Shown piece by piece: positions 1 to 64,000 of a stretch of 64,000 nt of DNA. The translations under genes were made by a program, and so were the position numbers. This stretch comes from an uncultured Clostridium sp. GTDB taxonomy: Bacteria; Bacillota; Clostridia; TANB77; CAG-508. Each line of letters starts with the position of its first letter. The stretch's first letter is position 1. The notes under the pieces were generated by a model. That model was given only the letters and a program-made list of their open reading frames with translations, did no database searches and had not been told where the DNA came from. Location: positions 17,186 through 81,185 of the forward strand of contig CAMBEE010000005.1 in NCBI GenBank assembly GCA_945865665.1. The letters are read 5' to 3'.

Positions 1-290
1 TTTAATTCTATGCTATCTCCTGTTTTACTATTTATGTCTTTTATTATTTCTTGCACTTCTGCTATATTAACATCTGTTCCTGGTAATTCTTCTTTTGTTA
101 ATTGTGCTTTTGTATTTCTTTCTAATATTGCATATTGTACCATTTCTAATTCAGACAATTGCTTTGCTGATACAGTTTCTTTATGCCCTCTTAGTGTTCC
201 TGTTATTGATATTCCTGATATTATTAGTAATAGTACTATTGTTATTACTAGTGCTACTAATGTTATTCCGTTATTTTTTCTTATGTTCAT
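1..290 (-). CDS. prepilin-type (type IV pilin-like) N-terminal domain protein; 5' part only, C-terminus lies beyond window start
   Basis: Minus-strand ATG at 288-290 is not in the ORF track because the frame runs off the window. Translation MNIRKNNGITLVALVITIVLLLIISGISITGTL... stays open to position 1. The leader plus hydrophobic segment after Gly matches the 343-aa protein at 18590-19621. Confidence 0.6.
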   Translation of the reverse strand, partial: MNIRKNNGITLVALVITIVLLLIISGISITGTLRGHKETVSAKQLSELEMVQYAILERNTKAQLTKEELPGTDVNIAEVQEIIKDINSKTGDSIEL

Positions 291-540
291 TTGCTTTTTT
301 GTATGACTATTTATTTTTAAATATTCATACTCTCCTTTCCGTTTTTGTTTTCTGTTATAATATATCATTTTTTTTTCAAAATTACAATAATAAGCCATAC
401 AATTTTCAATATTGTATGACAAACACAAATTTAATATTTAAAAGATTTTTGTAACAAATTTTCTCCTAATGCTTTATTTTTCCAACATTTTATAGTATAA
501 TATAAATGTAGATAAAAAAATTCATAAAGGAGAAATTATT

Positions 541-981
541 ATGTGGAAATTATGGTTAATAATTGCAGGACTATTTTTTATAGGAGAAATAGCAACAGTT
601 GGATTTTTAATATTCTGGTTTGGAATAGGAGCACTAATTGCAATGATAGTTAGCCTGTTTACAACAAACATAATAATTCAAACTACAGTTTTTTTAATAT
701 CTTCAACAATTTTAATTTTTGCAACCAAACCTTTTGTAAAAAAATTTGCTGATGTCAAAAAAACAAATACAAATGTATATTCAATAATTGGTAAAAAAGC
801 TTTAGTAATAAAAACTATTGACCCTATTCATTCAGTTGGTCAAATAAAATTAAATGGTGAAGTTTGGACTGCTGAAAGTGAAAACAATGAAATTATTGAA
901 GAAGGTTTAGAAGTTGAAGTTCTAGAAATAAAAGGCGTTAAAGCAATTGTAAAACCTGTTAAGGTTGAAAATAAAATATAG
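541..981 (+). CDS. NfeD-family membrane protein (short form, two TM helices plus C-terminal beta-barrel)
   Basis: 146-aa ORF with two N-terminal TM helices and a C-terminal soluble domain. It directly precedes an SPFH-domain gene, the classic NfeD-SPFH operon arrangement. Confidence 0.65.
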   Translation: MWKLWLIIAGLFFIGEIATVGFLIFWFGIGALIAMIVSLFTTNIIIQTTVFLISSTILIFATKPFVKKFADVKKTNTNVYSIIGKKALVIKTIDPIHSVGQIKLNGEVWTAESENNEIIEEGLEVEVLEIKGVKAIVKPVKVENKI

Positions 982-1101
982 TTTTTAATATTACTTTTTA
1001 AGTATTAATATATATAATAAAAAAACTACGATAAACAAAATAATTCAGCAAAACATCCAAAATACTGAATTATAATAAGCGTAGTGAAAGGAGTTTTTAA
1101 T

Positions 1102-2007
1102 ATGGGATTTTTAATAGTATTATTAGTTATAATTTTGGTTATAGCATTCAAATCAATTAAAATCGTTAAACAAGCTGAGGTTTATGTAATTGAAAGATTG
1201 GGCAAATTCTACAAAGTTGCAGATGCTGGTCTTACAATTATAATTCCATTTTTTGACCATGTAAGAAGCGTAGTTAGCTTAAAACAACAAACAATGGATG
1301 TTCCACCTCAAGGAGTTATTACAAAAGATAATGTAACAATTACAATAGACACTGTTGTTTTCTATCAAATAACAGATCCTGCAAAAGCAGTTTATGAAAT
1401 TCAAAGTTTGAAAAAAGGTATTGAATACCTAGCAATTACAACAATTCGTGATATCATTGGTAAAATGGACTTAGACGAAACATTTAGTTCAAGAGACGGT
1501 ATTAATAATCAATTAAGAGTTGTTCTTGACGAAGCTACTGATAGATGGGGATGTAAAATTGATAGAGTTGAAATCAAAGATATTACACCACCTGCTGATA
1601 TCAGAGATGCAATGGAAAAAGAAATGAACGCAGAAAGAAATAAAAGAGCTTTAATTCTTGAATCTGAAGCTCAAAGACAATCTGCTGTAACAATTGCTGA
1701 AGGTAAAAAACAAGCAGCTATTCTAGAAGCTGAAGCTGATAAAGAAGCTAGAATTACCAGAGCAGCCGGTGAAGCACAAGCTATAAAAGAAGTTGCTGAA
1801 GCTAAAGCTAAAGAAATCCAAATGGTTTATGAAGCTATTAAGAAATCAGACCCTGATGAAAAATTAGTTCAATTAAAATCACTTGAAGCTTTAGAGAAAG
1901 TTGCTGATGGAGAAGCTAACAAAGTATTTATTCCTTTTGAAGCAACTAGTGCACTTTCAAGTTTAGGTGCAATTAAAGAAGTTATAAAAGATGAAAAGAA
2001 AAAATAA
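1102..2007 (+). CDS. SPFH/band-7 domain protein (stomatin/prohibitin/FloA-like)
   Basis: Single N-terminal TM helix, SPFH core (QAEVYVIERLGKF...), Ala/Glu/Lys-rich coiled-coil C-terminus. RBS AAAGGAG lies inside the track ORF, so the start is more likely the ATG at 1102 than the GTG at 1084. Confidence 0.8.
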   Translation: MGFLIVLLVIILVIAFKSIKIVKQAEVYVIERLGKFYKVADAGLTIIIPFFDHVRSVVSLKQQTMDVPPQGVITKDNVTITIDTVVFYQITDPAKAVYEIQSLKKGIEYLAITTIRDIIGKMDLDETFSSRDGINNQLRVVLDEATDRWGCKIDRVEIKDITPPADIRDAMEKEMNAERNKRALILESEAQRQSAVTIAEGKKQAAILEAEADKEARITRAAGEAQAIKEVAEAKAKEIQMVYEAIKKSDPDEKLVQLKSLEALEKVADGEANKVFIPFEATSALSSLGAIKEVIKDEKKK

Positions 2008-2011
2008 AAAA

Positions 2012-2049
2012 CGGGATTATGGGACGGGTCTCCAATCCCCTTTTTTTTT
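2012..2049. terminator. Family-1 palindromic repeat (CGGGATT..GGGACGGGTCTCC..AATCCCC) plus T-run; bidirectional terminator between the SPFH gene and argS
   Basis: GC-rich hairpin followed by T9; the same unit recurs at 2105, 22084, 58724, 58766 and 60407. Confidence 0.7.
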
Positions 2050-2104
2050 AGAACATATATGAAAATTTCCAATTATCGTTCCCAACTTCACCTAAATTAA
2101 AAAT

Positions 2105-2135
2105 TAGGGATTGGAGACCCGTCCCCTAATCCCTA
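2105..2135. repeat. Family-1 palindromic repeat, inverted copy
   Basis: TAGGGATTGGAGACCCGTCCCCTAATCCCTA, reverse complement of the 2012 copy with one difference. Confidence 0.7.
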
Positions 2136-2139
2136 ATTT

Positions 2140-3888
2140 TTACATTTTTTCTGGCATTTCTATTCCCAACAAATTAGCCCCTTGTTTCAAAACTTCTGAT
2201 GTTGCATATGTTAAATATACACGAGCATTTTGAACATCTTTATCTTCAACAATAATTTTATTTTCATTATAAAAACTACTATAAGCTTTTGCCAAATCAA
2301 TTAAATATCTTGCAAGAATAGATGGTTCATTTTTATCTGTTACTTGAACCAATACATCTTCAAAATTATAAATCAATTTTAAAATCGCCATTGAATAATC
2401 ATCTGATAAATTTTCTGTTTTTACATCTTCGATTTTTGGTAAATATCCTGCTTTTTCTAATACACTTTTTGTTCTAACATATGTGTATTGAATATATGGG
2501 CCTGTTTCACCTTGGAAATTTAAAATTGTATTCCAGTCAAATACTTCATCTTTTATTCTTGATGCTGACATATCATTAAATATAACTGCACCTATTCCAA
2601 CTTTTTTAGCAACTTCTTCTTTATTTTCTAAGTCCGGATTTTTTTGTTCTATTATTTCTTTTGCTCTAGAAATTGCTTCATTCAACAATTCTTCAAGTTT
2701 GATAGTATTTCCTTCTCTTGTTGACATTTTTCCTTCTGGTAATAATACCATTCCAAATGATACATGCTCTAGTCCGTCTGTATATTTTTCATCTAATCCT
2801 AAAAGTTTTGCTACTTCAAATACTTGTTTAAAGTGCAATACTTGTTCATATGATGTTACATACAATGCTTTATCAAAGTCATACGTTCTAGCTCTATATA
2901 GTATTGCTGCTAAATCTCTTGTTGCATATGTTGTAGAACCATTTGATTTTTCTATTATACATGGTGTATTTATTCCTTTATCTTCTAGGTCTATTATTTT
3001 TGCCCCTTGTGATTCTACTAGTTTACCTGTTTTTTGTAATATATCTATTACTTCTGGCATTTTATCTGAGTAGAATGATTCTCCATTCCAAGAATCAAAT
3101 TTGCTTCCAAGTAAATCATATACTTTTTGGAATTCTTGTAAACTCAGTTCTCTAAATTTTTTCCAAATTTCTACACAATATGGGTCTCCATCTTCTAATT
3201 TCTTGAAGTTGTTTCTACAATTTTCTAATATTTGTTCATCATTCTTGCATGCTTCATTTATTCTTATATAAATTTTTGTTAATTCATTTATTGGATCTTT
3301 TTCAATGTCATATTCTTCTCCCCACATTTTGTATCCTTCTATTAGTTTTCCGAATTGTGTTCCATAATCTCCTAAATGATTGACTCCTGTTACATTATAT
3401 CCCAAATATTTGTATATATTATATAATGCTCCACCTATTACTGTTGAACGTAAGTGACCAATGTGAAATGGTTTTGCAATGTTTGGTGCTGAATAATCTA
3501 TTACTATATTCTTTTCTTTTCCTATTTCTGATTTTCCATATTGTTCTGTTTTTGATATTTCTTCTAATACTTCTTTTGCAAGAGTTTCTTTGTTTATAAA
3601 GAAGTTTAAGTATCCTCCTGCTACTTCTATTTTTTCTATTTCTTCTACTGTTTCTATTTTTTCTTTTATTTCATTTGCGATTGCTGGTGGTGCTTTTCTT
3701 AATTCTTTTGCTAATCTGAAACATGGAAACGCATAATCTCCATTTTTACTGTCTTTTGGAGTTTCAATGTAACTCTCTAATTCTTTCTCATTTATTTCTA
3801 TTGTTTTTGATATTTGTTTTGCTATTATTTTCTTAAAATTCCTCAATTTATTCATTCCTTTCTTAGGACATTTTTCCAAAATCCACAT
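2140..3888 (-). CDS. argS: arginine--tRNA ligase
   Basis: HIGH motif (PFHIGHLRS), typical ArgS length and C-terminal anticodon-binding region. An alternative start at 3855 (MNKLRNF) is possible. A TTGACT-17-TATAAT promoter lies upstream and no T-box was seen. Confidence 0.9.
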   Translation of the reverse strand: MWILEKCPKKGMNKLRNFKKIIAKQISKTIEINEKELESYIETPKDSKNGDYAFPCFRLAKELRKAPPAIANEIKEKIETVEEIEKIEVAGGYLNFFINKETLAKEVLEEISKTEQYGKSEIGKEKNIVIDYSAPNIAKPFHIGHLRSTVIGGALYNIYKYLGYNVTGVNHLGDYGTQFGKLIEGYKMWGEEYDIEKDPINELTKIYIRINEACKNDEQILENCRNNFKKLEDGDPYCVEIWKKFRELSLQEFQKVYDLLGSKFDSWNGESFYSDKMPEVIDILQKTGKLVESQGAKIIDLEDKGINTPCIIEKSNGSTTYATRDLAAILYRARTYDFDKALYVTSYEQVLHFKQVFEVAKLLGLDEKYTDGLEHVSFGMVLLPEGKMSTREGNTIKLEELLNEAISRAKEIIEQKNPDLENKEEVAKKVGIGAVIFNDMSASRIKDEVFDWNTILNFQGETGPYIQYTYVRTKSVLEKAGYLPKIEDVKTENLSDDYSMAILKLIYNFEDVLVQVTDKNEPSILARYLIDLAKAYSSFYNENKIIVEDKDVQNARVYLTYATSEVLKQGANLLGIEMPEKM

Positions 3889-3989
3889 AAATATTATAAT
3901 TTATAATATGAAAAAAGTCAAATTTTTCAATCTCAGAATAGTGTAAAATTGTTTCGGAATATAAAAAAAGAGTATTTTGTATAATACAA

Positions 3990-4022
3990 AAATAAGATGC
4001 TTTCTTTGGCATCTTATTTTTT
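3990..4022. terminator. rho-independent terminator after clpX
   Basis: AAGATGC-loop-GCATCTT hairpin flanked by A- and T-runs. Confidence 0.6.
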
Positions 4023-4061
4023 AAAGGGCTACTTGTTATTACTGTATGCTTTTGTTCTCTA

Positions 4062-5378
4062 TTAAGCAGTCTCTTTGCTATTTTGTGGAATATGTCTATC
4101 CTTTTTATTTTTAGGCTGTTCCTCTGTTTCTTTTCTTATAATAAGTTCAGGTGCTTTCTTTTCTAAAACTGTCTCTTTAGTTATTATACATTTTTCAATA
4201 TCTGGCGTTGATGGAACATCAAACATAATATCTCTCATTATTTCTTCGATAATTGAACGTAAGCCTCTAGCTCCTGTTTTTCTTTCAATTGCTTTATCAA
4301 CTATTGCTTCTAATGCGTCTTGTCTGAATTCTAGTTCAACATCATCCATTTCCAATAATTTTTGATATTGTTTTACCAATGCATTTTTTGGCTCTGTTGC
4401 TATTTTTATTAAGGCATCTTTATCCAAGTCTTTTAGTGTTGCAATAATTGGTAATCTTCCTATAAATTCTGGAATTAAACCATATTTCAATAAATCTTCT
4501 GGTAGCATTTCTTGGAATACTTCATATTTATTGATTTCTTTTGAACTTTCAATTTTTGTTCCAAATCCTATACTCTTTTTACCTGTTCTATCCTTAATGA
4601 TATTTTCTAGTCCTTCAAAAGCTCCTCCACAAATAAATAAGATATTTTCTGTATTTATTTGTATCATTTCTTGATTTGGATGTTTTCTTCCTCCTTGAGG
4701 TGGCACTGATGCAATCGTGCCTTCAACAATTTTTAATAATGCTTGTTGTACACCTTCACCACTAACATCTCTTGTAATTGATAAATTTTCTGATTTTCTT
4801 GTTATTTTATCAATTTCATCTATATAAACTATACCTTTTTCTGCCTTTTGGATGTCTCCATCTGCTGCTTGAATAAGTTTTAATAAGATATTTTCAACAT
4901 CTTCTCCAACATATCCAGCTTCTGTAAGGGTTGTTGCATCAGCTATTGCAAATGGTACATTTAATATTTTCGCAAGTGTTCTAGCAAGTAATGTTTTTCC
5001 ACATCCTGTTGGTCCTAAAAGCAAGATGTTGCTTTTTTGTATTTCTACATCATCTTTTTTCTCACTTTCTTCGTGAGCTATTCTTTTATAATGATTATAA
5101 ACTGCTACTGATAAAGTTTTCTTTGCTTCCTCTTGACCAATTACATAGTCATCTAAAATTTTCTTTATTTCTTTTGGACTAGGTATTTTATCTAATTCAT
5201 TTAATGTGTATCCTACTTCTTCATCTTCATAGCATTCTGCTTCAATTATGCTTGTGCACAAGTCTACACATTCGTCGCAAATATATACACCTGGTCCTGC
5301 AACTATTTTTCTTACACTATCTTGTGATTTGCCACAAAATGAACATCTTACATTTTTTGGTACATCATTTCTAGCCAT
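4062..5378 (-). CDS. clpX: ATP-dependent Clp protease ATP-binding subunit ClpX
   Basis: N-terminal zinc ribbon (CSFCGK...CDEC), Walker [12 protein letters not shown]-loop region, C-terminal conservation. Confidence 0.95.
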
Positions 5379-5465
5379 AATTTTCCTCCATTTTTATCTT
5401 TTATCAAATTTGAACAATGCACTACCATCTAACATTTCCAAATGGTAATGCTCTGAATTTCAAAT

Positions 5466-6077
5466 TTACATTCTTTTATCCATAATACCGTCAATTAAGC
5501 CATATTCTAAAGCTTCTTGTGCGGACATGTAGTGGTCCCTTTCAGTATCTTTTTCAATTTGTTCAATTGGTTGCCCTGTTTTTTCACTTAATAATTTATT
5601 TAATTTTTCTCTTGTTCTTATCATGTGGTCTGCATGAATCTTAATTTCAGTTGCTTGACCTGAAATTCCTCCACCTTGGCCACCTATTAATGGTTGATGT
5701 ATTAATATTTCAGAGTTTGGTGTTGCAAATCTTTTACCTTTTTCTCCATTTGCTAAAAGAACTGCTCCAAAGCTTGCTGCCAAACCTACACATATTGTTG
5801 TTACTGGGCATTTAATGTAATTCATTGTATCTACAATTCCCATACCATCTGTTATTGATCCTCCTGGTGAGTTTATATAAAGAAAAATTTCTTTATCTGG
5901 ATCTTCAGATTCTAAGAATAACAATTGTGCTATTACTAGACTTGCTGATGTAGGGTTTACATCTTCTCCTAAAAATATAATTCTGTCTTTTAATAATCTT
6001 GAGAATATATCGTATGATCTTTCTCCTTTACTTGTTTGTTCAACTACATAAGGTACTAAACTATCTTTTTCAAACAT
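5466..6077 (-). CDS. clpP: ATP-dependent Clp protease proteolytic subunit ClpP
   Basis: 203 aa; [16 protein letters not shown], active-site region GLAASFG. Confidence 0.95.
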
Positions 6078-6094
6078 ATTTTTTCCTCCTCTTT

Positions 6095-6222
6095 TCGACC
6101 AATGGGGACGTTGTTAAATTGGTTAAATATATTAATTATATTTAACATCATTTTATATTTATTGTATCAACCAATTTAAGAACGTCCCCGTTGGTTGATT
6201 TAACAACGTCCCTATTGGTCGA
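6095..6222. repeat. Family-3 composite hairpin repeat (ACCAATGGGGACGTTGTTAAATTGGTT modules in inverted orientation)
   Basis: Nested inverted copies of a 27-nt hairpin module in the clpP-tig spacer; the same module forms the 33-bp terminal repeats at 59781-60010. Confidence 0.7.
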
Positions 6223-6280
6223 AATTACAAAAAGTTGGCATGAAAATACTTATTTTTTCACCCCAACCTTTCATTATATA

Positions 6281-7567
6281 TTATTTCATTTTTGCATTTT
6301 TAACTAAAAATTCTAAAGCTTTTTCAGATTCTAATCCACTCTTTATGTATTTTCTAACATTTTCATTTTCCATAAATTCTTTATCATCTGATTTTCCATA
6401 GTTTTTAGCCATTTCTTTCATTTTTTCAACTATTTCGTCTTCTGTTGCTTCAATTTTTTCTGCTTTTATAACTGCTTCTAACATTAATCTTGATTTTATA
6501 GCTTCTATTGCTTGAGGTTCATATTCTTTTTTTACTTCTTCAGCTGTTTTACCCATCATTTGAAGATATTGTTCAAGTTTTAATCCTTGGTAAGAAAGTC
6601 TTGTTTCAATATTTCTTAACATATCTTCTGTTTCTGTTTCTATCATTCCAGATGGAATATCAACTTTTACATTTTCGCATACTGCTTTTATAACAGCATC
6701 TTCTGTTTCATATTTTTGTTTTTGTTCATTATCTTTTTCTAATCTGTCTTTGATGCTTTTCTTTAATTCTTCTAATGTGTCAAATTCACTAACATCTTTT
6801 GCGAATTCGTCATCTAATTCTGGTAATTCTTTCTTTTTGATTTCATGAACTTTTACTTTAAATGTTGCATCTTTTCCAGCTAAGTCTTTTGAGAAGTATT
6901 CTTCTGGGAATTTAACATTTATATCTCTTTCTTCATCGATTTTCATTCCAATTATTTGGTCTTCAAATCCAGGAATAAATGTGTTGCTTCCTATTTCTAA
7001 TTCGTGGCCTTCAGCTTTTCCACCTTCGAATGCTACTCCATCTACAAATCCTTCAAAATCAATTACTGCTATATCACCTTTTTCTACTGGTCTATCTTCA
7101 ATTGATATTAATCTTGAATTGTGTTCTTGCATATGTCCTAATTCATGGTTTATATCTTCATCTGATACAGTATACTCTATTTTTGGTATTTCTATACCTT
7201 TATATTTTCCAAGTTCTGCTTCTGGTTTTGTTTGGAATACTGCTGTAAATATTAAGTCTTTTCCTTTTTCTATTTGTTTTACATCAATATCTGGTCTACT
7301 AACTGCTTCAATATTGTTTTCTTTTAATGCTTCTTCTAATTCAGCTGGTACTACTTCATTGAATGCATCTTCATAGAAGATTTCTTTTCCATAATATTTT
7401 TCTACTATATTCATAGGAGCTTTACCTTTTCTGAATCCTGGTATATTAAAGTATTTTGCACTTTGGAAATATACTTTTTTTATTGCTTCTTCAAATTTTT
7501 GAGCTTCTATTGTTAACTCTAATTTTACTTCATTTGCGTTTTCTGTTTTTTCAACTTTACATTTCAT
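6281..7567 (-). CDS. tig: trigger factor
   Basis: 428 aa, N-terminal ribosome-binding GFRKGK motif, central PPIase region, acidic C-terminus; tig-clpP-clpX order. Confidence 0.95.
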   Translation of the reverse strand: MKCKVEKTENANEVKLELTIEAQKFEEAIKKVYFQSAKYFNIPGFRKGKAPMNIVEKYYGKEIFYEDAFNEVVPAELEEALKENNIEAVSRPDIDVKQIEKGKDLIFTAVFQTKPEAELGKYKGIEIPKIEYTVSDEDINHELGHMQEHNSRLISIEDRPVEKGDIAVIDFEGFVDGVAFEGGKAEGHELEIGSNTFIPGFEDQIIGMKIDEERDINVKFPEEYFSKDLAGKDATFKVKVHEIKKKELPELDDEFAKDVSEFDTLEELKKSIKDRLEKDNEQKQKYETEDAVIKAVCENVKVDIPSGMIETETEDMLRNIETRLSYQGLKLEQYLQMMGKTAEEVKKEYEPQAIEAIKSRLMLEAVIKAEKIEATEDEIVEKMKEMAKNYGKSDDKEFMENENVRKYIKSGLESEKALEFLVKNAKMK

Positions 7568-7807
7568 TGTTTATTCAATCCTTTCTTTTTGTTATTATAA
7601 ATTTATTTTTTAATTTATAATTCTATTTTTGTTGTTGCCTTTTTTGAAATGTTTATTACATCCACTCAATAGCTTTATTATTATACCATATTTTTGGCAA
7701 TTTGCAAGTTTTTTTTGATAATTTTAATAAAATACTTGTTTTTTTTATTTTTTTATGATAAACTTATTGTCAGTCAATTAATAAAAAATTTAGGAGGTGC
7801 AAAGATA

Positions 7808-8008
7808 ATGGCTAAATGTGCAGTTTGTGGTAAATCACAAAGTAATGGAAATAAGCTTAGCATAACTCGTTCACATATAAGTAAAAGAAGTCCAAGAACT
7901 TGGAAACCAAATTTAAGAAGTGTTAAAGCTATAATGGAAAACGGTGAAACAAAAAGAGTTCATGTTTGCACAAAATGTTTAAAAGATGGAAAAATTAAAA
8001 GAGCATAA
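7808..8008 (+). CDS. rpmB: 50S ribosomal protein L28
   Basis: MAKCAVCGKSQSNGNKLSITRSHISKRSPRTWKPNL...VCTKCLK; RBS AGGAGGTG 8 nt upstream of the ATG at 7808. The track ORF starting at 7694 is over-extended. Confidence 0.9.
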   Translation: MAKCAVCGKSQSNGNKLSITRSHISKRSPRTWKPNLRSVKAIMENGETKRVHVCTKCLKDGKIKRA

Positions 8009-8041
8009 TCGAACAGCTCTTTTTTTGTTATTCTATATACT

Positions 8042-8070
8042 AAAAAAGACCGCAATAGCGGTCTTTTTTT
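8042..8070. terminator. bidirectional rho-independent terminator
   Basis: AAAAAAGACCGC-AATA-GCGGTCTTTTTTT. Confidence 0.65.
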
Positions 8071-8074
8071 AATG

Positions 8075-8425
8075 TTATTCCAATAATATCTTTATGTTTT
8101 CTCCGTTTCTAAATGCACGTAGAACTTCCAGGCTTAAATATCCAGAGAACCTTTGGATTAAATCTTTAACAGAAATATCTTCTTTTAAAATAATCATACC
8201 ATCTTTTTCTATAAATAAAAACATATCTGAATATTCATAAAAAAAAGCATAGGTTTTATCTCTCGATAATAATAATGTTGAGCTAATTCCATTGTTATTT
8301 AATTCACTAACAATATTATTGCCAAAACATTCTATTTTTTTTATTGACAATTCCCGTTTTCCTGTTCTTTCTAAGTAGCTCACAAATGCATTTCCTACTA
8401 AGTCATCAATTCCAATATAAATCAT
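8075..8425 (-). CDS. hypothetical protein (116 aa, soluble)
   Basis: Uninterrupted ORF with no recognisable motif. Confidence 0.45.
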   Translation of the reverse strand: MIYIGIDDLVGNAFVSYLERTGKRELSIKKIECFGNNIVSELNNNGISSTLLLSRDKTYAFFYEYSDMFLFIEKDGMIILKEDISVKDLIQRFSGYLSLEVLRAFRNGENIKILLE

Positions 8426-8608
8426 ATAACATCTCTCCTTCTCTTTTTAACTTGTTGAATTAATGCTTTTATATTAAGCCTCCTTATGTTGATTTATTAG
8501 GAGATAATCAATATTTAATACTTTTATATTAACATATATTCTTTAGATTTTCAACCATTTTTTATATTTTAAAATTAAAAAATGGAGATAGTTATACATC
8601 CCCATTTT

Positions 8609-8683
8609 CTAATCTTTAATTCCAAAAATAAATTTCACAAATCCACGTAAACATTTTGGAACCTTTTTTACAACTATAGTCAT
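8609..8683 (-). CDS. small ORF, 24-aa cationic amphipathic peptide (MTIVVKKVPKCLRGFVKFIFGIKD)
   Basis: RBS GGAGGGAG 5 nt upstream of ATG; not in the track (under 60 aa). Confidence 0.25.
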   Translation of the reverse strand: MTIVVKKVPKCLRGFVKFIFGIKD

Positions 8684-8702
8684 ATGTAACTCCCTCCTTT
8701 AT

Positions 8703-8852
8703 TTAACAAGCAAGCCACATCAAGCCAACACAAGCAAGTGCAACTCCTATTATAAATAGCCAACCTGTAAACGGAAGTAATAATACTAGTAAAATACCAA
8801 GTCCAACTCCTATTAATATAACACCTATAGTTTTCTTTAACGCACAAAACAT
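8703..8852 (-). CDS. small ORF, 49-aa two-TM membrane peptide
   Basis: RBS GGAGG 7 nt upstream of ATG; MFCALKKTIGVILIGVGLGILLVLLLPFTGWLFIIGVALACVGLMWLAC. Local GC is higher than surroundings. A sigma-A-like promoter lies upstream. Confidence 0.35.
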   Translation of the reverse strand: MFCALKKTIGVILIGVGLGILLVLLLPFTGWLFIIGVALACVGLMWLAC

Positions 8853-9142
8853 ATTATTACCTCCTTGTTTTTATATATTATATTAATTTTTAAATTTTAT
8901 TGTTCCTTTTTATGTATATCAAACTACAAATGTTTATCTCTCTATATATTCTTTTTTTCTAAATATTTAACATATTAATGAAGCTTAATAACCATTAAAA
9001 ATAAGCTTTTCATAAAATACTACAAGATTGCAATATTTTACTAAAAATCTCTTATATTTGTTGATTTATTACTATTTTAACATTATAATTATATTATAAT
9101 GTAATTAAAAAGATATTTATCTATCTTTGAAAGGATAAAAAT

Positions 9143-9790
9143 ATGAAAAAATCAGATGCTATAAAATTTGTTGAAATATTAAAAGAAACATATCCTAATG
9201 CTACCTGTAGCTTAGACTTTAAAACACCTTTTCAAATGGTCGTGGCTGTAATGCTTTCCGCTCAATGTACTGATGAAAGAGTAAATAAGACTACTCCTGC
9301 TCTTTTTGAAAGATGCAAAACTGTTCAAGATTTTGCTGATATAGATATAAATGAATTAGAAAAAATCATTCACCCTTGTGGTTTTTATAAAAATAAAGCC
9401 AAAAACATTAAGTTGTGTGCAAAACAGGTTTTAGAAAATTTTGGCGGTGATGTTCCTAATAATATGGAAGATTTGCAAAGCTTGGCTGGTGTTGGTAGAA
9501 AATCTGCTAATGTTGTTATGCTTGAGGCTTTTAATAGTCCACAAGGTATTGCAGTTGATACTCATGCCAAAAGAGTTTCTAATTTAGTTGGTCTTTCCAA
9601 CGAGTCTGACCCAGTTAAAATTGAACAAGATTTACTTAAAATTTTTCCAAAGGAGTATTTGAAGGATATTAATCATTTATTTGTTTGGCATGGAAGAAAT
9701 ACCTGTGTTGCTAGAAAGCCAAAGTGTGATTCTTGTAGTGTAAAAAACTTTTGTAAGTACTATAAAAAGAGTAATGGTATAAAAATATAA
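9143..9790 (+). CDS. nth: endonuclease III (DNA glycosylase/AP lyase)
   Basis: HhH-GPD fold motifs, C-terminal 4Fe-4S cluster CX6CX2CX5C (CVARKPKCDSCSVKNFC). Confidence 0.9.
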   Translation: MKKSDAIKFVEILKETYPNATCSLDFKTPFQMVVAVMLSAQCTDERVNKTTPALFERCKTVQDFADIDINELEKIIHPCGFYKNKAKNIKLCAKQVLENFGGDVPNNMEDLQSLAGVGRKSANVVMLEAFNSPQGIAVDTHAKRVSNLVGLSNESDPVKIEQDLLKIFPKEYLKDINHLFVWHGRNTCVARKPKCDSCSVKNFCKYYKKSNGIKI

Positions 9791-9910
9791 AAAAACAAAC
9801 CGTCGTGGGGACCGTCAAAAAGAGTCGAAAAATTTATTTTTCGTTACTCTTTTTAGATGGGAGAGGTTTGAATTTTTTATACCATTACTCTTTTTTATGA
9901 TTTTAAAGAA

Positions 9911-10702
9911 CTATTTTTTTACATATTTAATAACTTCTACATTGCTCATTTTGCTTCTTTCCACCATTTGATTATAAATTTTATCTCTCAAATTTTGTTG
10001 TTTTTCTTTCATAGTGTTACAATTTTCATCTGGAAAAAATGGGCCATCTATATAAGAAACTAAACGAACTTTATCCTTATTTTTCCCATAGCTTTGATAT
10101 GTATTTGTAACGCAAAATGCTGGCACATCTAATTGTACTGGATATTTAAATGAAACATTTTTAAATGGTCTTATTTTTGTATAATATGGCCAAATATGTG
10201 CTTCCGGAAAAATTGTAATACTATGTCCTTGTTTTATTCTTAATTTTATTGTATTTAAAAAATTTTTCATTGCTTCCTTATTGTCCGGTATCGGAATTGC
10301 TCCAAGCATTTCTACTACGTTGCCTAAAAATTTCATAGATACATTTTCTGGGTTTACTATAAAATAATTTCTTTTTGGATAGTTTCCATTACTTGTTATA
10401 AATGTGTCTGCAAATACTTGTGTATGGTTTCCATATATAAAGTATCCTTGTTTTTTATATGGTTTGTATTTTTCTTTGCCAACATATTTTATTTTTAGTT
10501 TCAAATGTGCATATAAATATTTTATTGGTAAACTTAGTATGTTTTGTAAAATAAATGCTGTTGCATTCCATATTACATTTTTATGAATATATTTATAATT
10601 TTTATCTATTTTTCTTGGTGTTATTTCTGCTCCTGAAAATTCGTCATTTAGTTCATCTTTATAATATATTATTTTTTTTTCTTTCATTTTGTTTCCTTTC
10701 AC
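9911..10702 (-). CDS. acyltransferase, PlsC/LPLAT-like
   Basis: NHTQVFAD (HX4-5D-type) and FPEAHIW (motif III-like). Confidence 0.6.
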   Translation of the reverse strand: MKGNKMKEKKIIYYKDELNDEFSGAEITPRKIDKNYKYIHKNVIWNATAFILQNILSLPIKYLYAHLKLKIKYVGKEKYKPYKKQGYFIYGNHTQVFADTFITSNGNYPKRNYFIVNPENVSMKFLGNVVEMLGAIPIPDNKEAMKNFLNTIKLRIKQGHSITIFPEAHIWPYYTKIRPFKNVSFKYPVQLDVPAFCVTNTYQSYGKNKDKVRLVSYIDGPFFPDENCNTMKEKQQNLRDKIYNQMVERSKMSNVEVIKYVKK

Positions 10703-10821
10703 AAATATCTATTATAATATTATACAATAAATTTATATAAATATTTTTTATAATTTAATAAGGGCATGATATTAATAAAAATCACACCCTCTGTAATTAG
10801 GAATTTTCAATTTGTCTAATT

Positions 10822-11748
10822 TTAAACATTTACATTTTCTTTATCACTTTCAGTTGTATATTCTAATGGAATTCCATAAAAATTCTCATATATTTCTTTC
10901 CAAACTTCAAAATTTTTATTAAGCATCATTTCAGTATTTTCTCTTTGTGATAAATTCTCGTCTGGATAAATAGGTTCTGCAATATTTACAGTATATTCCT
11001 GGATTGGAAATCCTTCTCCATCTATTTTGTCACTATCTTCCATTGTTATAAAAATTGGTATAACTGGTACATTATTTCTTACTGCCATTTTAAATGCTCC
11101 ATGTTTCAATGGCTTTGGTTTTCTGTAATTCCACCACATACTTTGTTCTGGATAAATTAATATAAAATCTCCTTTTTGTAATAATGTATCAACTGCTCTC
11201 ATAAATTGAACCATTGTTCTTTTGTTTGAACTTAATGGCAATGTATCGCAGTTTCTAAAAAAGAAGCCGTATAATCCAGGGAAATTTGTATAATTTCCCT
11301 CTCTTATTACTTTATATAATCTTTTTTCTTCTATCTTACCTGACATTCTGAATACTTTTTCTACAGTAAAACAATCAAAAGGATTAAAATGGTTACATGT
11401 AACCATTGCTCCTGTTGAAATTTTATTTAGATTTTCTATCCCTCTTACTTCTTTTATTATTAATTTGTTGTTTTTTAAAAGATTATCTAAAAATCTTTCT
11501 CCAACTTCATTTGCAAATATTCGTTTTAATTTACTAGTCATTTTTTTTCTAAGATAATCAACGTTTTCAGGCGTTAAAACTATTGTAGGTGGATCGTCTT
11601 CTGCATCAACATCAAACTTTCCTTCTTTTTCAAGTTGTTCAATTTTCTTTAAAACTTCTTGTCTATATTGAGATTTTTCTAATGGTTCTTGAATATTTTC
11701 TTGTTTATTTCTTCTTATTTTGACTAATATTTTTCCTTTTGATTTCAT
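10822..11748 (-). CDS. acyltransferase, PlsC/LPLAT-like
   Basis: NHFNPFD (HX4D) and IYPEQSMW motif. Confidence 0.6.
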   Translation of the reverse strand: MKSKGKILVKIRRNKQENIQEPLEKSQYRQEVLKKIEQLEKEGKFDVDAEDDPPTIVLTPENVDYLRKKMTSKLKRIFANEVGERFLDNLLKNNKLIIKEVRGIENLNKISTGAMVTCNHFNPFDCFTVEKVFRMSGKIEEKRLYKVIREGNYTNFPGLYGFFFRNCDTLPLSSNKRTMVQFMRAVDTLLQKGDFILIYPEQSMWWNYRKPKPLKHGAFKMAVRNNVPVIPIFITMEDSDKIDGEGFPIQEYTVNIAEPIYPDENLSQRENTEMMLNKNFEVWKEIYENFYGIPLEYTTESDKENVNV

Positions 11749-11752
11749 TAAA

Positions 11753-12673
11753 CTATCTCCTATTTATTCTATCGTCTCCAACGCAATCTGTTTCCTTTTG
11801 TGCTAATTCTATTAGTTTTGCACTATTTGCGTCATCTCTTTCTTTGTCTGCATCTGTATATTTTGCTCCAATTGCTTTTATTTCATTATAGAATTCTGTT
11901 TTTTCCGCATATTTCCAGAAATATTCTTGATACAAAACATCGTCAAAATACCATGGTTTAGCTCCTAGATTATAGTGAATCAAGTTTATTTCACCATCTC
12001 TTTTTCCCATAATTGGCATTCTGTTCCAAGAAAAGTCTAATATTTTTACTCTTCCTTTGCAAAGTCTGTTTAAATAGTCTTGATCTTGTGCAACTTCAAA
12101 TCTAATTTTTCCTAACATGTATATGAATTTTTCCCCAAATTTGTATTCTCTTAGTTCTTTTAAATTCATTACAATAACACCTGCATTAAAGTAATTGTTA
12201 TAGTCTGCAACTCCAACTACTCTTTCTACATAATCTTGAAATGGTTTTATAGTTTGAACTACACCGTCTGATACTGCTGCTATTAAGTTGTCTCCCATAT
12301 CTGTATTATATAATTCTGCTATATCTGATAAGCATACTGTATCACTGTCAATATATACAGCTTTGTCATATTCTGGGTATAGTTCTGGTATAAACAATCT
12401 ATAATATGTTGTGTTTGAAAAATAATTGCGAGTATATAATTTTTCTTTTATATCTTCTAATTGTTTATTTAAGTCAACAAATTCTATACTGATGTTTTCT
12501 TTTTCATATTTTTTTATTCTTGCTTTGTTTTCTTCTGTTACGCTTGTATATAGCACTTTTATTGCATATTTATTTTCTTTTGATGTGTTTTCTATTAATG
12601 AGCTTAATGCTACTCCTAAAAATGGTATATATCCATTATCTACTGCGAAAAATACTGGTATTTCTTTATTCAT
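11753..12673 (-). CDS. glycosyltransferase family 8
   Basis: GT8 hallmarks: YIPFLGVALSSL, DXD-type YIDSDTV, NAGVIVMNL. Confidence 0.75.
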   Translation of the reverse strand: MNKEIPVFFAVDNGYIPFLGVALSSLIENTSKENKYAIKVLYTSVTEENKARIKKYEKENISIEFVDLNKQLEDIKEKLYTRNYFSNTTYYRLFIPELYPEYDKAVYIDSDTVCLSDIAELYNTDMGDNLIAAVSDGVVQTIKPFQDYVERVVGVADYNNYFNAGVIVMNLKELREYKFGEKFIYMLGKIRFEVAQDQDYLNRLCKGRVKILDFSWNRMPIMGKRDGEINLIHYNLGAKPWYFDDVLYQEYFWKYAEKTEFYNEIKAIGAKYTDADKERDDANSAKLIELAQKETDCVGDDRINRR

Positions 12674-13508
12674 TAATTTTCTCCCCTTTTTTGTTTGTAT
12701 ATTTTTTTTTTAATTCTATATATTCTTCTAAGTCTTTATCAAATGCATAGCATTTTAAAATTTTATGAACTTCTTCTATTTGCCATTGTTTAAAGTTTTC
12801 TGTGTGTGGATATGGCCTCCATAAAAGTCTTTTGCAAAAATGACATATTACTGTATCTTTTTTGTTAAATTTTGACTGTTCATTATATATTCTTGGTAAT
12901 AATAATTTTGATGTTGTTGAATAATATATTGCACTTTGGTCTGCAAAAATTAGCTTTTTATTTTTTATTAGTTCTCTTGCCTTTACTAATAAGCCTGTTT
13001 CTTTTATCTTTTTCATATTTAGTAAAAGCATTCCAGCATTTATATAGTCTGGCCATATAAATACTGAGCCATATTTTTCTTTTACCGCTGCATATTCATA
13101 TTCTGTTATGTCTGTATTATATAATTCTGATATATCTCCATTTGCCATCATATCAATGTCTAGATATAACAATTTGTCTGGCATATCTGGAACCAAATCC
13201 GCTAATAGCCTTAACAAGGTATATGGTGTACAATATGCGTCTTCATTTTTGCAATGTCCAAATTCTTTTTCATAAATATCTGTTATATCTACTTTTATTA
13301 CTTGGTTTTTTGAATTTTTTGTTTTTACTACTTCATTTAAAAATTCAATTTGTTCGTCTTTTATTGATGTATATTCTGGTTTTATTCTTGATAAATCCAT
13401 TGTGAATATATATGCCGTTATAGCTTCTTTTGTTTTATTTGTAATTGATATTAGCTCTGTTAGTGCTCCATCAAATACTTTTCCATTTCCACATAAAAGT
13501 ATATTCAT
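12666..13508 (-). CDS. glycosyltransferase family 8
   Basis: YLDIDMM DXD-type motif, NAGMLLLN. Start placed at MNILLCGNG (RBS GGGGAAAAAA) rather than the longer track ORF ending at 13625. Confidence 0.7.
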   Translation of the reverse strand: MNILLCGNGKVFDGALTELISITNKTKEAITAYIFTMDLSRIKPEYTSIKDEQIEFLNEVVKTKNSKNQVIKVDITDIYEKEFGHCKNEDAYCTPYTLLRLLADLVPDMPDKLLYLDIDMMANGDISELYNTDITEYEYAAVKEKYGSVFIWPDYINAGMLLLNMKKIKETGLLVKARELIKNKKLIFADQSAIYYSTTSKLLLPRIYNEQSKFNKKDTVICHFCKRLLWRPYPHTENFKQWQIEEVHKILKCYAFDKDLEEYIELKKKYTNKKGEKINE

Positions 13509-13563
13509 AATTTTTTCCCCTATTTTAAAATCTTCAACATTATATATTATTTTAAAATTTTTT

Positions 13564-14607
13564 TCAACTTTTTTCTTCGTTATTTTTAGTATTTTTTTCT
13601 TCCATTTTTTGACATTTAATTGCATTTACCATTGTTACTATAGCACTTATAATTATTAGCAAATAAAAATTGATTCCTCTATTTAATATCATCGCACTAC
13701 TTATTGCATTTTGTGGGAATATTGTTTTAAATATTTCCAAAAATCCACCTTCAGTAACTCCAACAGCTCCTGGTGATGGTATTCCAGATACCGTTCCATA
13801 TAATACTGACTGTATGCTTATTATTCTTAATATATTGTGTTCATGTAATCCAAATGAACGATATACCCAATATGATACACTATAAAATGCTAAAAATTGG
13901 ATGTATGTAGTCATTACTGTTTTTAGCATTACTAACTTGTGTTCTTTTATATAATCACTACTTGTCTGATATTTGTTTAATTCATTTTCTATTTTTTCTT
14001 GTTTTTTATCCACATTTCTTATTTTTAATTTTTTCATTACTTTTACTACAAAGTTTATTAGTTTTTGTAATAGTTTTTTATGGAATATCGCTATTATAAG
14101 CAATGTTAATGCACTTGCATTTAACAATATCCCTATTACAAAAAACCATATTAGTGCAGTGTTCATAATACTGTGATTTACTGCTACACTTATTAGTGCA
14201 AGTGATATTGTTACTACTTGCATACTACTCAGATTTATTAATAATGCTAGTGTTGAGTTTGCTACTGATATTTTATCTTTATACATATAATATATTTGCA
14301 TTGGTTGACCACCGCTTGCTGCTGGTGTTATTCCGCTAAAAAAGAATCCTATTAGTGCATATTTTATATTATTGAAAAATGATGATTCTTCGTTTAATGC
14401 TTTTAGTGTTCTTCCTATGTTAATTGCTTCACCTAGCACATATATGCACATACATGTTATTCCTATTAGGACATATTGTAATTTTACTGTTCCTAATATT
14501 TGAAATACACTATCTATGTTTTGATCCTTTAGTATTATGTAAAATGTTAATATTATAAGCAGTATAAATATTATCATATTTCTTATTAATTTGCTCTTAT
14601 TTTTCAT
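13564..14607 (-). CDS. integral membrane protein, UPF0104 / LPG-synthase-TM (flippase-like) family
   Basis: About 8 TM helices, conserved ITPAASGGQP and PSPGAVGVTEGGF segments typical of the family. Confidence 0.55.
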   Translation of the reverse strand: MKNKSKLIRNMIIFILLIILTFYIILKDQNIDSVFQILGTVKLQYVLIGITCMCIYVLGEAINIGRTLKALNEESSFFNNIKYALIGFFFSGITPAASGGQPMQIYYMYKDKISVANSTLALLINLSSMQVVTISLALISVAVNHSIMNTALIWFFVIGILLNASALTLLIIAIFHKKLLQKLINFVVKVMKKLKIRNVDKKQEKIENELNKYQTSSDYIKEHKLVMLKTVMTTYIQFLAFYSVSYWVYRSFGLHEHNILRIISIQSVLYGTVSGIPSPGAVGVTEGGFLEIFKTIFPQNAISSAMILNRGINFYLLIIISAIVTMVNAIKCQKMEEKNTKNNEEKS

Positions 14608-14740
14608 TTCTACCTTCCATTCTTATATAGTATATTATATTTATTTTTTATTTTTGTCAACCCAAAAGAATAAATATAAAAAAAGAAATATCCGTAGAAT
14701 TTTTTCTACAGTAATTTCTTTTTAAAGTGAATGTTTTTTT

Positions 14741-15646
14741 TTATGTTGCAGATCCATTTTTATTTGCTGGCAACAATTCTATGTTTCTTAATCCATTATT
14801 TTTAAATAAATTATTTATATCATCTATTATTGAATCATCTATTCTATTGCTATCATTATTAATTATTCCTTTTACAACTGTTCTTGCTGCATTTTTTAAT
14901 GTTTTTTCTAGTTTTTCATCATAGTTATCTGCATATTTATATATTGTTTCTTGTTCTAAGTCACTTAATGAACAAAATAGTTCAAATTTATTCTTAGTAT
15001 CACTATATGTATAATAATAGTAATTTAAAACTGATGCCCCGTAACTATTTTTAGCATTAACCATTAATACCAATTTGTCTGATGTCTTATATACTCTATT
15101 TAAAGAAAATGATGTTGGATCTTTTAAATCTTTAATTAAATCTTTACTCAAATATGCAATTAAATTTTCATCTAATACTTCTTGTTTTTCATTATTCTTT
15201 GCCTTGTCATATGCTTCTTGGAATTTTCCCTCTTGCATTAATTCTTTATATGTAATTGTTAATTTTGGCAATACATTTGTTATAAATATTACTGCTAAAA
15301 TTATTACTACTATTAGTGGAATAAGTATTTTTAAAATTTTTTTAGGCATTTTCTTTTTCTTAGCTTCTTGTATAACATCACTTGAAATATTTAATTTTGT
15401 TTTAGCACCACATTTAGGACAAAATTTTTCTCCTGGTCCTAATATTGCTCCACATTTTTGACATTTTTTGTTGTTCTTTTCTCCTTTTTTTGTTCCACAA
15501 TTTGGACAGAATTCTTGATCCTCACTCATAGTTGTTCCACATTTAATACATTTGTAACTTTTTTCTACAACTTTTTCTTCTTTTTTTTCATCCATTTCAC
15601 TTACATTATTTGTTTTTTTACTTTCCATTTTTATATCCCCTTTCAT
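14741..15646 (-). CDS. double zinc-ribbon membrane-anchored protein
   Basis: Two CxxC..CxxC pairs (CIKCGT..CPNCGT; CQKCGA..CPKCGA), then one TM helix and an extracytoplasmic domain. Confidence 0.5.
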   Translation of the reverse strand: MKGDIKMESKKTNNVSEMDEKKEEKVVEKSYKCIKCGTTMSEDQEFCPNCGTKKGEKNNKKCQKCGAILGPGEKFCPKCGAKTKLNISSDVIQEAKKKKMPKKILKILIPLIVVIILAVIFITNVLPKLTITYKELMQEGKFQEAYDKAKNNEKQEVLDENLIAYLSKDLIKDLKDPTSFSLNRVYKTSDKLVLMVNAKNSYGASVLNYYYYTYSDTKNKFELFCSLSDLEQETIYKYADNYDEKLEKTLKNAARTVVKGIINNDSNRIDDSIIDDINNLFKNNGLRNIELLPANKNGSAT

Positions 15647-15754
15647 ATAAAAAAGTACTTTTTTTAATATTTTTATACTATATATATTATATCAAATTAT
15701 GTATTTATAATCAATGTATTTCAAGTTTCAAATATTTTCAGAAGAATTCTTGTT

Positions 15755-16813
15755 CTAAATTATAATATATCCTTTATCTGATGCAGTTAGTCTTACACTT
15801 CCAAATTTCGTTATTTGAACTGTATCTTCTATTCTAACCCCAAATTTTCCTGGAATATAAATTCCCGGTTCATCTGTTACAACCATGTTTTCCCTTAATG
15901 TTGAGTCATATCTAATTCCTACATATGGTGTTTCATGTATTTCTAAACCAACCCCATGACCTAAGCTATGAATTAAATCATATCCATTTAACTTAAAATC
16001 ATTTTCTACCATTTTTGTAACTTGTCTTGTACTTGCACCCTCTTTATATTGGTCTAACGCAAATTCTTGATTACTTAAAACTAGGTCATAAACTCGTTTC
16101 ATTTCTTCAGTTGGCTCACCTACAAAAAATGTTCTTGTCATATCTGAGCAATATCCGTTTACTTTGCATCCCATATCTATTGTAATTATATCATGCTCTT
16201 GTATTTTTCTATTTGATGGAACTGCGTGCGGTTTTGATGAATTTTCACCTGATGCAACAATTGTGTCAAATGATGTTCCATCTGTTCTTTCCTCATAGTA
16301 GTCGTCAATTTCTTTTGCTATTTGTTTTTCTGTCATTCCTGGTTTTATATAGCTTAAAATGTATTTAAAGCAGTCATCTGTTATGTTACATGCTTTTATG
16401 ATATTACTAATCTCTTCGTCATCTTTTATCATTCTTTGTTTTTCAATTATATATTCTGTTTCTACAAAATTATGTATTTTATATTTTCTTATATATTCTT
16501 TGTATGTTGCATATGATATGTAATGCTCTTCAAATCCCACATTTTCGCAGAACATAAAGATATTTTCATAATCATCTTTTGACAAATCGTTTACATCATA
16601 TACTATTATTTCGTCAAAAAGTGTTAAAATGCTGTGTACATATTCTATATATCTTCCATCTGTTATGTACATATTTTCTTTTGGTGTTATTAATAATGTT
16701 CCTTCTGCATCTATGTTTGTTAGGTATTTTATATTTATTGGATTTGATATTATTATTCCTTGCATATCTAAGCTTGACATTTTGTTTCTTAGCCATTGAA
16801 GTTTTTGATTCAT
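15755..16813 (-). CDS. Xaa-Pro aminopeptidase (M24 family)
   Basis: M24 metal-binding motifs including HSLGHGVGLEIHE; creatinase-like N-domain. Confidence 0.85.
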   Translation of the reverse strand: MNQKLQWLRNKMSSLDMQGIIISNPINIKYLTNIDAEGTLLITPKENMYITDGRYIEYVHSILTLFDEIIVYDVNDLSKDDYENIFMFCENVGFEEHYISYATYKEYIRKYKIHNFVETEYIIEKQRMIKDDEEISNIIKACNITDDCFKYILSYIKPGMTEKQIAKEIDDYYEERTDGTSFDTIVASGENSSKPHAVPSNRKIQEHDIITIDMGCKVNGYCSDMTRTFFVGEPTEEMKRVYDLVLSNQEFALDQYKEGASTRQVTKMVENDFKLNGYDLIHSLGHGVGLEIHETPYVGIRYDSTLRENMVVTDEPGIYIPGKFGVRIEDTVQITKFGSVRLTASDKGYIII

Positions 16814-16840
16814 TTGTAAACTTCCCCCAATCCCTAATTT

Positions 16841-17593
16841 TTATTTTGCATATAGTCCTAATGTGAAAATCATTAATAATGCATTTTTTATTGTTTCAAA
16901 TGGTACAAAAATACTTATAAATGTTCCTAACACTATAAAAGGTCCAAATGGTATATATTCATCCATTTTTTTGATTCTTGTTGCTAATAATATTACACTT
17001 AATATTGCTCCTATTAAGAATGAAACTAGTGTTATTGCAATTATATTTGATAGTCCAAAGTATAATCCTAATGCTCCCATTAGTTTTACATCACCAAATC
17101 CCATTGCTTCTTTTCCATATATTGCTCCACCTATTAATGTTATAAGTAAGAAAATCCCCCCTCCTGCAAGCATTCCAAGTGCCATGTTTATTGTTATGGC
17201 TACATCTGATAGTCCATATAAAAATGCTATTACAAGGCCTATTTCGAACATTGTTAGGTTTAGTCTGTTAGGTATTATTTGTAATCTATAGTCTATTACA
17301 AATGCTGATAATAACATTGGTGTTAATATCATATATTTTATTAAATCTAAGTTTGCTATAAATGTTGTTCTTATTCCGTAAAAATATAAAAGTGCTACAT
17401 ATATTGCTGATGTTACTAGCATTAATATATAATTTGGTTTGAATTCTGCAAAGTATTCTGTAAATATTTCTTTTGAAAATACTTTTTTATAGTCTGGTAG
17501 TCTTTTGTTCATCCAATCTACCAGCATTCCTACAAAAAGTCCTATTATTGCAAATACTGCGTAATATGCTATATGTGTTTCATTAATATACAT
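16841..17593 (-). CDS. prepilin peptidase (A24 family, PilD/ComC-like)
   Basis: Polytopic membrane protein with GFGDVKLMGALGLYFG aspartyl-protease box; lacks the N-terminal zinc/methyltransferase domain. Confidence 0.8.
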   Translation of the reverse strand: MYINETHIAYYAVFAIIGLFVGMLVDWMNKRLPDYKKVFSKEIFTEYFAEFKPNYILMLVTSAIYVALLYFYGIRTTFIANLDLIKYMILTPMLLSAFVIDYRLQIIPNRLNLTMFEIGLVIAFLYGLSDVAITINMALGMLAGGGIFLLITLIGGAIYGKEAMGFGDVKLMGALGLYFGLSNIIAITLVSFLIGAILSVILLATRIKKMDEYIPFGPFIVLGTFISIFVPFETIKNALLMIFTLGLYAK

Positions 17594-18158
17594 CTTTGTT
17601 TTTCTCCTCTTTTGATTTATATTTATTTTTAATCATGTTTTCTATTGGTCTTTTCCATGCAGTGTACCAGTAGTCTTTTTTATTGTCTATTGGGTCTACC
17701 AATATTGTAAACATGTTGCTTCTGTTTCCACCTAATACATCTGTAAAAATTTGGTCTCCTACTACTGCTATATTTTCTGGTTTTATATTTGTTTCTTTTT
17801 GTATGTTTTTAAATCCTTTTTTTAGTGGTTTCATTGCAAAGTATTTGTATGGTATTTGCAGTTCTTTTGCTACTGTTTCTACTTTTTCTTTGTTGTTTGT
17901 ATTTGATAGTATGTATAGTTTTATTCCTTGGCCTTTCATTTCTTTGGTCCATTGTTTTACTTCTTCTGATAAGTTTTTGTAATAGTCTATTAGTGTGTTG
18001 TCTACGTCTAGTATTAGTAATTTTATTTTATTTTTTAATAATGTTTCTATTGTTATTTCTTCTACTTTTTTGTAGTAGAGGTTTGGATATATTTTTTTCA
18101 TTTTTATTTTTCCTTCCTCAAGGTACAAATCTGGTTGGGAAAGAATTAAATTTTCCAA
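17583..18158 (-). CDS. yqeG: YqeG-family HAD phosphatase (HAD-IIIA)
   Basis: LILDVDNTL motif I, later GDQIFTDVLGGN; real start may be the internal MKKIYPNL. Confidence 0.75.
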   Translation of the reverse strand: MENLILSQPDLYLEEGKIKMKKIYPNLYYKKVEEITIETLLKNKIKLLILDVDNTLIDYYKNLSEEVKQWTKEMKGQGIKLYILSNTNNKEKVETVAKELQIPYKYFAMKPLKKGFKNIQKETNIKPENIAVVGDQIFTDVLGGNRSNMFTILVDPIDNKKDYWYTAWKRPIENMIKNKYKSKEEKNKDVY

Positions 18159-18589
18159 CCTTTTGTGCTCTTTCTTTTGTTTTTTTGCACCTATATAATA
18201 TCAATACGGCTTTTATTTGTCAAGGAATTTGCTAAAATTTAAGCAATCAAAAAAATCACTCTATATCTAGTTTTTTCAATATGTTTATATTGATTTTTTT
18301 CTAGATTTTAGAGTGATTTTTTATTTTAAAAGATTTTCTAATTCTTATGTATCTTTTATTTTTGCTCTACTTATCCTGCTTTTTTTAATAGTCCTGTTTG
18401 TTTTTTATCAGATATTGAAATTCCCGTTTAAATTAGCAAAATAATTATTGTTACAATCAACGAAATAAGAATTACTGCTTAATTCTTTGTTAATGTATTT
18501 TTTTAAAACTTTTCCTTCAATTTAATGCTTTCTTGTATTTTTTCTAAATTAAAAAGCTTTATAATTTTTATCTAAAGTCTTTTTATTTA

Positions 18590-19621
18590 TTACTCTAGCC
18601 ATATTTCATACACCTTTAATATATATGAATTTGAGTCAAATATTAAATATGTTTCTGTATTTGTTAATCCATTTAAATCTATAGTTATTGTTTCTATTCC
18701 TTGATTTAAATTATCAACTGCTGATTGTCTTATTCTTTTGCTAAAACCTATATCAGTTCCATTATTAGCCTTTAATCCAATTCCTGTATTTCTATTTTCA
18801 TGTGATGAAGAAACACCTGTTACTTCTACTTTGGCATATATTTTAGAATATCCTGTAAAATCCATTGTTTTTTCTTTCATTACCATAAAATTTCCTGTAT
18901 AACAATAATTCCCTGTAATTAATAAATAATTTGATTCTTTTGAAAATGTTCCATGGTTTGGTTCTCCATAATTACTAACCTTCCATTCTCCACCAAATGA
19001 TGAATATTCTATTCCATCATTATATAAATACACCTTGTCTATTGTTGTTTCTTCTATTTCTTTTGATATTTTTATTTTTCCATATTTATCCATAGCAATT
19101 ACTTTTATGATATATTTGTGATTTTTTTCTAAATTTTCATATACATATTGTGATTCCTTTGTATATCCTTTTACTTCTCCATTTAAAAGATATGCATATC
19201 CTACTATTTCATTAGAATTTTTTACAGTTATATCTGATGCATCTATTGTAATATAATTTCCATTTTTTTCTTTTAACTTTGGTTTAAAGTCTTCTATATC
19301 TTTTGATATTAAATCATTTTCTGTATCTCTTGAAGTTCCATCTATATATTTTGATATCTTATCTTCATAATCATATAATGCACTATTTTCTAATTTTTCT
19401 GCATTTTTTTGTTTTTCTTTTGCTTGTTTTACTTTTCCAAATAGTCCTGTCTGAGTTAAAGCTGATATTGAAATTCCTGCCAAAATTAATAATATTATAA
19501 TTGTTACCACTAATGCTACAAGTGTTATTCCTTTTATATTTTTCTTTTTATTTTCTTTTAAACTCCCTGTGTGTGTGTGTGTGTGTACAGCCCCAAGGCT
19601 TTCATTTGTTATCTTTTTCAT
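18590..19621 (-). CDS. prepilin-type N-terminal domain protein (343 aa) with (CA)9-encoded His-Thr repeat in the leader
   Basis: RBS AGGAGAG; leader MKKITNESLGAVHTHTHTGSLKENKKKNIKG then ITLVALVVTIIILLILAGISI hydrophobic segment. The motif is noncanonical (Ile+1, no Glu+5). Confidence 0.65.
   Translation of the reverse strand: MKKITNESLGAVHTHTHTGSLKENKKKNIKGITLVALVVTIIILLILAGISISALTQTGLFGKVKQAKEKQKNAEKLENSALYDYEDKISKYIDGTSRDTENDLISKDIEDFKPKLKEKNGNYITIDASDITVKNSNEIVGYAYLLNGEVKGYTKESQYVYENLEKNHKYIIKVIAMDKYGKIKISKEIEETTIDKVYLYNDGIEYSSFGGEWKVSNYGEPNHGTFSKESNYLLITGNYCYTGNFMVMKEKTMDFTGYSKIYAKVEVTGVSSSHENRNTGIGLKANNGTDIGFSKRIRQSAVDNLNQGIETITIDLNGLTNTETYLIFDSNSYILKVYEIWLE
19568..19586. repeat. dinucleotide simple-sequence repeat (TG)9 / (CA)9 inside the coding leader of the pilin-like gene
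   Basis: Read directly: tgtgtgtgtgtgtgtgtgt. Confidence 0.95.
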
Positions 19622-19920
19622 TTCATTCTCTCCTTTGTATTTCTAAATACACATTCAAATTTCATAGTATTAAATGTGTGCTTTATCATTTTATAGTTTC
19701 ATTTTACTATAACTAAAACTATATTTCAACAATTTAAATTATAGTTTTGTGTTTTTAATAAAAATGTCATATTCTTGTAATATTTTTGTAATATTCTAAT
19801 TGTTTAAGTTACATCTTTGTGGTTTCTTATAATAAAAAAAAGCATATATTTTTCTTTTAGAATTATATATACTTTTTTATATTAATTATTAATTTGTTTA
19901 TATCTCAAACAATTTTCTAA

Positions 19921-22017
19921 TTATACTATCAAATCAGTTTCTTCCAATTTTTCTGATAATTCTTGTTTAAATTTTATAATAGGTCTTCTAAATACTAAAC
20001 CTATCAATAATGGAATAATTGTATGTAATAATAACGCACCTATGTACATTATATAATTATTCCCATAGAATCCACCTATTGTTTCTCTTAATGCATTCAT
20101 TGCTGGATAGAATGGCATTATTGGTTGTAATTTTTGAAAAAATCCTGGTAATAGTTCAATTGGGAATGTTCCTCCTGAACCAGCAACTTGTAATACCATT
20201 ATTACTACTGCTGTTGCTTCTCCAACTTTTCCAAATGATATTGTTAGTGAATATACAATAAGCATAAACACTAAACTTGTGAGCATAATCGTTAATAAGA
20301 TTAATGGATAATTTACAACCTGAACTCCCATTATAATATCTCCAACTCCTATTACTAATCCTTGTAAAACTGCCAAAATTCCGAATGTCATAAATCTTCC
20401 GAAAAATGCTTGATATGGTTTTATTTCTCCTAGTTTTTTGTCTTTTTTTATATCTGTTTTTACTATTGATACTAGCAATGTGCATCCAACCCAAGATGCT
20501 AATACTGTATAGAATGGTGCCATTTTTGAACCATAACTATTTATTTCATATAAATCAATTTCGTTTGTAGCAATAGGTGTTGAGATAAAGTCTGCTACAT
20601 CATTTGGCTTGTTTTCTAACAGATTCAATATTTTCAAGTATAACTCACTTTGTGTTGCTCCACCTAATTTGCTTATTATTTTGTTTATATCATCTTCTAA
20701 GCTTACTAATACTGTATCAATATTTGTTGTTAGTTTGCCTGTACTATCTAATGCTTTTATTGTACTTGCCAATGCTGTATCACTTTTTCCTAAAGCTGTG
20801 TCTAATGTCGAAATCATATTTGCTATATTTGACATTGATGTTGATGCATTAGAAAAAGCTTTGTTTAATGCTGGTTTTACTGTGTTATTATATTGTGTTT
20901 TTATATTTTGTATTTTTTGATTTAGTTCTGCTGATTTTGCTTTTAAATCTGCTAATGAACCTTCGTCCATTTTATTTAAGTCTTCTATCATTTTATTAAT
21001 ATCGTCAAGTGCCTGCTGTGTTAGTTCTTTTAGTTTGTCTAATGTTACTCCTTGTGTTCCGTTTAATGAATCTATTATGCTATTTAATTGTGATAGGACA
21101 CTTGATAAACTATTTAATGCATTTAACAAATATTCTTTATTTTCTTCTATTTTTCCTGACTGAATAACATTATTTACATTTGATGATATTGTTGCTGCTG
21201 CATCTATTATTAGTCCTATATTGTTGTTAACATCTGTATATACTCCATTAAATGACTTTATTATGTCTTTCATATTTGATATATTTTTTGAAGATGTTGT
21301 TGATATATTACTTACTGTTGGTAATAAGTCTTTAACCGCATTTAATGCATTTCCTGCTGAATCTGATGCAAGTGATATTGTGTTTAGTGTTGCTCTTAAT
21401 TGTTCTATACTTTTATTTGTGTTTTTTAATTTTGTAATTACATCTGTTGTTGTTGCTGTTCCTTCCGCCACAACATTTGCATCTTCTGCAGTGTCCATTA
21501 CTTTATATACAATTGCATTTACAAATGCTTGGTCTAGGTTGTTTTCTATTGTTCCTATTGCTTTGTTTACAATAATTGGTGCAATTGGATTTTTCTTTTG
21601 ATTTACATAGAAATCAAATTGTGGTTTTACTATTTCTGTTCCATCAAAAAGTGTTGCTATTTTACTTGTAAAATCTTCTGGTAAAATTATTACTCCATAA
21701 TATTTTCCCTTATCGACATTTGCTTTTGCATCATCTTCGTCAGTAAATATCCATTTCATTGCTGTGTTTGATTTTAAACTGTCTACCAGCAAGCTTCCCA
21801 TATTTATGTCTTCGTTTAATATTGTTAGACCTTGGTCTTTGTTTACTACTGCTATTGGCAGGTTTCCTGTGTTGTCATATGGATTCCAGTTTGAGTCTAT
21901 GTTTAGCCATGCATATATTCCTGGTATGAATAACAGGCCTATTAATATTATTACTGCTATTTTTCTTTTCCAGACTTTTTTCATGTCTGTTTTGAATATT
22001 TCTATTATTTTTTTCAT
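19921..22017 (-). CDS. YhgE/Pip-domain membrane protein (phage infection protein-like, ABC-2 type)
   Basis: N-terminal TM, long Ser/Thr/Asn-rich helical ectodomain, C-terminal multi-TM bundle. Confidence 0.75.
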   Translation of the reverse strand: MKKIIEIFKTDMKKVWKRKIAVIILIGLLFIPGIYAWLNIDSNWNPYDNTGNLPIAVVNKDQGLTILNEDINMGSLLVDSLKSNTAMKWIFTDEDDAKANVDKGKYYGVIILPEDFTSKIATLFDGTEIVKPQFDFYVNQKKNPIAPIIVNKAIGTIENNLDQAFVNAIVYKVMDTAEDANVVAEGTATTTDVITKLKNTNKSIEQLRATLNTISLASDSAGNALNAVKDLLPTVSNISTTSSKNISNMKDIIKSFNGVYTDVNNNIGLIIDAAATISSNVNNVIQSGKIEENKEYLLNALNSLSSVLSQLNSIIDSLNGTQGVTLDKLKELTQQALDDINKMIEDLNKMDEGSLADLKAKSAELNQKIQNIKTQYNNTVKPALNKAFSNASTSMSNIANMISTLDTALGKSDTALASTIKALDSTGKLTTNIDTVLVSLEDDINKIISKLGGATQSELYLKILNLLENKPNDVADFISTPIATNEIDLYEINSYGSKMAPFYTVLASWVGCTLLVSIVKTDIKKDKKLGEIKPYQAFFGRFMTFGILAVLQGLVIGVGDIIMGVQVVNYPLILLTIMLTSLVFMLIVYSLTISFGKVGEATAVVIMVLQVAGSGGTFPIELLPGFFQKLQPIMPFYPAMNALRETIGGFYGNNYIMYIGALLLHTIIPLLIGLVFRRPIIKFKQELSEKLEETDLIV

Positions 22018-22083
22018 GTTTCCTCCTAGTATTTTTTATTATGATAATTTTATAATAAGGGTGATTTTTTGTCAATATAAAAT

Positions 22084-22112
22084 CGGGATTGAAGACCCGT
22101 CCCCCAATCCCG
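22084..22112. repeat. Family-1 palindromic repeat
   Basis: CGGGATTGAAGACCCGTCCCCCAATCCCG between pheT stop and the YhgE gene. Confidence 0.7.
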
Positions 22113-22118
22113 ATTTTT

Positions 22119-24491
22119 TTATTTTCTTATTTCTAAACCTTTGTTTTCTAAATCTTTAATAATATTATCTAAAATAGTATTAATTTCTTCATCATTTAAA
22201 GTTCTATCAGGTGTACCAAATGTTAATGAATATGCAATACTTCTCTTATTAGAATCAATATTTTTACCTTCATAAACATCGAATACGTTTATATCTAATA
22301 ACAATTTTCCAGCCTTTTTCTTAATTAACATTTCAACTTCTTTTGATGTCATATTTTTGTCAACTAATAATGCTAAATCTTTTTTTACAACAGGGAATTT
22401 TGAAATTTCTTTGAATTTCATTTTTCCTACTCTTTTTTCTAGCAATTTGTCTAAGTTGATTTCCATTACATAAACCGCTTCTTTTTCTACTGATGGATGT
22501 ATTCTTCCTACAATTCCTACAACATCATTATTTACTGAAATTTCTGCAGTTTGACCTGGATGGAATTCTGCTGGCATTTGTTTTGGTAATACAAAACTGT
22601 ATCTTCCTGCATATCCTAAATAGTCTAATAATTCTTCTGTTACACCTTTAATGTCATAGAAGTCAACATTTTTGCTATGTCCTATTCCTTCATAATATTT
22701 TCCTGTCATTAACACACAGATTTTTTGATTTTCTCCGTATTCTTCACCTTTTTTCCAGAATCCTTTTCCAATTTCAAAAAGGCAAACATCTTTGTTTTCA
22801 CGTGCTTTGTTGTATTCATAAATTTTATATAATGAAGGTATCATGCTATATCTTAATGTGTTTCTTTCTTCTGTTATTGGGTCTAATAATCTGACTTCTT
22901 CAAATTCGTCTGTTGTGAATTTGTGTACGTCTTTGTCATTTATTAAGATATATGATAATGTTTCGTTTAATCCCATATTTGACATTTTTGCTCTTATTTT
23001 TCTTGCTGTTTTGTCTAGATGTCCCATTTTCATTGGAACTACTGGTAGTTTACCTTGGATATTGTCAACTCCATAGATTCTTCCGACTTCTTCTATTAAA
23101 TCTGCTCTAATTGATATATCAATTCTTCTTGTTGGTACTGTAACGATTACAGTCTCTTCTTTTACATCTGTTTTAAAGTCTAATTTTCTAAATACATCAA
23201 CAATATCTTCTTTTGATATGTTTGTTCCTAACACATCATTGATTTCTTTATATGATATTTCAATTACTTTTTCTTCATTTTTTGTAACATCGTATTTTAC
23301 AATTCCTGTTTCAATTTCTGCATCTGCATATTTTTGTAATAATGTACATGCTCTTTCCATTGCCATATAAGTTCTTGCAGGGTCAAGTCCTTTTTCAAAT
23401 CTGTTGCTTGCTTCACTTCTTAATATTTTATTTGATGTTTTTCTTACTTTTACTGAATCAAATATTGCTGATTCGATTATTACATTTTTAGTTGTTTCTT
23501 CAACTTCTGTATCTAATCCCCCCATAACACCGGCTAATCCGATAGCTTTTGTTCCGTCTGTTATAACTATATCTTCATTTGATAAAGTTCTTTCTGTGTT
23601 ATCTAGTGTTGTTAATTTCTCTCCATCTTCTGCCATTCTAACAACTATTTTGTTGCCCAAATTATCTGCATCGTAGAAGTGTAATGGTTGACCTAATTCT
23701 AGCATTACATAGTTACTGATGTCTACAACATTGTTTATTGGTCTAATTCCACAAGCGATTAGTCTGTTTTTTATAAATTCTGGACTTTCTTTTATTGTTA
23801 CATTTTTAGCTTTTTTTGCTAAGAATAGTCTACAATTTTCTGTATCAACTCCAACTGAAAATTCTTTATTTACATCTTCTCCGCTTTCTTTGTATCCATA
23901 TTCAACCGGTTTTACTTTTTTGTCATAAATTGCTCCTAGTTCATAAGCCATACCTAAAATACTTAATAAATCTCCTCTATTTGCAGTTAATTCAAAATCA
24001 ATAATGCCATCATCTAATCCCATATATTTAATTGGGTCTTCTCCAACAGGTGCATCTGCTGGTAATTCATGTATTCCATTTTTATCTGCTTCAGATAAGA
24101 ATTTTTTATCGATTCCTATTTCATATAAAGCACATAACATACCATTTGACTCTTGGCCTCTTATCATACCTTTTTTGATTTTGAAGTCTCCTGGAAGTTC
24201 TGCTCCAACTTGTGCGACAATTACTTTTATGCCTTTTCTGGCATTTGGTGCACCACAAACTATATCTAATATTTCACTTCCAATATCAACTTTACATAGA
24301 TGTAAGTGGTCAGAATCTGGATGCATTTCACATTCTTTTATTTCTCCTATTACTAGTTTTGTTGCATTTACTAATTTTTCTGCAGAATCATATTCATTTC
24401 CAGCTTTTGTCATCGCTTCTGCTATATCTTTTACACTTAATTCGTTATCTAAATCTATATAGTCTTTTACAAAATTTAAACTTAAATTCAT
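22119..24491 (-). CDS. pheT: phenylalanine--tRNA ligase beta subunit
   Basis: 790 aa with tRNA-binding, B3/4, B5 and FDX-ACB domain order; follows pheS. Confidence 0.95.
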   Translation of the reverse strand: MNLSLNFVKDYIDLDNELSVKDIAEAMTKAGNEYDSAEKLVNATKLVIGEIKECEMHPDSDHLHLCKVDIGSEILDIVCGAPNARKGIKVIVAQVGAELPGDFKIKKGMIRGQESNGMLCALYEIGIDKKFLSEADKNGIHELPADAPVGEDPIKYMGLDDGIIDFELTANRGDLLSILGMAYELGAIYDKKVKPVEYGYKESGEDVNKEFSVGVDTENCRLFLAKKAKNVTIKESPEFIKNRLIACGIRPINNVVDISNYVMLELGQPLHFYDADNLGNKIVVRMAEDGEKLTTLDNTERTLSNEDIVITDGTKAIGLAGVMGGLDTEVEETTKNVIIESAIFDSVKVRKTSNKILRSEASNRFEKGLDPARTYMAMERACTLLQKYADAEIETGIVKYDVTKNEEKVIEISYKEINDVLGTNISKEDIVDVFRKLDFKTDVKEETVIVTVPTRRIDISIRADLIEEVGRIYGVDNIQGKLPVVPMKMGHLDKTARKIRAKMSNMGLNETLSYILINDKDVHKFTTDEFEEVRLLDPITEERNTLRYSMIPSLYKIYEYNKARENKDVCLFEIGKGFWKKGEEYGENQKICVLMTGKYYEGIGHSKNVDFYDIKGVTEELLDYLGYAGRYSFVLPKQMPAEFHPGQTAEISVNNDVVGIVGRIHPSVEKEAVYVMEINLDKLLEKRVGKMKFKEISKFPVVKKDLALLVDKNMTSKEVEMLIKKKAGKLLLDINVFDVYEGKNIDSNKRSIAYSLTFGTPDRTLNDEEINTILDNIIKDLENKGLEIRK

Positions 24492-24552
24492 TTTCTAATC
24501 TCCTTCCAATTTATAATTTTCAAAAGAAACAAGTATTGCTAGGCAAAATTAA

Positions 24553-24598
24553 TTTAAAAGGCAAGGGCGCATACGCGTGTATGTAACCGCGTTTTAAA
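24553..24598. repeat. 46-bp conserved hairpin element (copy 1), pheS-pheT spacer
   Basis: TTTAAAAGGCAAGGGCGCATACGCGTGTATGTAACCGCGTTTTAAA. A near-identical copy sits at 54057-54102 upstream of cysS. Confidence 0.7.
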
Positions 24599-24636
24599 TT
24601 AATTTTAACGCCGCAAGACGAAGTTTATTTTGGAAA

Positions 24637-25686
24637 TTACTCTTCGTCTTTTCTATCAAATTGACTTAAAAATCTAACATCATTTGTATATAAATATCTC
24701 ATATCAGTAATACCATATCTAAACATAGCCAATCTATCAATGCCTGTACCAAATGCAAAACCACCGAATTTTTCTGGGTCATATCCATTCATTTTTAAAA
24801 CATTTGGATGAACAATTCCTGCACCCAAAACTTCTATCCAACCTGTTTGTTTACATAGGTTACATCCTTTTCCACCACATTTGAAACATGTAACATCTAC
24901 TTCATAAGATGGCTCTGTGAATGGGAAGTAACTTGGTCTAAATCTTAAATCTAAATTTGCTCCTATTATTTTTCTAACAAAAACTTCTAATGTTCCTTTT
25001 AAATCCGCTAAAGATACATTCCTTTCTTTTTTGTCAATTACTAATCCCTCTATTTGATTAAATTGATGTGAATGTGTTGCATCGTCTTCTCTTCTATATG
25101 TTTTCCCTGCTGTAATCATTCTTATTGGTGACTTTTCTGTATTTGCCATCATTGTTCTCGCTTGAACTGCTGATGTTTGTGTTCTTAATAAGTATTCGTC
25201 TGTAATATAGAAGCTATCTTGCATATCTCTTGCTGGGTGTCCCTTTGGAAGGTTTAGTCTTTCAAAACAATATTCATCATTTTCAAGTTCTGGTCCTGTT
25301 ACTACATCATATCCCATTGATACAAATAAGTCTTCTATGTCTTCTATTATTCTTGTTACAGGGTGTAAACTTCCTCTTTTCATTTTTGTGCTTGGTAATG
25401 TGATGTCAATTTTCTCTGCTTCCAATTTTTTATTTAATTCTTCTGTTTTGAATTTTTCTTCTTTTTCTTCAATTAATTTTTCTAGGCTTTCTTTAGCTTC
25501 ATTTACTAATCCACCTATTATTGGTCTTTCTTCTGGGCTTAGTCCTCCCATGCCTCTTAATACTGCTGTAAGTTCACCTTTTTTTCCTAGGTATTTTACT
25601 CTTACATTTTCTAATGTTTGTAGGTCTTCTGCTTTTGCTATTTCTTCAATAGCTGTTTTTTTGATGTTTTCAATTTGTTCTTTCAT
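24637..25686 (-). CDS. pheS: phenylalanine--tRNA ligase alpha subunit
   Basis: 349 aa, class II motifs ([25 protein letters not shown]). Confidence 0.95.
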
Positions 25687-25699
25687 CTTTTCTCCTTTC

Positions 25700-26010
25700 C
25701 AAATTTTCGTGTACTTTTATCCTTTTGTCCCATTAGGGGACGGTTCTTTTTGAGACATCGATTCTAAATAAGACATCGATGCAAAACAAAAATTGCCTTT
25801 AAAAAGGACATTTAAAAATCCATTTCTATTCTATTAGCACTTATTTGTGCTTATAGGACGAAATGGATTTCCGTGGTACCACCTAAATTTATTAATTTTT
25901 CTTTATACTTTAAAACATTTTTAATATACTCTTTTATTAATAAAATGCATATTTAATATAAAGTTACTAACCTCATTTTAGTTTTAACGGTGCAACCGCT
26001 TCTTCCTAAT
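25700..26010 (-). promoter_or_regulatory. T-box leader (Phe) with terminator/antiterminator
   Basis: On the minus strand, AGGTGGTACCACGG (fwd 25872-25885) matches the T-box consensus. It overlaps the 5' arm of an 11-bp terminator stem (AAATCCATTTC / GAAATGGATTT, fwd 25815-25871) followed by a U-run. Exact 5' boundary unknown. Confidence 0.65.
25726..25757 (-). repeat. Family-2 hairpin repeat between the T-box terminator and the pheS RBS
   Basis: Minus strand: TGTCTCAAAAAGAACCGTCCCCTAATGGGACA. Confidence 0.7.
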
Positions 26011-26034
26011 TTTTATTCTTGTTGGGTATCTTAT

Positions 26035-26065
26035 GTCCCAAACAGAACCGTCCCTAATGGGACAT
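26035..26065 (+). repeat. Family-2 hairpin repeat, inverted relative to the 25726 copy
   Basis: TGTCCCAAACAGAACCGTCCCTAATGGGACA. Confidence 0.7.
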
Positions 26066-26282
26066 TTTCAAAAGAAGTCCTAAAAAGTGAAATTTCTATA
26101 TATAGTTTTAAATATCTTTCAGCCTCGGATATTTTCTCTGTTTGTTTATTTATATATATACTTTGCTTTTTAATTGGATTTATTTTATTTGTTAATCTTT
26201 TATTATGTTATCATAGTTTGAGCTATTTTTCAAGCTTTTTTGAAAATTTAAATTTGTTTATTTTTAATAATTTTGCATTTTT

Positions 26283-26930
26283 TTATTCTTTTAATAATTT
26301 TTCTATTTCTTCTTTTTTTAGTTGTGTTGCTTCTTCAACTTGTTCACTTGTTAGTCCCATCTTAAATAATTTTTTTGCAATTTCTATGCTTTTTTCTTTA
26401 ATTCCCTCAATTTTACCTTCTATTTTACCTTCTTTTCTTCCCATATCAATATACATCTGATTTTCTCTTCTTATCATATCAACCACTGCTAACACTTCTT
26501 TTCCCCTCCCTTCTTCTATTTTATTTACTAATCTTTCTACTTCATCATCTCCTAGCTTTTCTTTAAATACTATTTTTATATTTTTCTATGTCTTTTATTT
26601 CTATTTTTGCATTTATTGCTTTATTTATTATTAAAACTGCATTTTCTTTTTTATCTAATATTGTTCTAAATATTTTATCATGCTCTTGATTTATTTCTTT
26701 CTCCTGAATATTTGCTTTTGAACTCATTCTTTCATATTTTACTTTTGGTTCTTGTAATTCAGCATAATAATTCTGATTATTATTTTCATCAATTATTTTC
26801 CAAAGTTTTTCGAATATTGTTTTATATTTTATATATTCTTTATATGTAAACTTTTCTATATTAATTTCATCTCCTTCATTATAATATTTGTTTTCATTTT
26901 TGTCAACATTTATTTATAAGTTTATATGTA
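26283..26930 (-). pseudogene. Rpn-family (PD-(D/E)XK, transposase_31-like) recombination-promoting nuclease, degraded remnant
   Basis: C-terminal 70-aa ORF ends GKIEGKIEGIKEKSIEIAKKLFKMGLTSEQVEEATQLKKEEIEKLL, the characteristic Rpn tail. An upstream fragment MSSKANIQEKEINQEHDKIFRTILDKKENAV carries the N-terminal HD..FR motif. The nuclease core is missing, although a TTGACA-17-TATAAT promoter (26878-26906) is still intact. Confidence 0.5.
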
Positions 26931-27101
26931 TTTTTTAATCACCTACTTTCATATTTTTTTAAATTCATTTTGGATTTTTTCTTTGATTTTAAATCTTTGA
27001 ATTAATTGATTTGAATAAAATTAAAGTACATTTATAATACAACAAAATGCTGAACTTTGCAACATTTTTTTATCGCAAAATTCGACATTTTCTGTTTAAT
27101 A

Positions 27102-27393
27102 GTTACAATTCACAGCTTTAAAAATTTTGTGTGCAAGTTGCCGCATTAAGGGTTATATATATTTGATATTGTATCCTGTTCATTACGTTTAAAAAGAAAA
27201 TCTAAAATATCTAACTGAGCCTCTCTCACTTAGGACAGAAATGTATATATGTATTTCTTTTGTGAGCATTCCTCAGTTTTTTATTTAAGATTTTCTATTT
27301 TTCACTTCAATCAAACGAATACAATATCAAATATATATAACCCTTAATGTGACAACTTGCACACAAAAATTTTAAAAAGCTGTGAATCGTAAC
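27102..27393. mobile_element. MITE-like non-autonomous element, copy 1 (292 bp, ~75-bp TIRs, TTTAATA target duplication)
   Basis: Ends GTTACAATTCACAGCTTTAAAAATTTTGTGTGCAAGTTGCC... and its inverted complement; flanks (g)TTTAATA on both sides; no ORF. Confidence 0.75.
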
Positions 27394-27420
27394 ATTTAAT
27401 AATCAAATATAAAACTAATA

Positions 27421-29574
27421 TTATAAAACTAATATCACATTATACACTAAGTTTGTAAGCATACATAAAACAATTCCGCAAATAGTTGGAATTGCAAAAG
27501 AAATTGTAGTCCATTTCCAGCTACCAGTCTCCTTTTTAACAGTAAGCAATGTTGTAGTACAAGGAAAATGTAGAATTATAAAAAGCATAACATTCATAGC
27601 AGTAAGCATGGTCCAGCCATTTTGAATTAAAATCTGTCCAATTTGAATTGTATCCTCTATATTTACCAATGTTCCGCCTTTCAAATAACACATCAAAATT
27701 ATTGGTAATACTATTTCATTTGCTGGAATTCCTAAAATAAATGCAGTTAAAATATATCCATCCAAGCCCATTAATTTTGCAAAAGGATTTAAGAAATTTG
27801 CTATAATTGAAAGCAAACTTTGACCATCAATTCCTATATTTGCCATAAGCCATATCACAAGTCCTGCAGGTGCTGCAACAGATATAGCTCTACTTAAAAC
27901 AAATAGAGTTCTATCAAATATTGAACGAACTAATATTTTTCCGAATTGTGGTTTTCTATATGGTGGCAATTCTAAAACCATTGATGATGGCATTCCTTTT
28001 AATATTGTTTTTGATAATATTTTTGATGTTACGAGTGTTAAAAATATTCCAAATATTATTACAATAATTACTGCAAATGTTGATAATATTGATGCTAGAA
28101 ATCCATTTCCACCTGCAAATGCTCCTGCTATAAATATTGTCGCAATTGTTATCAAAAATGGAAATCTTCCATTACATGGGACAAAGTTATTCGTTAATAT
28201 TGCAATTAGTCTTTCTCTTGGTGAATCTATAATTCTGCATCCTGTTACTCCACACGCATTACACCCAAATCCCATGCACATTGTTATCATTTGTTTTCCA
28301 CTACAACAAGCCTTTTTAAAGAAGCCGTCCATATTAAATGCAATTCGTGGAAGATATCCCAAGTCTTCTAATATTGTGAATAGTGGGAAGAATATAGCCA
28401 TTGGTGGTAACATTACTGCAACTATCCAAGTTAATGTTTTATACACTCCATTTATTAACATATCTGAAAGCCATATTGGGCAATGTATATAATTTGCAAA
28501 ATGTACAAGTCTGTCTTGAAACCAGTTAAAAATACTGAATAGCCACTCTGATGGATAATTTGCTCCTACTATGGTTATCCAAAAAATTAGGCCTAAAAAT
28601 AGTATCATTATTGGAATTCCAAATATTTTTGATGTTAAAATTTTGTCTATTTTTAGGTCTCTTTCTCTATAATTTTTGTTTTCAAATGTACATACTTCTT
28701 TTGATGTTTCTTCTGCTTTTTTCATGATATCTGCAACTATTTTATCCTTAAAATTTTTGGATGTGATTTCTCTTGTTTCTAGATTTTCTTTTGCTTCTAC
28801 TACTGACTGTTGAATTTCTTGTTCTTCTAAGTCTAATTCTAAATTTTCTTGTATTGATTTTAATATTTTTTCTTCTCCATCTATTAGTTTTATCGCTATC
28901 CATCTGCATAATTTTTTTGATATTTTATTTTTCTCAACTCCTATTTCTGTTACTATATTTCTTTTTTCTGAATATTCATTAACTAATAAATCTGTATCAA
29001 GTTTCTCCACTATTTTTTCAAGATTTTCTTCTATTTCTTGTTCATATCTAACTGTTTTGGTATATGGTCTTATTTCACCTTCACATACTTTATATATTGT
29101 ATTTTTTAGATTTTCTAGTGTTTGTTTATTTCTTGCAACAGTTCCTACAACAGGAACTCCTAACAAATCTTCTAATTTTTTTAAATCAATTTTTATTTTT
29201 TTCTTTTTCGCTTCGTCTAACAAATTTACACAAACAATTATGTTATCTGTTATTTCCATAATTTGATATACTAAATTTAAATTTCTTTCTAAACATGTGC
29301 TGTCAACTACAATTACTGTTGCATCTGGGTTTCCAAAGCATATGTAATCTCTTGCAATTTCTTCTTCTTCTGAGTTTGACATTATTGAATATGTACCTGG
29401 AATGTCAACAAATGTGAATTCTTTGTCATTAATTATTGCTTCTCCTGTTGCGTTTGCTACTGTTTTTCCTGTCCAGTTTCCTGTGTGTTGATGCATTCCT
29501 GTTAAACTGTTGAATATGGTTGATTTTCCTACGTTTGGGTTTCCTGCTAATGCTACTATATATGTATTTTTCAC
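27421..29574 (-). CDS. feoB: ferrous iron transporter FeoB
   Basis: N-terminal GTPase (GNPNVGKST), gate motifs, C-terminal polytopic permease; 717 aa. Confidence 0.95.
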   Translation of the reverse strand: MKNTYIVALAGNPNVGKSTIFNSLTGMHQHTGNWTGKTVANATGEAIINDKEFTFVDIPGTYSIMSNSEEEEIARDYICFGNPDATVIVVDSTCLERNLNLVYQIMEITDNIIVCVNLLDEAKKKKIKIDLKKLEDLLGVPVVGTVARNKQTLENLKNTIYKVCEGEIRPYTKTVRYEQEIEENLEKIVEKLDTDLLVNEYSEKRNIVTEIGVEKNKISKKLCRWIAIKLIDGEEKILKSIQENLELDLEEQEIQQSVVEAKENLETREITSKNFKDKIVADIMKKAEETSKEVCTFENKNYRERDLKIDKILTSKIFGIPIMILFLGLIFWITIVGANYPSEWLFSIFNWFQDRLVHFANYIHCPIWLSDMLINGVYKTLTWIVAVMLPPMAIFFPLFTILEDLGYLPRIAFNMDGFFKKACCSGKQMITMCMGFGCNACGVTGCRIIDSPRERLIAILTNNFVPCNGRFPFLITIATIFIAGAFAGGNGFLASILSTFAVIIVIIFGIFLTLVTSKILSKTILKGMPSSMVLELPPYRKPQFGKILVRSIFDRTLFVLSRAISVAAPAGLVIWLMANIGIDGQSLLSIIANFLNPFAKLMGLDGYILTAFILGIPANEIVLPIILMCYLKGGTLVNIEDTIQIGQILIQNGWTMLTAMNVMLFIILHFPCTTTLLTVKKETGSWKWTTISFAIPTICGIVLCMLTNLVYNVILVL

Positions 29575-29746
29575 AAGCTCACCACCTTAAATTTTATTAT
29601 TACAATATATGTTTTGGTTTTGAGTTTATGAATTATATATTTTTTTGATTATTATTTTTGTTTTAAATTGTCTGAACAAAATTTATATCTGCTACAATCT
29701 CAAAAACCCCAACTCTAATAGAGTCGGGGTTTTGAGATTAGTTAGA

Positions 29747-29890
29747 AATACTTCTACCGTCATCCAGGTTGATCTTGCTTTCACAATAATCTATCATATT
29801 TTTTACCATATCTGGTATTATTAGATTATCATTTTCATTAGCTTTCACCAACCGATTTTTGTCATTTCTCATTTCTAACATATTCTACCT
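29747..29890 (-). CDS. small ORF (47 aa) upstream of feoB, unknown function
   Basis: RBS GGAGG 6 nt upstream of ATG; followed by hairpin CCCCAACTC..GAGTCGGGG plus T-run. No FeoA-like SH3 signature. Confidence 0.3.
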
Positions 29891-29995
29891 CCACTTATTT
29901 GTGTTTTTGGACTAACTTTATTATATCTCATTTTTATGTTAATTGCAATATTATTTCCAAAATTTGTAATTTTTCTTAGTTTGTGAGAATTGTAA

Positions 29996-31684
29996 CTACT
30001 TAGTATCTAGTATCCTTTTAACATCTTCTGCTGAATTCAATTGTAAGACCTTCTTTGCAAGTTGTTTACACTCTTCAAAACTCAAATCAGTTATTAACTT
30101 TCTAGCCTTCAAGATCTTATTAGCATTCATAGAAAACTCATCAAGTCCAAGACCCACAAGCAAAGGAATAAACTTAACATCACCAGCCGCTTCTCCGCAC
30201 ATACCACATAAAATACCATTTTTATGAGCACCATCAATAGCAGATTTAATCAAGCGAATTACAGCAGGATTAAAATGAGAATATAAATTTGCAAGTTTCT
30301 CATTACCTCTCTCAACAGCAATAGTATATTGAATCAAATCATTTGTCCCTATACTAAAAAAATCACACTCTTTTGCAAACTCCTCAGCCATTACTGCAGA
30401 TGACGGAATTTCAATCATAATTCCAACTTCTATATTTTCATTAAATTTTATATTTTTTTCTTTTAACTCTTGTTTTACTTCTTCAATAATTTCCTTTGAT
30501 TTTCGTAATTCTTCAATTGACGAAATCATTGGAAGCATTATTGCAACATTTCCATAACTACTTGCTCTCAAAATAGCCCTTAACTGAACCTTAAATAAAT
30601 CAAAATTATCTAGATAAATTCTAATAGCTCTATAACCTAAAAATGGATTTTCTTCCTTTGGTAGTTTCATATATTTTAAGTCTTTATCTCCACCAATATC
30701 TAATGTCCTTATAACAAGTCTTTTATTTTCTAAACTTTCTGCAATTTTTTTGTATGCCTCAAATTGTTCTTCTTCTGATGGAAAATCTTTTGCATCCATA
30801 TACAAAAACTCACTTCTTAGAAGCCCTACACCTTCTGCCGTATTATCAATTACAATTTGAATATCTTGTGGACCACCAATATTTGCTAAAAGTTCAACCT
30901 GATGTCCATCTTTTGTTATTGCTTTTTTATTTTTATATTTTTCTAATTCTTGTTTTTCTTGTTTTATATTCTCTTGATTTTTTGTTAATTCTTTGATTTT
31001 CTCTTGTGTTGGATTTAAAAATATTTCTCCTGTTGCCCCATTTAATGCAATAAAATCATTTTCTTTTATATTTTCAAAAATATGCCTTATACCAACAATT
31101 GCAGGAATTTCATTAGTTCTTGCAATTATAGCCATATGAGAATTGACACCACCAATTTCTGTAATAATTCCGGAGATGTTTTTTAAGTTCATTTTAGCAC
31201 TGTCTGATGTTGATAATTCTTTTGCAACAAGTATTGTATTTTTAGGTAATTTTGATAAATCAATTTCTTCTATTTTTAATAATTTTGCTAATATTCTTTT
31301 TTTCATATCCTCTATATCTCTGCTTCGTGCAGCCATATATGGATCGTCCATCTCTTCAAATGTTTTTATTATTTGATTTAGTCCATTTTCTACTGCATAT
31401 GCACTATTGCATTTCTCTTGTTCAATTATTTTGATAGTTTCTTGAATCAAACTAGGGTCTTGCAATATCATTAAATATGCTTGCATTATTTGTTTTTCTG
31501 TTCCATCTATATTCTGGATTAATTTTTCTATTTCACTTTCCACTTCTTTTACTGCATCATATATTTGTTGTTTTTCTGCTGAAATATCTTCAATTTTTTG
31601 CTTTTCTATTTTTAATCCATTTTCTTTTAAAATTACTGCTTTTCCAAGTCCTATTCCCTCAGAAATACCTTTTCCAACAAGCAT
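29996..31684 (-). CDS. ptsI: phosphoenolpyruvate--protein phosphotransferase (PTS enzyme I)
   Basis: EI N-domain, phospho-His region, PEP-utilising C-domain (GGPQ..., CGMCGE). Start placed at MLVGKG with RBS AAGAAGG. Confidence 0.9.
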   Translation of the reverse strand: MLVGKGISEGIGLGKAVILKENGLKIEKQKIEDISAEKQQIYDAVKEVESEIEKLIQNIDGTEKQIMQAYLMILQDPSLIQETIKIIEQEKCNSAYAVENGLNQIIKTFEEMDDPYMAARSRDIEDMKKRILAKLLKIEEIDLSKLPKNTILVAKELSTSDSAKMNLKNISGIITEIGGVNSHMAIIARTNEIPAIVGIRHIFENIKENDFIALNGATGEIFLNPTQEKIKELTKNQENIKQEKQELEKYKNKKAITKDGHQVELLANIGGPQDIQIVIDNTAEGVGLLRSEFLYMDAKDFPSEEEQFEAYKKIAESLENKRLVIRTLDIGGDKDLKYMKLPKEENPFLGYRAIRIYLDNFDLFKVQLRAILRASSYGNVAIMLPMISSIEELRKSKEIIEEVKQELKEKNIKFNENIEVGIMIEIPSSAVMAEEFAKECDFFSIGTNDLIQYTIAVERGNEKLANLYSHFNPAVIRLIKSAIDGAHKNGILCGMCGEAAGDVKFIPLLVGLGLDEFSMNANKILKARKLITDLSFEECKQLAKKVLQLNSAEDVKRILDTK

Positions 31685-31798
31685 ACAATTACCTTCTTTC
31701 AAGTATTTTTTAATTTATAATATTCAACAAATTTGAAAATATATTGTTTTGAAATACCGCGTAAGCGACCAAACGAACAAGTGTGAGTGCGAACTGGA

Positions 31799-32053
31799 TT
31801 ATAAACTACATAAAAAATTTTTAACATCCTCTAACGCCAAATCTTCATTTTCTCCATCACAAATAATTTCCAACTCCGTCTTATACTTTATACCAGCAGA
31901 CATAATCATAAGAGGAGACCTAGCATCAATTAACTTACCATTAACAATTAGATTAATAGTACATTTATACTTCATCGCAAGTTTTGCAAGTTCAGTTGCA
32001 GGTCTTGCATGAAGACCTGTCTCATTTTCAATAACAACATTTGCTTTTTTCAA
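31799..32053 (-). CDS. ptsH: phosphocarrier protein HPr
   Basis: GLHARPAT (His15 site) and a Ser46-type region. Confidence 0.85.
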   Translation of the reverse strand: MKKANVVIENETGLHARPATELAKLAMKYKCTINLIVNGKLIDARSPLMIMSAGIKYKTELEIICDGENEDLALEDVKNFLCSL

Positions 32054-32096
32054 CTTTTATCCTCCTTAATTTGATAATCCTATTGAAAATTAATTA

Positions 32097-34097
32097 TTAT
32101 TTTTCAATCGAATCCTCCCAAACATTCTTCTTCCAAACAGCCATAATACCCATAGCCACAAATGAACCAGCAGCAAGAGCTACAACATACCAAGGCCAAT
32201 TACCAATTAAAGGTAATACAAATATTCCACCATGAGGAGCCATTAAAGTACAGTTAAATGCCATTGATAATGCACCTGAAACAGCTGAACCAATTACGCA
32301 AGAAACCAAAACACGAAGTGGGTCTGATGATGCAAAAGGTATTGCTCCCTCTGATATAAATGAAAGTCCCATAACATAATTTAATAAACCTGCTTGCCTT
32401 TCCTTTTTAGGTAATTTTTTAGGGAAGAATGTTGCTAAAAGTGCTATTGCAAGTGGTGCTACCATTCCACCAATCATAACTGCTGCCATTATTTCGTAAT
32501 GTCCTTCTGCTAACATTCCTGTTCCAAAGGTATATGCCGCTTTGTTTACAGGTCCGCCTAAGTCAACAGACATCATACCTGCAAGAATTGCTCCTAAAAT
32601 TACTTTGTTAACTTCACTCATTGATGATAAGAAATTATTTAAACCTGTATTTATTGCTGATACAAATGGATTTATCAATAACATTATTAGTCCAATTAAC
32701 AATACACCTGCAACCGGATAAATCAAAATTGTTCTTATTCCCTCTAAGCTTTTTGGCATAAAACTAAATAATTTTTTCAAAAATAAAACTACATATCCAC
32801 CTATAAAACCTGCAAGTAATGCTCCTAAAAATCCTGAACTTACTAACACTTCTTCTGGATTTCCAAGTGATGTAAATGTTGTTCCTGCTTTGCTTATTGC
32901 TCCACCAACAAATCCAACTACAAGCCCTGGTCTATCTGCAATACTCATTGCTATATATCCTGATAAAATGACTAGCATAAAGTCAAATGCCATTCCACCG
33001 ATTGTTTTGAAAAATGCTGCAACTGGTGTATTCATACCAAAATTTGATGGGTTAATTGAATAGTCATCTAATAAAAATGCTATTGCAATTAAGATTCCTC
33101 CACCAACAACAAATGGCAACATATGTGTTACACCATTCATTAAATGATTGTATATATTTCCTTTTGGCTTTTCCATTTCTATATTTTCTCTTTTATTTCC
33201 CTGATGATGATAAACTGGAACATCGCTTTCAGAATTTAATACTTTTTCTATTAATTCTTTTGGCTTATGAATTCCCTCTGATACGCCTGTTCTTAAAATT
33301 CTTTTTCCATCAAACCTTGATAAATCAACTTTTACATCTGCTGCTATGATTATTGCTTTTGCATTTTTGATTTCTTCATCTGTAAGTTTATTTTTTGTTC
33401 CTGATTGTCCTTGTGTTTCTATTTTTATTGGATGTCCTAATTCTTTTCCCATTTGTTCCAAACTTTCTGCAGCCATATACGTATGGGCTATTCCTGTTGG
33501 ACATGCTGTAATTCCTAATAATTCATAATTATTGTTAGATTTATTCATTGATTTGTTTTCATCATTTTTTAATTTATTGTTTTCATTTAAATTATAATTT
33601 GTATTATTTGATGTTTCTTCATTGATTTTTTGTTCATCTGCCTTATCTATTATTTCTAAAAATTCTTCTTTTGTTTTTGCATTTAACAAATCATTTTTAA
33701 ATTTTTCATTCATTAACAAAGCTGATAAACGACTTAAAACTTCAAGATGAAGATTATCTTTACTATTTGGTGCTGCTATTAAAAATAGTAATTTTACAGG
33801 TTTGCCATCTAATGAATTAAAGTCAACTCCATCTGGTATTACCATTGCAGCAAGTCCTGGTTTTGAGATAACATCACCTTTTCCATGTGGTATTGCAATA
33901 CCTTCTCCTACACCTGTTGAGCCTTCTTCTTCTCTTTTGATTACTAATTCTAAATATTTTTGCTTGTCTTTAATATTTCCATTGTGTTCCATCAATTTAA
34001 CTGCTTTTTCTATCACTTCTTTTTTACTTGAGGCTTTTACATTTAAGTCGATTGATTCTTTTTTGAGTAAGTCAGTAATTTTCATTTTTAATACCAT
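32097..34097 (-). CDS. fruA: PTS fructose-specific IIA-IIB-IIC component
   Basis: N-terminal IIA(Fru), Asn/Lys-rich linker, IIB with GITACPTGIAHTYMA cysteine site, C-terminal IIC permease. Confidence 0.9.
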   Translation of the reverse strand: MVLKMKITDLLKKESIDLNVKASSKKEVIEKAVKLMEHNGNIKDKQKYLELVIKREEEGSTGVGEGIAIPHGKGDVISKPGLAAMVIPDGVDFNSLDGKPVKLLFLIAAPNSKDNLHLEVLSRLSALLMNEKFKNDLLNAKTKEEFLEIIDKADEQKINEETSNNTNYNLNENNKLKNDENKSMNKSNNNYELLGITACPTGIAHTYMAAESLEQMGKELGHPIKIETQGQSGTKNKLTDEEIKNAKAIIIAADVKVDLSRFDGKRILRTGVSEGIHKPKELIEKVLNSESDVPVYHHQGNKRENIEMEKPKGNIYNHLMNGVTHMLPFVVGGGILIAIAFLLDDYSINPSNFGMNTPVAAFFKTIGGMAFDFMLVILSGYIAMSIADRPGLVVGFVGGAISKAGTTFTSLGNPEEVLVSSGFLGALLAGFIGGYVVLFLKKLFSFMPKSLEGIRTILIYPVAGVLLIGLIMLLINPFVSAINTGLNNFLSSMSEVNKVILGAILAGMMSVDLGGPVNKAAYTFGTGMLAEGHYEIMAAVMIGGMVAPLAIALLATFFPKKLPKKERQAGLLNYVMGLSFISEGAIPFASSDPLRVLVSCVIGSAVSGALSMAFNCTLMAPHGGIFVLPLIGNWPWYVVALAAGSFVAMGIMAVWKKNVWEDSIEK

Positions 34098-34114
34098 TCC
34101 TCTCTTAATAAAAA

Positions 34115-35026
34115 TTATCTAAATTTATTTAAAACATCTTCAATTTTATCTTTTGTCGCCAAGAACAGAGTGTTTGTCGTTGCTGTTGCTGCTGCAACCC
34201 CCATTTGAAGTGCCTTTTCATAATTATTAAATTGTTCATGTCCTGCTAAAAATCCTGCAACCATTGAATCTCCTGCACCAACTGTGTTTATCGCTTCTTC
34301 TGCATTTAGTGCGTTAATTTTATATGAATATCCATTTTCGTCTAAAAGTACAGCTCCATCACTTCCCATTGAAACAATAACATTTTGAGCGCCTTTTGAC
34401 TGTAACTGTTCAGCATACTCTAGCGCCTCATCTTGGTTTAATATTTTGACGCCGAAAATTTCTTCTAATTCTTCTTGATTTGGCTTTATTAAATATGGCT
34501 TGTATTTCAATGTTTTAAGTAGCAAATCACCTGTTGAATCAACTACAATTTTTATGTTTTTATGTTCTAGTTTTTTACAAACTTCTTCATAAATACTGTT
34601 TGATACGCCATTTGGCACACTTCCTGATAGCACTAAAATATCTTCATCTTCTATTATTTCCAATTTTTTGTATAATAATTCAAGATATTTTGAATCAATA
34701 TATGGACCTTTTGCATTTATTGCTGTTTCTCGATTTTCTTCTAATATTTTTACATTTATTCTGGAATTATTATTTTCGATTTCTATGAAATCAGTCTTAA
34801 CTCCATATTTTTGTACTTGTTTTTCTATTTCATTTCCTACAAATCCCGCTATAAATCCCATTGCCGTTGTTTCTTGCCCTAATGTTTTTAGTACTATTGA
34901 TACATTTATTCCTTTTCCTCCTGGAAATATATATTCTTCTTGGCTTTTATTTATCTTTCCTGTATTAAATTCTTTTGATTTTATTACATAGTCTAATGCT
35001 GGATTGAATGTTATTGTGTATATCAT
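34115..35026 (-). CDS. fruK: 1-phosphofructokinase
   Basis: MIYTITFNPALDY start with RBS AAAAGGAGG; PfkB ribokinase-family motifs (GGKGINV, DTVGAGD). The track ORF is extended 55 codons upstream of the real start. Confidence 0.9.
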   Translation of the reverse strand: MIYTITFNPALDYVIKSKEFNTGKINKSQEEYIFPGGKGINVSIVLKTLGQETTAMGFIAGFVGNEIEKQVQKYGVKTDFIEIENNNSRINVKILEENRETAINAKGPYIDSKYLELLYKKLEIIEDEDILVLSGSVPNGVSNSIYEEVCKKLEHKNIKIVVDSTGDLLLKTLKYKPYLIKPNQEELEEIFGVKILNQDEALEYAEQLQSKGAQNVIVSMGSDGAVLLDENGYSYKINALNAEEAINTVGAGDSMVAGFLAGHEQFNNYEKALQMGVAAATATTNTLFLATKDKIEDVLNKFR

Positions 35027-35040
35027 TTTTCCTCCTTTTG

Positions 35041-35070
35041 AGACACATGGGACAGTTTGATTTTGTCTCA
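35041..35070 (-). repeat. Family-2 hairpin repeat abutting the fruK RBS
   Basis: Coding strand: TGAGACAAAATCAAACTGTCCCATGTGTCTCA then AAAAGGAGG-N5-ATG. Confidence 0.7.
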
Positions 35071-35427
35071 TTCTTTTGTCGAATCTTGTCATTTTGTTAT
35101 TTGCTTTATTTTTCTTTTGTTTTAAATATTTCCCAAAAGCAAAAAGAATATTCATTTCTGAATATTCTTTTACATAATTTAAGTTTTTCAACCCAACTAT
35201 TGACTTTCAGCCACTATTATATCATATCACAGCTAAAACAAAAATCTCCAGTTCTTTTAAATAAGAACTGAAGATTTAATGGTGCCAACGAAGTAGTTAT
35301 CTACAACTTTTTTGGCTCTCATAACGATTGATTCAAAAATCAATCAATTTATTAAAGTATATCATATTTTCTATAAATTGCAATAAATTTCTTCAAAAAA
35401 ATTGCCACGAAATTTTGTTCTTAAGTA

Positions 35428-35456
35428 TTGATTTTTATTATTTCCTATGCTATACT
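35428..35456 (+). promoter_or_regulatory. sigma-A-type promoter for the small hydrophobic-peptide transcript
   Basis: TTGATT-17-TGcTATACT (extended -10). Confidence 0.55.
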
Positions 35457-35539
35457 GTCTAACATAGGAAATGAGAATAAACAGATGTGGTTTGCCACTT
35501 TTAATCCACAACTTATGTTGTGAGTGAGGAGGTGGTACT

Positions 35540-35650
35540 ATGATAGAAGCTGTTTTATTAGAAATAATATACTTACTTTTATTTGGTTTAGTTGTCGAAA
35601 CTATTATAGTATTTGCCTTAGTTATACTAGTTATAATTTTAAGCAAATAG
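35540..35650 (+). CDS. 36-aa hydrophobic peptide, candidate type I toxin (MIEAVLLEIIYLLLFGLVVETIIVFALVILVIILSK)
   Basis: Perfect RBS GAGGAGG 8 nt upstream; a single TM helix. Not in the track because it is under 60 aa. Confidence 0.4.
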   Translation: MIEAVLLEIIYLLLFGLVVETIIVFALVILVIILSK

Positions 35651-35654
35651 ACAA

Positions 35655-35698
35655 TAAAAAAACACATCTGTAATTTGACCGTTGTAGATGTGTTTTTA
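35655..35698. terminator. bidirectional rho-independent terminator shared by the convergent peptide mRNA and an antisense RNA
   Basis: A7-ACACATCT-loop16-AGATGTGT-T5. Confidence 0.7.
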
Positions 35699-35746
35699 CA
35701 TATTTTATCGGCAAACCACGTTTGTGGCTCTTCATTTCCTATATTT

Positions 35747-35775
35747 ATTATACAAAGATTTTATTGTTTTGTCAA
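35747..35775 (-). promoter_or_regulatory. consensus sigma-A promoter driving a ~75-nt antisense RNA toward the shared terminator
   Basis: Minus strand TTGACA-17-TATAAT, a perfect consensus. Confidence 0.55.
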
Positions 35776-35908
35776 TTGTTTTAAAAAGTTTTTCTAAATT
35801 GCTTCAATTGGTGATATTCCCAAATTGAGATGTTTATCATTTTAAACAAGAAATCGAAGTGAGCAAGATTATCTTGCCCACTTCTTCAATATTCAGTTGT
35901 AATGTCGT

Positions 35909-36391
35909 TTAGAAGATATCGCCCATATCGCCCATATAAGCATCCACTCCATTTTCAATAAGAGCCATATTAAGATTCCAGCCATCATCAACAATCTTAT
36001 TGTATCTTGCCAGAATTTCATCAGGACTCATCGTTGTATCTTCTTTGATGGTTGCTTTAGCATATCCTTCAGCTTTTCCGAAAGTAAAGAAACCTCTGAA
36101 CATAGGACTAAATGCAGTCCAACAGCCATCTCTTTCCAAATTCGGAAAGCAATAAAGAAGAGGTGAAAGCTCACGTTCTGTGGACATCTTCAGATATACC
36201 AGGTTATTGTTGGACTCATCATATTTGCCATGAATGTATCTTTCAGAATCATAGCGAGATGAATACTGTTCCTCCATATACCCCTTAATCTGCCCAGACT
36301 CTTCAAGTACAAAGTACCCCTTAAAGTCCGCGGGTAATTCGCTATACCGACCATTTTGCTGGAACTTCCCCTCAATGCTGAATACTTTCAT
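35909..36391 (-). CDS. hypothetical protein (160 aa), horizontally acquired cargo
   Basis: About 40% GC against a ~27% background; own promoter TTGAAA-17-TGgTATGAT and RBS GGAGG; no recognisable motif. Confidence 0.5.
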   Translation of the reverse strand: MKVFSIEGKFQQNGRYSELPADFKGYFVLEESGQIKGYMEEQYSSRYDSERYIHGKYDESNNNLVYLKMSTERELSPLLYCFPNLERDGCWTAFSPMFRGFFTFGKAEGYAKATIKEDTTMSPDEILARYNKIVDDGWNLNMALIENGVDAYMGDMGDIF

Positions 36392-36525
36392 ATTGTTTCC
36401 TCCTTACAATTGTAATATGGGATTTTACAACTTGCTATTTTTGTTTATTTCGCATAGCTACGAATATTTTACTTTAATATCATACCATATTTTACATAAA
36501 ATTTCAACTGAATTTCTCAAATTTA

Positions 36526-36831
36526 TTATGCCTTATAATTTACACTATTAAATAAATACAAAGCAACCTTATTTCTTTCAGTTTCAGTCATTTCCATAAT
36601 CTTAGCCATTGTAGACATTACAAGTTGATATTTTGCAAAATTTATTAAAGTAGTTCTATATTCTTCATCACCTTCTTTTAGCATAGTATCAAATTTCTCA
36701 TACATTTCAGTTTTATTGTATAAAATATTAGCCCAATCGCTTGTAGATAAACATATTCCAAGTATTAATTTATCTTTTATATCCATATCTTTAATTATAT
36801 TTATTACATTTTCAACTTTATTTTCTTCCAT
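36526..36831 (-). CDS. hypothetical protein (101 aa)
   Basis: Open ORF immediately downstream of the relaxase on the same strand. Confidence 0.4.
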   Translation of the reverse strand: MEENKVENVINIIKDMDIKDKLILGICLSTSDWANILYNKTEMYEKFDTMLKEGDEEYRTTLINFAKYQLVMSTMAKIMEMTETERNKVALYLFNSVNYKA

Positions 36832-36844
36832 AAATTTAGCTCCT

Positions 36845-38230
36845 TTACTTTAATTCCATATTATTTTTCTTTTTATTCTTATCAATTATTTCTTCTTTAG
36901 GTTTTACTTTTCTATAAATATTATTTGCAATTTCATTTTCATCATCAGTAAATATACCATTTTTATATAAATCATCACTAACAATTTTATAGTTCTCATT
37001 TTTATCAAAACAAATTCTTTTATGAAAATGTCCCATAATACTATGCCAAAAGTCTTTGAATTTCTGTAATTCTTGTTTTAATTTTTCTTTTTCAGCTTGT
37101 AGTCTATTTACAACCTTGTCTTTAGTTGTTAGTTTGCTTTTCAAGTTATCTATTTCATCTTCTTTTAGCTCTAATTGATATTTAAGTGAATGATTTTCTT
37201 TCGCTATTTTAAAAGAACTATACTCAAAATCTTTAATAGCCATATTTAAGTCATTTACACTTCTAATAGTTTTAGTGGTATCTTTTACATCTTTTGTAAA
37301 ACTTTTGATTTTTTCAATATCTTCGTTTGAAATAACCTTATTATTTTTATTAAATGGGGTAGGTTTTAAATTATCTAATATTGTACTTATATCTTTACTC
37401 GTATTATCAAGTTTTTTAGTTTGGCTATTAGCTTCAGCAAGTTTTTTCTCTTTCTTTTCCAGTTGCTTTTTTATATTTCTATAATTTCCCATATCATTAA
37501 CATTTATGTCTTGATTTCTGCCTTTTTGCTTTTCTTTTAATTTAAATTCTATATCATAGAACTTGTTAAAAGACTTAATACAAGCATTTCTCATTTTATC
37601 TTGAATTGCAGTTAATGACTCTTTTGTAAAAAGTTTTGTTTTACCAACTTGTTTTTTCATGCCTCTAGGAGAGTTCTCTATTATAGGTACTCCAACAATG
37701 TGCATGTGGGGAGAGGTTTCATCAAAATGAATTGTTGCATTTGCTATTTTAAAAGTTGGCACAATTTTAGCTAATTCCTTAACTTGTTCATTATACACAT
37801 CAATCATTTTTATTCTATATTCTTGCTCTTTACCGTTCCAAAAATCCATATCTCCAAGCTCTATTATAATTTCACAGGCTATATCATTTTGTGAGTCACA
37901 CACTTTTTCAAAATAGTTGTCTATTTTTCTATCATCTCTAGTCTGTTTATTATTATATTCAATACGAGCTTCTTCAAATTCTTGTAAATATAAATCTTGC
38001 ACATCATTTACAATATTATCTGTACCATAAATAACTCTAATCAAATCTCTTTGATTATCATAATCTCTTAAGTTGTGTTTATTAACTCTTGATAAATCAT
38101 TTGCATTTTGAATTGCATTATTTGATAGAGAAGTAGTACCAGATACATTTTCTTTAGAAACTTTCTTTGCTAATTTACTTTTATTCTTATCACTACCTAA
38201 ATGAAAAGAATATGCTAATTCTTGCTCCAA
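36845..38230 (-). CDS. plasmid recombination/mobilization relaxase, MobV (Mob_Pre) family
   Basis: N-terminal LAYSFHLG (catalytic Tyr), KHNLRD, and the HxDE..PHxH box (IHFDETSPHMHIV); long coiled-coil C-terminus. Likely TTG start after RBS AAGGAGGTG inside the track ORF. Confidence 0.8.
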   Translation of the reverse strand: MEQELAYSFHLGSDKNKSKLAKKVSKENVSGTTSLSNNAIQNANDLSRVNKHNLRDYDNQRDLIRVIYGTDNIVNDVQDLYLQEFEEARIEYNNKQTRDDRKIDNYFEKVCDSQNDIACEIIIELGDMDFWNGKEQEYRIKMIDVYNEQVKELAKIVPTFKIANATIHFDETSPHMHIVGVPIIENSPRGMKKQVGKTKLFTKESLTAIQDKMRNACIKSFNKFYDIEFKLKEKQKGRNQDINVNDMGNYRNIKKQLEKKEKKLAEANSQTKKLDNTSKDISTILDNLKPTPFNKNNKVISNEDIEKIKSFTKDVKDTTKTIRSVNDLNMAIKDFEYSSFKIAKENHSLKYQLELKEDEIDNLKSKLTTKDKVVNRLQAEKEKLKQELQKFKDFWHSIMGHFHKRICFDKNENYKIVSDDLYKNGIFTDDENEIANNIYRKVKPKEEIIDKNKKKNNMELK

Positions 38231-38428
38231 TGAAAACACCTCCTTGAAATTTCTTCGAAGCACAGGACTTTGACCTTGTCATAAGTCCTAACCCCCTATA
38301 TGTTATGACATACTATCATAACATGGGGGCTCTGCGAGGCAATAAAATTTATTTTTTGCAAATAAATTTTATTCAAATTAACTATCGCCACTTTCATTTT
38401 TGTTATCACAAAAACAAAACGTGCCACG

Positions 38429-40352
<1,924 letters not shown>

Positions 40353-40582
40353 TTTCAATTTGCATAACCTCCTAACTTCAAAAAAAGAGACATCAAAGTA
40401 CACACGAGTACTAATGACATCTCTTAAATCCGTTTATCACAAAATAAAATACAATATAATTGTAATATAATATAATTTTTTCAAAGTACTCGTAAATCTA
40501 TATTTGCTATTGCCCAAGAAAATATAGATAATTAATTGCCTATATTATATCACGATTTAAAGAAATGTCAATTTTTTACAAA

Positions 40583-40864
40583 TTATATTTTTTTCAAATA
40601 TTCTTCTAACTCTGATAATTTAATCTTTTTAGTCAAATTTGAAATATACACATCATTTGAATAATTAAAAACTAAAAAAGTAATATTTTTAATAATCACT
40701 CTATGTGGTTCAATGTATGTAAGATTAGTTTTCTCTAATTTTCTAACACTACCATTGATAAAAGTAGGATTAACTTTAGAAAACTCACATATAAATTCAA
40801 GTCGTTGTTTTAGACATTCCTCAAATTCTAATTCTTGCTTAATTATCTTCATTTCAAACACCAT
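40583..40864 (-). CDS. hypothetical protein (93 aa) upstream of the recombinase
   Basis: Open ORF with no recognised motif. Confidence 0.4.
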   Translation of the reverse strand: MVFEMKIIKQELEFEECLKQRLEFICEFSKVNPTFINGSVRKLEKTNLTYIEPHRVIIKNITFLVFNYSNDVYISNLTKKIKLSELEEYLKKI

Positions 40865-40974
40865 CCTTTCATTGTAATTTTAGGATGATTTTTTCGCAAA
40901 AGAAAAAAATCAACCATTTCTGATTGATTTTTGTATCTATCTGTTCTATAAAAAAGTTCGAACAGAAACGTCAT

Positions 40975-41062
40975 TGGTGCAGATGGCCGGAATCGAACCG
41001 GCACGGTTTATTCAACCGCAGGATTTTAAGTCCTGTGCGTCTACCAGTTCCGCCACATCTGC
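40975..41062 (-). tRNA. tRNA-Leu (anticodon UAA)
   Basis: Cloverleaf read by hand: 7-bp acceptor GCAGATG/CATCTGC, anticodon loop CTTAAAA, long variable arm, T-arm GGTTCGATTCC, encoded CCA. Confidence 0.9.
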
Positions 41063-41100
41063 ATTTAATATTTGAACTGGCTGTCCTAACGACAATTGAT

Positions 41101-41129
41101 ATTATAATATTATATAAAAAAATTGTCAA
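41101..41129 (-). promoter_or_regulatory. consensus promoter of tRNA-Leu
   Basis: Minus strand TTGACA-17-TATAAT about 30 nt upstream of the tRNA 5' end. Confidence 0.6.
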
Positions 41130-41260
41130 TACTTTTTTCAAAAAAACTTCAGAAATCTTCAAAAAATTTTTCAACCAGTAAAAAACAAATTATTTTAACC
41201 CATACTAAGTTGAAAATCTTCATAGATTATTTTGCAAAACAAAATAATCTATGAGAATTA

Positions 41261-41824
41261 TCAATTTTTTTTATAATCAATACAATATTTTTTATAAAGT
41301 TCCTTTACATTCTTTTTAGTCAAAGCCCTATCTATACCAACTTGGCTAACTTGAGTAAAGAAATCAGTTATCAAATTTTCAACTTGATCATTAACAAGGG
41401 TTTTATCTCTTTCATTGACCCAATATTCTAGTTCATATCCCTTAGTCCACTCTTTACCTTTGTATATCAACCCTGCTGCCAATTTATCACAAAGCATCTC
41501 TGCAACATATTGATATGGAATAATTGGTGTTTTATCTGGTGCACTTAAATCTACCCAGTAATCTGTATGATGCTTGTTTCTTCCTTTATGATGTAACCAA
41601 GCCTTTGAATATCCCTCTGTTTTTTTGCAGTCAGTTATTGGGGAATGTTTTCCATTAAAATATTTTACTCCTTCCCAAAATTCTGTTGGTGAATATTTTG
41701 ATAAATCATGAACTAAGCCTCTCCAAGGTTGTCCTACTTTGCAACATAATTTGAATACTACCCATTTGTGTCTTGTTATTACCATAAAATGCCCTACTAT
41801 ATTTTTTAAGTACATATATTTCAT
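41261..41824 (-). CDS. hypothetical protein with His-rich HD-like motifs (187 aa)
   Basis: HDLSKY..., AWLHHKGRNKHHTDYW. Confidence 0.45.
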   Translation of the reverse strand: MKYMYLKNIVGHFMVITRHKWVVFKLCCKVGQPWRGLVHDLSKYSPTEFWEGVKYFNGKHSPITDCKKTEGYSKAWLHHKGRNKHHTDYWVDLSAPDKTPIIPYQYVAEMLCDKLAAGLIYKGKEWTKGYELEYWVNERDKTLVNDQVENLITDFFTQVSQVGIDRALTKKNVKELYKKYCIDYKKN

Positions 41825-41990
41825 CTCCTCTTACTACGTGTTTAGTTTATCACATATTTTTTTCAAAAGCAACTTTTTGAAAAAATTGCATATACTATTA
41901 AAGATGCTAATAAATATTGTTAAAATTTGCACTTTTTTTAATTGTCATTATATTTTATTGGCTACTTTTATCAAAGTCGGAGGTTTATAT

Positions 41991-43839
41991 ATGTGTGGTT
42001 TTGTTGGTTTTGTTGATTTTAAAAATGATGTTTCTTCTAAGAAAAATATCTTATTAAATATGAATTCCACTCTGGCTAAAAGAGGTCCAGATGAAGATGG
42101 ATATTACATAAACAAAAATGTTGCTTTAGGTCATAAACGTTTAATTGTTATTGACCCTGAACGGTGGAAAGCAACCAATGATAGAAAAGTATTCTTATGG
42201 TGAATATGTTATTGTTTATAATGGTCAAATTTACAATACTAAAGAATTGAAAGAAACTTTGTCTGAAAATGGATTTAATTTTAATGGTCATTGTGATACT
42301 GAAGTTTTATTAAAATCTTATATTCATTATGGAAATGATGTTGTTAATCATCTCAATGGAATTTTTGCTTTTGCTATTTGGAATAGTAGAAAAAAAGAAC
42401 TTTTTATGGCTCGTGACCATTTTGGGGTGAAGCCACTATTTTATACAATGAAAAATGGTAGTCTGATTTTTGGCTCTGAAATTAAGGCTTTATTCGAGTA
42501 TCCAGGAATTGAAAAAGTACTAGATAATCAAGGCATTGGCGAATTATTTGGAATCGGTCCTGCTCATACCCCTGGAACTACAGTTTTTAAGGATATTTAT
42601 GAGCTAAAACCTGCTCATTGTGCTACTTTTAATAGTTATGGTTTGCACATTGAACACTATTGGAAATTAAAATCTGAAAAACATACAGATAGTTTTGGAA
42701 CTACTTGTCAAAAAGTGAAATTTTTGTTGAATGATGCTATTACTAGACAACTTGTTTCTGATGTTCCTTTATGTACATTCCTTTCTGGTGGTCTTGACTC
42801 AAGTATTATTACAAAATTTGCTTCTAATTATTGTAAGGATAATGGATTACCGCCTTTAGATACTTACTCTATCGATTATGTGGATAACGATAAAAATTTT
42901 GTTAAAAGCGATTTTCAACCGAATTCAGATAATTATTACATCAATTTAATGAATAGAGATTTACACACAAATCATCATCCAATTGTTATTGATACTCCTG
43001 AACTTGCAGAATATTTAGAAGATGCTATGATTGCACGTGATATGCCTGGTATGGCAGATATTGATTCTTCTTTATTGCTATTCTGTAAAAATGTAAAAAA
43101 GGAAATGACTGTTTCTCTTACTGGTGAATGTGCCGATGAGATTTTTGGCGGATATCCATGGTTCTTTCGTGAAGATGCTTTAAATAGTGGAACTTTTCCT
43201 TGGTCTATTGCAATTGATGAAAGGCAAAGACTTTTGAATCCATCTATTGGTCAAAAGGTTAATTTAAAAAGTTATATTGATTATAGATATAATGAGAGTT
43301 TGTCTGAAGTTGAGATTTTAGATTCAGATTCTCCTGAAACAGCTGAAAAAAGAAAGATTTCACACCTTACGTTGAATTGGTTTATGCAAACTCTTTTGGA
43401 CCGTTCTGACAGAATGGCTATGTATAATGGTTTTGAGCTTCGTGTTCCATTTTGTGATTATCGTTTGGCTCAATATGTTTGGAATATCCCTTGGGAAATA
43501 AAGGCTTTGAATGGTCGTGAAAAAGGTTTGCTTAGATATATCTGCAAAGATTTCTTGCCTGATGAAATTGTTGATAGAAAAAAATCTCCTTATCCTAAGA
43601 CTCATAATCCTACTTATTTGGCTAAGGTTAAGGGCATGCTTGCCGATATTATGAAGGATAAAAATGCTCCTATTAACAGCCTTCTTAATCGAAATTATAT
43701 TTTAGAGATTTTGAATACTGATGGTTCTGCTTTTTCTCGCCCTTGGTTTGGGCAACTTATGACTGGACCGCAATTGATGGCTTATCTCTGCCAGGTTAAT
43801 ATGTGGCTTGAGAGGTATCAGCCTAAAATTGAATTATAA
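41991..43839 (+). pseudogene. asnB: asparagine synthase (glutamine-hydrolysing), frameshifted near codon 58
   Basis: RBS GGAGG; starts MCGFVGF (Cys2 nucleophile) and reads to ...RLIVID. The conserved NGGKQPM continues in the +2 frame (track ORF 42145-43839). A single extra base near 42166 (gaaCggtgg) explains it. The rest carries the AsnB synthetase domain (SGGLDSS). Confidence 0.7.
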
Positions 43840-43952
43840 TATTCACCTCATAACTAAAATAATTTTCCTATGCATTATAATAGCAAGTAATTATCAATAA
43901 TCACTTGCTAAAAATTTTATTATTCTCTTAAATTTTACAATATAACATTTCT

Positions 43953-44660
43953 TTATTTTTCACTATTTAATATTTCATAATTATCTAAATTTGGTCTTTC
44001 TACATCTTTATCTGTTACTACATCTAATTTTACATTTCTATTGCAATCTAATTTTATTAATCCCATAGCACTATAATCAATTCTTTTCATTATTAAGCCT
44101 GTATCCTTATCAATGTAAAAGATTGTTGGATTTACTTTAGTATTATCTTTATTCCATACTTGAACAAGTATAGTCATTCTTCCATTATACTGCTTTTCAC
44201 CTAAATATTCAAAATTAGTATTAAAAGTTTTTTCATCAGCAATTATTGAATAGTCAAAACCTTTTTGATTATATAAAACTGTTTCATCACCATAATTATA
44301 ATAACTTTTTAAAGATGAAACACCTGCATTTTTTCCCATTATACTAATTACTTCATCTGTATTATAATTTTCCCATCTTAAAATATTACCATTACTTACA
44401 CATTTTATAACACCATCTTTTATATAATATTCTGTTTTAATTTCATTTACTTTTTTAAACAATATATATTCTTCAGAAGAATAATAATAATTTGAACATT
44501 CTTCTCCTTTTTTTAATAATGTAACAACTTCCTCTCTTGTCATTGTATTGTCTTTCTTTAAAATTCCATTAAAGTGTAGAATTGTAAAATAAATTAATGT
44601 AATTAGTAATAATGATAATATTATAATTCCAATAATTTTAAATATTTTTTTCATTTTCAT
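43953..44660 (-). CDS. membrane-anchored hypothetical protein (235 aa)
   Basis: N-terminal TM anchor, extracytoplasmic Tyr/Asn-rich domain. Near-palindrome TTGACTGTCAA in its promoter region. Confidence 0.45.
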   Translation of the reverse strand: MKMKKIFKIIGIIILSLLLITLIYFTILHFNGILKKDNTMTREEVVTLLKKGEECSNYYYSSEEYILFKKVNEIKTEYYIKDGVIKCVSNGNILRWENYNTDEVISIMGKNAGVSSLKSYYNYGDETVLYNQKGFDYSIIADEKTFNTNFEYLGEKQYNGRMTILVQVWNKDNTKVNPTIFYIDKDTGLIMKRIDYSAMGLIKLDCNRNVKLDVVTDKDVERPNLDNYEILNSEK

Positions 44661-44838
44661 ATAAATTCCCCCTTTTCATTTGATTTTGAACTATCATATA
44701 TAATATTTCCATTTTTATCATATATTACAATATATTTCATGATGTTGACTGTCAAGTTTTTAGGCTTAACAGATAACCCAAAATCAAAATAATAAATATA
44801 TAAATACTCATAAAAAAAAGTCGCAATGCGACCTTTTT

Positions 44839-45087
44839 TTAAATTTCTTCCACGCCCTTCAATAAATCATTAATTTTAACATTAAAATATTTAGCAATAC
44901 CCAGCAAAACAGTAACTTTAGGAACAACTAAACCTTTTTCAATATTAAGATATGCTGTTCGACTAATTCCTATTTCTTTAGCAGCCTTAACCTGAGTAAT
45001 AGGAATTAAATGTCCTGTTTTTCTTGCTTTAAGCACATTGTTGCCTATAATCCTTGCTATTTTTTCTTCATTTTTTGATTTACACAT
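44839..45087 (-). CDS. XRE-family helix-turn-helix transcriptional regulator
   Basis: HTH_XRE signature (AAKEIGISRTAYLNIEKG); terminator hairpin GTCGCAATGCGAC follows. Confidence 0.8.
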   Translation of the reverse strand: MCKSKNEEKIARIIGNNVLKARKTGHLIPITQVKAAKEIGISRTAYLNIEKGLVVPKVTVLLGIAKYFNVKINDLLKGVEEI

Positions 45088-45191
45088 ATGCGTCCTCCTA
45101 CAAATGTCTAACTTTTTATAAGTATTCTTTATTTATATTAACATAATATTGTGTTTTTTTCAAGTTTTGCATTCACATATTTTTATATTTG

Positions 45192-48100
45192 TTATTCTTG
45201 TCCACATATCCCATCAAAAATTTTCTTAATCTCATCATTATAATAAATAGCCCCACAAGGTCTAATATCATCGCCAATTTTAACCTGAACATTCATATTA
45301 TTCCTATCACCAGAAAAATACTTAATAGCACATCTCAACTTCTCCTTTTGCTCTTCAGTAAAATCAGTAATATCAAAAGTCACAACCTTTGGTTTTTCTT
45401 CTCCTAAATCTTTAATTTCATTTGCAATTATAGTTGGTTCTTGGTCATCTCTGATACTCAAACGACCATCAATTAAAACAATATTCTCTTCAACTAGACT
45501 TCTTCCCGCTCCTATAACTGCATTTTCAAAAGCAAGTACTTCTGCAGTTCCATACAAATCTTCTATTGTAATAAATGCCATAATTTTATTATTTTTTGTA
45601 TATTTTTTCTTAATTGAAGTAATTATTCCGGCATACTTTACTTTTTGACCATCTACAAATTTAGGCTTACTATTTCTTGCTTGAACATTTGCCATTTCAT
45701 CTCCATTAGCACCATTATCATTATTTGTCAAGTTTTGCTCACTTATTTGGACTAAATCCATACTATTGATATTTGTTGAATGCATAATTTGTTCTCTTAA
45801 TTTTTCAAGTGGGTGTCCTGAAATGTAAATTCCAAGCATTTCTTTTTCCATTGAAAGCAATTCTTTTTCAGGCATTTCTGGATGTTCATTAAATTGATAT
45901 TTTTGTTTTTCCATTTCTTCTTTTTCTTGCTCTGTTCCTATATCAAACATTGATACTTGTCCATTAAAGCCTTTTTTCTTTCCACTTTGAATTGTGTCCA
46001 TTATTGTTTCAAATGAAGCTAATAGTGTTGCTCTTGTTTGTTCAAATTCATCAAATACTCCTGCTTTTATTAAACTTTCTACACATTTTTTATTTACTTG
46101 AGTATCCGCTATTCTTTCACAAAAATCTGTAAAGTTTTTGTATTCTCCATTTTCTTGTCTTTCTGCTACAATATTTTCAACTGGTACTGTGCCTACATTT
46201 TTTATTGCTCCAAGGCCAAAACGAATTTTTCCGACTCCATCAGTTTCTATATCATTTTTGCTGTTGCTTTTTATTTCACTTTCTACATACATAGAATCTT
46301 TCTTTTCTACTTCAACTGTAAATTTTTCAAAACTCTTATTTATATCAGGTTTTAAAATTTGAATTCCAAGTCTTTTGCACTCATCTATATATTGAGGTGC
46401 TTTGTCTAAATTTCCTAAATAACTATTTAAAGTTGCAGCCATAAATTCTGCAGGGTAATATGCTTTTAGATATGCTGTTCTGTATGATACAACTGCATAG
46501 CATGCAGCATGTGATTTGTTAAACGCATATTTTGCAAATTCTGCCATCTCGTCAAATATTTTGTTGGCAGAAGCTTCGTCTATTCCATTTCTTACACATC
46601 CTGGTACAACTACATTTCCATCTTCATCTACTTGTCCATGTATAAATACTTCTCTTTCTTTTGCCATTACATCAAGTTTTTTCTTTCCCATGGCTCTACG
46701 AACTAAGTCCGCTCTTCCTAGTGAATATCCAGCTAAATCTCTAACAATTTGCATAACTTGCTCTTGGTAAACCATACATCCATATGTTACATTTAATATT
46801 GGTTCTAGACTTGGGTGTGTGTATTCATTGTGACCTGGGTTTTGCTTTCCTCTGATATATCTTGGTATTTGATCCATAGGACCAGGTCTATATAATGAAA
46901 CACCTGCTATTAAATCTTCCAAACAGTCTGGTTTCAATTCTTTCATAAAGTTTGTCATTCCTTGTGATTCAAATTGAAATATTCCTGATGTGTTTCCGTC
47001 TTGCCATAATTTATATACTTTTGGGTCTGACATATCATGGTCAAATTCTACATCAATTCCGTGATTTTCTTTAACCATATCTATTGTGTTTTGAATAACT
47101 GTCAAGTTTCTTAATCCCAAAAAGTCCATTTTTAAAAGTCCTAATTCTTCAAGTGTTGTCATTATGTATTGAGTGTTTATTTGTCCATCTCTTACATAAA
47201 GTGGAACATATGTATCTACTGGGTCTTTTGTTATAACAACTCCACATGCGTGTGTTGATGCCTGTCTTGGCATTCCTTCAAGTCCCATTGCTATGTCTAA
47301 TATTTTTTTAGTTGGCTCATCTGTTTCATATCTATCTCTTAATTCTTTGTTTTGCTCTAAGGCTTTTTTTATTGTTATATGAATTTCATTTGGAATCATT
47401 TTTGCCAATGCATCTGCTTCTGCATATGGATAGTCCAAAACTCTTGCAACATCTCTTATTACCATTTTTGCAGCCATTGTTCCAAATGTGATTATTTGTG
47501 ATACATGGTCATGTCCATATTTTCTTGCAACATAATCTATAACTTCTTGTCTTCTTTCATCTGAAAAGTCTACATCAAAATCAGGCATACTGATTCTTTC
47601 TGGGTTCAAAAATCTTTCAAATAGCAATCCATATTTTATTGGATCAATATCTGTTATTTCAATTGCATATGCCAAAATAGAACCTGCACCTGAACCTCTT
47701 CCTGGTCCTACTGGTATTCCATTTGTTTTTGCATAATGTATAAAATCCCATACTATTAAGTAATAATCAACATATCCCATTTTTTTGATTATTCCTAATT
47801 CATATTCTGCTCTTTTTTGTATTTCTTCTGATAAATTTTTTCCATATCTTTTTTCTAGACCTTTATCACATAACTCTTTTAAGAAGTCATAATGTGTTGG
47901 ATATTCTGGTGGTACATCATAATTAGGCAATATTGTGTGTCCAAATTCAAATTCAACATTACATTGCTCTGCTATTTTTACAGTATTTTCAATTGCATCT
48001 GGAAACGCTTTGAAATATTCTGACATTTCTTCTGGTGATTTTACATATAGTTCGTCTGTATCGAATTTCATTCTGTCTTCGTCACTCATTCTTTTTCCAG

Positions 48101-48773
48101 TTTGAATACATAACAAAACTTCGTGATTATATGCATCTTCTCTTTTTAAATAATGTGCGTCATTTGTTGCAACTAATGGAATATCAAGTTTTCTGGCTAA
48201 TTGAACTAATTTTTGATTTGCTAAAACTTGTTCTCTTAATCCATTGTTTTGAATTTCTATGTAATAATCATCACCAAAAACTTTTTTATGCCATAATGCT
48301 ATTTCTTCTGCCTTTTCAGTTTGGTTTGCTAATAAAGCTTGATTTACTTCTCCTGCAAGACATGCACTTAGGCATATTATGCCTTTATGGTATTTCTCTA
48401 ATATTTCTCTATCTATACGAGGTTTATAGTAGTATCCATCAACAAAACTTAATGAAACTAATTTACTTAAATTTTTGTATCCTTCATTATTTTTGGCAAG
48501 TAAAATTAAGTGATAGTAATGGTTGTCTATTCCTGGTTCTTTTTGTAATCTTGAACGTGGTGCAACATATACTTCACATCCTATTATTGGCTTTATCCCT
48601 TCTTTTTTACATGCTTTATAAAAATCAATAGCTCCAAACATTACTCCATGGTCTGTTATTGCTATTGAGTCCATTCCTAATTCTTTTGCTCTTACTGGTA
48701 AGTCTTTTATTCTATTTGCTCCGTCTAATAAACTGAATTCACTGTGTATGTGTAAGTGTACAAATTTTGACAT
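45192..48773 (-). CDS. dnaE: DNA polymerase III alpha subunit (DnaE-type)
   Basis: N-terminal PHP domain (HLHIHSEFSLLDG), polymerase core, OB-fold; 1193 aa. Confidence 0.95.
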   Translation of the reverse strand: MSKFVHLHIHSEFSLLDGANRIKDLPVRAKELGMDSIAITDHGVMFGAIDFYKACKKEGIKPIIGCEVYVAPRSRLQKEPGIDNHYYHLILLAKNNEGYKNLSKLVSLSFVDGYYYKPRIDREILEKYHKGIICLSACLAGEVNQALLANQTEKAEEIALWHKKVFGDDYYIEIQNNGLREQVLANQKLVQLARKLDIPLVATNDAHYLKREDAYNHEVLLCIQTGKRMSDEDRMKFDTDELYVKSPEEMSEYFKAFPDAIENTVKIAEQCNVEFEFGHTILPNYDVPPEYPTHYDFLKELCDKGLEKRYGKNLSEEIQKRAEYELGIIKKMGYVDYYLIVWDFIHYAKTNGIPVGPGRGSGAGSILAYAIEITDIDPIKYGLLFERFLNPERISMPDFDVDFSDERRQEVIDYVARKYGHDHVSQIITFGTMAAKMVIRDVARVLDYPYAEADALAKMIPNEIHITIKKALEQNKELRDRYETDEPTKKILDIAMGLEGMPRQASTHACGVVITKDPVDTYVPLYVRDGQINTQYIMTTLEELGLLKMDFLGLRNLTVIQNTIDMVKENHGIDVEFDHDMSDPKVYKLWQDGNTSGIFQFESQGMTNFMKELKPDCLEDLIAGVSLYRPGPMDQIPRYIRGKQNPGHNEYTHPSLEPILNVTYGCMVYQEQVMQIVRDLAGYSLGRADLVRRAMGKKKLDVMAKEREVFIHGQVDEDGNVVVPGCVRNGIDEASANKIFDEMAEFAKYAFNKSHAACYAVVSYRTAYLKAYYPAEFMAATLNSYLGNLDKAPQYIDECKRLGIQILKPDINKSFEKFTVEVEKKDSMYVESEIKSNSKNDIETDGVGKIRFGLGAIKNVGTVPVENIVAERQENGEYKNFTDFCERIADTQVNKKCVESLIKAGVFDEFEQTRATLLASFETIMDTIQSGKKKGFNGQVSMFDIGTEQEKEEMEKQKYQFNEHPEMPEKELLSMEKEMLGIYISGHPLEKLREQIMHSTNINSMDLVQISEQNLTNNDNGANGDEMANVQARNSKPKFVDGQKVKYAGIITSIKKKYTKNNKIMAFITIEDLYGTAEVLAFENAVIGAGRSLVEENIVLIDGRLSIRDDQEPTIIANEIKDLGEEKPKVVTFDITDFTEEQKEKLRCAIKYFSGDRNNMNVQVKIGDDIRPCGAIYYNDEIKKIFDGICGQE

Positions 48774-48790
48774 TTTTTTCTCTCTTTCTT

Positions 48791-48821
48791 TGTCGCATTG
48801 GGGACAGTTCTGTTTGATACA
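48791..48821 (-). repeat. Family-2 hairpin repeat about 20 nt upstream of the dnaE RBS
   Basis: Coding strand: ATGTATCAAACAGAACTGTCCCCAATGCGAC. Confidence 0.65.
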
Positions 48822-48932
48822 TCAGTTCCCAGAAGGACATTTTTCTGTATTATATTATCTTTTTTTCTTAAAGTCAATGGCAATAAAATTGAAAAGGGTC
48901 CAATATACATTTGTATATTAGACCTTTCTCTT

Positions 48933-49262
48933 TTAGAAATCATCATCAGGGATTATTTCTCCCTCTTTACAATATGCGTCAAGAACTGCCCAAACTACAC
49001 TATGAGTATGTATAATCGGGATACTTCCAACTTTGTCTTCAAGCATATAATAAAGTTGGTTAATTTCTGCTGTACTATCCCAATTTATTTTTATTTCTTT
49101 TGCAACTGGAATAATTTCAGCTAATTGCTTTGACACCATATTATTAGGACTAAATCCTTCTATTAAGCCCTCAAATGTTGCCATAAATTTTTTTCTTTTT
49201 ATTCCCTTCCGGAAAATTTTTCCATCTTTTCTCCACTTTAGAATGATTTCATCTTTTTTCAT
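48933..49262 (-). CDS. hypothetical protein (109 aa)
   Basis: Open ORF with RBS GGAGGA, sitting between ssrA and dnaE. Confidence 0.4.
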   Translation of the reverse strand: MKKDEIILKWRKDGKIFRKGIKRKKFMATFEGLIEGFSPNNMVSKQLAEIIPVAKEIKINWDSTAEINQLYYMLEDKVGSIPIIHTHSVVWAVLDAYCKEGEIIPDDDF

Positions 49263-49405
49263 TTTTTGTCCTCCATGATTTTATTTTTTATTTTCGGAGG
49301 GAAAAAATTTTAGCCCTCCGATATTACGAAAGGCTATCTAAACCTTTTATGTTTATATTATACTATATTTTTTTTTGATTTTCAACTAAATATTTATACA
49401 TTTTT

Positions 49406-49762
49406 TGGTGGAGATGAGGGGAGTCGAACCCCTGTCCATAATACTTTCCAAATAGACCTCTACAAGTTTATTTTATCTTTTATTTTCATCTTTAACTCGC
49501 GGATAAACACGCTAATTAAAAATATAGCTTTATAAAATACCCACTATTTCTAAAGCCAAAATAGCTTTGTTTCCTACTTTAGTTATAACACCCTTACTAA
49601 ATCAGTAGGCTATTTAGTTCAGATGACGTTGCAAACTAGGCAGCGTATGCTAATTCTTCGTTGTTAGCGTTTATTTTTATTTTCTCGTTTTTTAAGTGGC
49701 CAACGAGAATCCACTACTTGCTATCTGTTTTTCTGGTAATATGTCGAAACCTTTACATCCCC
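49406..49762 (-). ncRNA. ssrA: tmRNA (ssrA)
   Basis: 5' end GGGGATGTAAAGGTTTCGAC..., 3' tRNA-like end GGACAGGGGTTCGACTCCCCTCATCTCCACCA. Internal tag frame GCT AAC AAC GAA GAA TTA GCA TAC GCT GCC TAG gives a tag ending LAYAA. Confidence 0.85.
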
Positions 49763-49775
49763 ATATTCCCTTATT

Positions 49776-49804
49776 ATTATACTATATCGAGTTGCATTTC
49801 GCAA
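49776..49804 (-). promoter_or_regulatory. ssrA promoter
   Basis: Minus strand TTGCGA-17-TATAAT, 7 nt before the 5' end. Confidence 0.55.
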
Positions 49805-49842
49805 CATTTTTTTGTAATCTTCATATTATATATAAAATAAAT

Positions 49843-50309
49843 GTTACAATTCACAGCCTTAGAAATCTTTGTGTGTAAGTTGCCACCTTAAGGGTTTTAT
49901 ATTTGATATCATATCTGCTTTATTGAAGTGAAAATTAGAAAATTTTAAATATAAAACTGAGGAATGCTCACGGAAAAAATGTATATATGTATATGATTTG
50001 AAACATTTTCTCGGTTCAATACGCAACATATGAATTTCTAAAATAAATTTATGGCACCCTTTCACTTAGTCCTCGCTTCGCTCGACGTGAACTCTTTCCA
50101 TAAATTTATTTAAGAAATTCTAATATTGCTCCAATCACATTCGAAAAGTTCAAAATCATATACATATATACATTTTTGGCCTGAGTGAGAGCGGCTCAGT
50201 TTTGTATTTTAGATTTTCTTTTTGAACGTAATTAACAGATATGATATCAAATATAAAACACTTAAGGTGGCAACTTACACACAAAAATTCTTTAGCCGTG
50301 AATTGTGAC
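49843..50309. mobile_element. MITE-like element, copy 2 (467 bp, inverted relative to copy 1, 8-bp AAATAAAT target duplication)
   Basis: TIRs GTTACAATTCACAGCCTTAGAAATCTTTGTGTGTAAGTTGCCACCTTAAGGG... and complement. Perfect AAATAAAT direct repeat on both flanks. Interior shares blocks with copy 1 plus a ~150-bp extra GC-richer palindrome. Confidence 0.8.
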
Positions 50310-50339
50310 AAATAAATATATTAAACAGGAGGATTTAAT

Positions 50340-51259
50340 ATGTCAATTGTTCCAACAAATATTAATTATAACTACTCTATATTAAAACAAAATTTAAATA
50401 CTTTAAAATCAACATATTCATTTTTAGATATTACAGTTGTCGGTAAAAGCGTCCTTGGAAAAAATATTTATGTTGTTAGACTTCGGTACTGGCCCAAAAG
50501 AGGTTTTTTATTCTGGTTCAATTCATGCAAATGAGTTTATAACAAGTACTTTACTCATGAAATTTATAGAAGATTATTGTAATGCATATGTTCAAAACGA
50601 AAATCTTTATGGATATTCAATCCATGATTTATTTAGCAATGTCTCTATTTATATAATGCCTATGGTAAATCCTGACGGGGTTGATTTAGTAGCAGGAAAT
50701 ATCTCAAAAAATTCATATGCTTTTATTAATGCTAAAAAAATATCTGAAAATTTTAATGATATTCCTTTCCCTCTCGGCTGGAAAGCTAATATCATTCGGT
50801 ACTGATTTAAATTTACAATTTCCTGCTGAATGGAATAAAGCTAAAGAAATCAAATATTCTCAAGGATTTAATAAACCTGCTCCCAGAGATTTTGTAGGAT
50901 TTGGTCCTTTGACTGAACCTGAAGCATTGTGCATTTATGATTTCACTCTTATGCATAATTTTAGACTTATAATTGCTTTTCATACTCAAGGGCAAGAAAT
51001 CTATTGGAATTTTCAAAATATTAATCCACCATCTGGCTATACTATTGCAAATAAGTTTGCAGAAGTAAGTGGTTATGCTGTAGCCGAAGTCCCTTATAAT
51101 TCAAGTTTTGCTGGTTTTAAAGACTGGTTTATACAAGACTATAATAGACCAGGTTTCACTATTGAAGCTGGTCTTGGAGAAAATCCTTTGCCTCTTGAAC
51201 AATTTGATCAAATCTATATTGGTAATTTAGGTATTTTAATTTTAGGTGCTATTTTATAA
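50340..51259 (+). pseudogene. M14-family metallopeptidase (gamma-D-glutamyl-diamino-acid endopeptidase-like), two frameshifts
   Basis: RBS AGGAGG; frames 50340-50534, 50437-50805 and 50717-51259 join into one M14 protein (SIHANEF zinc site, FHTQGQEIYW, GFTIEAG). One-nucleotide indels near 50495 and 50790. Confidence 0.7.
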
Positions 51260-51362
51260 TTTTTTTATTTTCAACTTCATTTCGACAGACTTTTTAAAAT
51301 CATTGCTCTAAAATATATTTACAACAAACGGTTTTTACATATTTGAAGGGAGGCAAATATCA

Positions 51363-51518
51363 ATGACTAAAGACGAACTCTTAAACAAAGAATTTGCCTC
51401 TGCTTGTGAAGCGATGATTGCATTAAACGCTTTTTTGGAAAGCGTTGATTCATTGCCTTCAGATAGCAGGGCAAATTATCAGAATTTGAGGGCTATTGGC
51501 AACAAAATTTATGAATAG
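51363..51518 (+). CDS. small ORF (51 aa), unknown
   Basis: RBS GGGAGG 8 nt upstream; locally higher GC; followed by bidirectional terminator GGTAGA..TCTACC. Confidence 0.3.
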   Translation: MTKDELLNKEFASACEAMIALNAFLESVDSLPSDSRANYQNLRAIGNKIYE

Positions 51519-51576
51519 CATCCCAAAAAAAGGTAGATTATATTTCTACCTTTTTATATTTTTGCTTATAATTTTA

Positions 51577-52581
51577 TTATCTGCTTTTTTCTATATAATT
51601 CCAACTGTCTTTACACATGTCATCAATATTCTTTTCTGCTACCCAGCCTAATTCTTCTTTCGCTTTAGTTGGGTCAGCATAGCAAGTAGCAATATCTCCA
51701 GGTCTTCTAGGTGCAATTTTGTATGGAACTGCTTTACCTGTTGCTTTTTCAAAGCCTTTAACCATATCAAGTACACTTACTCCATGTCCTGTTCCTAGAT
51801 TATAGATATATAATCCCTTTTGTTCTTTTTCAAGTTTTTCAAGTGCTTTTATATGCCCTTTAGCTAAATCAACAACATGTATGTAATCTCTTACTCCTGT
51901 TCCATCTGGTGTATTATAGTCATTTCCAAATACTGATAATTCTTTTAGTGTTCCCGCTGCAACTCTTGCTACATAAGGCATTAAGTTATTTGGTATTCCT
52001 TTTGGTTCTTCTCCAATTAATCCACTTTCATGTGCTCCAACTGGGTTGAAATATCTTAATATACAGATATCCCATGTGTTATCAGATTTGTAAATATCTT
52101 TTAATATTTGTTCTATAAACAATTTTGTTGTACCATATGGATTTGTTGTTCCACCTGTTGGTGTGTCTTCTGTTATAGGCATTTTTTCTGGTTCACCATA
52201 TACTGTTGCTGATGAACTGAATATAAATTTTTTGCATCCATATTTTCTCATTGTATCTAATAATACTAAAGCTCCTGAAATATTATTTTCATAGTATTCT
52301 ATTGGTTTTTGTACTGATTCTCCTACTGCTTTATATCCAGCAAAATTCATTACTGCTTCTATATTATTTTCTTCAAATACTTTTTCTAATTTTTCTCTGT
52401 CAAGATAATTCATTTCATAAAATTTGAAATCTTTTCCTGTAATTTTCTTTATTGATTCTAATGCTTTTGGCGTACTGTTTGAGAAGTTATCTATTATAAC
52501 TATCTCTCTTCCTTTATTTAATAGTTCTACAGCAGTGTGACTTCCTATAAATCCTGCTCCTCCTGGTAATAATATTGCCAT
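51577..52581 (-). CDS. galE: UDP-glucose 4-epimerase
   Basis: GGAGFIGSH Rossmann motif, YGTTK catalytic motif; 334 aa. Confidence 0.9.
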   Translation of the reverse strand: MAILLPGGAGFIGSHTAVELLNKGREIVIIDNFSNSTPKALESIKKITGKDFKFYEMNYLDREKLEKVFEENNIEAVMNFAGYKAVGESVQKPIEYYENNISGALVLLDTMRKYGCKKFIFSSSATVYGEPEKMPITEDTPTGGTTNPYGTTKLFIEQILKDIYKSDNTWDICILRYFNPVGAHESGLIGEEPKGIPNNLMPYVARVAAGTLKELSVFGNDYNTPDGTGVRDYIHVVDLAKGHIKALEKLEKEQKGLYIYNLGTGHGVSVLDMVKGFEKATGKAVPYKIAPRRPGDIATCYADPTKAKEELGWVAEKNIDDMCKDSWNYIEKSR

Positions 52582-52583
52582 TT

Positions 52584-53990
52584 TTATTCCCCCGTTCTTT
52601 TACTAATTTCCACTCCATTTTTTGTGTCTTTAATACTATATCCTTTTTGATTAATCAAATCTCTCAATTCATCTGATTTAGCCCAATCTTTATTTTCTCT
52701 TGCAGTTTTTCTTTGTTCAACTAACTCTAAAATTTCCTGTGGAATTTCTTCTTTTTCTGAATTCACTTCATCAATTTTAATTCCAAGAACTGTATCAAAT
52801 TTTGCAAGTAATTTTGCAACTTCTGGATTCTTTTTTTCGAATCTTGCAGTTTCCCAAACAAAGCTCATTGCAAGTGGCATATTCAAATCGTCATTTATTG
52901 CTTTATGGAAGTTTTCTTCTATTTTTGCTAATTTTTCCCTGTCTTCTGCTGTTAATTCGTCTGTTCCATTCAAGTTTATTTGATAACTATTGCGTAATCT
53001 TTCTAATGATTTTGATGCTGCATCTATACCTTCCCATGTGAAGTTTAATTTGTTTCTGTAATGGCAAGAATAGCTGAATAGTTTATATACAATAGGATCA
53101 TATCCTCTTTCTTTTATATCTTTTACTAGATATACATTTCCTAATGATTTTGACATTTTTCCACCATTTATAAGTAGATATTCTCCATGTAGCCAATATC
53201 TTGCTGGAATTTTACCACATTTTCCCTTGCTTTGTGCAATTTCATTTTCGTGATGTGTTGGTATTAAATCTATTCCACCTGTATGTATATCAAATTGGTC
53301 TCCTAAATATTTTTGTCCCATTGCTGAACATTCTATATGCCATCCTGGGTAACTTGACCCCCAAGGGCTATCCCATTTCATCAAATGATTTTCTGGGGCT
53401 TTTATCCATAATGCAAAATCATGTGGATTTCTTTTTTCAGGGTCAACTTCAACCCTTGCACCTGCTTTTTGATTTTCTACATCTAAGTTTGATAATATTG
53501 GGTATTTGTCTAACTTTGATATATCAAAATAAATTGCAGTTGATGTTTCATAGGCATATCCATTTTCCATTAGTTTTTCAACATATTCAAGCATTTCTTT
53601 TATATGGTCTGTTGCCTTGCATACTATTTCTGGTGTTTCTATATTTAATGATTTTAAATCGTCAAAAAACAATTTTGTATAATGTTCTGCTATTTGTAAT
53701 GGTGTTTTGTGCTCTTCTCTAGCTGATTTTAACATTTTGTCTTCGCCATCGTCACCATCTGACACTAGATGCCCAACATCTGTTATGTTCATTACATGTT
53801 TTATTTTATATCCATTGTAACGCAATGTTCTTCTTAATACATCTTGAAATATATTTGTTCTCATATTTCCTATTGTTGCATCTTTATATACTGTTGGTCC
53901 ACAAGAATATATTCTTATTTCTGTTGGGTCTAATGGTTCAAATTTGTCTTTTTTTCTTGTTAATGTATTATAAAAAAATATGTCCATTTT
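52584..53990 (-). CDS. cysS: cysteine--tRNA ligase
   Basis: CGPTVY region and KMSKSLGN motif. Start placed at MDIFFYNTL with RBS AAAGGAAC; the track ORF is 12 codons longer. Confidence 0.9.
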   Translation of the reverse strand, partial: KMDIFFYNTLTRKKDKFEPLDPTEIRIYSCGPTVYKDATIGNMRTNIFQDVLRRTLRYNGYKIKHVMNITDVGHLVSDGDDGEDKMLKSAREEHKTPLQIAEHYTKLFFDDLKSLNIETPEIVCKATDHIKEMLEYVEKLMENGYAYETSTAIYFDISKLDKYPILSNLDVENQKAGARVEVDPEKRNPHDFALWIKAPENHLMKWDSPWGSSYPGWHIECSAMGQKYLGDQFDIHTGGIDLIPTHHENEIAQSKGKCGKIPARYWLHGEYLLINGGKMSKSLGNVYLVKDIKERGYDPIVYKLFSYSCHYRNKLNFTWEGIDAASKSLERLRNSYQINLNGTDELTAEDREKLAKIEENFHKAINDDLNMPLAMSFVWETARFEKKNPEVAKLLAKFDTVLGIKIDEVNSEKEEIPQEILELVEQRKTARENKDWAKSDELRDLINQKGYSIKDTKNGVEISKRTGE

Positions 53991-54056
53991 TGTTCCTTTC
54001 TTTTTTCTATTTCTATATAGTTGCAAAAGAATTAAATTTTGGCAAGGAAAATTTCA

Positions 54057-54102
54057 TTTAAAAGGCAAGGGCGCATACGTTTGTATGTAACCGCGTTTTA
54101 AA
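54057..54102. repeat. 46-bp conserved hairpin element (copy 2), upstream of cysS
   Basis: TTTAAAAGGCAAGGGCGCATACGTTTGTATGTAACCGCGTTTTAAA; differs from copy 1 only in the loop. Confidence 0.7.
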
Positions 54103-54146
54103 CGAAATTTGACACAGCCAAAATTGTAATTATTTTGCAACATTTA

Positions 54147-56699
54147 TTACTCTGTAGTCTCATCAACACCAGTATCATTCTTATTAGGTTTCTCTATCGT
54201 ATTATTAGGTCCTGTTGTTGTATTTGTTTTATTCTCTACAACATTATTATTTGTTGTATTTGTTGCAGGAGCAACCGGTGTCTCTGCTGGTTTCTCTACT
54301 GGTTTTGTATGAATTGTACATACATCTTCTATTTTTTCACTAGCAACTTTTGACTGTTTAAGTGTATTCCATAATTTTAATTGTTCTTTTGGAATAACTC
54401 CGCCATAACTTACAGTCTTAACTTTGTCAGCTGGGCAATATTCATTTGCAACTTTTCCAGATTCTGTACATATTTTTTGTACTCCGTGACCTTGGCAAGT
54501 TTCTGGAATATTGTCTGCTGTAAATATCTCTGAATATGTGTTAGTACATGTTGTTGTTGCAATACATCCTGTATCTTTACATACTGTTTTTGTAACTATA
54601 CCAGTTGATGGTGTATTAAAGTTTTTGTTTGTTAATCCTTTATGAATATCTTTCATAATTGATGACCATATTTGTCCTGCTGGGTTTCTTCCGTCTACAC
54701 TATAAACTGTTTTTCCTAATTTTAATGGTTCAGGAGAATCATATCCCCACCAACAAGCAGCTGTATAATATGGTGTCATTCCACAAAGCCATCTATCTTT
54801 ATAGTCATCTGTTGAACCTGTTTTTGCACAAGTTTCCATTCCTGGGATTGCGCAATATGTTGCTGTACCACCACTTTGTGTAGGTTCTTTAACAATTGAC
54901 CTTGTTAAATATGCGTTTTGTTCTGAAATAACTTTTGTTTTTTCTTGTTTTGGCTCTAACACTACATTTCCATTGCTATCTACTACTTTCGTATAAAGTA
55001 TCGGTGTTGTATAAACACCGTCATTTGCAATTGAAGCATATGCTCCAGCCATCTCCAATGGTGTAATACCATTACTTAATCCACCTATTGAAAGTGATGG
55101 ATTATTATCTTTATCGTCATCTAATGTTGTTATTCCCATTTTTTTCAAATATTCTATTGATTTCTTTGGTGTTAATTCCATCATCACTTTTACCATAGGT
55201 ATATTTTGAGATGTTCTAATACAACTTCTAATATTTATAAGTCCTTTTGGATCGTTGTAATCACCTGGTTTATATCCTCCGCCAAAATCTGTTGTTGAAT
55301 CGTCATATATTGTTGCTGCAGTAATTACTTTTTCTTGTAATCCTGGAACTATATCTGCTAATGGTTTCATAGAAGAACCTGTTTGTCTTACCGCTTGTGT
55401 TCCCCTGTTTAATAATCCTACTGTTTTTTGTTCTCCTAAATTTCCACCTACTGCAACTACTTGGCTTGTTTCATTGTCTATTATTACAATTCCTGCTTGA
55501 GTATGGTCATTTTTTAATGTTCCATCAGGATTTTTCTCTTTTCCTGAAATTTGATATTTTGTCTTAGCTAATTCTTCTTCAACTCTTGCTTGAACTTTTG
55601 AATCTTCTGTTGAATATATTGTTAATCCGCTACTATATACATAATTTTCAGCTAAATCTCTTGAAATATTTTTTTCTTCCATTACTTGTTCAATTACTTG
55701 TTTTATTGTTGCATCTGTATGATATGAATAATTTGATGCGCCTGAGTATCCTTTTTCAAATGTTAAGCCAGCCTCAACTTTTGCAACTGCTGCATTATAT
55801 TCGTCTTCATTTTCTATCATACCTTGAGATTTCATTTCTTTTAGAACTGTTAGTGTTCTTTCTTTTCTTAAATTTGCTGTTTTCTCTTGGTCTAGTGATG
55901 TATCATATGGATTATATGCATTTGGTGAATTATTAATTCCTGCTAAAAATGCACACTCTGCTAAATCCAAGTCTTTTGCGCTCTTGTTAAAATAATATTG
56001 TGATGCAAGTTCAACTCCGTGAAGTTCATTTCCGCCTACAAATATTATATTCAAATATAATTCAAGAATTTGGTCTTTTGATATCATTCTTTCTACTTGT
56101 ACGGCTTTTGACCATTCTTTCATTTTTCTTACTACACCGGCAACTCCTGACCTAGCTTTATCTTTTGTTATATTTTTTACTAATTGTTGTGTTATTGAAC
56201 TTCCTCCATAAGAAGAATTTCCTGTTACTGCTCCAAGTATCGCTCCTGCTGTTCTTTTTATATCTACACCATTATGTGAGTAAAATCTTTTATCTTCTAT
56301 TGCCACATATGCTTTTGGTAAATATGGTGACATTTCACTTAATGATATTTTTTTTCTTTTTTCGTCACTACTTAAATTTGCGATTTCATTTCCTTCTTTG
56401 TCTAAAACTATTGTATTAGAATTTCCTACTATTAGTTCTTCTTTTGTTATTTCGAATTGGTCACCAAATAATCCGAAAAACATTGCTGCAACTATCCCTG
56501 CTCCTACTACACATAAAAGTAAGAATATTACTAATAATATTTTTAAGAACATTTTGAATTTTGGATTCATTTTTTTCTTTTTGCGTGCTTTTGCTGTTGT
56601 TTTATTGCTTGGTCTTTTTGTATTTGTTCTTGTATTGTTTATCCTTGTTTTGCTTGTATTTTTTTGATATCTATTGTTTCTATTATTACTGTTTGGCAT
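54147..56699 (-). CDS. class A penicillin-binding protein (transglycosylase + transpeptidase)
   Basis: Transglycosylase motifs (EDKRFYSH, ITQQLVKN), transpeptidase SxxK/SxN/KTG motifs, membrane anchor. Basic Asn/Arg-rich N-terminal 43 aa may be over-extension; alternative start MNPKFKMF. Confidence 0.9.
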   Translation of the reverse strand: MPNSNNRNNRYQKNTSKTRINNTRTNTKRPSNKTTAKARKKKKMNPKFKMFLKILLVIFLLLCVVGAGIVAAMFFGLFGDQFEITKEELIVGNSNTIVLDKEGNEIANLSSDEKRKKISLSEMSPYLPKAYVAIEDKRFYSHNGVDIKRTAGAILGAVTGNSSYGGSSITQQLVKNITKDKARSGVAGVVRKMKEWSKAVQVERMISKDQILELYLNIIFVGGNELHGVELASQYYFNKSAKDLDLAECAFLAGINNSPNAYNPYDTSLDQEKTANLRKERTLTVLKEMKSQGMIENEDEYNAAVAKVEAGLTFEKGYSGASNYSYHTDATIKQVIEQVMEEKNISRDLAENYVYSSGLTIYSTEDSKVQARVEEELAKTKYQISGKEKNPDGTLKNDHTQAGIVIIDNETSQVVAVGGNLGEQKTVGLLNRGTQAVRQTGSSMKPLADIVPGLQEKVITAATIYDDSTTDFGGGYKPGDYNDPKGLINIRSCIRTSQNIPMVKVMMELTPKKSIEYLKKMGITTLDDDKDNNPSLSIGGLSNGITPLEMAGAYASIANDGVYTTPILYTKVVDSNGNVVLEPKQEKTKVISEQNAYLTRSIVKEPTQSGGTATYCAIPGMETCAKTGSTDDYKDRWLCGMTPYYTAACWWGYDSPEPLKLGKTVYSVDGRNPAGQIWSSIMKDIHKGLTNKNFNTPSTGIVTKTVCKDTGCIATTTCTNTYSEIFTADNIPETCQGHGVQKICTESGKVANEYCPADKVKTVSYGGVIPKEQLKLWNTLKQSKVASEKIEDVCTIHTKPVEKPAETPVAPATNTTNNNVVENKTNTTTGPNNTIEKPNKNDTGVDETTE

Positions 56700-56786
56700 T
56701 TTATGTACCTCCTTGCCAATATTTGAATTAACACCTCTATTATATTATACTTTTTTATAAATTAAAAGAGTTTAGGAAAAAATTTT

Positions 56787-57623
56787 TTAAATAGTACCAT
56801 TATTTAAATATAATTTTTTTATTACAATTTTATCTCTGTTTATTTCCTGCAGTATTGCATCTATTCCCTGTTTTTTATACAACTTAGACTCATACAAATC
56901 TCTTAAATAGAATTTACCACTATAAGCACAAATATCTTTTTTATCATCTCTAAAATCAATTTCATAATTATTAATATTAAGGCCATTAAATCTTTTTTGA
57001 ATGATTTTCATTTTTCCTCTTAGATTAATTATATTGCTATCTTCTTTTATTCTATATTTATTTAATAATTCTTTAGGAAAATCAACATTTATAATAATAT
57101 TTGACTTCATTAGACTTTTCTTTTTATTATTAGTGATTGTAATTATCACCCCTTCTTCTTGTAGTTTTTCCTCTAATTTCGTGAATTTCTCTATATGATT
57201 TGTTACAATATTTATTGTTTTGTATTTTATTGCAAGAGTCTTTATGTTTCTTAGTTCTATTTCTGTTAAATCATTTATCAATATTGATATATTTGCTTTT
57301 TCTATTTTCTTTTTATGTATCAAATATTCAACTATATTTGTTAACAATATTTCAAATAGCCACCTTCCATTTGCAATTTGTATTCCATATGAATTTAAAT
57401 AATTTACAAATTGAACTTCTTCTTGTGCTTGTTTGCTTAATACTGCCTTTTTGCTATTTGATAATTTGTTTATTATTTTATTTGTTTTTTGAGCAAGTTT
57501 TTCTATTTGCTTACTTGTTGTTTTTTCGCAAATTGGCACTGTTATGGTGTTGTTTTCAACTTTTATCAATTTTAAAATTCTTACTAACCTGTTAGGCTTG
57601 TCATTTTTTTCTATATAAAACAT
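56787..57623 (-). CDS. hypothetical protein (278 aa)
   Basis: Open ORF between the PBP gene and truB with no recognised motif. Confidence 0.45.
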   Translation of the reverse strand: MFYIEKNDKPNRLVRILKLIKVENNTITVPICEKTTSKQIEKLAQKTNKIINKLSNSKKAVLSKQAQEEVQFVNYLNSYGIQIANGRWLFEILLTNIVEYLIHKKKIEKANISILINDLTEIELRNIKTLAIKYKTINIVTNHIEKFTKLEEKLQEEGVIITITNNKKKSLMKSNIIINVDFPKELLNKYRIKEDSNIINLRGKMKIIQKRFNGLNINNYEIDFRDDKKDICAYSGKFYLRDLYESKLYKKQGIDAILQEINRDKIVIKKLYLNNGTI

Positions 57624-57745
57624 AAAAACACCTCATATCTTTTTTATAAAATATATGCGGTGTTCTATTTTTTATGAAATATTTATTTTAAGTTTTCTTT
57701 TCAATCTTCTAGTTATTTTAATATTATTATAGATTGATAATATTT

Positions 57746-58705
57746 TTACAATATAATATCTCTTTTTAAGAGCTTATCCTTTATAGTCCCTGTTCCAATA
57801 AATTTACATGTATTATAACTTGTACGGCTATATATTTTGTAGACCCCATCATCATATTTTTGTGTAAGCATAACTCCATTTAAAAAAAGTTCTAACTTTC
57901 TATTGTCTAATTCTATTGATAGCGAATTTTTAAATATACTTTCAACTGATATTATTTTGTTGTTTAAAATTTCTGTTGTTGTTACATTTTCTATATTTTC
58001 ATTATCATTTTTATCAATTTTTGTATCATTTATCTTATTGCTTTTTGAATTTTGAATAATATTATTTAATTCGTCTATTGTTATACTATCTTCAATTTTA
58101 AAGTCTCCAACTTGTATTCTTTTAAGTGATTTCATGTATCCAACTGTTTCAAATTTAGTAGCAATATCTTCACATAGACTTCTAATATATGTACCTTTTC
58201 CACAAGATACTTCGAATTTTATTTGTTTTTTTTCTGGTGAATAGTCAATTAAATCTATATTATAAATTTCTATTTGTCTTGGTTTTAATTCAACTTGTTG
58301 ACCTTTTCTTGCATATTCATATAGTTTTTTTCCATTCACTTTTATTGCAGAATAAATTGGTGGTACTTGCTCTTGCTTTCCTATAAATGTATCTAATATA
58401 TTCGTTATATTTTCATTCGTTAAAAGGCTTTCTTTTACTTGTTGTTCTTCAATTACTTTTCCTTCTGAGTCTGCTGTGTCTGTTTTTATTCCCAATTGTA
58501 ATTCAACAATGTATTTTTTATCATGATTTATTAGGTATTTTGAAAGCAATGTTCCTTTTCCGATTAAAATTGGTAACACTCCTTCTGCCATTGGGTCTAG
58601 CGTTCCGGTATGCCCTACTTTTTCGTTTAGCATCTTTTTTATTTTATATACAATGTCATGTGATGTGCATCCTTTTGTTTTGTTTATGATTATTATTCCG
58701 TCCAT
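57746..58705 (-). CDS. truB: tRNA pseudouridine(55) synthase
   Basis: GHTGTLDPMAEGVLPI catalytic motif; C-terminal PUA-like extension. Confidence 0.9.
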   Translation of the reverse strand: MDGIIIINKTKGCTSHDIVYKIKKMLNEKVGHTGTLDPMAEGVLPILIGKGTLLSKYLINHDKKYIVELQLGIKTDTADSEGKVIEEQQVKESLLTNENITNILDTFIGKQEQVPPIYSAIKVNGKKLYEYARKGQQVELKPRQIEIYNIDLIDYSPEKKQIKFEVSCGKGTYIRSLCEDIATKFETVGYMKSLKRIQVGDFKIEDSITIDELNNIIQNSKSNKINDTKIDKNDNENIENVTTTEILNNKIISVESIFKNSLSIELDNRKLELFLNGVMLTQKYDDGVYKIYSRTSYNTCKFIGTGTIKDKLLKRDIIL

Positions 58706-58723
58706 ATTTTCCTTTCTAAAAAT

Positions 58724-58793
58724 CGGGATAGGGGGACGGGTCTTTAATCCCTAAAAAATTTTTTAGGGATTAAAGACCCGTCCCCCTATCCCG
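58724..58793. repeat. Family-1 palindromic repeat, tandem inverted pair
   Basis: CGGGATAGGGGGACGGGTCTTTAATCCC-A6T6-GGGATTAAAGACCCGTCCCCCTATCCCG between nrnA stop and truB start. Confidence 0.75.
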
Positions 58794-58798
58794 ATTTT

Positions 58799-59755
58799 TT
58801 ATTTTAATACTTTTCTTATTTCTTTCATAACTTTTTGTTTTACTTGTTCAACGTCTCCTTGAGCTATAGCTCCTGCTGCTTTTTCGTGACCTCCGCCACC
58901 AAACATCATGCATATATCAGAAACATTAACATAGTCATTTGAACGCATAGAAATTTTATATGTATTTTCGTCATCATCCTTTTGTCTAATAAATACTGAA
59001 ACTTCAACACCTTCAACATCTCTACCTATCTCAACTAATCCTTCGTGGTCTCCTATTCCAGCATTTACTTCTTCCAAGTCTTTATTTGTTATATATGTAA
59101 AAGTAACTTTTCCATCTTCTAGGAATTCCATTCTGTCTATTGTTCTTCTCATTAATTCAAAGTTAGCTTTTGTTTTTGTTTCTAAAACTCTTTTATAAAT
59201 ATCTGAAACATTAACACCTTTTTCTAGTAATTCCGCTGTAAATTCAAATGTTTCAGGTGTTACTCCTGAATATCTGAATCCACCTGTGTCTGTAATGATT
59301 CCTGTTAATATACATGTTCCTAACTCTTTGTCTATGTTGATATTAAAGTATTGGAACATTCCTATTAATATTTGGCAACAAGCTGGTGCAACTGGATTTA
59401 CAAAGTTAATATCTCCATACATTTTGTTACTGCTGTGGTGGTCTATTACTATTGTTTGTTTTGCCTTTTCAAAATATTCATTTCCTACTAGCCTTTTGAA
59501 GTCCGCGCAGTCCAAGCTTATTGCTAAGTCATATCTTTCTACATCTGAATCTATTTTTATTTCTTCCCTTCCAGGTAGAAAGTCAAATATTTTTGGAACT
59601 TCTCTTATTATTACATCAGCATTTTTTCCTAGTTGTTTTAAGGCAACTCTCATAGCTAAACAACTTCCAATTGCATCTCCATCTGGTGTTTCATGTGCCA
59701 TTATTACTATTGTTTCAGCTTTTTTTATTTCTTCTAATATATTATCTAAAGTCAT
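58799..59755 (-). CDS. nrnA: bifunctional oligoribonuclease / pAp phosphatase NrnA (DHH-DHHA1)
   Basis: DHH motifs (HETPDGDAIGS, DHH), DHHA1 GGGH. Start placed at MTLDNIL (RBS GGAG); track ORF starts 7 codons earlier. Confidence 0.85.
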   Translation of the reverse strand: MTLDNILEEIKKAETIVIMAHETPDGDAIGSCLAMRVALKQLGKNADVIIREVPKIFDFLPGREEIKIDSDVERYDLAISLDCADFKRLVGNEYFEKAKQTIVIDHHSSNKMYGDINFVNPVAPACCQILIGMFQYFNINIDKELGTCILTGIITDTGGFRYSGVTPETFEFTAELLEKGVNVSDIYKRVLETKTKANFELMRRTIDRMEFLEDGKVTFTYITNKDLEEVNAGIGDHEGLVEIGRDVEGVEVSVFIRQKDDDENTYKISMRSNDYVNVSDICMMFGGGGHEKAAGAIAQGDVEQVKQKVMKEIRKVLK

Positions 59756-59780
59756 AATTTTCTCCATTCCTGTCATTTTT

Positions 59781-60010
59781 GTGAACCAATGGGGACGTTG
59801 TTAAATTGGTTGAATTACTAAATGTGTTTACTAATTAAAATTTTTTATATATTAGGAAAGTTATGCAACTTTCCTAATATATAAAATTACATTGCACAGA
59901 AAATTTATTTCATAAATTTTCGCGCACGAACAAATTTACTGAAAATTGAAAATTTTCAGATTTGTTCTTTTAAATTTTCAACCAATTTAACAACGTCCCC
60001 ATTGGTTCAC
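59781..60010. repeat. Family-3 MITE-like element (230 bp) bounded by perfect 33-bp inverted repeats
   Basis: GTGAACCAATGGGGACGTTGTTAAATTGGTTGA ... TCAACCAATTTAACAACGTCCCCATTGGTTCAC, with internal palindromes and no ORF. It sits between rbfA stop and nrnA start. Confidence 0.75.
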
Positions 60011-60019
60011 TTTGACAAT

Positions 60020-60376
60020 TTATTTGTTTGGCATTATTTCTTTTAATATTGAATCTATTTTTGCTCCATATTCCATTGAATCATCTATTTCAAATATCAA
60101 TTCTGGTGTGTTTCTTAAATTTATTCTTTTTGCCAATTCTGTTCTTATAAATCCTGATGATTTTTTAAGTCCTTCCATTGTGTCTTTTATATTTTTTGAA
60201 TTGAATATACTTACATATACTTTTGCATATTTCAAGTCTGGTGTTACTTTTACTTTTGTAACACTTATCATTCCTGTAATGCTTGAATTTTTTAATTCAA
60301 AACCAATAATTTGACTTAATTCTTTTCTGTATTCTTCGTCAATACGTCCCATTCTGTTATTGTTTTTATTAGGCAT
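60020..60376 (-). CDS. rbfA: ribosome-binding factor A
   Basis: 118 aa, KH-like fold signature (VTKVKVTPDLKYAKVYVS). Confidence 0.9.
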   Translation of the reverse strand: MPNKNNNRMGRIDEEYRKELSQIIGFELKNSSITGMISVTKVKVTPDLKYAKVYVSIFNSKNIKDTMEGLKKSSGFIRTELAKRINLRNTPELIFEIDDSMEYGAKIDSILKEIMPNK

Positions 60377-60406
60377 TTTGTCTACCTCCTCTTAATTGCA
60401 TTTTTT

Positions 60407-60435
60407 CGGGATTGGAGACCCGTCCCCTAATCCCG
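60407..60435. repeat. Family-1 palindromic repeat in the infB-rbfA spacer
   Basis: CGGGATTGGAGACCCGTCCCCTAATCCCG; no U-run follows on the transcribed (minus) strand. Confidence 0.7.
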
Positions 60436-60441
60436 ATTTTT

Positions 60442-63400
60442 TTATCTTTTTATCTCTTCCATGATATATACTTCAATGATATCTCCCTCTTTAACATCAT
60501 TGTAGTTTTCAATTTGCATACCACATTCAAATCCCTTTGTTACTTCTTTAGCATCATCCTTGAATCTCTTCAATGTAGCAAGTTTTCCTTCATGAATTAC
60601 AACATTATCTCTAATAACTCTAACTCCGGCATTTCTTTCAACTTTACCTGATAGAACATAAGCACCTGCAATTGTTCCAACATTTGATATTCTAAATGTT
60701 TGTCTTACTTCTGCATTTCCTATTACTTTTTCTTCATATTTTGGTGCTAACATTCCCTTCATTGCAGCTTCAACTTCTTCTATTGCTTGGTAAATTACTG
60801 AGTATTGTTTAATTTGTACTTCTTCTTTTTCTGCCATTTCTTTTGCTGCTGGTATTGGTCTAACATTGAATGCGATTATTATTGCATTTGATACTTTTGC
60901 AAGTGTTACATCTGATTCGTTGACTGCTCCTGGTGCTGCATGGATAACTTTTACTCTTACTTCTTCATTTTGTAATTTTTCCATTGATTGTTTAACAGCT
61001 TCTACAGATCCTTGAACATCTGCTTTTACAATTAAGTTTAATACTTTTAAATTTCCTTCTTCCATTTGTTCAAATAAATTATCAAGTGTAACTTTTGTTC
61101 CAGCTCCAATTGATTTTTCTCTAGCTTCACGTTTTCTCTTTTCGATTAAGTGTTTAGCTGTTTTTTCGTCTTTTACTTCGTAGAATGTATCTCCAGCTTC
61201 TGGCACTTCTGTTAATCCCATTATTTCTACTGGTGTTGATGGTCCTGCTGATTTTACTTTTTTACCGTTTTCGTTTGTCATTGCTCTTATTCTACCAATT
61301 GAAGAACCAACAATTATTGTATCTCCAACATCTAGTTTTCCTCTTTGTACAAGCATTGTTGCTATTGCACCTTTACCTTTATCAAGTCTTGCTTCTATAA
61401 CAACACCTTTTGCTTGTTTATTTGGATTTGCTTTTAATTCTAGTACATCGGCTTCTAATAATACCATTTCTAATAATTGGTCAATGTTTATGTTATTTTT
61501 AGCAGAGATTGGTACACATATTGTGTCACCACCCCATTCTTCTGGTACTAATTCATAGTTCATTAATTCTTGTTTTACCTTGTCAACATTTGCGTCTGGT
61601 AAATCAATTTTGTTTATTGCAACTATAATTGGTATTCCTGCTGATTTTGCATGGTTTATAGCTTCAACTGTTTGTGGCATTATACCATCATTTGCTGCAA
61701 CTACTAATATTGCTATATCAGTTATTTGAGCACCTCTTGCTCTCATTGCTGTAAATGCTTCATGTCCTGGTGTATCTAAGAATGTGATTTCTCTATCATT
61801 TACTTTAACTTTGTAAGCACCAATTGCTTGTGTGATTCCACCTGCTTCTCCACCAATTACATTTGTTTTTCTAATAGTGTCAAGTAATGATGTTTTACCA
61901 TGGTCAACGTGTCCCATAACAACAACTACTGGTGGTCTTACTTCTAAGTCTTCTTCTTTATCTTCAGAATCATCAAATAAGATATCTTCGTCTGTTACAG
62001 TTTCTTTCTTTTTAGCTGTTATTCCAAATTCTCCAGCAACCAAAAATGCTGTATCAAAATCTAAGTCTTGGTTGATTGTAGCCATAATTCCATATCCAAA
62101 TAATTTTTTAATAACTTCTGCAGTTGTTTTCTTCATTTCTGCTGCTAAGTCTTTTACTGATATTGTATCTGGTATTTCAATTTCTGTTAATTCAAATATT
62201 TTTTGTTTATTTCTTTCTTCATTTTTAACTTGTTTTTTCTTGCCTTTTCTGCCTCTTTGTGTTGTTAAATCATAGTAATCAAGCATTCCACCATCTTGGT
62301 CTTCAAACATATTTGATAATTTGCTTGTTTGTTTTAATGATTTTAATTTTCCCTCGTCAAAGCTATTTTCACTTCTTCTTGATTTTGATTTTTTGTTTTT
62401 GTTATCATCAAATCTATTATTTAATTTTTGTTTATCGATATTTTTACTATAATCTCTAACAACCTCTTTTTCAACAGTATCAACAGCCATTATGTTTTTA
62501 ATGTTCTTTTCAATTCCTTTTTCGTCTAATGGTCTTCTGTTATAATTATTTCCATTATAATTATTTTTATTATTGAAGTTTACATTATCTTTTTTGAAAT
62601 TATTTCTGTTATTTGAATTGTTAAATTCACCATTTCTATTGTTATTAAATCTGCTATTTCTGTTATCAAAACCATTTTTATTTTCAAAATTATTTCTATT
62701 TTCAAAACCGCTTCTGTTTTCAGAATTATTTCTATTATTGAAATTATTTCTGTTGTTTTGATTGTTTCTTGAATTACCATTTCTATTATTAAAATTATTT
62801 TTACTAAAGTTATTAGTTCTTTCTGAATTATTGAAATTTCCATTATTTCTTTTTTCTGCTACTTGTGATTGCATTGCTAAATTACTATCCCCTTGTCTTT
62901 TAATTTCTTCTTTTTTTACTGGCTCTATTTGTGCCTGTTCTTTTACATTTTTACTTTTTACTTCTTCTTTTACAACTTCTTTCTTTGGTTCTGGCTTATT
63001 AAGTCCAAACAATTCATTAACAGTTTTAGGTTTATTGGGCTTATTTCTATAAACTATATTAAAATCTTTATTTTGTTTTCTTTCAACTATCCCTATATTG
63101 CTTTTATTTTCTTTTTTTGTTTTATTATTTTTTTTATTATCTTCATCATTTATAATAACTTCTCTTCTTATTATAACTGGTGCTTTTTCTTCTTTTTTTG
63201 ATGTATTACTTGGTTTTACATCTTTTTTTGGTACAGAAACATTTTGTTTTACATCTTTTTTTGAGGTCATTTCTGGTTTTGAATCAGATTTTTTTGATAA
63301 GCTATTTTCTATTTTTCTAGCTTCTTCTTCTTCTACACCACTCATATGACTTTTAACTTCTATATTTAGTTTTTGTGCCATCTCTAATACTTCTTTACTG

Positions 63401-63489
63401 GCTAAGCCTAGCTTTTTTGCTATTTCATAAATTTTTACCTTACCCAATAACATCACCCCCATCGTATTTTTTTTGAATTGAATTTGCAA
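60442..63489 (-). CDS. infB: translation initiation factor IF-2, with an Asn/Arg-rich low-complexity insert
   Basis: Conserved N-terminus [17 protein letters not shown]-domain ([17 protein letters not shown]), C-terminal beta-barrels. The real start is probably 63453 or 63462; the 63489 track start is TTG. About 120 aa of NRN/NFN low-complexity is encoded around 62500-62880. Confidence 0.95.
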
Positions 63490-63760
63490 AATTTATATCT
63501 TTTATACCAATTACAGCTTTGTTACTTTTTCCTATCGTTTTGCTTAATTCATCAATAGTCCCATCTATTATTATTGGTATTTTATAATTCTCACATAATT
63601 TTATAAATTTACTTTTTGTTCTTTCTGAACTCTCATTAGAAACTATTATTAACTTTGCTTTTCTTTTTGTTATAGTTTCTTCAACACTATCTGCTCCAAA
63701 TGCTACTTTTCCGGCTTTCATTGCTAGTCCAATTAGTCCTAATATATTATTATTTATCAA
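63440..63760 (-). CDS. ylxQ: L7Ae-family RNA-binding protein (YlxQ-like)
   Basis: 106 aa, L7Ae fold signature, conserved position between ylxR and infB. Confidence 0.8.
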
Positions 63761-64000
63761 TAATTACACCTCTTAAACTTTCATAAATTTCATCTGAAAT
63801 TGACATTTCAAAAACTCTTTCTAGTCTTTTACTTTTGATTAATTTATCTAAACAATTTACATCATCACAGATATATGCTCCGCGTCCCTCTTTTTTTCCT
63901 GTTCTATCAACTGATATTTCATTGTTTTTGTTTTTTACTATTCTGATTAATTCTTTTTTGTTCTTTTTTTGATTACATCCCATGCATGTTCTTTGTGGTT
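63750..64000 (-). CDS. ylxR: YlxR/DUF448 family protein (RnpM-like), 5' end beyond window
   Basis: CMGCNQKKNKKELIRIV zinc-knuckle-like start region; frame stays open to position 64000. Confidence 0.75.
   Translation of the reverse strand, partial: PQRTCMGCNQKKNKKELIRIVKNKNNEISVDRTGKKEGRGAYICDDVNCLDKLIKSKRLERVFEMSISDEIYESLRGVIIDK

Follow-up and report, generated by a model that had tools for sequence, protein, structure and literature searches.

The stretch of DNA analysed here (the window, 64 kb in length) has a GC content of 28% and carries housekeeping genes, nearly all of them on the minus strand. Its gene content comprises argS, clpX, clpP, tig, nth and pheST along with a fructose PTS operon that includes fruK, dnaE, tmRNA and the cluster ylxQ-infB-rbfA-nrnA-truB, with ylxQ located at 63440-63760. 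The tmRNA gene (49406-49762, minus strand) specifies the tag peptide ANNEELAYAA. The genetic code is the standard one: open reading frames are intact under it, which rules out a Mollicute origin with TGA read as Trp. Among the matches listed, MAG contigs of uncultured gut Clostridia (Hadza human samples) and 'Clostridium sp. 28_17' are 96-98% identical to the window.

Dispersed among these genes are 15 units of a short hairpin repeat that carries the pentamer GGGAC (GTCCC when read from the opposite strand). All are extragenic and, taken together, they sit at the ends of about one third of the genes in the window. Grouped by stem class (F1 to F4, with F5 and F6 seen in related genomes), they are:

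2006-2046, plus strand: F1 unit, CGGGATT-ATGGGAC-GGGTCTCC-AATCCCC, its stem extended by an A-run and a T-run; directly after an hflK-like gene, left member of an F1 pair at a convergent gene junction
2098-2142, minus strand: F1 unit, right member of the same pair; directly after argS, the GGGAC sense being that of the argS transcript
6098-6123, plus strand: F3 unit, ACCAAT-GGGGACGTTGTTAA-ATTGGT; shortly before the ribosome-binding site of clpP, GTCCC sense in clpP mRNA
6166-6199, minus strand: F3 unit, ATCAACCAA-CGGGGACGTTCTTAAA-TTGGTTGAT; downstream of tig, GGGAC sense in the tig transcript
6194-6221, minus strand: degenerate F3 unit, CGACCAATAGGGACGTTGTTAAATCAAC, overlapping the unit at 6166-6199; arms decayed, core retained
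22077-22119, minus strand: F1 singlet, beginning at the pheT stop codon; GGGAC sense in the pheT transcript
25726-25757, plus strand: F2 unit with the T-box terminator on one side and the ribosome-binding site of pheS on the other; GTCCC sense in mRNA
26033-26065, minus strand: F2 unit, an insertion in the Stem II apical loop of the pheS T-box leader; GGGAC sense in the leader transcript
35039-35070, plus strand: F4 unit, TGAGACACA-TGGGACAGTTTGAT-TTTGTCTCA; abuts the fruK ribosome-binding site, GTCCC sense in mRNA
48791-48840, plus strand: F2 long form (~50 nt) with imperfect arms; spans the dnaE 5' leader from just past a promoter-like site (TTGACT-17-TATAAT) to the ribosome-binding site
58718-58798, no strand assigned: F1 inverted doublet (units 58723-58753 and 58764-58794) between nrnA and truB, an ~80-nt near-perfect palindrome
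59782-59813, plus strand: F3 unit adjoining the nrnA start; right-hand member (in gene direction) of a pair around a 190-bp insert
59978-60009, minus strand: F3 unit just after the rbfA stop; left-hand member of the pair around the 190-bp insert
60406-60436, minus strand: F1 singlet, 6 nt past the infB stop codon; flanked by A-runs on both sides in gene sense, so that the sense transcript has no U tract

A preliminary description of this DNA had listed 15 positions with such hairpins, and the quoted sequence is present at every one of them. The core also occurs more often than chance would predict: CGTCCCC is found 10 times in the window where 0.29 +/- 0.52 occurrences are expected, and none of 100 dinucleotide shuffles reaches 10. 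Considering the readings of both strands, GGGAC/GTCCC occurs at 35 sites in the window, 15 of which lie within an inverted repeat with the motif adjoining the 5' arm (shuffles: mean 2.9, maximum 6, n=100). Two of these 15 are chance matches inside genes and two further copies (6194 and 48791) are real, albeit imperfect, and miss the arm criterion, which leaves a final total of 15 units. GGGAC outside hairpins is as common as base composition predicts (~19 observed vs ~19 expected in the window). Across the window and the related loci listed, arms are present at 51% of GGGAC sites, a figure inflated by the choice of loci for one family, compared to 8-15% of sites of ten pentamers taken as controls and 10% when the geometry is reversed. 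Motif orientations in the window are even (8 and 8), so there is no replication-strand bias of the motif across a window whose GC skew has the same sign throughout. One additional GGGGAC site, directly after nth (9796-9823, plus strand; CCGTCGTGGGGACCGTCAAAAAGAGTCG), has no convincing enclosing stem; this site, at 9808, is either a decayed unit or a chance match and was left out of the count.

The F1 pattern GGGATTNNNGACCCGTCCCNNNATCCC recurs in more than 97 8-kb blocks from at least eight species-representative genomes; among the matches listed, the F1-bearing genomes are all gut Clostridia MAGs (human, goat). The pattern is absent from viral contigs, and a phage origin is rejected on that ground. 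Genomes with the hairpins harbour at least six stem classes, F1 being the commonest:

F1: GGGATT..AATCCC
F2: TGTCGC-TTTG-GGGAC-GGTTCTGTTT-GAGACA, often lengthened to a ~55-nt hairpin
F3: AACCAAT..ATTGGTT
F4: GAGACA-NNN-GGGAC-AGT..TGTCTC
F5: TTGTCAA-AA-GGGAC-GCC..TTGACAA, in which the decayed cores GGAAC and GGGAT are also seen
F6: GGGAATTA-GGGAC-GTTCC-TTAAAATCCC

Three stem families had initially been recognised. Their stems are indeed distinct, but the second of them splits into two classes, one with TGTC..GACA arms (the pheS, T-box and dnaE copies) and one with GAGACA..TGTCTC arms (the fruK copy), and relatives add two more, giving a total of at least six. Both the U.G wobble reported for the pheS copy, which fits the GTCCC sense of the unit at 25726-25757, and the swapped arms of the fruK copy are present. 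The long core GA[AC]C[CY]GTCCCC, proposed as common to all hairpins, holds up within families; across families the invariant part shrinks to GGGAC, after which there is usually a G or an A. Another loop, GGGGCCACCACACAA, is seen on a few F1 stems, and loops and stems seem to be exchangeable modules. Ordinary small-loop terminators are also numerous in these genomes, so that the hairpins with the motif constitute a distinct subset.

On the GGGAC strand, a unit is made up of an outer stem of 6-9 bp, a spacer or bulge of 1-4 nt, GGGAC followed by G or A, another 6-12 nt and the 3' arm, adding up to a hairpin of 27-32 nt in which GGGAC begins 8-11 nt from the 5' base. The preliminary description had placed the motif in the hairpin loop. 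It is located near the hairpin tip but is partly helical: over the outer stem and a 1-3-nt bulge lies a short apical helix (GGGGA/UCUYY), and the motif is its 5' strand. The F1 tip, GGGGA-CGGG-UCUYY, folds into a tetraloop on a 5-bp helix that includes G.U pairs; the other classes have shorter versions of it. The GGGAC sense folds more stably in 13 of 16 copies, and it is the GGGAC sense that is preferred at 3' ends.

A MAFFT alignment of 26 representatives of the six classes is nearly gap-free and has GGGAC as its only invariant columns, and RNAalifold recovers both the outer stem and the apical helix from it. Note that the classes differ in loop-length parity so that MAFFT cannot align both arms together; pairing was therefore measured by RNAalifold and by pair counts. 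According to the latter, 83% of cells are paired as opposed to 62% in shuffles, with none of 500 shuffles reaching 83%. The covariation score is 0.61 compared to 0.28, slid controls are all lower, and two-sided changes are seen at four of four outer pairs, although this outer-stem covariation is partly circular, the sequences having been picked for having arms. The apical helix, whose one-sided pattern is free of that circularity, behaves differently: the G side is fixed and its partner is either C or U (GC 17 / GU 8 at one pair, GU 12 / GC 11 at the next). In ~170 F1 units from the listed loci, where conservation is biased upward because the 8-kb blocks were picked by an F1 pattern that includes the motif, a pyrimidine nearly always occupies each of the two variable partner positions, A, G and T all occur at the bulge, and GGGGACGGGTCT is constant. 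Since hairpins occur in both orientations, mutation bias cannot explain why a fixed G strand should face a drifting C/T strand. Rather, the pattern points to a constraint on the sequence GGGGAC combined with pairing that tolerates G.U, as expected of RNA or possibly of folded single-stranded DNA. Wobbles and mismatches in the outer stem show no sense bias among F1 units (23 vs 23).

F1 units commonly come in pairs. In a relaxed F1 search of the listed loci, 136 of 180 units have an inverted partner no more than 150 nt away, with doublet spacers mostly 0-20 nt long, and the resulting doublets are long palindromes, perfect over up to 39 bp. The GGGAC-reading unit comes first, on either strand, in 51 of the 55 F1 inverted doublets in these loci; in 31 of the 55, the two members differ at no more than one base, whereas random pairs are identical in only 1.9% of cases. 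In 48 copies the F1 closing base finds its partner across the doublet instead of within the unit. Any comparison of conservation between doublets and singlets is affected by the selection of loci with the exact F1 pattern, which biases singlets toward the consensus.

Between co-directional genes of the listed loci, for which ORF calls are crude, we counted 35 cases of GGGAC alone, 14 of GTCCC alone, 29 GC doublets and three CG doublets; at convergent ends, GC doublets outnumber CG doublets by 8 to 1. GGGAC-sense singlets lie a median of 5 nt past the stop codon and GTCCC-sense singlets lie closer to the next start codon, the leftovers one would expect if a GC doublet decayed to either half. 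Within operons, flanks are A-rich on both sides in gene sense so that there is no U tract in the sense transcript; where an F1 singlet separates co-directional genes, the next 9 nt in gene sense contain 2.6 T on average. The stem at convergent junctions is lengthened by A and T runs in the style of a bidirectional terminator. F2 long forms, for their part, make up entire 5' leaders (dnaE, pheS and others) in either sense. The sequences next to 57 F1 singlets are A/T homopolymer runs, in each of the four possible combinations, and so are uninformative about target-site duplication.

Orthologous spacers of close relatives differ in what they carry. Between nrnA and truB, three genomes have a doublet and one a singlet, while in another the F1 arms enclose a different loop. 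Between rbfA and nrnA, where the window contains the F3 pair around the 190-bp insert, the same pair is also seen with the insert partly missing, and elsewhere there is a single F3 unit, equivalent to a deletion between repeated arms; more distant genomes have an F5 hairpin or a decayed GGGATG pair at this spacer. Among the orthologous spacers compared, we caught no insertion with an empty site and target duplication, and deletion between arms or local inverted duplication could also account for every polymorphism observed. Hairpins that vary between close strains might serve as typing markers.

How do these elements relate to known repeats? The preliminary description had likened them to REP/BIME elements, and their high copy number, extragenic location, inverted doublets and quick turnover at orthologous sites support the comparison. 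As in the REPs, BIMEs and REPINs of Enterobacteria, Pseudomonas and Stenotrophomonas, we find short imperfect extragenic palindromes in very many copies, several stem classes per genome with one short invariant motif common to all, sites inside operons as well as at gene ends, fast turnover, and singlets that resemble decay products. REPINs are inverted REP doublets that form long hairpins (PMC3116915), and the doublets described here likewise form long hairpins with a single dominant arrangement, accounting for 93% of cases here and 93% in that study; unlike in REPINs, spacers are mostly confined to the 0-20 nt given above. The invariant motif is a different one. REPs with different palindromes have in common a short head, GT(A/G)G, immediately 5' of the palindrome (PMC2817692), whereas the motif here is GGGAC within the apical hairpin; the head is absent at the 57 F1 singlets, the flanks of which are A/T runs followed by TC or TA.

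The host is different, too. REP/RAYT systems are recognised by a single-copy RAYT gene (a Y1 HUH transposase) flanked by two inverted REPs, and a 2010 survey encountered no RAYT homologs outside the lineage including gammaproteobacteria (PMC2817692). In the Firmicute genomes considered here, neither a RAYT-like gene nor another candidate reader turned up in the ~780 kb searched, a sample that we estimate had about an even chance of containing a RAYT gene flanked by F1. In the search for a RAYT/IS200-type binder proposed at the outset, tblastn with two approximate IS200-type queries returned one degraded IS200/IS605-type Y1 gene (L043 2026-2388, minus strand, in 'Clostridium sp. 28_17'), which lacks flanking GGGAC hairpins and adjoins a tandemly duplicated tRNA fragment. 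Pfam and NCBIfam searches of 40 window ORFs yielded no transposase and no nuclease. Since the elements lack the GT(A/G)G head and the ~780 kb searched yielded no RAYT gene, we class them as working like REPs and REPINs and not as formal members of the classical REP family.

Likenesses to other systems are more partial. Correia elements measure 100-155 bp and have TA target duplications and fixed terminal repeats, and the DNA uptake sequences of Neisseria terminators make up the stem and are over-represented across the whole genome, coding regions among it. Correia/NEMIS elements and uptake sequences resemble our hairpins in being short repeats in intergenic hairpins that become terminators or RNase III substrates once co-transcribed, but the motif described here is single, apical and confined to hairpins. 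An invariant short sequence at a hairpin tip with a stem free to vary is also a property of the origins at which HUH (Rep/relaxase) nucleases act, for example the nonanucleotide of geminiviruses and circoviruses or ssoA CS-6 of rolling-circle plasmids. These origins, however, occur once per replicon beside the nuclease gene, as opposed to hundreds of chromosomal copies here and no nuclease among the 40 window ORFs searched. BOX, RUP and SPRITE elements of Streptococcus pneumoniae are, like the present hairpins, Firmicute intergenic repeats with stable RNA folds affecting neighbouring expression; they are modular, ~100-200 bp long and conserved in sequence throughout, unlike 30-nt hairpins with interchangeable stems.

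The preliminary description did not recognise the motif from any described repeat family, and neither did we: Rfam scans, with gathering thresholds and by E-value, have no family for the hairpins, and a full-text literature search for the core sequences returned primer coincidences only. Rfam matches in the window are limited to tmRNA, tRNA and a sub-threshold T-box, along with generic miRNA models at the doublet. The latter (58718-58798) matches plant and animal miRNA-precursor models with E-values down to 1e-12, which we regard as spurious and as the signal of any long hairpin; near-perfect palindromes of ~80 nt trigger such false matches and may break assemblies. Among candidate binding sites, a K-turn of the type recognised by L7Ae (YlxQ) has tandem sheared G.A pairs next to a bulge of three nucleotides and is rejected because, by eye, no GA adjoins the stem on the 3' strand in the six class consensuses. 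Also judged by eye, CsrA GGA sites, boxA, the T-loop, SinR and Spo0A boxes, CRISPR repeats, attC sites and G-quadruplexes are poor fits, and an ECF-sigma promoter (GGAAC-N17-CGTC) fits only a few F2 copies.

What we have, then, is a lineage-specific superfamily of short extragenic palindromes in uncultured low-GC gut Clostridia, with at least six unrelated stem classes that share GGGAC(G/A). Our preferred reading, which we judge equally likely to be right or wrong, is that this is a REP/REPIN-like superfamily reused as gene-end RNA hairpins, the spread or retention of which depends on a putative factor that reads GGGAC. That a protein or RNA reads the pentamer, as the preliminary description supposed, is something we infer from the pattern of conservation. 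Copying or homogenisation would take place at the level of the doublet palindrome, and singlets would derive from doublets by deletion between repeated arms. The putative factor would recognise GGGAC on a folded single strand and so keep the pentamer fixed while stems are replaced, much as REPs with different stems have the GTAG head in common. Where genes converge, the hairpins and the A and U runs beside them may terminate transcription in both directions; within operons, where they immediately follow a stop codon or precede a ribosome-binding site and have no U tract, they might protect transcript ends, or the 35-bp duplexes of doublets might serve as RNase III sites. The C/U-only partner strand, together with the preference for the GGGAC sense after stops, argues for an RNA hairpin under selection and counts against DNA mobility as what is selected. 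The elements are thus probably both copied DNA and functional RNA structures at gene ends.

Imagine instead that mobility played no part and that the hairpins were purely a host RNA signal. A lineage-specific RNA-binding protein or ribonuclease would recognise GGGGAC as the 5' half of the apical helix and control termination, 3'-end protection or processing, hairpins on any stem would be selected to gain the motif, and opposite-sense copies would either be by-products of palindromic duplication or act on antisense transcripts. This scenario, unlikely in our view but deserving consideration, readily accommodates a fixed G side with a C/U-only partner, which is sensible only on GGGAC-sense RNA, the greater stability of the fold in that sense, its predominance after stops (35 vs 14 singlets, at a median of 5 nt), and the occurrence of the same motif on a different stem class at one orthologous spacer. 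If this were all, however, we would not expect ~180 near-identical F1 units at unrelated loci, which require copying rather than convergence, nor F2 leaders upstream of genes in both senses, nor the even split of outer-stem mismatches noted above; the search of ~780 kb for a candidate protein was also empty. A simpler proposal dispenses with a reader altogether: the units would be ordinary terminators or stabiliser hairpins, spread by local duplication and recombination, with GGGGAC/GUCYCC as a stable cap at 28% GC. The units do occur at gene ends, with A and T runs at convergent junctions, the same genomes contain many small-loop terminators, and the motif is paired in the preferred fold. Yet stability alone would permit G-to-A changes opposite U, or indeed any GC-rich cap, and we would then not expect a 5' strand that never changes across six classes even though its partner does, or a constant offset and size over unrelated stems. 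An intrinsic terminator combines a GC-rich hairpin and small loop with a direct U tract in the transcribed sense, a combination found in the convergent-junction copies but not overall, as operon hairpins have no U tract in gene sense; a consensus promoter and terminator scan calls none of the hairpins, although it is uninformative in AT-rich DNA. We consider this proposal improbable, in keeping with the original view that these are not plain, independently evolved terminators: stems of the classes are wholly different and covary, and a short motif is held fixed at a fixed position.

The motif might finally be a double-stranded DNA site, bound by a recombinase or regulator, with inverted pairs around invertible promoter segments, or related to uptake or restriction (GGGAC is the BsmFI site). 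The clpP promoter region, the pheS T-box leader and the 190-bp insert do each lie within an inverted pair, and orientation counts in the window are even. But most doublets are 0-20 bp apart, too close for inversion, the genes involved are housekeeping genes, and GGGAC outside hairpins is neither avoided nor enriched, unlike an uptake or restriction site. Since stem covariation and G.U pairs, moreover, indicate a folded single strand, we find this explanation very hard to credit. Returning to REP-like elements reused at gene ends, one could go further and posit a new sequence- and shape-specific reader of GGGAC hairpins across the lineage, either a non-RAYT enzyme that copies REPIN-like palindromes in Firmicutes or a protein that marks transcript ends. 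We put this forward tentatively and with more doubt than belief. If it were a transcript-end marker, hundreds of genes would be tagged with one and the same hairpin 'address' that directs termination, processing or stability and can be read from either flank of each intergenic region. REP-type repeats and domesticated transposases are known mainly from Proteobacteria, so that a Firmicute counterpart with an internal apical motif would widen the picture and imply a putative new nucleic-acid-binding activity in abundant uncultured bacteria of the human gut.

Several further observations concern individual spacers. The F1 stem CGGGATT..AATCCCG is joined to the other loop GGGGCCAC(C/T)ACA(C/T)AAA at three loci (L005 6733-6775, L056 3394 and 3622), one of which is the nrnA-truB spacer that holds a GGGAC doublet in other genomes. 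In the relative L086, the infB-rbfA spacer (equivalent to window 60377-60441) contains a 454-bp insertion with a small ORF between the infB stop and the F1 hairpin, and part of the same insert is present in L075.

The pheS T-box leader (25851-26183, minus strand) scores 65 bits in Rfam against a gathering score of 93. The F2 hairpin in its Stem II loop amounts to a 50-nt insertion, which helps drop the leader under the threshold, and a further insertion of ~35 nt lies ahead of the antiterminator region. Standard annotation would miss this leader.

A separate repeat of ~110-230 bp with two hairpins is found at 59840-59970 and has copies in relatives (L001 2606-2790, L026, L030 1497-1660, L039 7043-7150, L049, L054). 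Its first hairpin is TATATATTAGGAAAGTT-NNNN-AACTTTCCTAATATATA and its second GAACAAAT..CTGAAAAT..TTTTCAG..ATTTGTTC, followed by T's. It is absent from the orthologous spacer of L075, partly deleted in L086, and has a weak Rfam match to cow-rumen-4 (E = 0.2). Copies at unrelated loci are 96-100% identical, and the T-run of a terminator directly precedes each of them; this has the look of a terminator-targeting element, either a small mobile one or a gene for a small RNA.

Follow-up and report, generated by a model that had tools for sequence, protein, structure and literature searches.

The tract-bearing gene and its product

The window, by which is meant the whole 64-kb stretch of DNA that was analyzed (G+C content, 28.5%), contains a dinucleotide run that reads (TG)9 on the plus strand at positions 19568 to 19585 and is followed by a T at 19586, giving the 19-nt sequence A(CA)9 on the minus strand. 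TRF described it as period 2 with 9.5 copies and 100% matches. It is the sole long dinucleotide run in the window, the runners-up being (TA)5 and (TG)4, and none of 100 dinucleotide-preserving shuffles yielded a (CA)9 match, even with two mismatches allowed. The run has the unique flanks GCCTTGRGGCTGTA and GGGAGTTTAAAAG and lies, on the minus strand, in frame within a 343-amino-acid (aa) open reading frame (ORF), where CAC ACA CAC ACA CAC ACA makes up codons 13 to 18 (HTHTHT). An earlier note on this DNA had claimed an in-frame (CA)9 tract in the leader of the gene, and the sequence, TRF, and the position of the ORF all bore this out. Two of its details were adjusted: the tract is present in the span that it gave, 19568 to 19586, but the pure (CA)9 ends at 19585 and position 19586 is an extra A, and the leader, which does encode HTHTHT, comprises 31 aa up to the Gly before ITLV (M1 to G31) rather than 30.

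The first start codon, ATG1, is preceded in the window by AAAGGAGAG, which holds a GGAGAG core, and only 36 nt separate ATG1 from the tract. Because GGAGAG stands at 6-nt spacing from ATG1, the tract was assigned to the translated region and not to the 5' untranslated region. The GGAG core of this Shine-Dalgarno sequence was present in 13 of 13 aligned copies, in two flavors, AAAGGAGAG and AAAGGAGGA. A candidate promoter was identified further upstream (Table 1); as scanning the surroundings of the gene for promoters and terminators gave a number of matches no higher than in shuffled sequence, this assignment is tentative.

TABLE 1 Features of the tract-bearing gene and its surroundings, in window coordinates
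Feature	Position	Strand	Basis
Candidate sigma-70-type promoter, TTGAAA, 17-nt spacer, TAAAAT	19701..19729	-	Consensus match only; conserved in orthologous copies
Shine-Dalgarno GGAGAG, 6-nt spacer to ATG1	19628..19633	-	Read from sequence
ATG1, in frame if n mod 3 = 0 (window state)	19619..19621	-	Sequence, in silico n series
ATG2, +1 frame, inside AAT GAA AGC; in frame if n mod 3 = 2	19603..19605	-	In silico n series
A(CA)9 tract, uninterrupted; putative slippage-prone switch element	19568..19586; pure (CA)9 = 19585..19568	-	Sequence, TRF, shuffles
Two out-of-frame stops after the tract, TAA 19560..19558 and TAA 19550..19548	19548..19560	-	In silico n series
Gly31 codon, predicted -1 residue of prepilin-type cleavage site KG/ITLVALV	19529..19531	-	Class III signal-peptide pattern
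Hydrophobic helix ITLVALVVTIIILLILAGISISALTQ, residues 32 to 57	19451..19528	-	Translation, AlphaFold
343-aa ORF with tract	18590..19621	-	ORF list; weak N_methyl and fn3 matches; AlphaFold; Foldseek
Degraded N-terminal remnant of another family member, AVILISLIVTIIILLI-stop-TGISIS...	18333..18470	-	Contig comparison
Peptidase A24 (prepilin peptidase family) gene, GFGD motif	16841..17593	-	Translation; Pfam E = 5e-18

The N terminus of the product, ...KKKNIKG/ITLVALVVTIIILLILAGISIS, conforms to the pattern of class III signal peptides in that a basic leader with Gly at -1 precedes about 22 hydrophobic residues. At 31 aa this leader is unusually long; in relatives that have no tract it measures 5 to 15 aa. 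From this pattern the leader is predicted to be cleaved at G31/I32. The protein would be displayed on the cell surface. The mature position +5 is Ala (ITLVA), so that Glu+5 is absent, and the Pfam N_methyl model (PF07963) matched residues 27 to 51 with 16.7 bits, below its cutoff of 21.2; a match to fn3 was also subthreshold. NCBIfam, in which TIGR02532 is presumably the prepilin N-terminal domain model, gave no family for the protein and none for the A24 peptidase. As the matches in PHROGs were weak and confined to the hydrophobic helix, nothing points to a phage origin.

An AlphaFold model built with 20 homologs had a mean pLDDT of 77.7, which corresponds to moderate confidence. In this model the leader (residues 1 to 31) is disordered (pLDDT of about 40), a helix at residues 32 to 94 is not packed on a sheet, an Fn3-like sandwich occupies about residues 105 to 192 (pLDDT > 90), and a second, carbohydrate-binding module (CBM)-like beta-sandwich spans residues 197 to 343. 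The best Foldseek matches against the PDB were the CBM structure 2c26 (E = 2e-8), CBM-bearing glycosidases, and FN3 tandems; pilins were not among the PDB matches, and a pilin fold was not encountered. The description of the gene as pilin-like in the earlier note consequently holds for the N terminus but not for the remainder, given the missing Glu+5, the N_methyl score below the cutoff, and a predicted body of Fn3 and CBM-like domains in place of a pilin head. Because of the predicted Fn3 and CBM-like head, the product, in which the pilin-like hydrophobic helix would continue as a long helical stalk, is probably a surface protein with a pilin-like anchor that acts as a glycan-binding adhesin.

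Reading frames as a function of repeat number

To read frames and stops, the gene was rebuilt in silico with n, the number of CA units, set from 5 to 18. When n mod 3 = 0, ATG1 opens the full-length protein and the second start codon, ATG2, a short peptide ending in ...QGV. When n mod 3 = 2, translation from ATG1 ends at ...REFKRK (TAA 19550..19548) and it is ATG2 that opens a full-length protein, MKALGLY(TH)nT-GSLKEN.... When n mod 3 = 1, ATG1 leads to ...QGV (TAA 19560..19558) and ATG2 to ...REFKRK. Across the series, both wrong frames hit a stop 3 to 7 codons past the tract. The third frame of the window contains a TGA that overlaps ATG2, with no start after it.

The stretch that separates the tract from the hydrophobic segment contains no ATG, GTG, or TTG. 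The first start downstream of the tract is the GTG at 19510..19508, inside the membrane helix, and it is this codon that gene callers use for copies in the off state. A start hidden after the tract, with GGGAG as its Shine-Dalgarno sequence, was considered and rejected, since there is just an in-frame ATA 30 nt downstream. The assertion that no alternative start lies downstream therefore stands in the sense that a usable one is absent. That the gain or loss of a single unit would turn the gene off is correct for the gain (n = 10), but the loss (n = 8) brings ATG2 into frame.

ATG2 sits upstream of the tract, 16 nt downstream of ATG1, and gene callers start 32 distinct database proteins there. 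The sequence upstream of it, AAAAAGATAACAA, contains no recognizable Shine-Dalgarno sequence, and GGAGAG lies 22 nt upstream. Because ATG2 has no Shine-Dalgarno sequence of its own, initiation from it is probably weak, and expression at n mod 3 = 2 would be lower than from ATG1. Given this lack and the 16-nt distance to ATG1, ATG2 may even be barely used; the chances for and against a functional low-level ATG2 state appear about evenly balanced. Nearly all nucleotides of the leader are conserved, and the conservation of ATG2 cannot be told apart from this general trend.

Tract length among orthologs and paralogs in gut samples

Contigs for comparison were drawn from ENA, Logan, and NCBI and were reached via protein look-ups; all of them are short-read metagenome assemblies. 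An exact look-up of the window protein on contigs gave no record, a scan of JGI metagenomes for the tract plus leader gave 0 matches, and a look-up of the YqeG-like protein of the window for further copies of the locus returned one 1.2-kb contig only. The window protein (P0001) belongs to a 90%-identity cluster that counts seven members. The leader reads (HT)3 in the window form, (HT)4 in P0122, MKALRLY(TH)4T in P0123, and an interrupted HTHIYTHT in P0126, while P0124 and P0125 have short leaders without a tract and P0121, the off-state call, is a 306-aa product that starts at the internal GTG.

At the DNA level, orthologous contigs had flanks 96 to 98% identical to those of the window and the common gene order YhgE/Pip, a slot occupied by the tract-bearing gene, a YqeG-like HAD phosphatase, the A24 peptidase, and an M24 peptidase. 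The repeat number in this slot was 9 in the window, 12 in L005, 14 in L004, and 16 in both L001 and L002, the last two being copies that were called from GTG. A further ortholog (L003) is interrupted by a serine-recombinase element. The earlier note had suggested comparing repeat number between isolates and had taken a fixed length or an interrupted tract in related strains as arguments against a switch; n was instead found to vary in one and the same slot, clearly against this refutation.

The slot itself is hypervariable, holding one to four family genes beside the prepilin-peptidase gene, which lies about 1 kb downstream in all related contigs. In L009 to L018, with a flank identity of 97 to 98%, it is filled by just one gene, P0015, of 211 aa. 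Homology of the window with contigs of this P0015 type extends from the upstream gene across the promoter region and the leader into the gene for about 100 codons, then breaks, and is back about 260 nt past the stop of the window gene; because it breaks in mid-gene and resumes past the stop, the C-terminal body was interpreted as a replaceable cassette. In L020 the same slot, directly upstream of the same YqeG-like, A24, and M24 genes, carries two tandem genes that are both off (n = 13 and n = 10). A tandem pair with n = 11 and a short tract was located at a different chromosomal site in L019. The remnant of another family member downstream of the window gene (Table 1) suggests that the slot is a former tandem array. 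Within the 64 kb, neither a pilus or secretion ATPase motif nor a platform gene was found, the genes being otherwise housekeeping ones.

When GTDB species representatives were scanned for the tract-plus-leader pattern, one species only was matched, represented by the metagenome-assembled genome CAKOWP01 ("uncultured Clostridia bacterium") from a Hadza gut metagenome. Its slot holds four tandem paralogs with n = 17, 17, 15, and 17 on one contig, and a second contig (L006) carries two family copies with n = 3.

Members of the family share the leader MKKITNESLGAV(HT)nGSLKENKKKNIKG/ITLVALVV, and their C-terminal parts, of about 200 to 490 aa, are unrelated. The same near-identical leader was carried by all 20 further allele clusters that were inspected. 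In 15 of the 20, the members are a mixture drawn from long-tract forms in either frame, short-tract forms, and GTG-truncated forms, a GTG-truncated member being present in 10, and several also hold short-leader members without a tract. The P0015 allele with an interrupted tract (GTATACACACATACACACACAGGG, identical in 16 contigs) was evaluated as a stable control and rejected; it is not a clean one because those contigs came from an exact-protein look-up, and its 90% cluster has long-tract, ATG2-frame, and truncated members.

Sorted by frame and counted as distinct gene-caller sequences, which are not independent samples and under-count off states, 62 proteins were in the ATG1 frame, with n = 3 (32 proteins), 6 (3), 9 (16), 12 (5), and 15 (6); 32 were in the ATG2 frame, with n = 8 (9), 11 (6), 14 (10), and 17 (7); 5 were open in the third frame, with n = 10 (2), 13 (1), and 16 (2); and 18 were truncated at GTG, so that n cannot be read from the protein. 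Nine of the truncated copies were checked as DNA and had n = 10, 13, or 16 (itemized as 16, 16, 13, 10, 10, 16, 16, and 10), all with n mod 3 = 1. Tract length is bimodal, with n = 3 common (the 32 proteins above), a long class in which paralogs range from n = 8 to 17, and n = 4 to 7 almost absent. The short tracts, whether n = 3 or interrupted or degenerate (e.g., VYIYRGSL), presumably form a stable class. Among the distinct proteins with n of at least 8, 27 were in the ATG1 frame, 32 in the ATG2 frame, and 23 in the third frame (5 open and 18 GTG truncated). The three frames are thus occupied about equally, which gives no hint that the on state is selected for.

In an alignment of 13 copies, the leader DNA was almost invariant, silent sites included, over a stretch that begins with the tract, takes in the cleavage site, and reaches the first part of the helix. 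The upstream promoter regions were of several types and the gene bodies were unrelated. A leader that is near invariant where promoters and bodies differ suggests that one switch module has been spread by recombination or gene conversion.

A probable translational switch, its alternatives, and related systems

We consider it highly probable that the (CA)n tract works as a three-state contingency switch of translation, operated by slipped-strand mispairing. Phase variation is supported because n differs among copies of the same gene and includes out-of-frame lengths. The locus also shows the traits of SSR contingency loci: a pure repeat near the 5' end of an ORF, a unit whose length is not a multiple of three, and a polymorphic n. 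Slippage at replication would add or remove CA units, each of which would move the frame by 2 nt between the start codons and the remaining gene. With n mod 3 = 0, as in the window (n = 9), ATG1 with its strong Shine-Dalgarno sequence would be in frame and yield the full 343-aa preprotein; with n mod 3 = 2, ribosomes from ATG1 would terminate at ...REFKRK and ATG2 would supply a protein with a shorter leader (MKALGLY...), in all likelihood at a lower level; and with n mod 3 = 1, no start would be in frame, ribosomes from ATG1 would terminate at ...QGV, and the gene would be off. The same leader-plus-tract module would exert this control at the head of a whole family of genes whose C-terminal domains are unrelated, and because one to four such genes share the hypervariable slot, a population could show many protein combinations. 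The polymorphism, all of it between samples, shows hypermutability over population time; a switching rate in vivo and reversibility within a clone are presumed by analogy with published switches.

A more tentative reading, possible but somewhat short of an even chance, is that the Shine-Dalgarno sequence with ATG1, the out-of-frame ATG2, the (CA)n tract, and the pilin-like leader together form a portable switch cassette, nearly uniform in DNA, that has been recombined onto many unrelated lectin or adhesin bodies in the hypervariable slot beside the prepilin peptidase, giving each gene three heritable expression levels (high, low, and off) and the population a combinatorial surface repertoire.

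Among other explanations, it is very unlikely that the family is simply decaying, with frameshifted copies as pseudogenes and the tract as a mutational weak point of no adaptive role. The degraded remnant adjoining the gene downstream (18333 to 18470), the ortholog broken by the serine-recombinase element, and the about equal frequency of the three frames are all compatible with decay. In off-state copies, the ORF downstream of the tract nevertheless remains intact over 325 codons, for which reason off was taken to be a reversible state and not decay; each such copy examined had a full-length open body and no second lesion. The tract is moreover pure and long (8 to 17 units) in dozens of alleles, where drift would interrupt or shorten it, the surrounding leader DNA hardly varies, and stops sit right behind it in both wrong frames.

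Still less probable is a tract that encodes a functional His-Thr peptide, either metal binding or a spacer, so that its length would be a protein polymorphism with no expression switch. His-rich repeats are able to bind metals, and many copies do have multiples of three units, (HT)1, 3, 4, and 5. However, nonmultiples (n = 8, 10, 11, 13, 14, 16, and 17) are at least as common, the ATG2 frame reads the same DNA as (TH)n, and many family members with the same body do without the segment, which in any case falls in a leader that is predicted to be disordered (pLDDT of about 40) and that, relative to the hydrophobic helix, is on the cytoplasmic or cleaved side.

We assign a lower probability again, and a very slight one, to length differences that are assembly or sequencing artifacts at a low-complexity run. 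The comparison set consists entirely of short-read metagenome assemblies, and dinucleotide runs are prone to PCR stutter. Stutter, however, typically amounts to about one unit and rarely wins the consensus, whereas lengths of 8 to 17 units were seen across many independent projects and assemblers. Equal lengths also recur (e.g., n = 16 in L001, L002, L022, and L023), a single contig bears four copies with 17, 17, 15, and 17 units, and a 36-nt tract fits well inside the read length. Least probable of all is that the tract acts mainly through DNA or RNA, by way of a Z-DNA-prone sequence or an effect of mRNA structure on transcription or initiation, with the frame effect secondary: (CA/TG)n can form Z-DNA under supercoiling and the tract is just 36 nt from ATG1, but the frame logic explains the full-length, alternative-start, and truncated calls in every DNA copy checked, and no extra effect is needed.

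Read as a translational switch, the locus can be compared with several characterized systems. Repeat-driven phase variation is textbook knowledge for Neisseria, Haemophilus, Helicobacter, Campylobacter, and mycoplasmas, which are host-adapted pathogens with small genomes. In Haemophilus influenzae, licA has a (CAAT)n repeat and starts in two of the three frames, and it switches at a frequency of about 10^-2 to 10^-3 per generation (PMC2212159). The present gene resembles licA of the lic1 locus in that the repeat lies downstream of the starts, with two frames on and one off; unlike here, licA has a tetranucleotide repeat, encodes a cytoplasmic choline kinase that modifies lipopolysaccharide, and is a single gene and not a family. 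The Hop genes of Helicobacter pylori are similar in having a dinucleotide repeat in the 5' leader of a paralogous surface family of the adhesin type. CT repeats are located in the signal-peptide-coding region of sabA, sabB, and hopZ. In oipA/hopH, CT repeats in the signal-peptide region switch the gene on and off by slippage, and many repeat numbers occur among isolates (PMC10564699). Hop genes differ in belonging to the Campylobacterota, in the CT unit, and in encoding beta-barrel outer membrane proteins with a Sec signal peptide; the sequences are not homologous, and a second start that rescues one shifted frame is found here, in contrast to the Hop genes.

The opa genes of Neisseria carry (CTCTT)n in the region coding for the leader peptide, and each copy switches independently. 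As in the family described here, a multigene set of adhesins has its own leader repeat per copy and combinatorial expression; the opa repeat is a pentanucleotide, however, the products are outer-membrane beta-barrels, and the copies are scattered over the genome, whereas here they share one hypervariable slot. In terms of protein architecture, the nearest parallel is with the modular type IV pilins of monoderms, such as PilB and PilC of Streptococcus sanguinis, which have a Glu5 motif, a pilin module, and an operon for the pilus machinery. They share with the window protein a class III-type leader, a hydrophobic helix, an extra domain of the adhesin or lectin type, and a nearby prepilin peptidase; unlike them, the window protein has no Glu5 and no predicted pilin head, and there is no pilus machinery in the 64 kb. 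S. sanguinis PilB/PilC-type pilin genes are not known to be repeat switched.

The kind of switch is well known, and what appears to be new is its occurrence in this lineage and protein family. Full-text literature searches returned no dinucleotide contingency family in Clostridia or gut commensal Firmicutes, an absence that is no proof; in the gut microbiome papers that they did return, phase variation concerns invertible DNA and promoters (invertons) and methylation. The locus suggests that an uncultured lineage of gut Clostridia, encountered repeatedly in gut metagenomes from the Hadza and elsewhere, varies a whole family of probable glycan-binding surface proteins in this way, which for a commensal could bear on immune or phage evasion or on niche switching. 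Should the cassette reading prove true, a commensal Firmicute would possess a repeat-based "phasome." Because gene calling yields three different types of product from these genes, the family will be miscounted in pangenome and function tables, and the three-frame census across samples offers a testable system in which switching could be measured from metagenomic reads.

Gene content of the slot and a probable family relic

In contigs whose flanks were 97 to 98% identical, the number of family genes at the site between the YhgE/Pip-like and YqeG-like genes (the slot) was one, two or four. The slot is a hypervariable locus in which gene bodies are replaced in cassette-like fashion. A tandem pair of family genes was also found at a different chromosomal site, and a second family gene in the window is incomplete, extending past the window start. 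The degraded copy of a family N terminus downstream of the 343-aa gene is probably what remains of an earlier tandem gene; its DNA identity to the helix-coding region in other family members is 71 to 81%.

Features of the window and of comparison metagenome contigs (L numbers)
Feature	Location	Strand	Remarks
Second family gene	window 1-290	-	short leader, no (CA)n tract; MNIRKNNG/ITLVALVITIVLLLIISGISITG...
Degraded family N terminus	window 18333-18470	-	AVILISLIVTIIILLI, stop, TGISISDKKQTGLLKKAG, stop; spacer between 343-aa and YqeG-like genes
Mob_Pre relaxase gene	window 36845-38263	-	
Recombinase gene	window 38429-40066	-	Pfam Recombinase domain
Imperfect tandem repeat	window 62655-62754	-	18/36-nt unit, 5.4 or 2.8 copies; within IF-2 gene (60442-63489)
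Slot family genes	L007 3780-7817		
Slot family genes	L020 870-2240		
Slot family gene	L009 8001-8636		
Tandem pair of family genes	L019 9323-10624		site other than slot
Large serine recombinase gene	L003 1388-3001		Resolvase, Recombinase and Zn_ribbon_recom domains
Gene with weak Pfam matches	L023 1910-2995		rve (integrase core), HTH_38

Mobile elements in, and probably beside, family genes

In one metagenome contig (L003), the orthologue of the 343-aa gene is interrupted. The end of the large serine recombinase gene is the exact point at which the orthologue resumes (junction 3001, ...GCATTA/GTGGTAAC), within the helix-coding region; thus, a mobile element had inserted into the gene. The L023 gene, probably an IS transposase, lies directly 3' of an off-state family gene with 16 CA units.

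Third reading frame in TGG alleles

In some alleles (proteins P0062, P0144, P0146, P0173, P0211 and P0228), TGG replaces the third-frame TGA that overlaps ATG2, the second start codon upstream of the tract, giving ...KWKPWGC(TH)nT.... In these alleles the third frame reads without a stop as far as a distant upstream ATG, which spans the Shine-Dalgarno sequence, and gene callers start these proteins there. Whether ribosomes would start at this SD-spanning, far-upstream ATG is doubtful.

Other features of the window

The Mob_Pre relaxase gene adjoins the recombinase gene, which probably encodes a large serine recombinase. The pair (36845-40066), surrounded by housekeeping genes, looks like a small integrated mobilizable element. 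The tandem repeat sits in the N-terminal part of infB and, as its unit is divisible by three, is a candidate for protein-repeat polymorphism rather than a switch.

Follow-up and report, generated by a model that had tools for sequence, protein, structure and literature searches.

Background

The yeast element Ty3 inserts at Pol III starts and TRE5-A of Dictyostelium about 48 bp upstream of tRNA genes; in bacteria, safe-haven targeting is exemplified by Tn7 at attTn7 and by IS1397 in REP sequences. REP targeting in bacteria is treated in one report (PMC1525189). Whole-length palindromic bacterial MITEs are also known, and the sections of a 2024 review of prokaryotic MITEs that treat them name Correia/NEMIS of Neisseria, enterobacterial ERIC/IRU, pneumococcal RUP and SPRITE (PMC10969869). 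In its section on insertion-site preference, a general intergenic preference is the only one mentioned, with no fixed distance from promoters (PMC10969869). As for target duplications, those of ISCth4, an IS256-family element of Clostridium thermocellum, are AT-rich and 8 bp long (PMC7780238), and IS66, whose ends read GTAAGCG, makes 8-bp duplications too (PMC11946415).

Here, we analysed two related repeats in the window, i.e. the whole stretch of 64,000 nucleotides under study. It has a G+C content of 28.5 %, and its genes are 96-99.7 % identical to human-gut metagenome contigs, including Hadza samples. The two repeats represent a new MITE family, which apparently also follows a new target rule.

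Methods

Contigs carrying the copy 2 locus in other strains were fetched through the neighbouring epimerase gene, and those carrying the copy 1 locus through a FeoB homologue. Collections of species-representative genomes and of metagenome contigs were scanned with a motif of the inner repeat. Two further copies (L046 and L047) were retrieved with the translation of a spurious ORF of the element used against a protein collection, i.e. independently of their flanks. For the promoter analysis, flanks were read outward from the element end, and a promoter match was defined, as in the promoter tool, by at least 9 of 12 matching positions and a spacer of 17-18 nt. The sample was small, with 19 readable flanks from 12 elements. 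Regional identities were taken among independent long copies.

Results

Two copies of one palindromic element

The coordinates that a preliminary description had given for the two repeats proved right (Table 1), and both repeats are non-coding copies of one element. As that description held, neither copy encodes a protein, no ORF being conserved between them. The target duplications reported for both copies are also present and measure 8 bp, with seven of eight positions identical in copy 1 and a perfect match in copy 2.

Table 1. Features of the two copies and of their surroundings in the window (strand "." = unstranded)
Feature	Coordinates	Strand	Basis or remark
MITE copy 1, short form, 292 bp	27102..27393	.	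sequence, inverted repeats, DNA fold
Left 8-bp target duplication of copy 1, GTTTAATA	27094..27101	.	sequence
Right 8-bp target duplication of copy 1, ATTTAATA	27394..27401	.	sequence
Promoter-like site TTGCAA-17-TATTAT, reading away from copy 1, -35 at 40 nt	27034..27062	-	promoter scan and own scan
Rpn/YhgA-type (Transposase_31) pseudogene	26286-26727	-	residues 1-53 joined to 216-310; 54-215 missing
MITE copy 2, long form, 467 bp	49843..50309	.	sequence, inverted repeats, DNA fold
Left 8-bp target duplication of copy 2, AAATAAAT	49835..49842	.	sequence
Right 8-bp target duplication of copy 2, AAATAAAT	50310..50317	.	sequence
Central segment of the long form, two arms and a 57-nt loop region	49978..50172	.	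conservation; absent from copy 1
Terminator-like hairpin of module A', CTGAGTGAGAGCGGCTCAG then TTTTGTATTT, outward-facing	50181..50199	+	terminator scan
ssrA promoter TTGCGA-17-TATAAT, reading away from copy 2, -35 at 39 nt	49776..49804	-	promoter scan
tmRNA gene ssrA	49406..49762	-	Rfam RF00023, 178 bits; ARAGORN; 5' end 49762
M14 carboxypeptidase gene, two overlapping frames	50341-51259		split in every strain examined

Copy 1 consists of a terminal repeat, module A, a 22-bp centre, module B' and a terminal repeat, and copy 2 of a terminal repeat, module B, a 195-bp centre, module A' and a terminal repeat, copy 1 being inverted relative to copy 2. The interior modules A and B are related yet distinct, and one of them lies on each side. 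Both copies open with GTTACAATTCACAGC and close with its reverse complement, with 1-2 mismatches (the last letters of copy 1 are GCTGTGAATCGTAAC). Of the conserved 18-mer of the terminal repeat, the window has four occurrences, one in each arm (against 0.26 in shuffled sequence), and BLAST revealed no third copy within the window.

Two measurements changed the first picture of the ends. The terminal repeats had been described as about 95 % identical, but arm-to-arm identity over the outer 75 nt is 90 % in copy 1 and 88 % in copy 2, 96 % being reached only in a 54-nt core of copy 2. They had also been described as 75-bp ends, but complementarity spans each entire copy, which is one long imperfect palindrome and, as single-stranded DNA, folds into a single hairpin (copy 1: -80.5 kcal/mol, z = -18.1; copy 2: -122.9 kcal/mol, z = -19.6). 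The additional segment of copy 2, previously put at about 150 bp, measures about 175 bp.

The terminator-like hairpin of module A' is retained in all copies, and module B carries a weaker one with a T-run on the opposite strand, which faces outward as well. The promoter scan found no promoter with at least 9/12 matches inside the element, and an Rfam scan of the element at permissive E-values returned noise only (best E = 0.037, for a plant microRNA model, far below the gathering score).

Surroundings of the two copies

Copy 1 does adjoin feoB, as had been noted: the stop codon of this gene, which ends at 27421, is 27 nt away. The Rpn-type pseudogene, which it had also been said to abut, lies at a distance of 375 bp. 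Strains L035 and L036 have an intact Rpn-type gene (310 aa), whose family is taken to be multi-copy because short-read contigs of the window species break within this gene, at 26482-26568. The last codons and the stop of feoB are covered by a perfect 14-bp tandem duplication (27408-27435, TATAAAACTAATAT twice), of which related strains have a diverged version.

Next to copy 2, the M14 peptidase gene is frameshifted, as previously observed, but it is split in strains lacking the MITE too, so the frameshift is read as old or programmed and as unrelated to the insertion. On the other side, downstream of ssrA, some strains have a resolvase/recombinase island or unrelated genes in place of dnaE (L026:8686-10390; L033 and L034 beyond ~3000), and the tmRNA 3' end seems to be an integration hotspot in the window species. 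Elsewhere in the window, a small integrated mobilisable element (35909-41062) lies beside tRNA-Leu (40975-41062) and carries a Mob_Pre relaxase (36845-38263) and a large serine recombinase (38429-40066).

A dispersed family with 8-bp target duplications

When more copies were sought, a check put forward in the preliminary description, three GTDB MAGs and also human-gut metagenomes proved to contain them, at unrelated loci. Overall, the family occupies about 14 distinct unrelated loci in at least four related gut genomes (MAGs) or metagenomes, a figure that leaves many copies unsampled, the collection scans having used an inner-repeat motif that misses a second subfamily. With this motif, copies were detected in the three MAGs and in several gut assemblies, the GTDB carriers being uncultured Clostridium sp. 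UMGS1516 and uncultured Clostridia bacterium.

Element lengths range from 287 to 488 bp. The complete long copies L014:486-955 and L011:258-729 are flanked by duplications that match at seven of eight positions (AAAATTGT/AAAATTAT and GCCAAGTT/GACAAGTT, respectively), and a further copy, L047:157-642, by a perfect one (GAATTATC/GAATTATC), so that the 8-bp flanking repeats recur at all three loci, as anticipated. At L046:9745-10231, the flanking octamers (GACATTCC / GATAAGTA) are unmatched. Five of the six complete copies with readable flanks (copies 1 and 2, L014, L011 and L047, not L046) thus show an 8-bp duplication with at most one mismatch; given the base composition, seven or more positions would match by chance with a probability of about 0.0013 per copy.

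L046 and L047 constitute the second subfamily, which has the terminal 15 nt and the interior of the first and a different inner repeat; a six-frame chimeric protein query, directed at spurious ORFs in other frames, found nothing more. The terminal 15 nt conserved across the subfamilies read GTTACAATTCACAG[C/T], the L016 copy begins GTAAC, and the arms within a copy are, across copies, 88-96 % identical over 75 nt. One-armed or truncated copies were found in L013, L012, L010 and L009, and a rearranged one, with an ambiguous duplication, in L017. Many short-read contigs end inside the element, as repeats break short-read assemblies.

Reading the element as a MITE, as first proposed, is supported by the further copies, by the 8-bp duplications and by presence or absence among strains: it is short and non-coding, has terminal inverted repeats and a constant duplication length, and is present at many loci with insertion polymorphism. 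Copy 2 and the consensus terminal repeat gave nothing, or chance-level matches of 20-28 nt, in BLAST searches of plasmids and phages, neither the terminal-repeat motif nor the centre motifs matched any viral contig scanned, and we found no description of this family in the literature on its terminal sequence or on clostridial MITEs. The family is an undescribed small non-coding transposon of low-GC uncultured human-gut Clostridia.

A different palindromic MITE-like element of about 280 bp was noticed at L054:~1795-2075. Its ends begin GGTTATAAGATAAT, it has GTTA(C/T)AA in common with the family studied here as well as a B-like internal module, and its flanks are CACTAGAG/CACTACAA. One of its ends lies 28-29 nt from the -35 of the promoter of a femAB-like gene, which is a single data point. 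This type of element is internally deleted in most strains, the deleted version occupying the same place in L049 (~2055-2130) and L050 (~2035-2110).

Strain alleles and instability of the palindrome

Insertion polymorphism between strains, another check suggested at the outset, was found at both window sites. At the copy 2 site, the element is absent from L033 and L034, where the octamer is present once (a single ATTTATTT), an allele that could be either ancestral or the product of loss. The long form is present in L026 and L027 as in the window. L025 and L031 carry a short-and-flipped form, in which the interior is inverted with respect to the long form and the outermost parts of the repeats keep their chromosomal orientation, and L048 a tip-deleted form, which has partly lost the loop. 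Tip deletions differ between L022 and L048.

At the copy 1 site, the element is absent from ten contigs (L035-L044) and present in L045, the strain type nearest the window. The empty allele (e.g. L035:6165-6190) reads ATATTTG-TAAC-TATTAAAC, i.e. it keeps one copy of the duplication together with GTAAC, the element's own terminus. Because GTAAC is retained and a single deletion between TTG microhomologies can explain the allele, the absence points to a near-precise loss and not to a site that was never occupied. If the empty site were ancestral, one would have to assume a 1-in-1000 coincidence and several further changes.

L046 appears to record another kind of instability. Because its octamers are unmatched and a promoter lies at the canonical distance on both sides (those of pyk and ksgA), it is consistent with a recombinant of two copies, each upstream of its own promoter, and hence with a chromosomal rearrangement.

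A near-invariant centre between drifting repeats

The conservation pattern is the reverse of that usual for MITEs: the centre is near-invariant, and the inner terminal repeats drift yet stay complementary. Central arms are 97-100 % identical within subfamily 1 and 99-100 % between subfamilies. The corresponding values are 86-93 % and 88-98 % for the loop, and 82-89 % and 83-90 % for modules A and B. Terminal repeats reach 77-88 % within subfamily 1 (outer 75 nt, terminal 15 included) and about 50 % between subfamilies (inner positions 16-75), the terminal 15 nt being 80-93 % identical between subfamilies. The conserved centre contains, for instance, TTGAAACATTTTCTCGGTTCAATACGCAAC.

The two arms of each copy match. 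Of the 194 pairs in the consensus fold, 28 have changed on both sides while still paired, among them a single change in L046 that both arms show in mirror image. Since flipping of the interior was observed, the arms evidently recombine, and arm-to-arm gene conversion would explain the pairing with no need for selection for folding. It fails to account for the near-invariant centre.

Copy 2 had been said to hold an extra insert; the extra length is real, but the segment is more likely an ancestral conserved core that the short forms have lost. If it were an insert, the long form would be composite, a younger 175-bp inner element having entered, with a 6-bp ATATAT duplication and on several occasions, the 22-bp palindrome of an older short MITE. 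We grant this a modest chance. A centre that is GC-richer and 97-100 % identical while the outer parts are at 50-88 % would fit a younger element, as would the equal length of the short-form centre in copy 1 and L025 and the difference of exactly 175 bp plus ATATAT between L025 and L027. The composite origin would nevertheless require the same position of entry in both subfamilies, no solo inner element was found (L017:1-108 has the centre together with 14 nt of outer sequence), and the tip is evidently prone to deletion, L022 and L048 having lost different parts of it.

As modules A and B each carry an outward hairpin and T-run, the centre could possibly give rise to a small transcript or serve as a terminator or insulator. 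Taken further, the whole unit would be a host regulatory or structural module (bidirectional terminator, insulator or small-RNA locus) with a functional centre, selected upstream of promoters. The centre is indeed more conserved than the termini, terminator-like hairpins face outward in both modules, and several sites lie between the end of an upstream gene and a downstream promoter. We consider a host module rather improbable all the same, for the duplications and the unrelated loci would still need transposition, frequent loss, truncation and tip deletion among strains speak against an essential role, and the Rfam scan and the search for an internal promoter, as reported above, gave no match.

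Promoters at a fixed distance from the element

In ten of the 19 flanks, a sigma-A-type promoter points outward, its -35 hexamer beginning at a distance of 39-40 nt from the end of the element; all are consensus matches, none of them mapped experimentally apart from the ssrA context. These flanks belong to copy 1, copy 2, L011, L017, L012, L009, L018, L047 and both sides of L046. The -10 hexamers of all ten begin at position 62 or 63. Promoter matches have a background density of 0.003 per position generally, rising to 0.006 where the DNA is most AT-rich; against this background, the excess at offset 39-40 has a binomial P of about 4e-15.

Among the first ten sites, seven had an outward promoter match at 39 or 40 with a 17-nt spacer. 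L046 and L047, fetched after the rule was seen and by the flank-independent route, both fit: the promoter of L047 is TTGTAA-17-TAAAAT at offset 39, and those of L046, one per side, are TTGAAA-18-TATAAT, again at offset 39, and TTGAAT-17-TATAAT, at offset 40. The promoter-like site beside copy 1 is the weakest of the ten (9/12 matches), and its -35 overlaps a terminator-like hairpin. Exceptions are L014, where a sub-threshold TTGTTT-17-GATAAT with a weak -35 lies at offset 41, L013, with a promoter at offset 51, and L010, with one at offset 34. In L013, an 18-nt perfect palindrome, TGTAACAGTACTGTTACA, spans the element end (3915-3935) and moves the promoter from offset 40 to 51; this junction looks like a hairpin-repair scar.

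The genes behind these promoters include ssrA (tmRNA), lepA, a parA-like ATPase gene, pyk (pyruvate kinase) and ksgA, among others, with leaders of about 25-70 nt. Promoter-side flanks are otherwise unrelated, ungapped identity over positions 1-38 being 38 % vs 34 % expected, and the sole other feature that they have in common is an A-tract just upstream of the -35. The possibility that promoter and spacer are part of the element was rejected because the flanks are unrelated and because the ssrA promoter is present in L033 and L034, which lack the element. A 16-mer, TGTCGAATTTTGCGAT, is common to the promoter-side flanks of copy 1 (window 27072-27087) and L011 (228-243), at positions 15-30 from the element end in both, and the 14 nt between it and the element end differ between copy 1 and L011; either a common operator or terminator or paralogy of the two promoters may explain it.

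Given this geometry of the promoter matches, with the -35 at 39-40 nt, transcription starts about 75 bp downstream of the element end, the duplication spanning approximately -75 to -68. The constancy of this position suggests that the element picks its landing site by reading promoters. In the literature searched, we found no bacterial IS or MITE reported at a fixed distance from promoters.

An ordinary MITE inserting at random in AT-rich DNA could also end up near promoters through survivorship in a compact genome, insertions being tolerated only between the end of the upstream gene and the UP-element region of the next promoter. All copies are in fact intergenic, copy 1, L011 and L047 lie in short spacers between a gene 3' end and the next promoter, and the IS256-family element ISCth4 likewise makes AT-rich 8-bp duplications (PMC7780238). 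Survivorship is nonetheless doubtful as an explanation, since it predicts a broad window of tolerated positions, whereas ten flanks were seen at 39-40 with the -10 always at 62-63, and the duplicated octamers show no consensus. Because a tolerated window would not yield one-nucleotide precision, we favour target selection by a promoter-anchored ruler.

The proposed partner transposase

Mobilisation in trans, as first proposed, is a reasonable reading because the element is non-coding and Pfam scans of the window ORFs revealed no DDE transposase. No autonomous element with matching ends was found in the window, the fetched loci, plasmids, phages, viral contigs or the genome and metagenome matches by scans that rested on the inner-repeat motif, which an autonomous element need not share. 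Searching all loci for the terminal 15-mer with at most two mismatches returned known copies only, and an all-against-all comparison of ORFs from the MAG loci revealed no multi-copy gene. The Rpn (Transposase_31) protein was set aside as mobiliser: no element ends surround its gene, which lies 375 bp away, and an Rpn-type nuclease by itself gives no explanation of the 8-bp duplication.

The earlier suggestion of an IS256-, ISL3- or IS6-like mobiliser, made from the duplication length, is a guess. AT-rich 8-bp duplications are common to the element and ISCth4 of the IS256 family, and Mutator-type elements, the eukaryotic relatives of IS256, commonly have long terminal repeats. IS256 ends, however, carry a conserved subterminal TGTAAA, which is inconsistent here, only some copies having TGTAAG at positions 31-36. 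IS66 resembles the family in its 8-bp duplication, and the GTAAC at the start of L016 recalls its GTAA; derivation from IS66 was rejected, as the ends here read GTTACAATTCACAG and not GTAAGCG, leaving the duplication length as the one point of agreement. Derivation from Tn3, suggested by the TTAAG in the terminal repeat, was dropped because the Tn3 family makes 5-bp duplications and the length here is 8. Mobilisation as a folded single strand by an HUH/Y1-type, non-DDE enzyme, as for IS200/IS605-derived palindromes or REPINs, is very improbable despite the whole-element hairpin and the 28 pairs changed on both sides, because those systems make no target duplications, whereas 8-bp duplications flank five of the six complete copies here, and because arm-to-arm gene conversion explains the co-variation, the L046 change being mirrored on both arms.

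Discussion

Taken together, we think it probable that the window contains two copies of a non-autonomous MITE family that is mobilised in trans, chooses its targets by their distance from promoters and forms an unstable palindrome. A transposase encoded elsewhere would recognise the conserved terminal 15 nt, and the ends would be joined to a target cut with an 8-bp stagger, giving rise to the 8-bp duplication. The site would be set by its distance from a sigma-A promoter and not by its own sequence, so that the element inserts with its end 39-40 nt before the -35, at about -75 from the transcription start, with the promoter reading away. The most likely candidates for the ruler are RNA polymerase bound at the promoter and the architecture of phased A-tracts that precedes it. 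More precisely, it could be the sigma-A RNA polymerase itself, its alpha C-terminal domains on upstream A-tracts, or the resulting bend, the enzyme family and the contact with RNA polymerase both being points that we infer. Such behaviour would amount to a "safe haven" strategy, in which genes and promoters are both spared.

After insertion, as the strain alleles show, the whole palindrome evolves in concert, arm to arm, its interior flips through recombination inside the terminal repeats, and microhomology-mediated deletion can remove the tip of the hairpin, an arm or almost the entire element; recombination between copies can rearrange the flanks. The 195-bp centre may serve as a cis-acting site or specify a small transcript whose boundaries are the outward terminator-like hairpins. 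The joint proposition that the transposase or a targeting partner uses the sigma-A polymerase or promoter architecture as its ruler and that the 195-bp centre is functional cargo is more tentative, and we lean somewhat against it as a whole.

For metagenomics, these elements matter as short-read assemblies break at them, immediately upstream of housekeeping genes, and as they bring strain-level variation, i.e. inversion, deletion and inter-copy recombination, next to the promoters of genes such as ssrA, pyk and lepA. If the promoter ruler is true, the system might become a tool for promoter-proximal insertion that does not disrupt genes.

Compared with described MITEs, the family is closest to Correia/NEMIS, ERIC/IRU, RUP and SPRITE, which are likewise small, non-coding and intergenic, with terminal inverted repeats, duplications and long hairpins. 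Some of them, according to the sections of the review that treat them, contain terminator-like sequences as the present family does (PMC10969869). It differs from them in that there is no sequence similarity, the duplication is 8 bp vs TA or 2-3 bp, and the centre is better conserved than the ends.

With regard to targeting, the family resembles Ty3, TRE5-A, Tn7 and IS1397 in its apparent use of a fixed distance or a harmless landmark, independently of the local sequence at the insertion point. A full census that bore out the distance rule would, to our knowledge, make the family the first bacterial transposon with a target set by generic promoters, as opposed to DNA sequence, replication structure or guide RNA. 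The rule raises the question of whether bacterial transposases are able to sense RNA polymerase or the geometry of a promoter. Ty3 and TRE5-A are retrotransposons that act via Pol III factors, and Tn7 and IS1397 read specific DNA, whereas the apparent landmark here is the generic sigma-A promoter; the promoter ruler, if true, would be a bacterial counterpart of the Pol III-directed integration of Ty3 and TRE elements.

Follow-up and report, generated by a model that had tools for sequence, protein, structure and literature searches.

The hairpins that lie immediately upstream of fruK, dnaE, and pheS in the window, the 64,000-nucleotide stretch of uncultured Clostridium DNA analyzed here, are probably members of a family of short palindromic repeats, interspersed in the manner of REP, MITE, and SPRITE elements, that is carried by a clade of low-GC gut Clostridia. 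Comparisons between genomes reveal the repeat nature of these hairpins, their distribution in the clade, their presence/absence polymorphism, and a rule of position and orientation. The repeat unit is composed of a 6–7-bp stem of variable sequence, which encloses an asymmetric loop with a conserved core, AAAAAGAACCGTCCC(C). The canonical 33-nt element, termed sub-family 2a, reads ATGTCCC-AAAAAGAACC-GTCCC-CAAT-GGGACAT, and the consensus over the aligned copies is ATGTCCC-AAA[A/C]AGAACC-GTCCC-N4-GGGACAT. In this canonical form, an inner GTCCC-N4-GGGAC hairpin is in competition with the outer stem. The loop core is retained across at least four stem families, and the stems differ from family to family.

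Dozens of copies of the canonical element are found across metagenome-assembled genomes (MAGs) of low-GC gut Clostridia. A pattern derived from the window copies and scanned over one genome per species identifies 71 loci in ~10 low-GC (24–35%) gut MAGs labelled uncultured Clostridium or Clostridia, many of which hold several copies; seven further matches, in high-GC sequence, are due to chance. The MAGs CAMCQH01 and CAKPQY01 contain at least 15–25 pattern-perfect copies each. The clade that carries the repeat comprises small-genome uncultured gut Clostridia from human and bovine samples, and a scan of viral contigs for the element gave 0 matches. Within a genome the copies are near-identical, which argues for recent spread and not for independent conservation, and between species the core occurs in "dialects" (GAACCGTCCCC, GAACCGGCACC, GAACCGACACC, and GAAACGTCCCC). 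Because most of the analyzed copies were ascertained via a pattern that fixes the core, core conservation in this copy set is partly a product of construction. In the outer stem, seven cells in four pairs are compensatory, TGTCTC/GAGACA and TGGACC/GGTCCA among them, an extent reached by 0–5 of 500 shuffles; the inner GTCCC/GGGAC helix, the bases of which are fixed by the search pattern, lies outside this covariation test.

A covariance model, R1, that was built from copies in other genomes, with the window copies excluded, recovers three copies in the window, at position 26033 (57 bits), upstream of pheS (44.5 bits), and upstream of dnaE (43.5 bits), with E-values of about 1e-18 to 7e-13. The heptamer CGTCCCC occurs 10 times in the window versus 0.29 times expected, and none of the 10 occurrences falls in coding DNA, with ORFs making up 82% of the window (P about 4e-8). 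Hairpins with a GTCCC(C) core number 16 in the window, every one of them outside real genes.

Two 2a copies are found in the leader region of pheS, the product of which is confirmed by Pfam. The sense copy, at 25725–25758 on the minus strand (44.5 bits), is situated between the T-box terminator and the ribosome-binding site (RBS), GGAAAGGAG, just as the earlier note had it, and is 39 nt ahead of the ATG. The T-box leader itself (RF00230) spans 25851–26183 on the minus strand with a score of 65.2 bits (E 7.5e-14). At the Rfam gathering threshold, no T-box is found before pheS; the leader scores below this threshold because a repeat is inserted in it, and a search by E-value reveals the interrupted T-box. 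The inserted copy, at 26033–26065 on the plus strand (57 bits), is antisense to pheS and appears in the Rfam alignment as an insertion of ~50 nt in the apical loop of Stem II. This copy had been described as a fourth, inverted one at 26035 that flanks the T-box leader; it lies inside a stem loop of the T-box instead. The orthologous T-box of L072, which scores 92.7 bits, is without the stem-loop insertion and represents an empty site for the 26033 copy, and the site is filled in the window and in L022 (MAG CAKOUU01), which is 96–97% identical to the window over ~4.7 kb around pheST (window 21790–26579). The sense copy is kept in these three close genomes only, and in L072 it occupies the gap from the terminator U-run to AAAGGAGG. 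Since the 26033 copy is terminator-oriented within the leader of an essential gene, efficient termination by it is excluded; an interruption breaks its U-tract (UUCUGUUU), and its outer stem lacks a following U-run. The pheS leader is a T-box of which the repeat forms no part, with one copy in a stem loop and another after the terminator. The same arrangement of a sense copy between T-box terminator and Shine-Dalgarno (SD) sequence is observed in four further aminoacyl-tRNA synthetase (aaRS) genes.

The dnaE copy, ATGTATCAAACAGAACTGTCCCCAATGCGACAA, at 48790–48822 on the minus strand (43.5 bits, E 7e-13), has an intact core and degenerate outer arms. It ends 17 nt ahead of the ATG (48773), immediately next to the purine-rich, SD-like stretch GAAAGAGAG; the spacing of about 20 nt between copy and RBS given in the earlier note does not hold. 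A truncated extra copy, ATGTCCTTCTGGGAAC, is located at 48825–48840 on the minus strand and is part of a 47-nt block (48791–48837) that is missing in L087. Just upstream is a predicted promoter, TTGACT-17-TATAAT, at 48849–48877 on the minus strand, which has 11 of 12 matches and is conserved in L085–L088; the start site predicted from it would place both hairpins in the 5′ UTR of dnaE, the product of which is confirmed by Pfam.

The history of the dnaE site can be followed across 80 loci of 74–99% identity, among them a locus on a UMGS1516 contig (L084) that is ~96% identical to the window in dnaE. Among the lineages that are 93–96% identical in dnaE DNA, the window has 1.5 copies after the promoter; L085, L086, and L088 have the same block with a decayed core (TGTTCTAAATAGAATTGTTCT...); and L087 has the same promoter with exactly 47 nt missing (...AAAAATG^AAG...). 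The window and L087 constitute the single clean empty/filled pair at dnaE, and no target-site duplication is visible in it, only microhomology of ATG + A. The element is absent from L089–L093. More distant dnaE genes carry other core dialects in the equivalent position, mostly against the SD: three tandem copies of TGACAAAAGAGAACCGGCACCAAATGTCA in L099, tandem ACAAAAAAGAACCGACACC in L121 and L124, ATGTCGCATCAGAAACGTCCCCACTGAGACA in L116, and four copies of GGGGACGGTTCTYTTT plus one inverted copy in L119. In species below ~80% identity, the dnaE element is absent.

The fruK hairpin, GAGACAAAATCAAACTGTCCCATGTGTCTC, at 35040–35069 on the minus strand, belongs to a sister sub-family, 2b. Its stem is formed by GAGACA (35069–35064) and TGTCTC (35045–35040), which enclose an 18-nt loop, AAATCAAACTGTCCCATG, containing a decayed core. 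A seventh base pair, T35070–A35039, uses the first A of the SD stretch AAAAGGAGG (35031–35039, minus strand), which abuts the hairpin and is followed by the ATG at 35026. The single nucleotide that had been reported between hairpin and SD reflects coordinates that were off by one; the two touch, with zero gap. On the 5′ side, an extension with two GACAA repeats, GACAAGATTCGACAAAAGAA, covers 35071–35090 of the minus strand, and the complete leader order on that strand is GACAAGATTCGACAAAAGAA-T-GAGACA-AAATCAAACTGTCCCATG-TGTCTC-AAAAGGAGG-AAAA-ATG. The gene product is a member of the PfkB family by Pfam, and PTS-fructose genes are located downstream in orthologs; an exact-protein lookup with the FruK of the window gave no match.

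Membership of the fruK hairpin in the canonical family was considered and rejected: model R1, which describes 2a, does not match it even at E ≤ 10, and orthologs and a motif search lead to sub-family 2b. The "family 2" listed in the earlier note is a mixture of two sub-families, since R1 finds the pheS, dnaE, and 26033 copies and not the fruK hairpin. Sub-family 2b follows the pattern GAGACA-N9-TGTCCC-N3-TGTCTC, with a loop that is related to that of 2a. The larger architecture GACAA-N5-GACAA-N-GRGACA-N9-TGTCCC-N3-TGTCNN is present at unrelated loci (L015, L025, L059, L060, and L066) and upstream of dnaE in L101–L106, and the extension GACAA-N5-GACAA-N-GRGACA is seen in L060, L079, and L082 and before dnaE in L101 and L102. 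Taken alone, the fruK hairpin is thermodynamically unremarkable (−7.3 kcal/mol, z +0.74), and it is validated by its conservation in eight orthologous lineages together with the other genomic 2b copies. Ten orthologous fruK leaders are available, and in eight of these, from human and bovine samples and with FruK identities of 78–96%, TGAGACA-N18-TGTCTCA lies against the SD (orthologs L079, L080, L082, L083, L164, L165, and L166). The stem is invariant in these eight lineages, and the flanks and the loop vary (AAATCAAACTGTCCCATG in the window; AAATCGGACTGTCCCACA, AAAATGCACTGTCCCTCA, AAAAAGCACCGTCCCACA, AAATAGGACTGTCCCAAA, and AAATAGCAATATTCCACA elsewhere), the loop of L165, AAAAAGCACCGTCCCACA, being identical to the canonical 2a loop at 15 of 18 positions. 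In the other two leaders, L081 (83%) and L167 (69%), the whole hairpin segment is absent. The fruK hairpin is accordingly a 2b member with flipped arms that was fixed early at this locus, with its core now decaying and its stem kept.

Two further hairpin families in the window, F1 (GGGATTGGAGACCCGTCCCCTAATCCC) and F3 (AACCAATTTAACAACGTCCCCATTGGTT), carry the same core. The F1 hairpin GGGATTGAAGACCCGTCCCCCAATCCC, at 22085–22111 on the plus strand, is terminator-like and is located 7 nt past the pheT stop codon. Further F1 copies are found at 2013–2039(−), 2107–2133(+), 58725–58751(−), 58766–58792(+), and 60408–60434(+); the third and fourth of these lie within an inverted doublet, 58718–58799, that has 41-nt arms with 100% complementarity. 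F3 also forms an inverted doublet, at 59781–60010, which holds AACAACGTCCCC and has perfect 34-nt arms. It is positioned between rbfA and a gene of the DHH family, with one arm toward the stop codon and the other toward the start codon. Additional F3 copies are located at 6099–6122(−), upstream of clpP, and at 6171–6194(+). Inverted pairs are formed by 2a copies in L001, L026/L044, L031, and L047 and by 2b copies in L015 and L060.

Placement with respect to genes was analyzed for 95 non-window copies, with gene starts and stops taken from ORF and SD heuristic calls and not from annotation. The two orientations are represented by similar numbers of copies, and each has its own location. Of 31 independent sense copies, 21 end 11–24 nt ahead of the start codon, against the SD (6.3 expected), and 22 of 29 antisense copies fall within −11 to +2 nt of the stop codon upstream (2.9 expected). 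The expected counts assume uniform placement inside the same intergenic spaces, and neither observed count was reached in 20,000 randomizations. In antisense copies at distance 0, TGTCCC comes immediately after the stop codon (TAA, TGA, or TAG), and in nine copies (distance −10 or −11) the stop codon TAG is supplied from within the element. The GGGACA-type end always points toward the adjacent gene, whether it is the start or the stop of that gene that is near, for tandem as well as convergent genes and across all four families; F1, F3, and 2b share the placement rule. On its far side the element is rich in A, with a variable distance to the next gene. In L065, L077, and L025, the element fills a junction from stop codon to SD. 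The sense orientation is the only one seen in leaders and between cistrons. By hand check, 15 of the 16 core-bearing hairpins of the window obey the rule, the exception being the insertion in the T-box. For reference, the native, non-repeat terminators of the window lie 8–33 nt from stop codons.

The ~20 genes behind sense copies are diverse, with roles in replication, the cell wall, translation, metabolism, and regulation; they include holA, polC, murD-like and clpC-like genes, frr, rpe, FTHFS, a hydrogenase, several aaRS genes, and regulators. The one trend among them is an over-representation of T-box-regulated aaRS genes. The fruK, dnaE, and pheS copies are indeed all sense to the gene downstream, as was claimed at the outset. 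When the orientation statistics are extended to other genomes, the bias of sense copies toward the SD is strong and the original expectation survives to that extent, and an equal number of antisense copies at stop codons limits it. Random repeat insertion, against which the earlier note had set a regulatory reading, is also wrong, in that the placement of this repeat family is strongly constrained. Single copies cannot in general be what is left of inverted doublets that filled tight stop–SD junctions; that idea was considered for all of them and rejected, since on the far side of many singles there is an ordinary promoter, a native terminator, or a T-box.

The asymmetry of the element gives its two orientations different properties as RNA. 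The antisense transcript, UGUCCC-AUUG-GGGAC-GGUUCUUUUU-GGGACAU-UUU, has a predicted folding energy of −16.7 kcal/mol (z −4.4) and reads as stem, UUCUUUUU, stem, UUUU. Antisense copies look like intrinsic terminators since a stable hairpin is followed by a U-tract, and a terminator scan with a simple criterion picks out the pheS, 26033, and fruK copies when they are read antisense. The sense transcript consists of an A-run and a weak C/A-rich hairpin, lacks a U-tract, and folds at −9.1 kcal/mol (z 0.05), with the SD unpaired. Strong termination is thus predicted solely in the GGGGACGGUUCUUUUU orientation, and the element in sense orientation should not terminate. Antisense copies on an upstream stop codon may have been co-opted as terminators. 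Purifying selection would remove terminating copies from 5′ UTRs and operon junctions, and at gene ends such copies would be retained and probably used, as has been proposed for the pneumococcal SPRITE repeat (PMC3049150). A role at the RNA level is possible for the sense hairpin at certain loci, for example as a protective or insulating 5′ hairpin beside the SD; the best candidates are fruK, with its invariant stem and drifting loop, and the T-box-regulated synthetase genes. Such a role is not general, given that the dnaE copy has been lost or has decayed in relatives. An orientation filter of this type leaves two observations unaccounted for: the flush placement against SD and stop codon, and the absence of non-terminating copies from 3′ ends. 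Candidate causes are the entry of inverted doublets into tight junctions, a target preference, and selection of outward-facing terminators.

A different account, in which the SD-adjacent hairpin is kept because it regulates how fruK, dnaE, and pheS mRNAs are translated or how stable they are, is unlikely, and it is the one that the earlier note had favored. Its premise that the copies are inside transcribed leaders is supported, since no promoter would fit between hairpin and SD and the predicted dnaE promoter is upstream. The tight placement of sense copies against the SD also agrees with it, as do the fruK stem TGAGACA/TGTCTCA, invariant in eight lineages over FruK identities of 78–96% with varying loop and flanks, the retention of the pheS copy in the window, L022, and L072, and the recurrence of sense copies between T-box terminator and SD in four more aaRS genes. 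Hairpins at 5′ ends stabilize mRNAs in Firmicutes, as in the processed thrS leader of B. subtilis and the aprE and ermC leaders. However, in close relatives the dnaE copy is absent (L087) or decayed (L085, L086, and L088), L081 and L167 do without the fruK hairpin, half of the copies are antisense and at 3′ ends, the hairpin folds weakly in sense (z about 0) with the SD left unpaired, and copies within a genome are so nearly identical that recent spread is indicated. What does not stand is gene specificity: a dispersed repeat that precedes ~20 functionally unrelated genes is not a regulator specific to fruK, dnaE, and pheS. Somewhat more doubtful is the proposal that the core is recognized by a trans-acting protein or RNA, so that the hairpins would act genome-wide as polar "diode" terminators or insulators at gene boundaries. 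It is improbable that the copies are unidirectional terminators that face outward from the gene and are selected at both gene ends, where they would stop outgoing transcription and never block incoming transcription, the targets being sense transcripts where the gene ends and spurious antisense transcripts where it begins. One geometric rule, the GGGACA-type end toward the gene, would then cover all four families, and the side that outward transcription would reach after the hairpin has, in every copy, an A-run or a UUCUUUUU tract. Spurious initiation is plausible because promoter-like sites in this 28% GC DNA are as frequent as in shuffled sequence (133 found versus 133 expected); the same figures make a consensus promoter scan uninformative in such AT-rich DNA, and only the near-perfect dnaE promoter was used. 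Against outward termination, what a gene would gain from ending antisense RNA at its 5′ end is speculative, flush placement at the SD is not demanded by the rule, and the 26033 copy sits within a leader and faces no gene.

Mobility of the REP/REPIN or IS200/IS605 type, in which single-stranded hairpins are moved by a Y1 (HUH) transposase (RAYT/TnpA), is highly improbable. The copies are short extragenic palindromes, and REPIN-like inverted doublets are frequent (F1 at 58718–58799, F3 at 59781–60010, and 2a in L001, L026, and L031). However, a tblastn search of 1.14 Mb of partial genome sequence with an approximate IS200 TnpA query gave no match (best E 3.9), a weak negative, and no transposase or mobilizing gene is present among the genes of L079–L083 or the window ORFs tested. 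The consensus starts with (A)ATGTCCC in A-rich flanks and has no GTAG-type 5′ tetranucleotide, and the sense-to-antisense ratio of ~1:1 in gene arrays that are co-oriented with replication reveals no lagging-strand bias. Flank logos show no duplicated bases of the kind left by a MITE-type target duplication. A DNA uptake sequence, an intrastrand-triplex motif, and a chance hairpin deserve next to no credence, and the lack of copies in the viral contigs scanned also speaks against them. The conserved core with species dialects and the terminator-like inverted pairs recall the uptake sequences of Neisseria, a reading rejected on the complete absence of core copies (0/10) from the coding DNA that makes up 82% of the window. 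The three-arm layout has a superficial resemblance to the E. coli BoxC/TMECO motif (PMC4666352), and the triplex repeats BoxC/PIT/TMECO (PMC4666352) were rejected on inspection, as the arms are antiparallel Watson-Crick complements of mixed purine/pyrimidine composition with no mirror symmetry. Chance is excluded by, for example, the CGTCCCC excess and the covariance-model scores. The preferred reading remains that of a dispersed palindromic repeat with a polar placement rule.

Searches of the literature by sequence and by topic returned no description of this repeat family, the core sequence giving only unrelated eukaryotic primers. The family is undescribed in the literature so searched, and its kind is known from the REP/REPIN, BOX, SPRITE, ERIC, and MIRU elements. 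The REP, BIME, and REPIN elements of Proteobacteria were reportedly treated by Bertels and Rainey in 2011, by Nunvar et al. in 2010, and by Liang, Rudd, and Deutscher in 2015. REPs serve as 3′ mRNA stabilizers or attenuators, and those near stop codons affect the translation of the upstream gene. Similar to the element described here, they are extragenic imperfect palindromes of 20–40 nt that occur in many copies and often as inverted doublets. Unlike it, they have a GTAG head and a tie to RAYT, neither of which was found here, and their conservation is in the stem, whereas here it is the loop core that is conserved. The MIRUs of mycobacteria, said to have been reported by Supply et al. in 1997, are likewise short repeats that fill cistron junctions and touch the stop and start regions, as the elements in L065, L077, and L025 do. 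MIRUs, however, are arranged in tandem and in a single orientation and are read as small ORFs that overlap the flanking codons.

SPRITE is a small interspersed Firmicute repeat that comprises an RNA duplex followed by a U-rich tract, is strongly enriched near the 3′ ends of genes, and has been proposed to be a co-opted terminator (PMC3049150). The antisense copies behave alike, with hairpin and U-tract just past stop codons. The sequences are unrelated, the element here is shorter (~33 nt), and half of its copies are non-terminating and against the next SD, which has not been described for SPRITE. BOX of S. pneumoniae is a modular intergenic repeat that in 36 cases overlaps the 3′ end of a gene and supplies its stop codon, and orientation-dependent effects on neighboring genes have been reported for it (PMC3049150). 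The supply of a TAG stop by nine copies is a parallel. BOX is larger (boxA/B/C) and tightly folded via terminal inverted repeats, and SD-flush placement is not reported for it. The ERIC/IRU elements of Yersinia and the Correia elements of Neisseria are also transcribed hairpins with orientation-dependent placement near stop codons (PMC3049150), and ERIC and Correia alter mRNA stability via RNase E or RNase III (PMC3049150). They differ in their length of ~70–150 bp and their true terminal inverted repeats, and Correia duplicates a TA target, a duplication not seen here. Two traits of the present family are unusual: conservation in the loop core and not in the stem, and a very clean polar rule at gene boundaries.

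The repeats have practical consequences for annotation. They lower Rfam scores, as for the pheS T-box, and can mislead motif-based searches for regulatory RNAs, and they push gene callers to lengthen ORFs, with fruK homologues called at 314–346 aa and not at 303 aa. If the core is indeed recognized in trans, a "diode" system would mark the SD and stop codon of the genes it flanks, where it might govern how mRNAs are processed at either end or how stable they are. The family offers a natural system for how selection sorts asymmetric hairpin repeats into terminators on the one hand and tolerated or exploited leader hairpins on the other, and for the renewal of intergenic signals in compact AT-rich genomes.

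Sense copies of the hairpin repeat, which share the orientation of the downstream gene, are found in several genomes ahead of differing aminoacyl-tRNA synthetase genes, where they adjoin the Shine-Dalgarno sequence in the stretch that separates a T-box leader from the gene start. This arrangement is observed at 25725-25758 of the window and at five loci from other genomes (L020, L021, L039, L074, and L072), and its recurrence at aminoacyl-tRNA synthetase genes is far above the genomic share of such genes. A 156-aa ORF with a GTG start (25990-26460, + strand), located on the strand opposite to the T-box leader and overlapping both the leader and its inserted repeat, is almost certainly spurious.

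The 5′ region of dnaE is a hot spot at which different repeat dialects, the variant cores seen in different species, are concentrated. Just upstream of dnaE in the window lies the tmRNA (49406-49762, - strand; tag ANNEELAYAA), and in other species of the clade dnaE is directly adjoined by the tmRNA 3′ end. In the spacer between rbfA and the DHH gene, the related family F3 forms an inverted doublet (59781-60010) with perfect 34-nt arms, which enclose a perfect 20-bp AT-rich palindrome (59843-59886).

The window also contains a repeat family unrelated to the hairpins (27087-27408 and 49864-50289), with long inverted arms: arms of 84-91 nt are 83-86% complementary, and one 54-nt pair has 96% complementarity. 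This family, which is also carried by locus L054, is MITE-like. Two overlapping ORFs on the + strand (50470-50805 and 50717-51259), each with a partial Peptidase_M14 match, probably represent a frameshifted pseudogene.

Copies of 2b, the sub-family that includes the fruK hairpin, are observed inside called ORFs at L082 (3126-3155), L083 (about 1731-1760), and L066 (5719-5748). The ORFs of L082 and L083 are 723-725 aa in length and comprise Mur_ligase_M, MurT_C, and GATase_3 together. The 2b repeat may be translated in frame at a murT-gatD junction.

Upstream of fruK, an AT-rich palindrome, AAAGAATATTCAGAAATGAATATTCTTT (35143-35170, - strand), is recognizable, in partly degenerate form, in all 10 of the fruK orthologs, including the two that have no hairpin, and may serve as an operator or a terminator. 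The fruK frame in the window (34115-35191, - strand) has no stop across the hairpin, and the maximal ORF is 358 aa. Among the FruK homologues P0001-P0120, many database entries are annotated as 308-346 aa rather than 303 aa; the repeat leads to N-terminal over-extension in automatic annotation.

Follow-up and report, generated by a model that had tools for sequence, protein, structure and literature searches.

The locus considered here occupies positions 35428 to 35776 of the window (the whole 64,000-nucleotide stretch of DNA from an uncultured Clostridium sp. that was analyzed), where a sharply bounded unit of approximately 350 bp encodes a small hydrophobic peptide on the plus strand and a predicted convergent antisense RNA on the minus strand. 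A search with a degenerate DNA pattern yielded 71 loci in approximately 70 species-level genomes of uncultured gut Clostridia, distributed over some 40 to 50 different neighborhoods. Conservation spans exactly ~35428 to 35776 in 62 distinct copies and collapses outside this block, the homology ending precisely at the −35 hexamer of the antisense promoter in every context. An identical peptide was found in at least four unrelated contexts, and two loci each were recovered from three genome assemblies (MAGs); a second copy was not found in the window. In the window, a 5.8-kb Mob/serine-recombinase element has its left edge at 35275 and the module lies approximately 150 bp inward from there, in keeping with the left-end position on a mobile element given in an initial annotation. 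The module also occurs independently of this element, however, being located between housekeeping genes in most genomes, and no conserved partner gene was found near it. Comparison of the module by blastn with plasmids returned no match and with phages a single 60-nt AT-rich chance match, and two module DNA patterns had zero matches in viral contigs. The individual elements listed in the initial annotation (the promoters, leader hairpin, Shine-Dalgarno [SD] sequence, open reading frame [ORF] and terminator hairpin) are all present, far from chance.

The peptide mRNA is predicted to be transcribed from a plus-strand promoter, TTGATT-17-TGcTATACT (35428 to 35456), in which TTGATT (35428 to 35433) is separated by a 17-nt spacer from TGcTATACT (35448 to 35456), giving a match of 9/12 plus TG. 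Across 62 loci (mean, 8.6/12), TTG and TATACT are kept while the spacer varies freely, and the distance from the −10 hexamer to an ATAGG motif is 7 nt in 39 loci. The antisense promoter on the minus strand, TTGACA-17-TATAAT (35747 to 35776, hexamers read from 35775 to 35747), is in the window a perfect 12/12 consensus and the best promoter match in the scanned region; it again retains its hexamers, as ATTATA and (T/A)GTCAA, around a free spacer and, in 32 of 61 loci, matches the consensus at no fewer than 11 of 12 positions. By consensus match the sense promoter is thus the weaker of the two, and the pattern of kept hexamers and unconserved spacers indicates that both are conserved as promoters. 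Upstream of the sense −35 hexamer, weaker conservation starts at ~35409 with an A/T block, AAATTTTGTT (35409 to 35419, plus strand; conservation of 0.7 to 0.9 in 62 loci), which is present again in the compared flanks and may represent an UP element, its position corresponding to approximately −59 to −38 relative to the sense promoter.

The ORF itself (35540 to 35650, plus strand) is preceded by a GGAGG sequence at 35528 to 35532, 7 nt upstream of the ATG at 35540, and its 36-amino-acid translation, MIEAVLLEIIYLLLFGLVVETIIVFALVILVIILSK, is apolar at 30 of 36 positions, the polar residues being E3, E8, E20, T21, S35 and K36. The peptide is net acidic and has no cationic or charged tail of the sort that type I toxins often carry. 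The reading frame is retained at 36 amino acids in 52 of 59 aligned copies, indels are nearly all in-frame (the two exceptions being of 4 nt and 1 nt), differences at the three codon positions number 94, 37 and 97, with position 2 the most constrained, and the synonymous fraction is 0.37 against an expected 0.24. The ORF is under coding selection, and its synonymous sites bear an additional constraint at the RNA level, with a divergence of 7.5% compared to 25 to 27% in the spacers. An exhaustive HMMER search delineated a family of 27 representatives, all at least 69% identical, similarity being limited to close relatives of the query. The peptide was assigned to no family in Pfam, NCBIfam (both at an E value of ≤1) or PHROGs, including any defense or toxin-antitoxin (TA) family; the initial annotation had pointed to Fst/Ldr/TxpA-like small-protein profiles, none of which was matched at this threshold in Pfam or NCBIfam. 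Similarly, tblastn against phage and plasmid records returned no match with a low-complexity filter, which may blunt sensitivity. The product is probably a single-helix membrane peptide, and as such a putative toxin. In many assemblies, gene callers extend the peptide into the leader, which represents a misannotation. The idea that a conserved upstream reading frame (“MWFATFN...”) is fused to the peptide was rejected, as its frame relation to the main ORF shifts with the length of the hairpin loop and it is out of frame in the window.

The leader of the mRNA, approximately 78 nt in length, harbors a stem-loop (35494 to 35536, plus strand) composed of an anti-SD segment, GCCACUUUU (35494 to 35502), a hairpin, CACAAC-TTAT-GTTGTG (35507 to 35522), and the SD region, GGAGGUGGU (35528 to 35536). 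Compensatory changes affect five of the six hairpin pairs, the versions encountered being CACAAC/GTTGTG, CGTAAC/GTTACG, AAAGG/CCTTT, CACGT/ACGTG and CACAGT/ACTGTG, and the anti-SD:SD helix was predicted by RNAalifold in unguided mode. Sequestration of the SD sequence by a covarying leader stem-loop is therefore supported at the level of sequence comparison. In a thermodynamic model, the mean unpaired probability of the SD sequence was 0.06 in an RNA terminated at the hairpin downstream of the ORF, 0.18 in a closed full-length RNA and 0.08 when the 3′ tail of the latter was blocked; the shift between the last two states has the same direction in most of 59 loci but is small, the SD sequence being mostly paired in every state. 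The possibility that the 3′ tail (CUCCAUU) pairs directly with the SD sequence was discarded, since the variants fail to compensate upon inspection of the alignment.

Downstream of the ORF lies an A-run/hairpin/T-run (35656 to 35697), consisting of A7 (35656 to 35662), a hairpin (35663 to 35692) and T5 (35693 to 35697). Per-sequence folding across the loci gave mean run lengths of 6.4 (A) and 6.0 (T). The hairpin is weak, with a ΔG of −7.0 kcal/mol on the plus strand versus −4.8 kcal/mol on the minus strand, and is the more stable on the plus strand in 50 of 59 loci; its left arm is invariant, its right arm toggles between GAUGUG and GGUGUG, and the conserved 5′ half of its loop, UAA(C/U)UUG, contains a YUNR-type motif. 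This segment constitutes the region of perfect sense-antisense overlap. The antisense RNA, a putative antitoxin (35650 to 35741, minus strand), would run from ~35740, as placed by its promoter, to a U-run at ~35650 to 35656, as placed by the hairpin plus U7, and would thus measure approximately 85 to 90 nt rather than the ~75 nt given in the initial annotation; its predicted fold has an energy of −21.3 kcal/mol (z = −2.9). A small ORF on this RNA was rejected because it is not conserved. Rfam searches at a permissive threshold produced only subthreshold noise (OrzO-P, E = 0.63), a DapZ match (E = 0.005) falling on the terminator of the neighboring gene. An internal plus-strand promoter in the hairpin loop (TTGACC-18-CATATT), which would yield a separate RNA carrying the 3′ arms described below, was also considered and rejected, its −10 hexamer being unconserved in about one-sixth of the loci.

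Two sequence blocks of the leader recur in inverted orientation downstream of the hairpin. The first, GTGGTTTGCC (35487 to 35496) and GGCAAACCAC (35710 to 35719), is an exact inverted match, as originally described; the second, ATAGGAAATGA (35464 to 35474) and TCATTTCCTAT (35732 to 35742), had been given incorrectly as AGGAAATGAG and CTCATTTCCT, its right copy in fact reading CTTCATTTCCT. Because the two repeats share a 12-nt spacing, they form one interrupted inverted repeat of approximately 33 nt. A third common motif links the leader to the hairpin, (A/G)CAGATGTG at 35481 to 35489 in the former being reverse complementary to the left arm of the latter (35663 to 35671), which is invariant, and RNAalifold reported pairing between these two segments as an alternative. 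In a plus-strand RNA, the repeats would form two helices, P1 and P2. The P1 5′ arm, AUAGGAAAUGAG (35464 to 35475, plus strand), lies at the extreme 5′ end of the mRNA, of which it would bury nucleotides 3 to 14 by pairing with 35731 to 35742, i.e., beyond the A7-hairpin-T5; the P2 5′ arm, ACAGAUGUGGUUUGCC (35481 to 35496, plus strand), pairs with 35710 to 35725. The 3′ arms of P2 (GGCAAACCACGUUUGU) and P1 (UUCAUUUCCUAU, 35731 to 35742) together occupy 35710 to 35742 on the plus strand, the same DNA that specifies the 5′ third of the antisense RNA.

The two arms of this repeat covary. In P1, 92.9% of alignment cells are paired and five pairs have changed on both sides, and the helix was predicted independently by unguided RNAalifold and by the single-sequence minimum free energy (MFE) fold. 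The 10-bp core of P2, which is extended to 16 bp in the MFE fold, is 94% paired with four doubly changed pairs, the variant GTGGTTGCC occurring in both arms of several loci (e.g., L031, L045, L067 and L069) and GTGCTACC in both arms of L076. The nine doubly changed pairs in total cannot be counted as independent events, as the locus sequences are related by descent or transfer. Neither the score nor the paired percentage was equaled in any of 500 shuffles, and pairing amounted to 40 to 53% in slid controls compared to an observed 84.5%. Furthermore, the cognate arm was better than the noncognate mean in 51 of 59 loci, with cognate arms performing best in divergent variants. The pairing is biased towards the plus strand, on which the arm duplex has an energy of −43.1 kcal/mol, compared to −32.2 kcal/mol on the minus strand and −13.6 kcal/mol for the shuffled control, and this advantage, of approximately 11 kcal/mol, was seen in 59 of 59 loci. 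Mismatches are likewise skewed towards G·U on the plus strand (7 versus 0 in P2; ~16 to 18 versus ~9 in P1), and the 6-bp extension of P2, with three G·U pairs, is possible only as plus-strand pairing.

These observations bear on two alternative readings of the repeats. One is that the unit is a selfish repeat, such as a miniature inverted-repeat transposable element, in which the repeats are kept as transposase-binding ends and the hexamers and ORF are incidental; although a short, sharply bounded unit with inverted-repeat architecture at many intergenic sites has the appearance of such an element, the repeats are internal, conservation continuing outwards from them for another ~35 bp in both directions until the −35 hexamers, and neither target site duplications (direct matches of 5.8 versus 5.7 nt) nor terminal inverted repeats (5.7 versus 5.6 nt) exceed the values for noncognate flanks. 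The in-frame indels and constrained second codon position of the ORF, together with G·U-type variation pointing to RNA pairing rather than DNA recognition, render this explanation very improbable. A second alternative is a system strictly in the manner of par/Fst, in which both RNAs end at a shared bidirectional terminator, the action of the antisense RNA is confined to the ~44-nt terminator overlap, by kissing loops and then duplex formation, and the inverted repeat is retained for a reason other than pairing in cis, such as the need for the same 5′ sequence in both RNAs as the site of a common binding factor or RNase or as an effect of the initially transcribed region. The convergent promoters, the A-run, hairpin and T-run conserved on both sides, the YUNR-like loop motif and an SD sequence sequestered by a leader stem-loop, as in par RNA I, would all be accommodated. 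However, par uses direct repeats, which make the 5′ regions complementary, whereas those found here are inverted; a requirement for identity predicts no mismatch bias, yet G·U pairs accumulate on the plus strand, where alone the P2 extension can form and where the arm duplexes are favored in every locus; and the module encodes no protein that could coevolve with a binding site. We therefore regard a strict par/Fst arrangement as unlikely.

The preferred explanation, based on the comparative analysis, is that the plus-strand RNA contains a long-range helix whose arms are supplied by the repeats, the first ~35 nt of this RNA pairing with sequence past the hairpin. Complementarity to the 3′ arm makes it unavoidable that the antisense RNA should look like the 5′ leader, and the sharing of identical rather than complementary segments by the two transcripts, correctly noted in the initial annotation but considered unexpected there, is to be expected if the plus-strand transcript continues beyond the hairpin and closes with its 5′ end on its 3′ end. 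In that event the A7-hairpin-T5 would be internal to the mRNA, and it is probably the terminator of the antisense RNA and an internal, possibly partially terminating, hairpin of the mRNA rather than an obligatory end of both. The bidirectional terminator originally proposed is consistent with the two-sided conservation of the A-run, hairpin and T-run, but its role as an end shared by the mRNA is questionable, given the weakness of the hairpin and the covarying 3′ arms beyond it, which imply plus-strand read-through. Nonetheless, the conserved A-run/hairpin/T-run looks like a plus-strand terminator too, and if it is efficient, most of the mRNA would be without the tail. No conserved hairpin or terminator was found after 35742, where there is only a U-rich tract, TTTTATTATAC, which doubles as the antisense −10 hexamer. 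The predicted mRNA length is accordingly ~237 to 284 nt, and the full-length plus-strand RNA has a fold energy of −88.2 kcal/mol (z = −7.8), approximately 31 kcal/mol more stable than the terminated form.

It is, therefore, proposed that the module is probably a type I TA-like system of a new sequence family, and the compact convergent peptide-mRNA/antisense-RNA unit originally suggested is supported at the sequence level by the conservation of both promoters, the coding selection on the ORF and the sequestered SD sequence. According to this proposal, a weak sigma-A-type promoter would produce a highly structured RNA of approximately 280 nt encoding the 36-amino-acid membrane peptide. During transcription, the leader stem-loop would pair GCCACUUU with the SD sequence, so that the nascent mRNA would be poorly translatable. 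Transcription beyond the modest A7-hairpin-T5 would add a tail of approximately 45 nt, two blocks of which would engage the initial ~35 nt of the mRNA in P1 and P2, and this closure of 5′ on 3′ would bury both mRNA ends and draw part of the anti-SD segment off the SD sequence. The stronger convergent promoter would meanwhile generate an antisense RNA of ~85 to 90 nt, perfectly complementary to the tail and hairpin, which may dock through the complementary hairpin loops and then invade P1/P2; the leader would thereby be freed, allowing the SD helix to re-form fully, and the resulting duplex of approximately 90 bp would be open to cleavage by RNase III.

A more far-reaching version, which we put forward tentatively and consider somewhat doubtful, is that these loci constitute, in uncultured gut Clostridia of low GC content, a new and widespread type I TA family whose antitoxin RNA acts in trans and is the twin in sequence of the toxin mRNA leader, both competing for the 3′ tail, such that strand exchange at the 3′ end switches a ribosome-binding site approximately 200 nt away. 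In this version, the 5′-3′ closing helix and the U-tract might together serve as a long-range terminator of the mRNA, with the antisense −10 hexamer embedded in it.

It is conceivable that the product is instead an ordinary small membrane protein, such as a transporter regulator or stress peptide, that is tuned by a cis-antisense RNA and has no addiction or toxin role. The many copies between housekeeping genes would suit such a function, as would a peptide which matches no defense or TA family and which, unlike many type I toxins, has no charged tail. Against this stand the occurrence of a sharply bounded 350-bp cassette in ~40 to 50 unrelated contexts, mobile elements included, the presence of two loci in each of three MAGs and the lack of a conserved partner gene nearby, while the layered control (a buried SD sequence and AUG, 5′-on-3′ closure and a stronger convergent antisense promoter) corresponds to the known type I pattern. 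We consequently find an ordinary regulated protein quite unlikely and retain the TA-like reading.

Systematic searches have identified almost no type I toxins in Clostridia outside Clostridioides difficile (PMC6563280), and the module adds a candidate family from ~70 species-level genomes of abundant uncultured gut Clostridia. Within 350 bp, it combines two promoters, a coding frame and three covarying RNA helices, and this unusually clean comparative signal makes it a possible natural test case for the remodeling of a distant ribosome-binding site by a 3′-binding antisense RNA, as shown so far for bsrG/SR4. It may also be of practical use as a marker and as a candidate stabilizing cassette for small integrative mobilizable elements in these Clostridia.

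Type I systems are defined by an mRNA of 150 to 400 nt encoding a small hydrophobic protein of 20 to 60 amino acids (T1TAdb), limits within which the 36-amino-acid ORF and predicted mRNA of ~237 to 284 nt fall, and the antisense gene is represented by the predicted RNA of ~90 nt overlapping the 3′ part of the mRNA. Among the closest known systems are those of C. difficile (CD2517.1-RCd8, CD0956.2-RCd10 and the like), with which the module shares clostridial hosts, convergent overlapping genes and an association with mobile elements (PMC6563280; the last is also named in the title of PMC7699646). The C. difficile toxins are, however, 50 to 53 amino acids long (30 to 56 amino acids overall), with a hydrophobic N terminus and a lysine-rich C-terminal region (PMC6563280), whereas the net acidic 36-residue peptide described here ends in -LSK with a single terminal lysine.

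Resemblance to the par system of Enterococcus faecalis pAD1 (Fst/RNA II) and to the Fst/Ldr family includes convergent promoters ~300 bp apart, a hairpin between the genes that is flanked by A- and T-runs and carries a YUNR-like loop motif, a 5′ stem-loop sequestering the SD sequence, a helix that hides the very 5′ terminus of the toxin transcript, and the occupation of both mobile elements and core genomes (PMC7472228). In par, however, the direct repeats DRa and DRb give complementary 5′ regions, through which the antitoxin covers the start site (PMC7472228), whereas the repeats of the module are inverted, and the 5′ regions of its two RNAs are therefore alike rather than complementary. The peptide, ending in -ILSK, also differs in the absence of the PXXXG(C) motif, proline, a conserved tryptophan and a charged C-terminal tail, and the module matches no Pfam, NCBIfam or Rfam family.

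A long-distance 5′-3′ lock on the toxin mRNA is also a feature of the type I system aapA1/IsoA1. Fold-back inhibition in hok/sok similarly involves a toxin mRNA whose 5′ and 3′ ends pair to close the molecule, with the SD sequence sequestered so that transcription and translation are uncoupled (PMC3834814). Both are unrelated in sequence and belong to Gram-negative families, their antisense RNAs target the 5′ or translation initiation region whereas here the 3′ arm of the lock would be the target, and their locks need 3′ processing before the antitoxin can bind.

The initial annotation had likened the layout to both Fst/RNAII and BsrG/SR4-type systems; the latter likeness holds for the 5′-3′ helix architecture, while membership of Fst/par is contradicted by the inverted repeats and the missing PXXXG motif. 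Differences from bsrG/SR4 lie in the hosts, uncultured gut Clostridia in the case of the module, in the antisense RNA, which at ~90 nt would barely enter the ORF compared to ~180 nt for SR4, and in the 3′ region, as the bsrG 3′ arm is followed by its own terminator whereas the arms described here lie past the shared hairpin and are followed only by a U-rich tract. In the Rfam, Pfam, NCBIfam, PHROG and filtered tblastn searches, neither the peptide nor the RNAs showed any similarity in sequence, although the peptide may bear a faint FG-L..(E/N)T likeness to BsrG. In the structured bsrG mRNA of ~290 nt, which encodes a toxin of 38 amino acids (36 in the module), nucleotides 1 to 35 are paired with nucleotides 232 to 262, and binding of SR4 to the 3′ arm renders nucleotides 1 to 33 single stranded and extends the SD helix from 4 to 8 bp (PMC3834814). 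The module is comparable in that its first ~35 nt would pair with a 3′ segment in a long helix, its convergent antisense RNA is, by position, complementary to a 3′ region that takes in the corresponding arm of this helix, and its SD sequence lies in a short leader helix which, in the thermodynamic model and to a small extent, is reinforced when the 5′ arm is freed. As the SR4 promoter is stronger than that of bsrG (PMC3834814), so the antitoxin promoter of the module is predicted to be stronger than that of its putative toxin, and the module looks like a previously undescribed TA family whose RNA logic resembles that of Bacillus subtilis bsrG/SR4.

The peptide gene and its convergent antisense RNA gene occupy positions 35428–35776, where the promoters, leader hairpin, SD sequence, ORF and A7/hairpin/T5 element described in the initial annotation were all found. 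On the plus strand, a sense promoter (TTGATT-17-TGcTATACT, 35428–56) precedes a leader of ~78 nt containing the hairpin CACAAC-TTAT-GTTGTG (35507–22), an SD sequence (GGAGG, 35528–32) 7 nt 5′ of the ATG at 35540, and a 36-codon ORF encoding MIEAVLLEIIYLLLFGLVVETIIVFALVILVIILSK (35540–35650), followed by the A7/hairpin/T5 element (35656–97). The minus-strand promoter (TTGACA-17-TATAAT, 35775–35747), a 12/12 match to the consensus, is predicted to yield an antisense RNA of ~85–90 nt instead of the ~75 nt first suggested. An A/T block, AAATTTTGTT (35409-35419), which is located ~10-20 nt 5′ of the sense −35, the position of an UP element, is conserved more weakly than the module proper in an alignment of 62 copies; it could compensate for the weak sense −35.

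An exact match to the peptide was called on 17 public contigs representing at least four unrelated neighbourhoods, across which DNA homology is limited to ~35461/35493–35776 and ends in every case at the minus-strand −35. A degenerate pattern, which fixes the first 11 codons and outside of which more divergent relatives fall, retrieved 71 loci from a one-genome-per-species collection, all of them in uncultured low-GC Clostridia (for example, Clostridium sp. CAG:440 and CAG:567) from the guts of human, rabbit, goat and other hosts. Alignment of 62 distinct copies revealed conservation extending from the sense promoter as far as the antisense −35, with both promoters displaying the classic pattern of conserved hexamers and an unconserved spacer. 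Most loci have a near-consensus antisense promoter (at least 11/12 in 32/61), the sense promoter being weaker (mean, 8.6/12). The flanking sequences form ~40–50 clusters, and the module edges bear neither target-site duplications nor terminal inverted repeats. The module is, thus, a real, conserved and autonomous unit. Its reported position at the left end of a mobile element holds in the window but does not extend to a general association, as housekeeping genes (dxs, cmk, folD, a methyltransferase gene) make up most of the sampled neighbours and Mob_Pre or Fic genes occur only occasionally. Three MAGs each carry two module loci on different contigs (L035/L048, L038/L062 and L034/L078), indicating that the module can be multi-copy within a genome.

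The module contains an interrupted inverted repeat, recognized as a single entity because its two parts show the same 12-nt spacing on the left and on the right. The second part, GTGGTTTGCC/GGCAAACCAC (35487–96 and 35710–19), is exact, as originally quoted, whereas the first is corrected to ATAGGAAATGA/TCATTTCCTAT (35464–74 and 35732–42). The leader (left) and antisense-5′ (right) copies change together across loci: GTGGTTGCC, with one T missing, is present on both sides in several loci (e.g., L031, L045, L067 and L069), as are GTGCTACC in L076 and ACAGAAAATG in L046, and further matched changes occur in L067, L056 and L031/L037. As plus-strand helices P1 (first part) and P2 (second part), the arms are paired in 93–94%, the remaining unpaired P2 cells mostly reflecting gap misplacement on our inspection of the alignment. 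Together they include nine doubly changed pairs, although such counts do not represent independent events, the loci being related. The whole structure is 84.5% paired, compared to 40–53% in slid controls, and none of 500 shuffles matched the observed score or percentage paired. Unguided RNAalifold recovered P1, lengthened to 13 bp with one bulge, while in single-sequence folds G·U pairs present on the plus strand only brought P2 to 16 bp (ACAGAUGUGGUUUGCC with GGCAAACCACGUUUGU). G·U-type versus A·C-type mismatches number 7 versus 0 in P2 and ~16–18 versus ~9 in P1. Mean arm–arm duplex energy is −43.1 kcal/mol for the plus strand and −32.2 for the minus strand (plus better in 59/59 loci; shuffled control, −13.6 kcal/mol), and divergent variants pair best with their cognate arms (L067, −47 versus −23 to −36; L076, −38 versus −20 to −30). 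Concerted change, strand bias and cognate fit therefore argue that both arms belong to one plus-strand RNA which folds its 5′ end on its 3′ end. The two transcripts do share identical rather than complementary segments, as was remarked initially, but this is no longer unexpected, since the DNA encoding the 3′ arm also specifies the antisense RNA, which must consequently resemble the leader.

The leader hairpin 5′ of the SD is itself conserved as structure, with five of its six pairs compensated and at least five stem versions; in the RNAalifold model it tops an SD-sequestering helix of invariant GCCACUUU with GGAGGUGGU, and the AUG is paired into the ORF. In predicted folds of 59 loci, the mean SD unpaired probability is 0.06 in the mRNA terminated at A7/hairpin/T5, 0.18 once the full-length RNA is closed and P2 engages the GCC of the anti-SD, and 0.08 with the tail blocked to mimic bound antisense RNA, a shift of modest size which follows the same direction in most loci. 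The internal hairpin is weak (−7.0 kcal/mol on the plus strand and −4.8 on the minus; stronger on plus in 50/59 loci), its left arm being invariant and its right arm alternating between A and G, so that the plus strand keeps a pair (U-A or U·G) where the minus acquires an A·C mismatch. The 5′ half of its loop, UAA(C/U)UUG, is conserved and contains a YUNR-type motif. Full-length plus-strand RNA folds at −88.2 kcal/mol (z = −7.8), compared to −68.4 for the reverse strand.

We propose that the leader stem-loop, folded cotranscriptionally, would hide the SD, and that read-through of the modest hairpin would add the tail, closing the RNA via P2 and P1, protecting both ends and loosening the anti-SD. 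The antisense RNA, presumed to be more strongly transcribed, is fully complementary to the hairpin and tail and would dock at the complementary hairpin loops and invade P1/P2; the leader would consequently be expelled and the SD helix re-formed, leaving a ~90-bp duplex as a putative RNase III substrate. The RNA structures and their conservation are the supported part of this scheme; the transcript ends, hairpin read-through, displacement, RNase III involvement and peptide toxicity are all inferred. An experimental precedent for such logic, by analogy, is bsrG/SR4, in which bsrG mRNA forms a long helix between nt 1–35 and nt 232–262, the SR4 promoter is stronger than that of bsrG, and SR4 binding to the 3′ arm renders bsrG nt 1–33 single stranded and extends the SD helix from 4 to 8 bp (PMC3834814).

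The 36-codon ORF is a gene, as its pattern of variation shows. Its frame is retained in 52/59 aligned copies, among which indels are nearly all in-frame, the exceptions being a single 1-nt and a single 4-nt gap, the latter truncating the L026 product to 25 aa. Differences from the consensus at codon positions 1/2/3 number 94/37/97, and the synonymous fraction is enriched (0.37 versus 0.24 expected). Synonymous-site divergence is 7.5%, compared to 25–27% in the unstructured spacers of the module, which points to an additional, RNA-level constraint on the coding region. When 1.84 billion representatives were scanned exhaustively with HMMER, the only hits were 27 clusters, none below 69% identity, whose longer members reflect gene-caller read-through of leader or tail. 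Many public calls among these representatives (P0001-P0027) extend the peptide N-terminally via the leader (‘MWFATFNPQL...’) or C-terminally via a lost stop codon, so that automated annotation of the family is unreliable.

In the window, ~150 bp separates the module from the left edge (35275) of the ~5.8-kb element that contains it (35275–41072), which encodes a MobV relaxase together with a large serine recombinase. The limits of this small integrative mobilisable element were set by homology to copies that other metagenomes (L001, L011-L019) carry at a different chromosomal site; identity is 99.9% across its first 2.7 kb and ~92.7% across the whole. Its order is module, 160-aa ORF, 101-aa ORF, MobV/Mob_Pre relaxase, large serine recombinase, 93-aa ORF and tRNA-Leu. 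The recombinase is frameshifted directly 3′ of its catalytic-serine motif (40250-40350, minus strand), with YMRVSTEDQ in one frame and the remainder (GFSLSEQ...) in another, leaving an ORF of 545 aa versus the intact 642 aa of L001; this may mean that the element is no longer mobile in this genome, or may reflect an assembly error. The tRNA-Leu(taa) (40975-41062, minus strand), 10 bp inside the right homology limit (41072), could be an integration target or cargo. Short segments near the element ends (35290-35353 and 40583-40631) have extra copies just outside its left end in L001 (5043-5107 and 5620-5668) and L012 at 89-92% identity, which may be attachment-site remnants or the trace of an earlier insertion. 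Neither the 160-aa nor the 101-aa ORF adjoining the module (35909-36391 and 36526-36831, minus strand) matched Pfam, NCBIfam or PHROG significantly, although the 160-aa protein has entries in 959 blocks of a public collection and is thus very common among gut metagenomes. Its gene is terminated, outside the conserved module, by a strong GC-rich hairpin (35856-35884) of bidirectional appearance, which gave only sub-threshold matches to Rfam DapZ (29 bits; gathering score, 56).

A truncated module class (L003, L006, L007, L008 and L010) lacks all sequence left of 35493, comprising the sense promoter, P1 and most of the P2 5′ arm. In its place, ~170 nt 5′ of the peptide start (e.g., L003 2150-2313), stands a fragment that shares 71% identity with the element's 101-aa gene (36537-36706). 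The ORF, hairpin region, 3′ arms and antisense promoter are retained, the right arm of the hairpin having also diverged by eye in L003. Such loci may be disarmed copies in which only the antisense gene is still active.

No name for the peptide was found in public sources, no Pfam, NCBIfam, PHROG or Rfam family matched the module, and phage and plasmid BLAST searches were negative, results weakened by low-complexity filtering. The module shares with par/Fst convergent promoters, a hairpin between A- and T-runs, a stem-loop that sequesters the SD and a helix in which the mRNA 5′ end is buried, but has neither the DRa/DRb direct repeats nor the peptide signature of Fst (PMC7472228). Clostridioides difficile toxins differ in being longer than the module peptide and in possessing a lysine-rich tail. 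As modelled, the module would work like bsrG/SR4, to which it has no detectable homology and from which it differs in that its 3′ arms lie 3′ of the hairpin shared with the antisense RNA and are followed only by a U-rich tract (the antisense −10) without a conserved terminator. We file the module as a new sequence family, representing an architectural variant of the 3′-overlapping Gram-positive type I systems.
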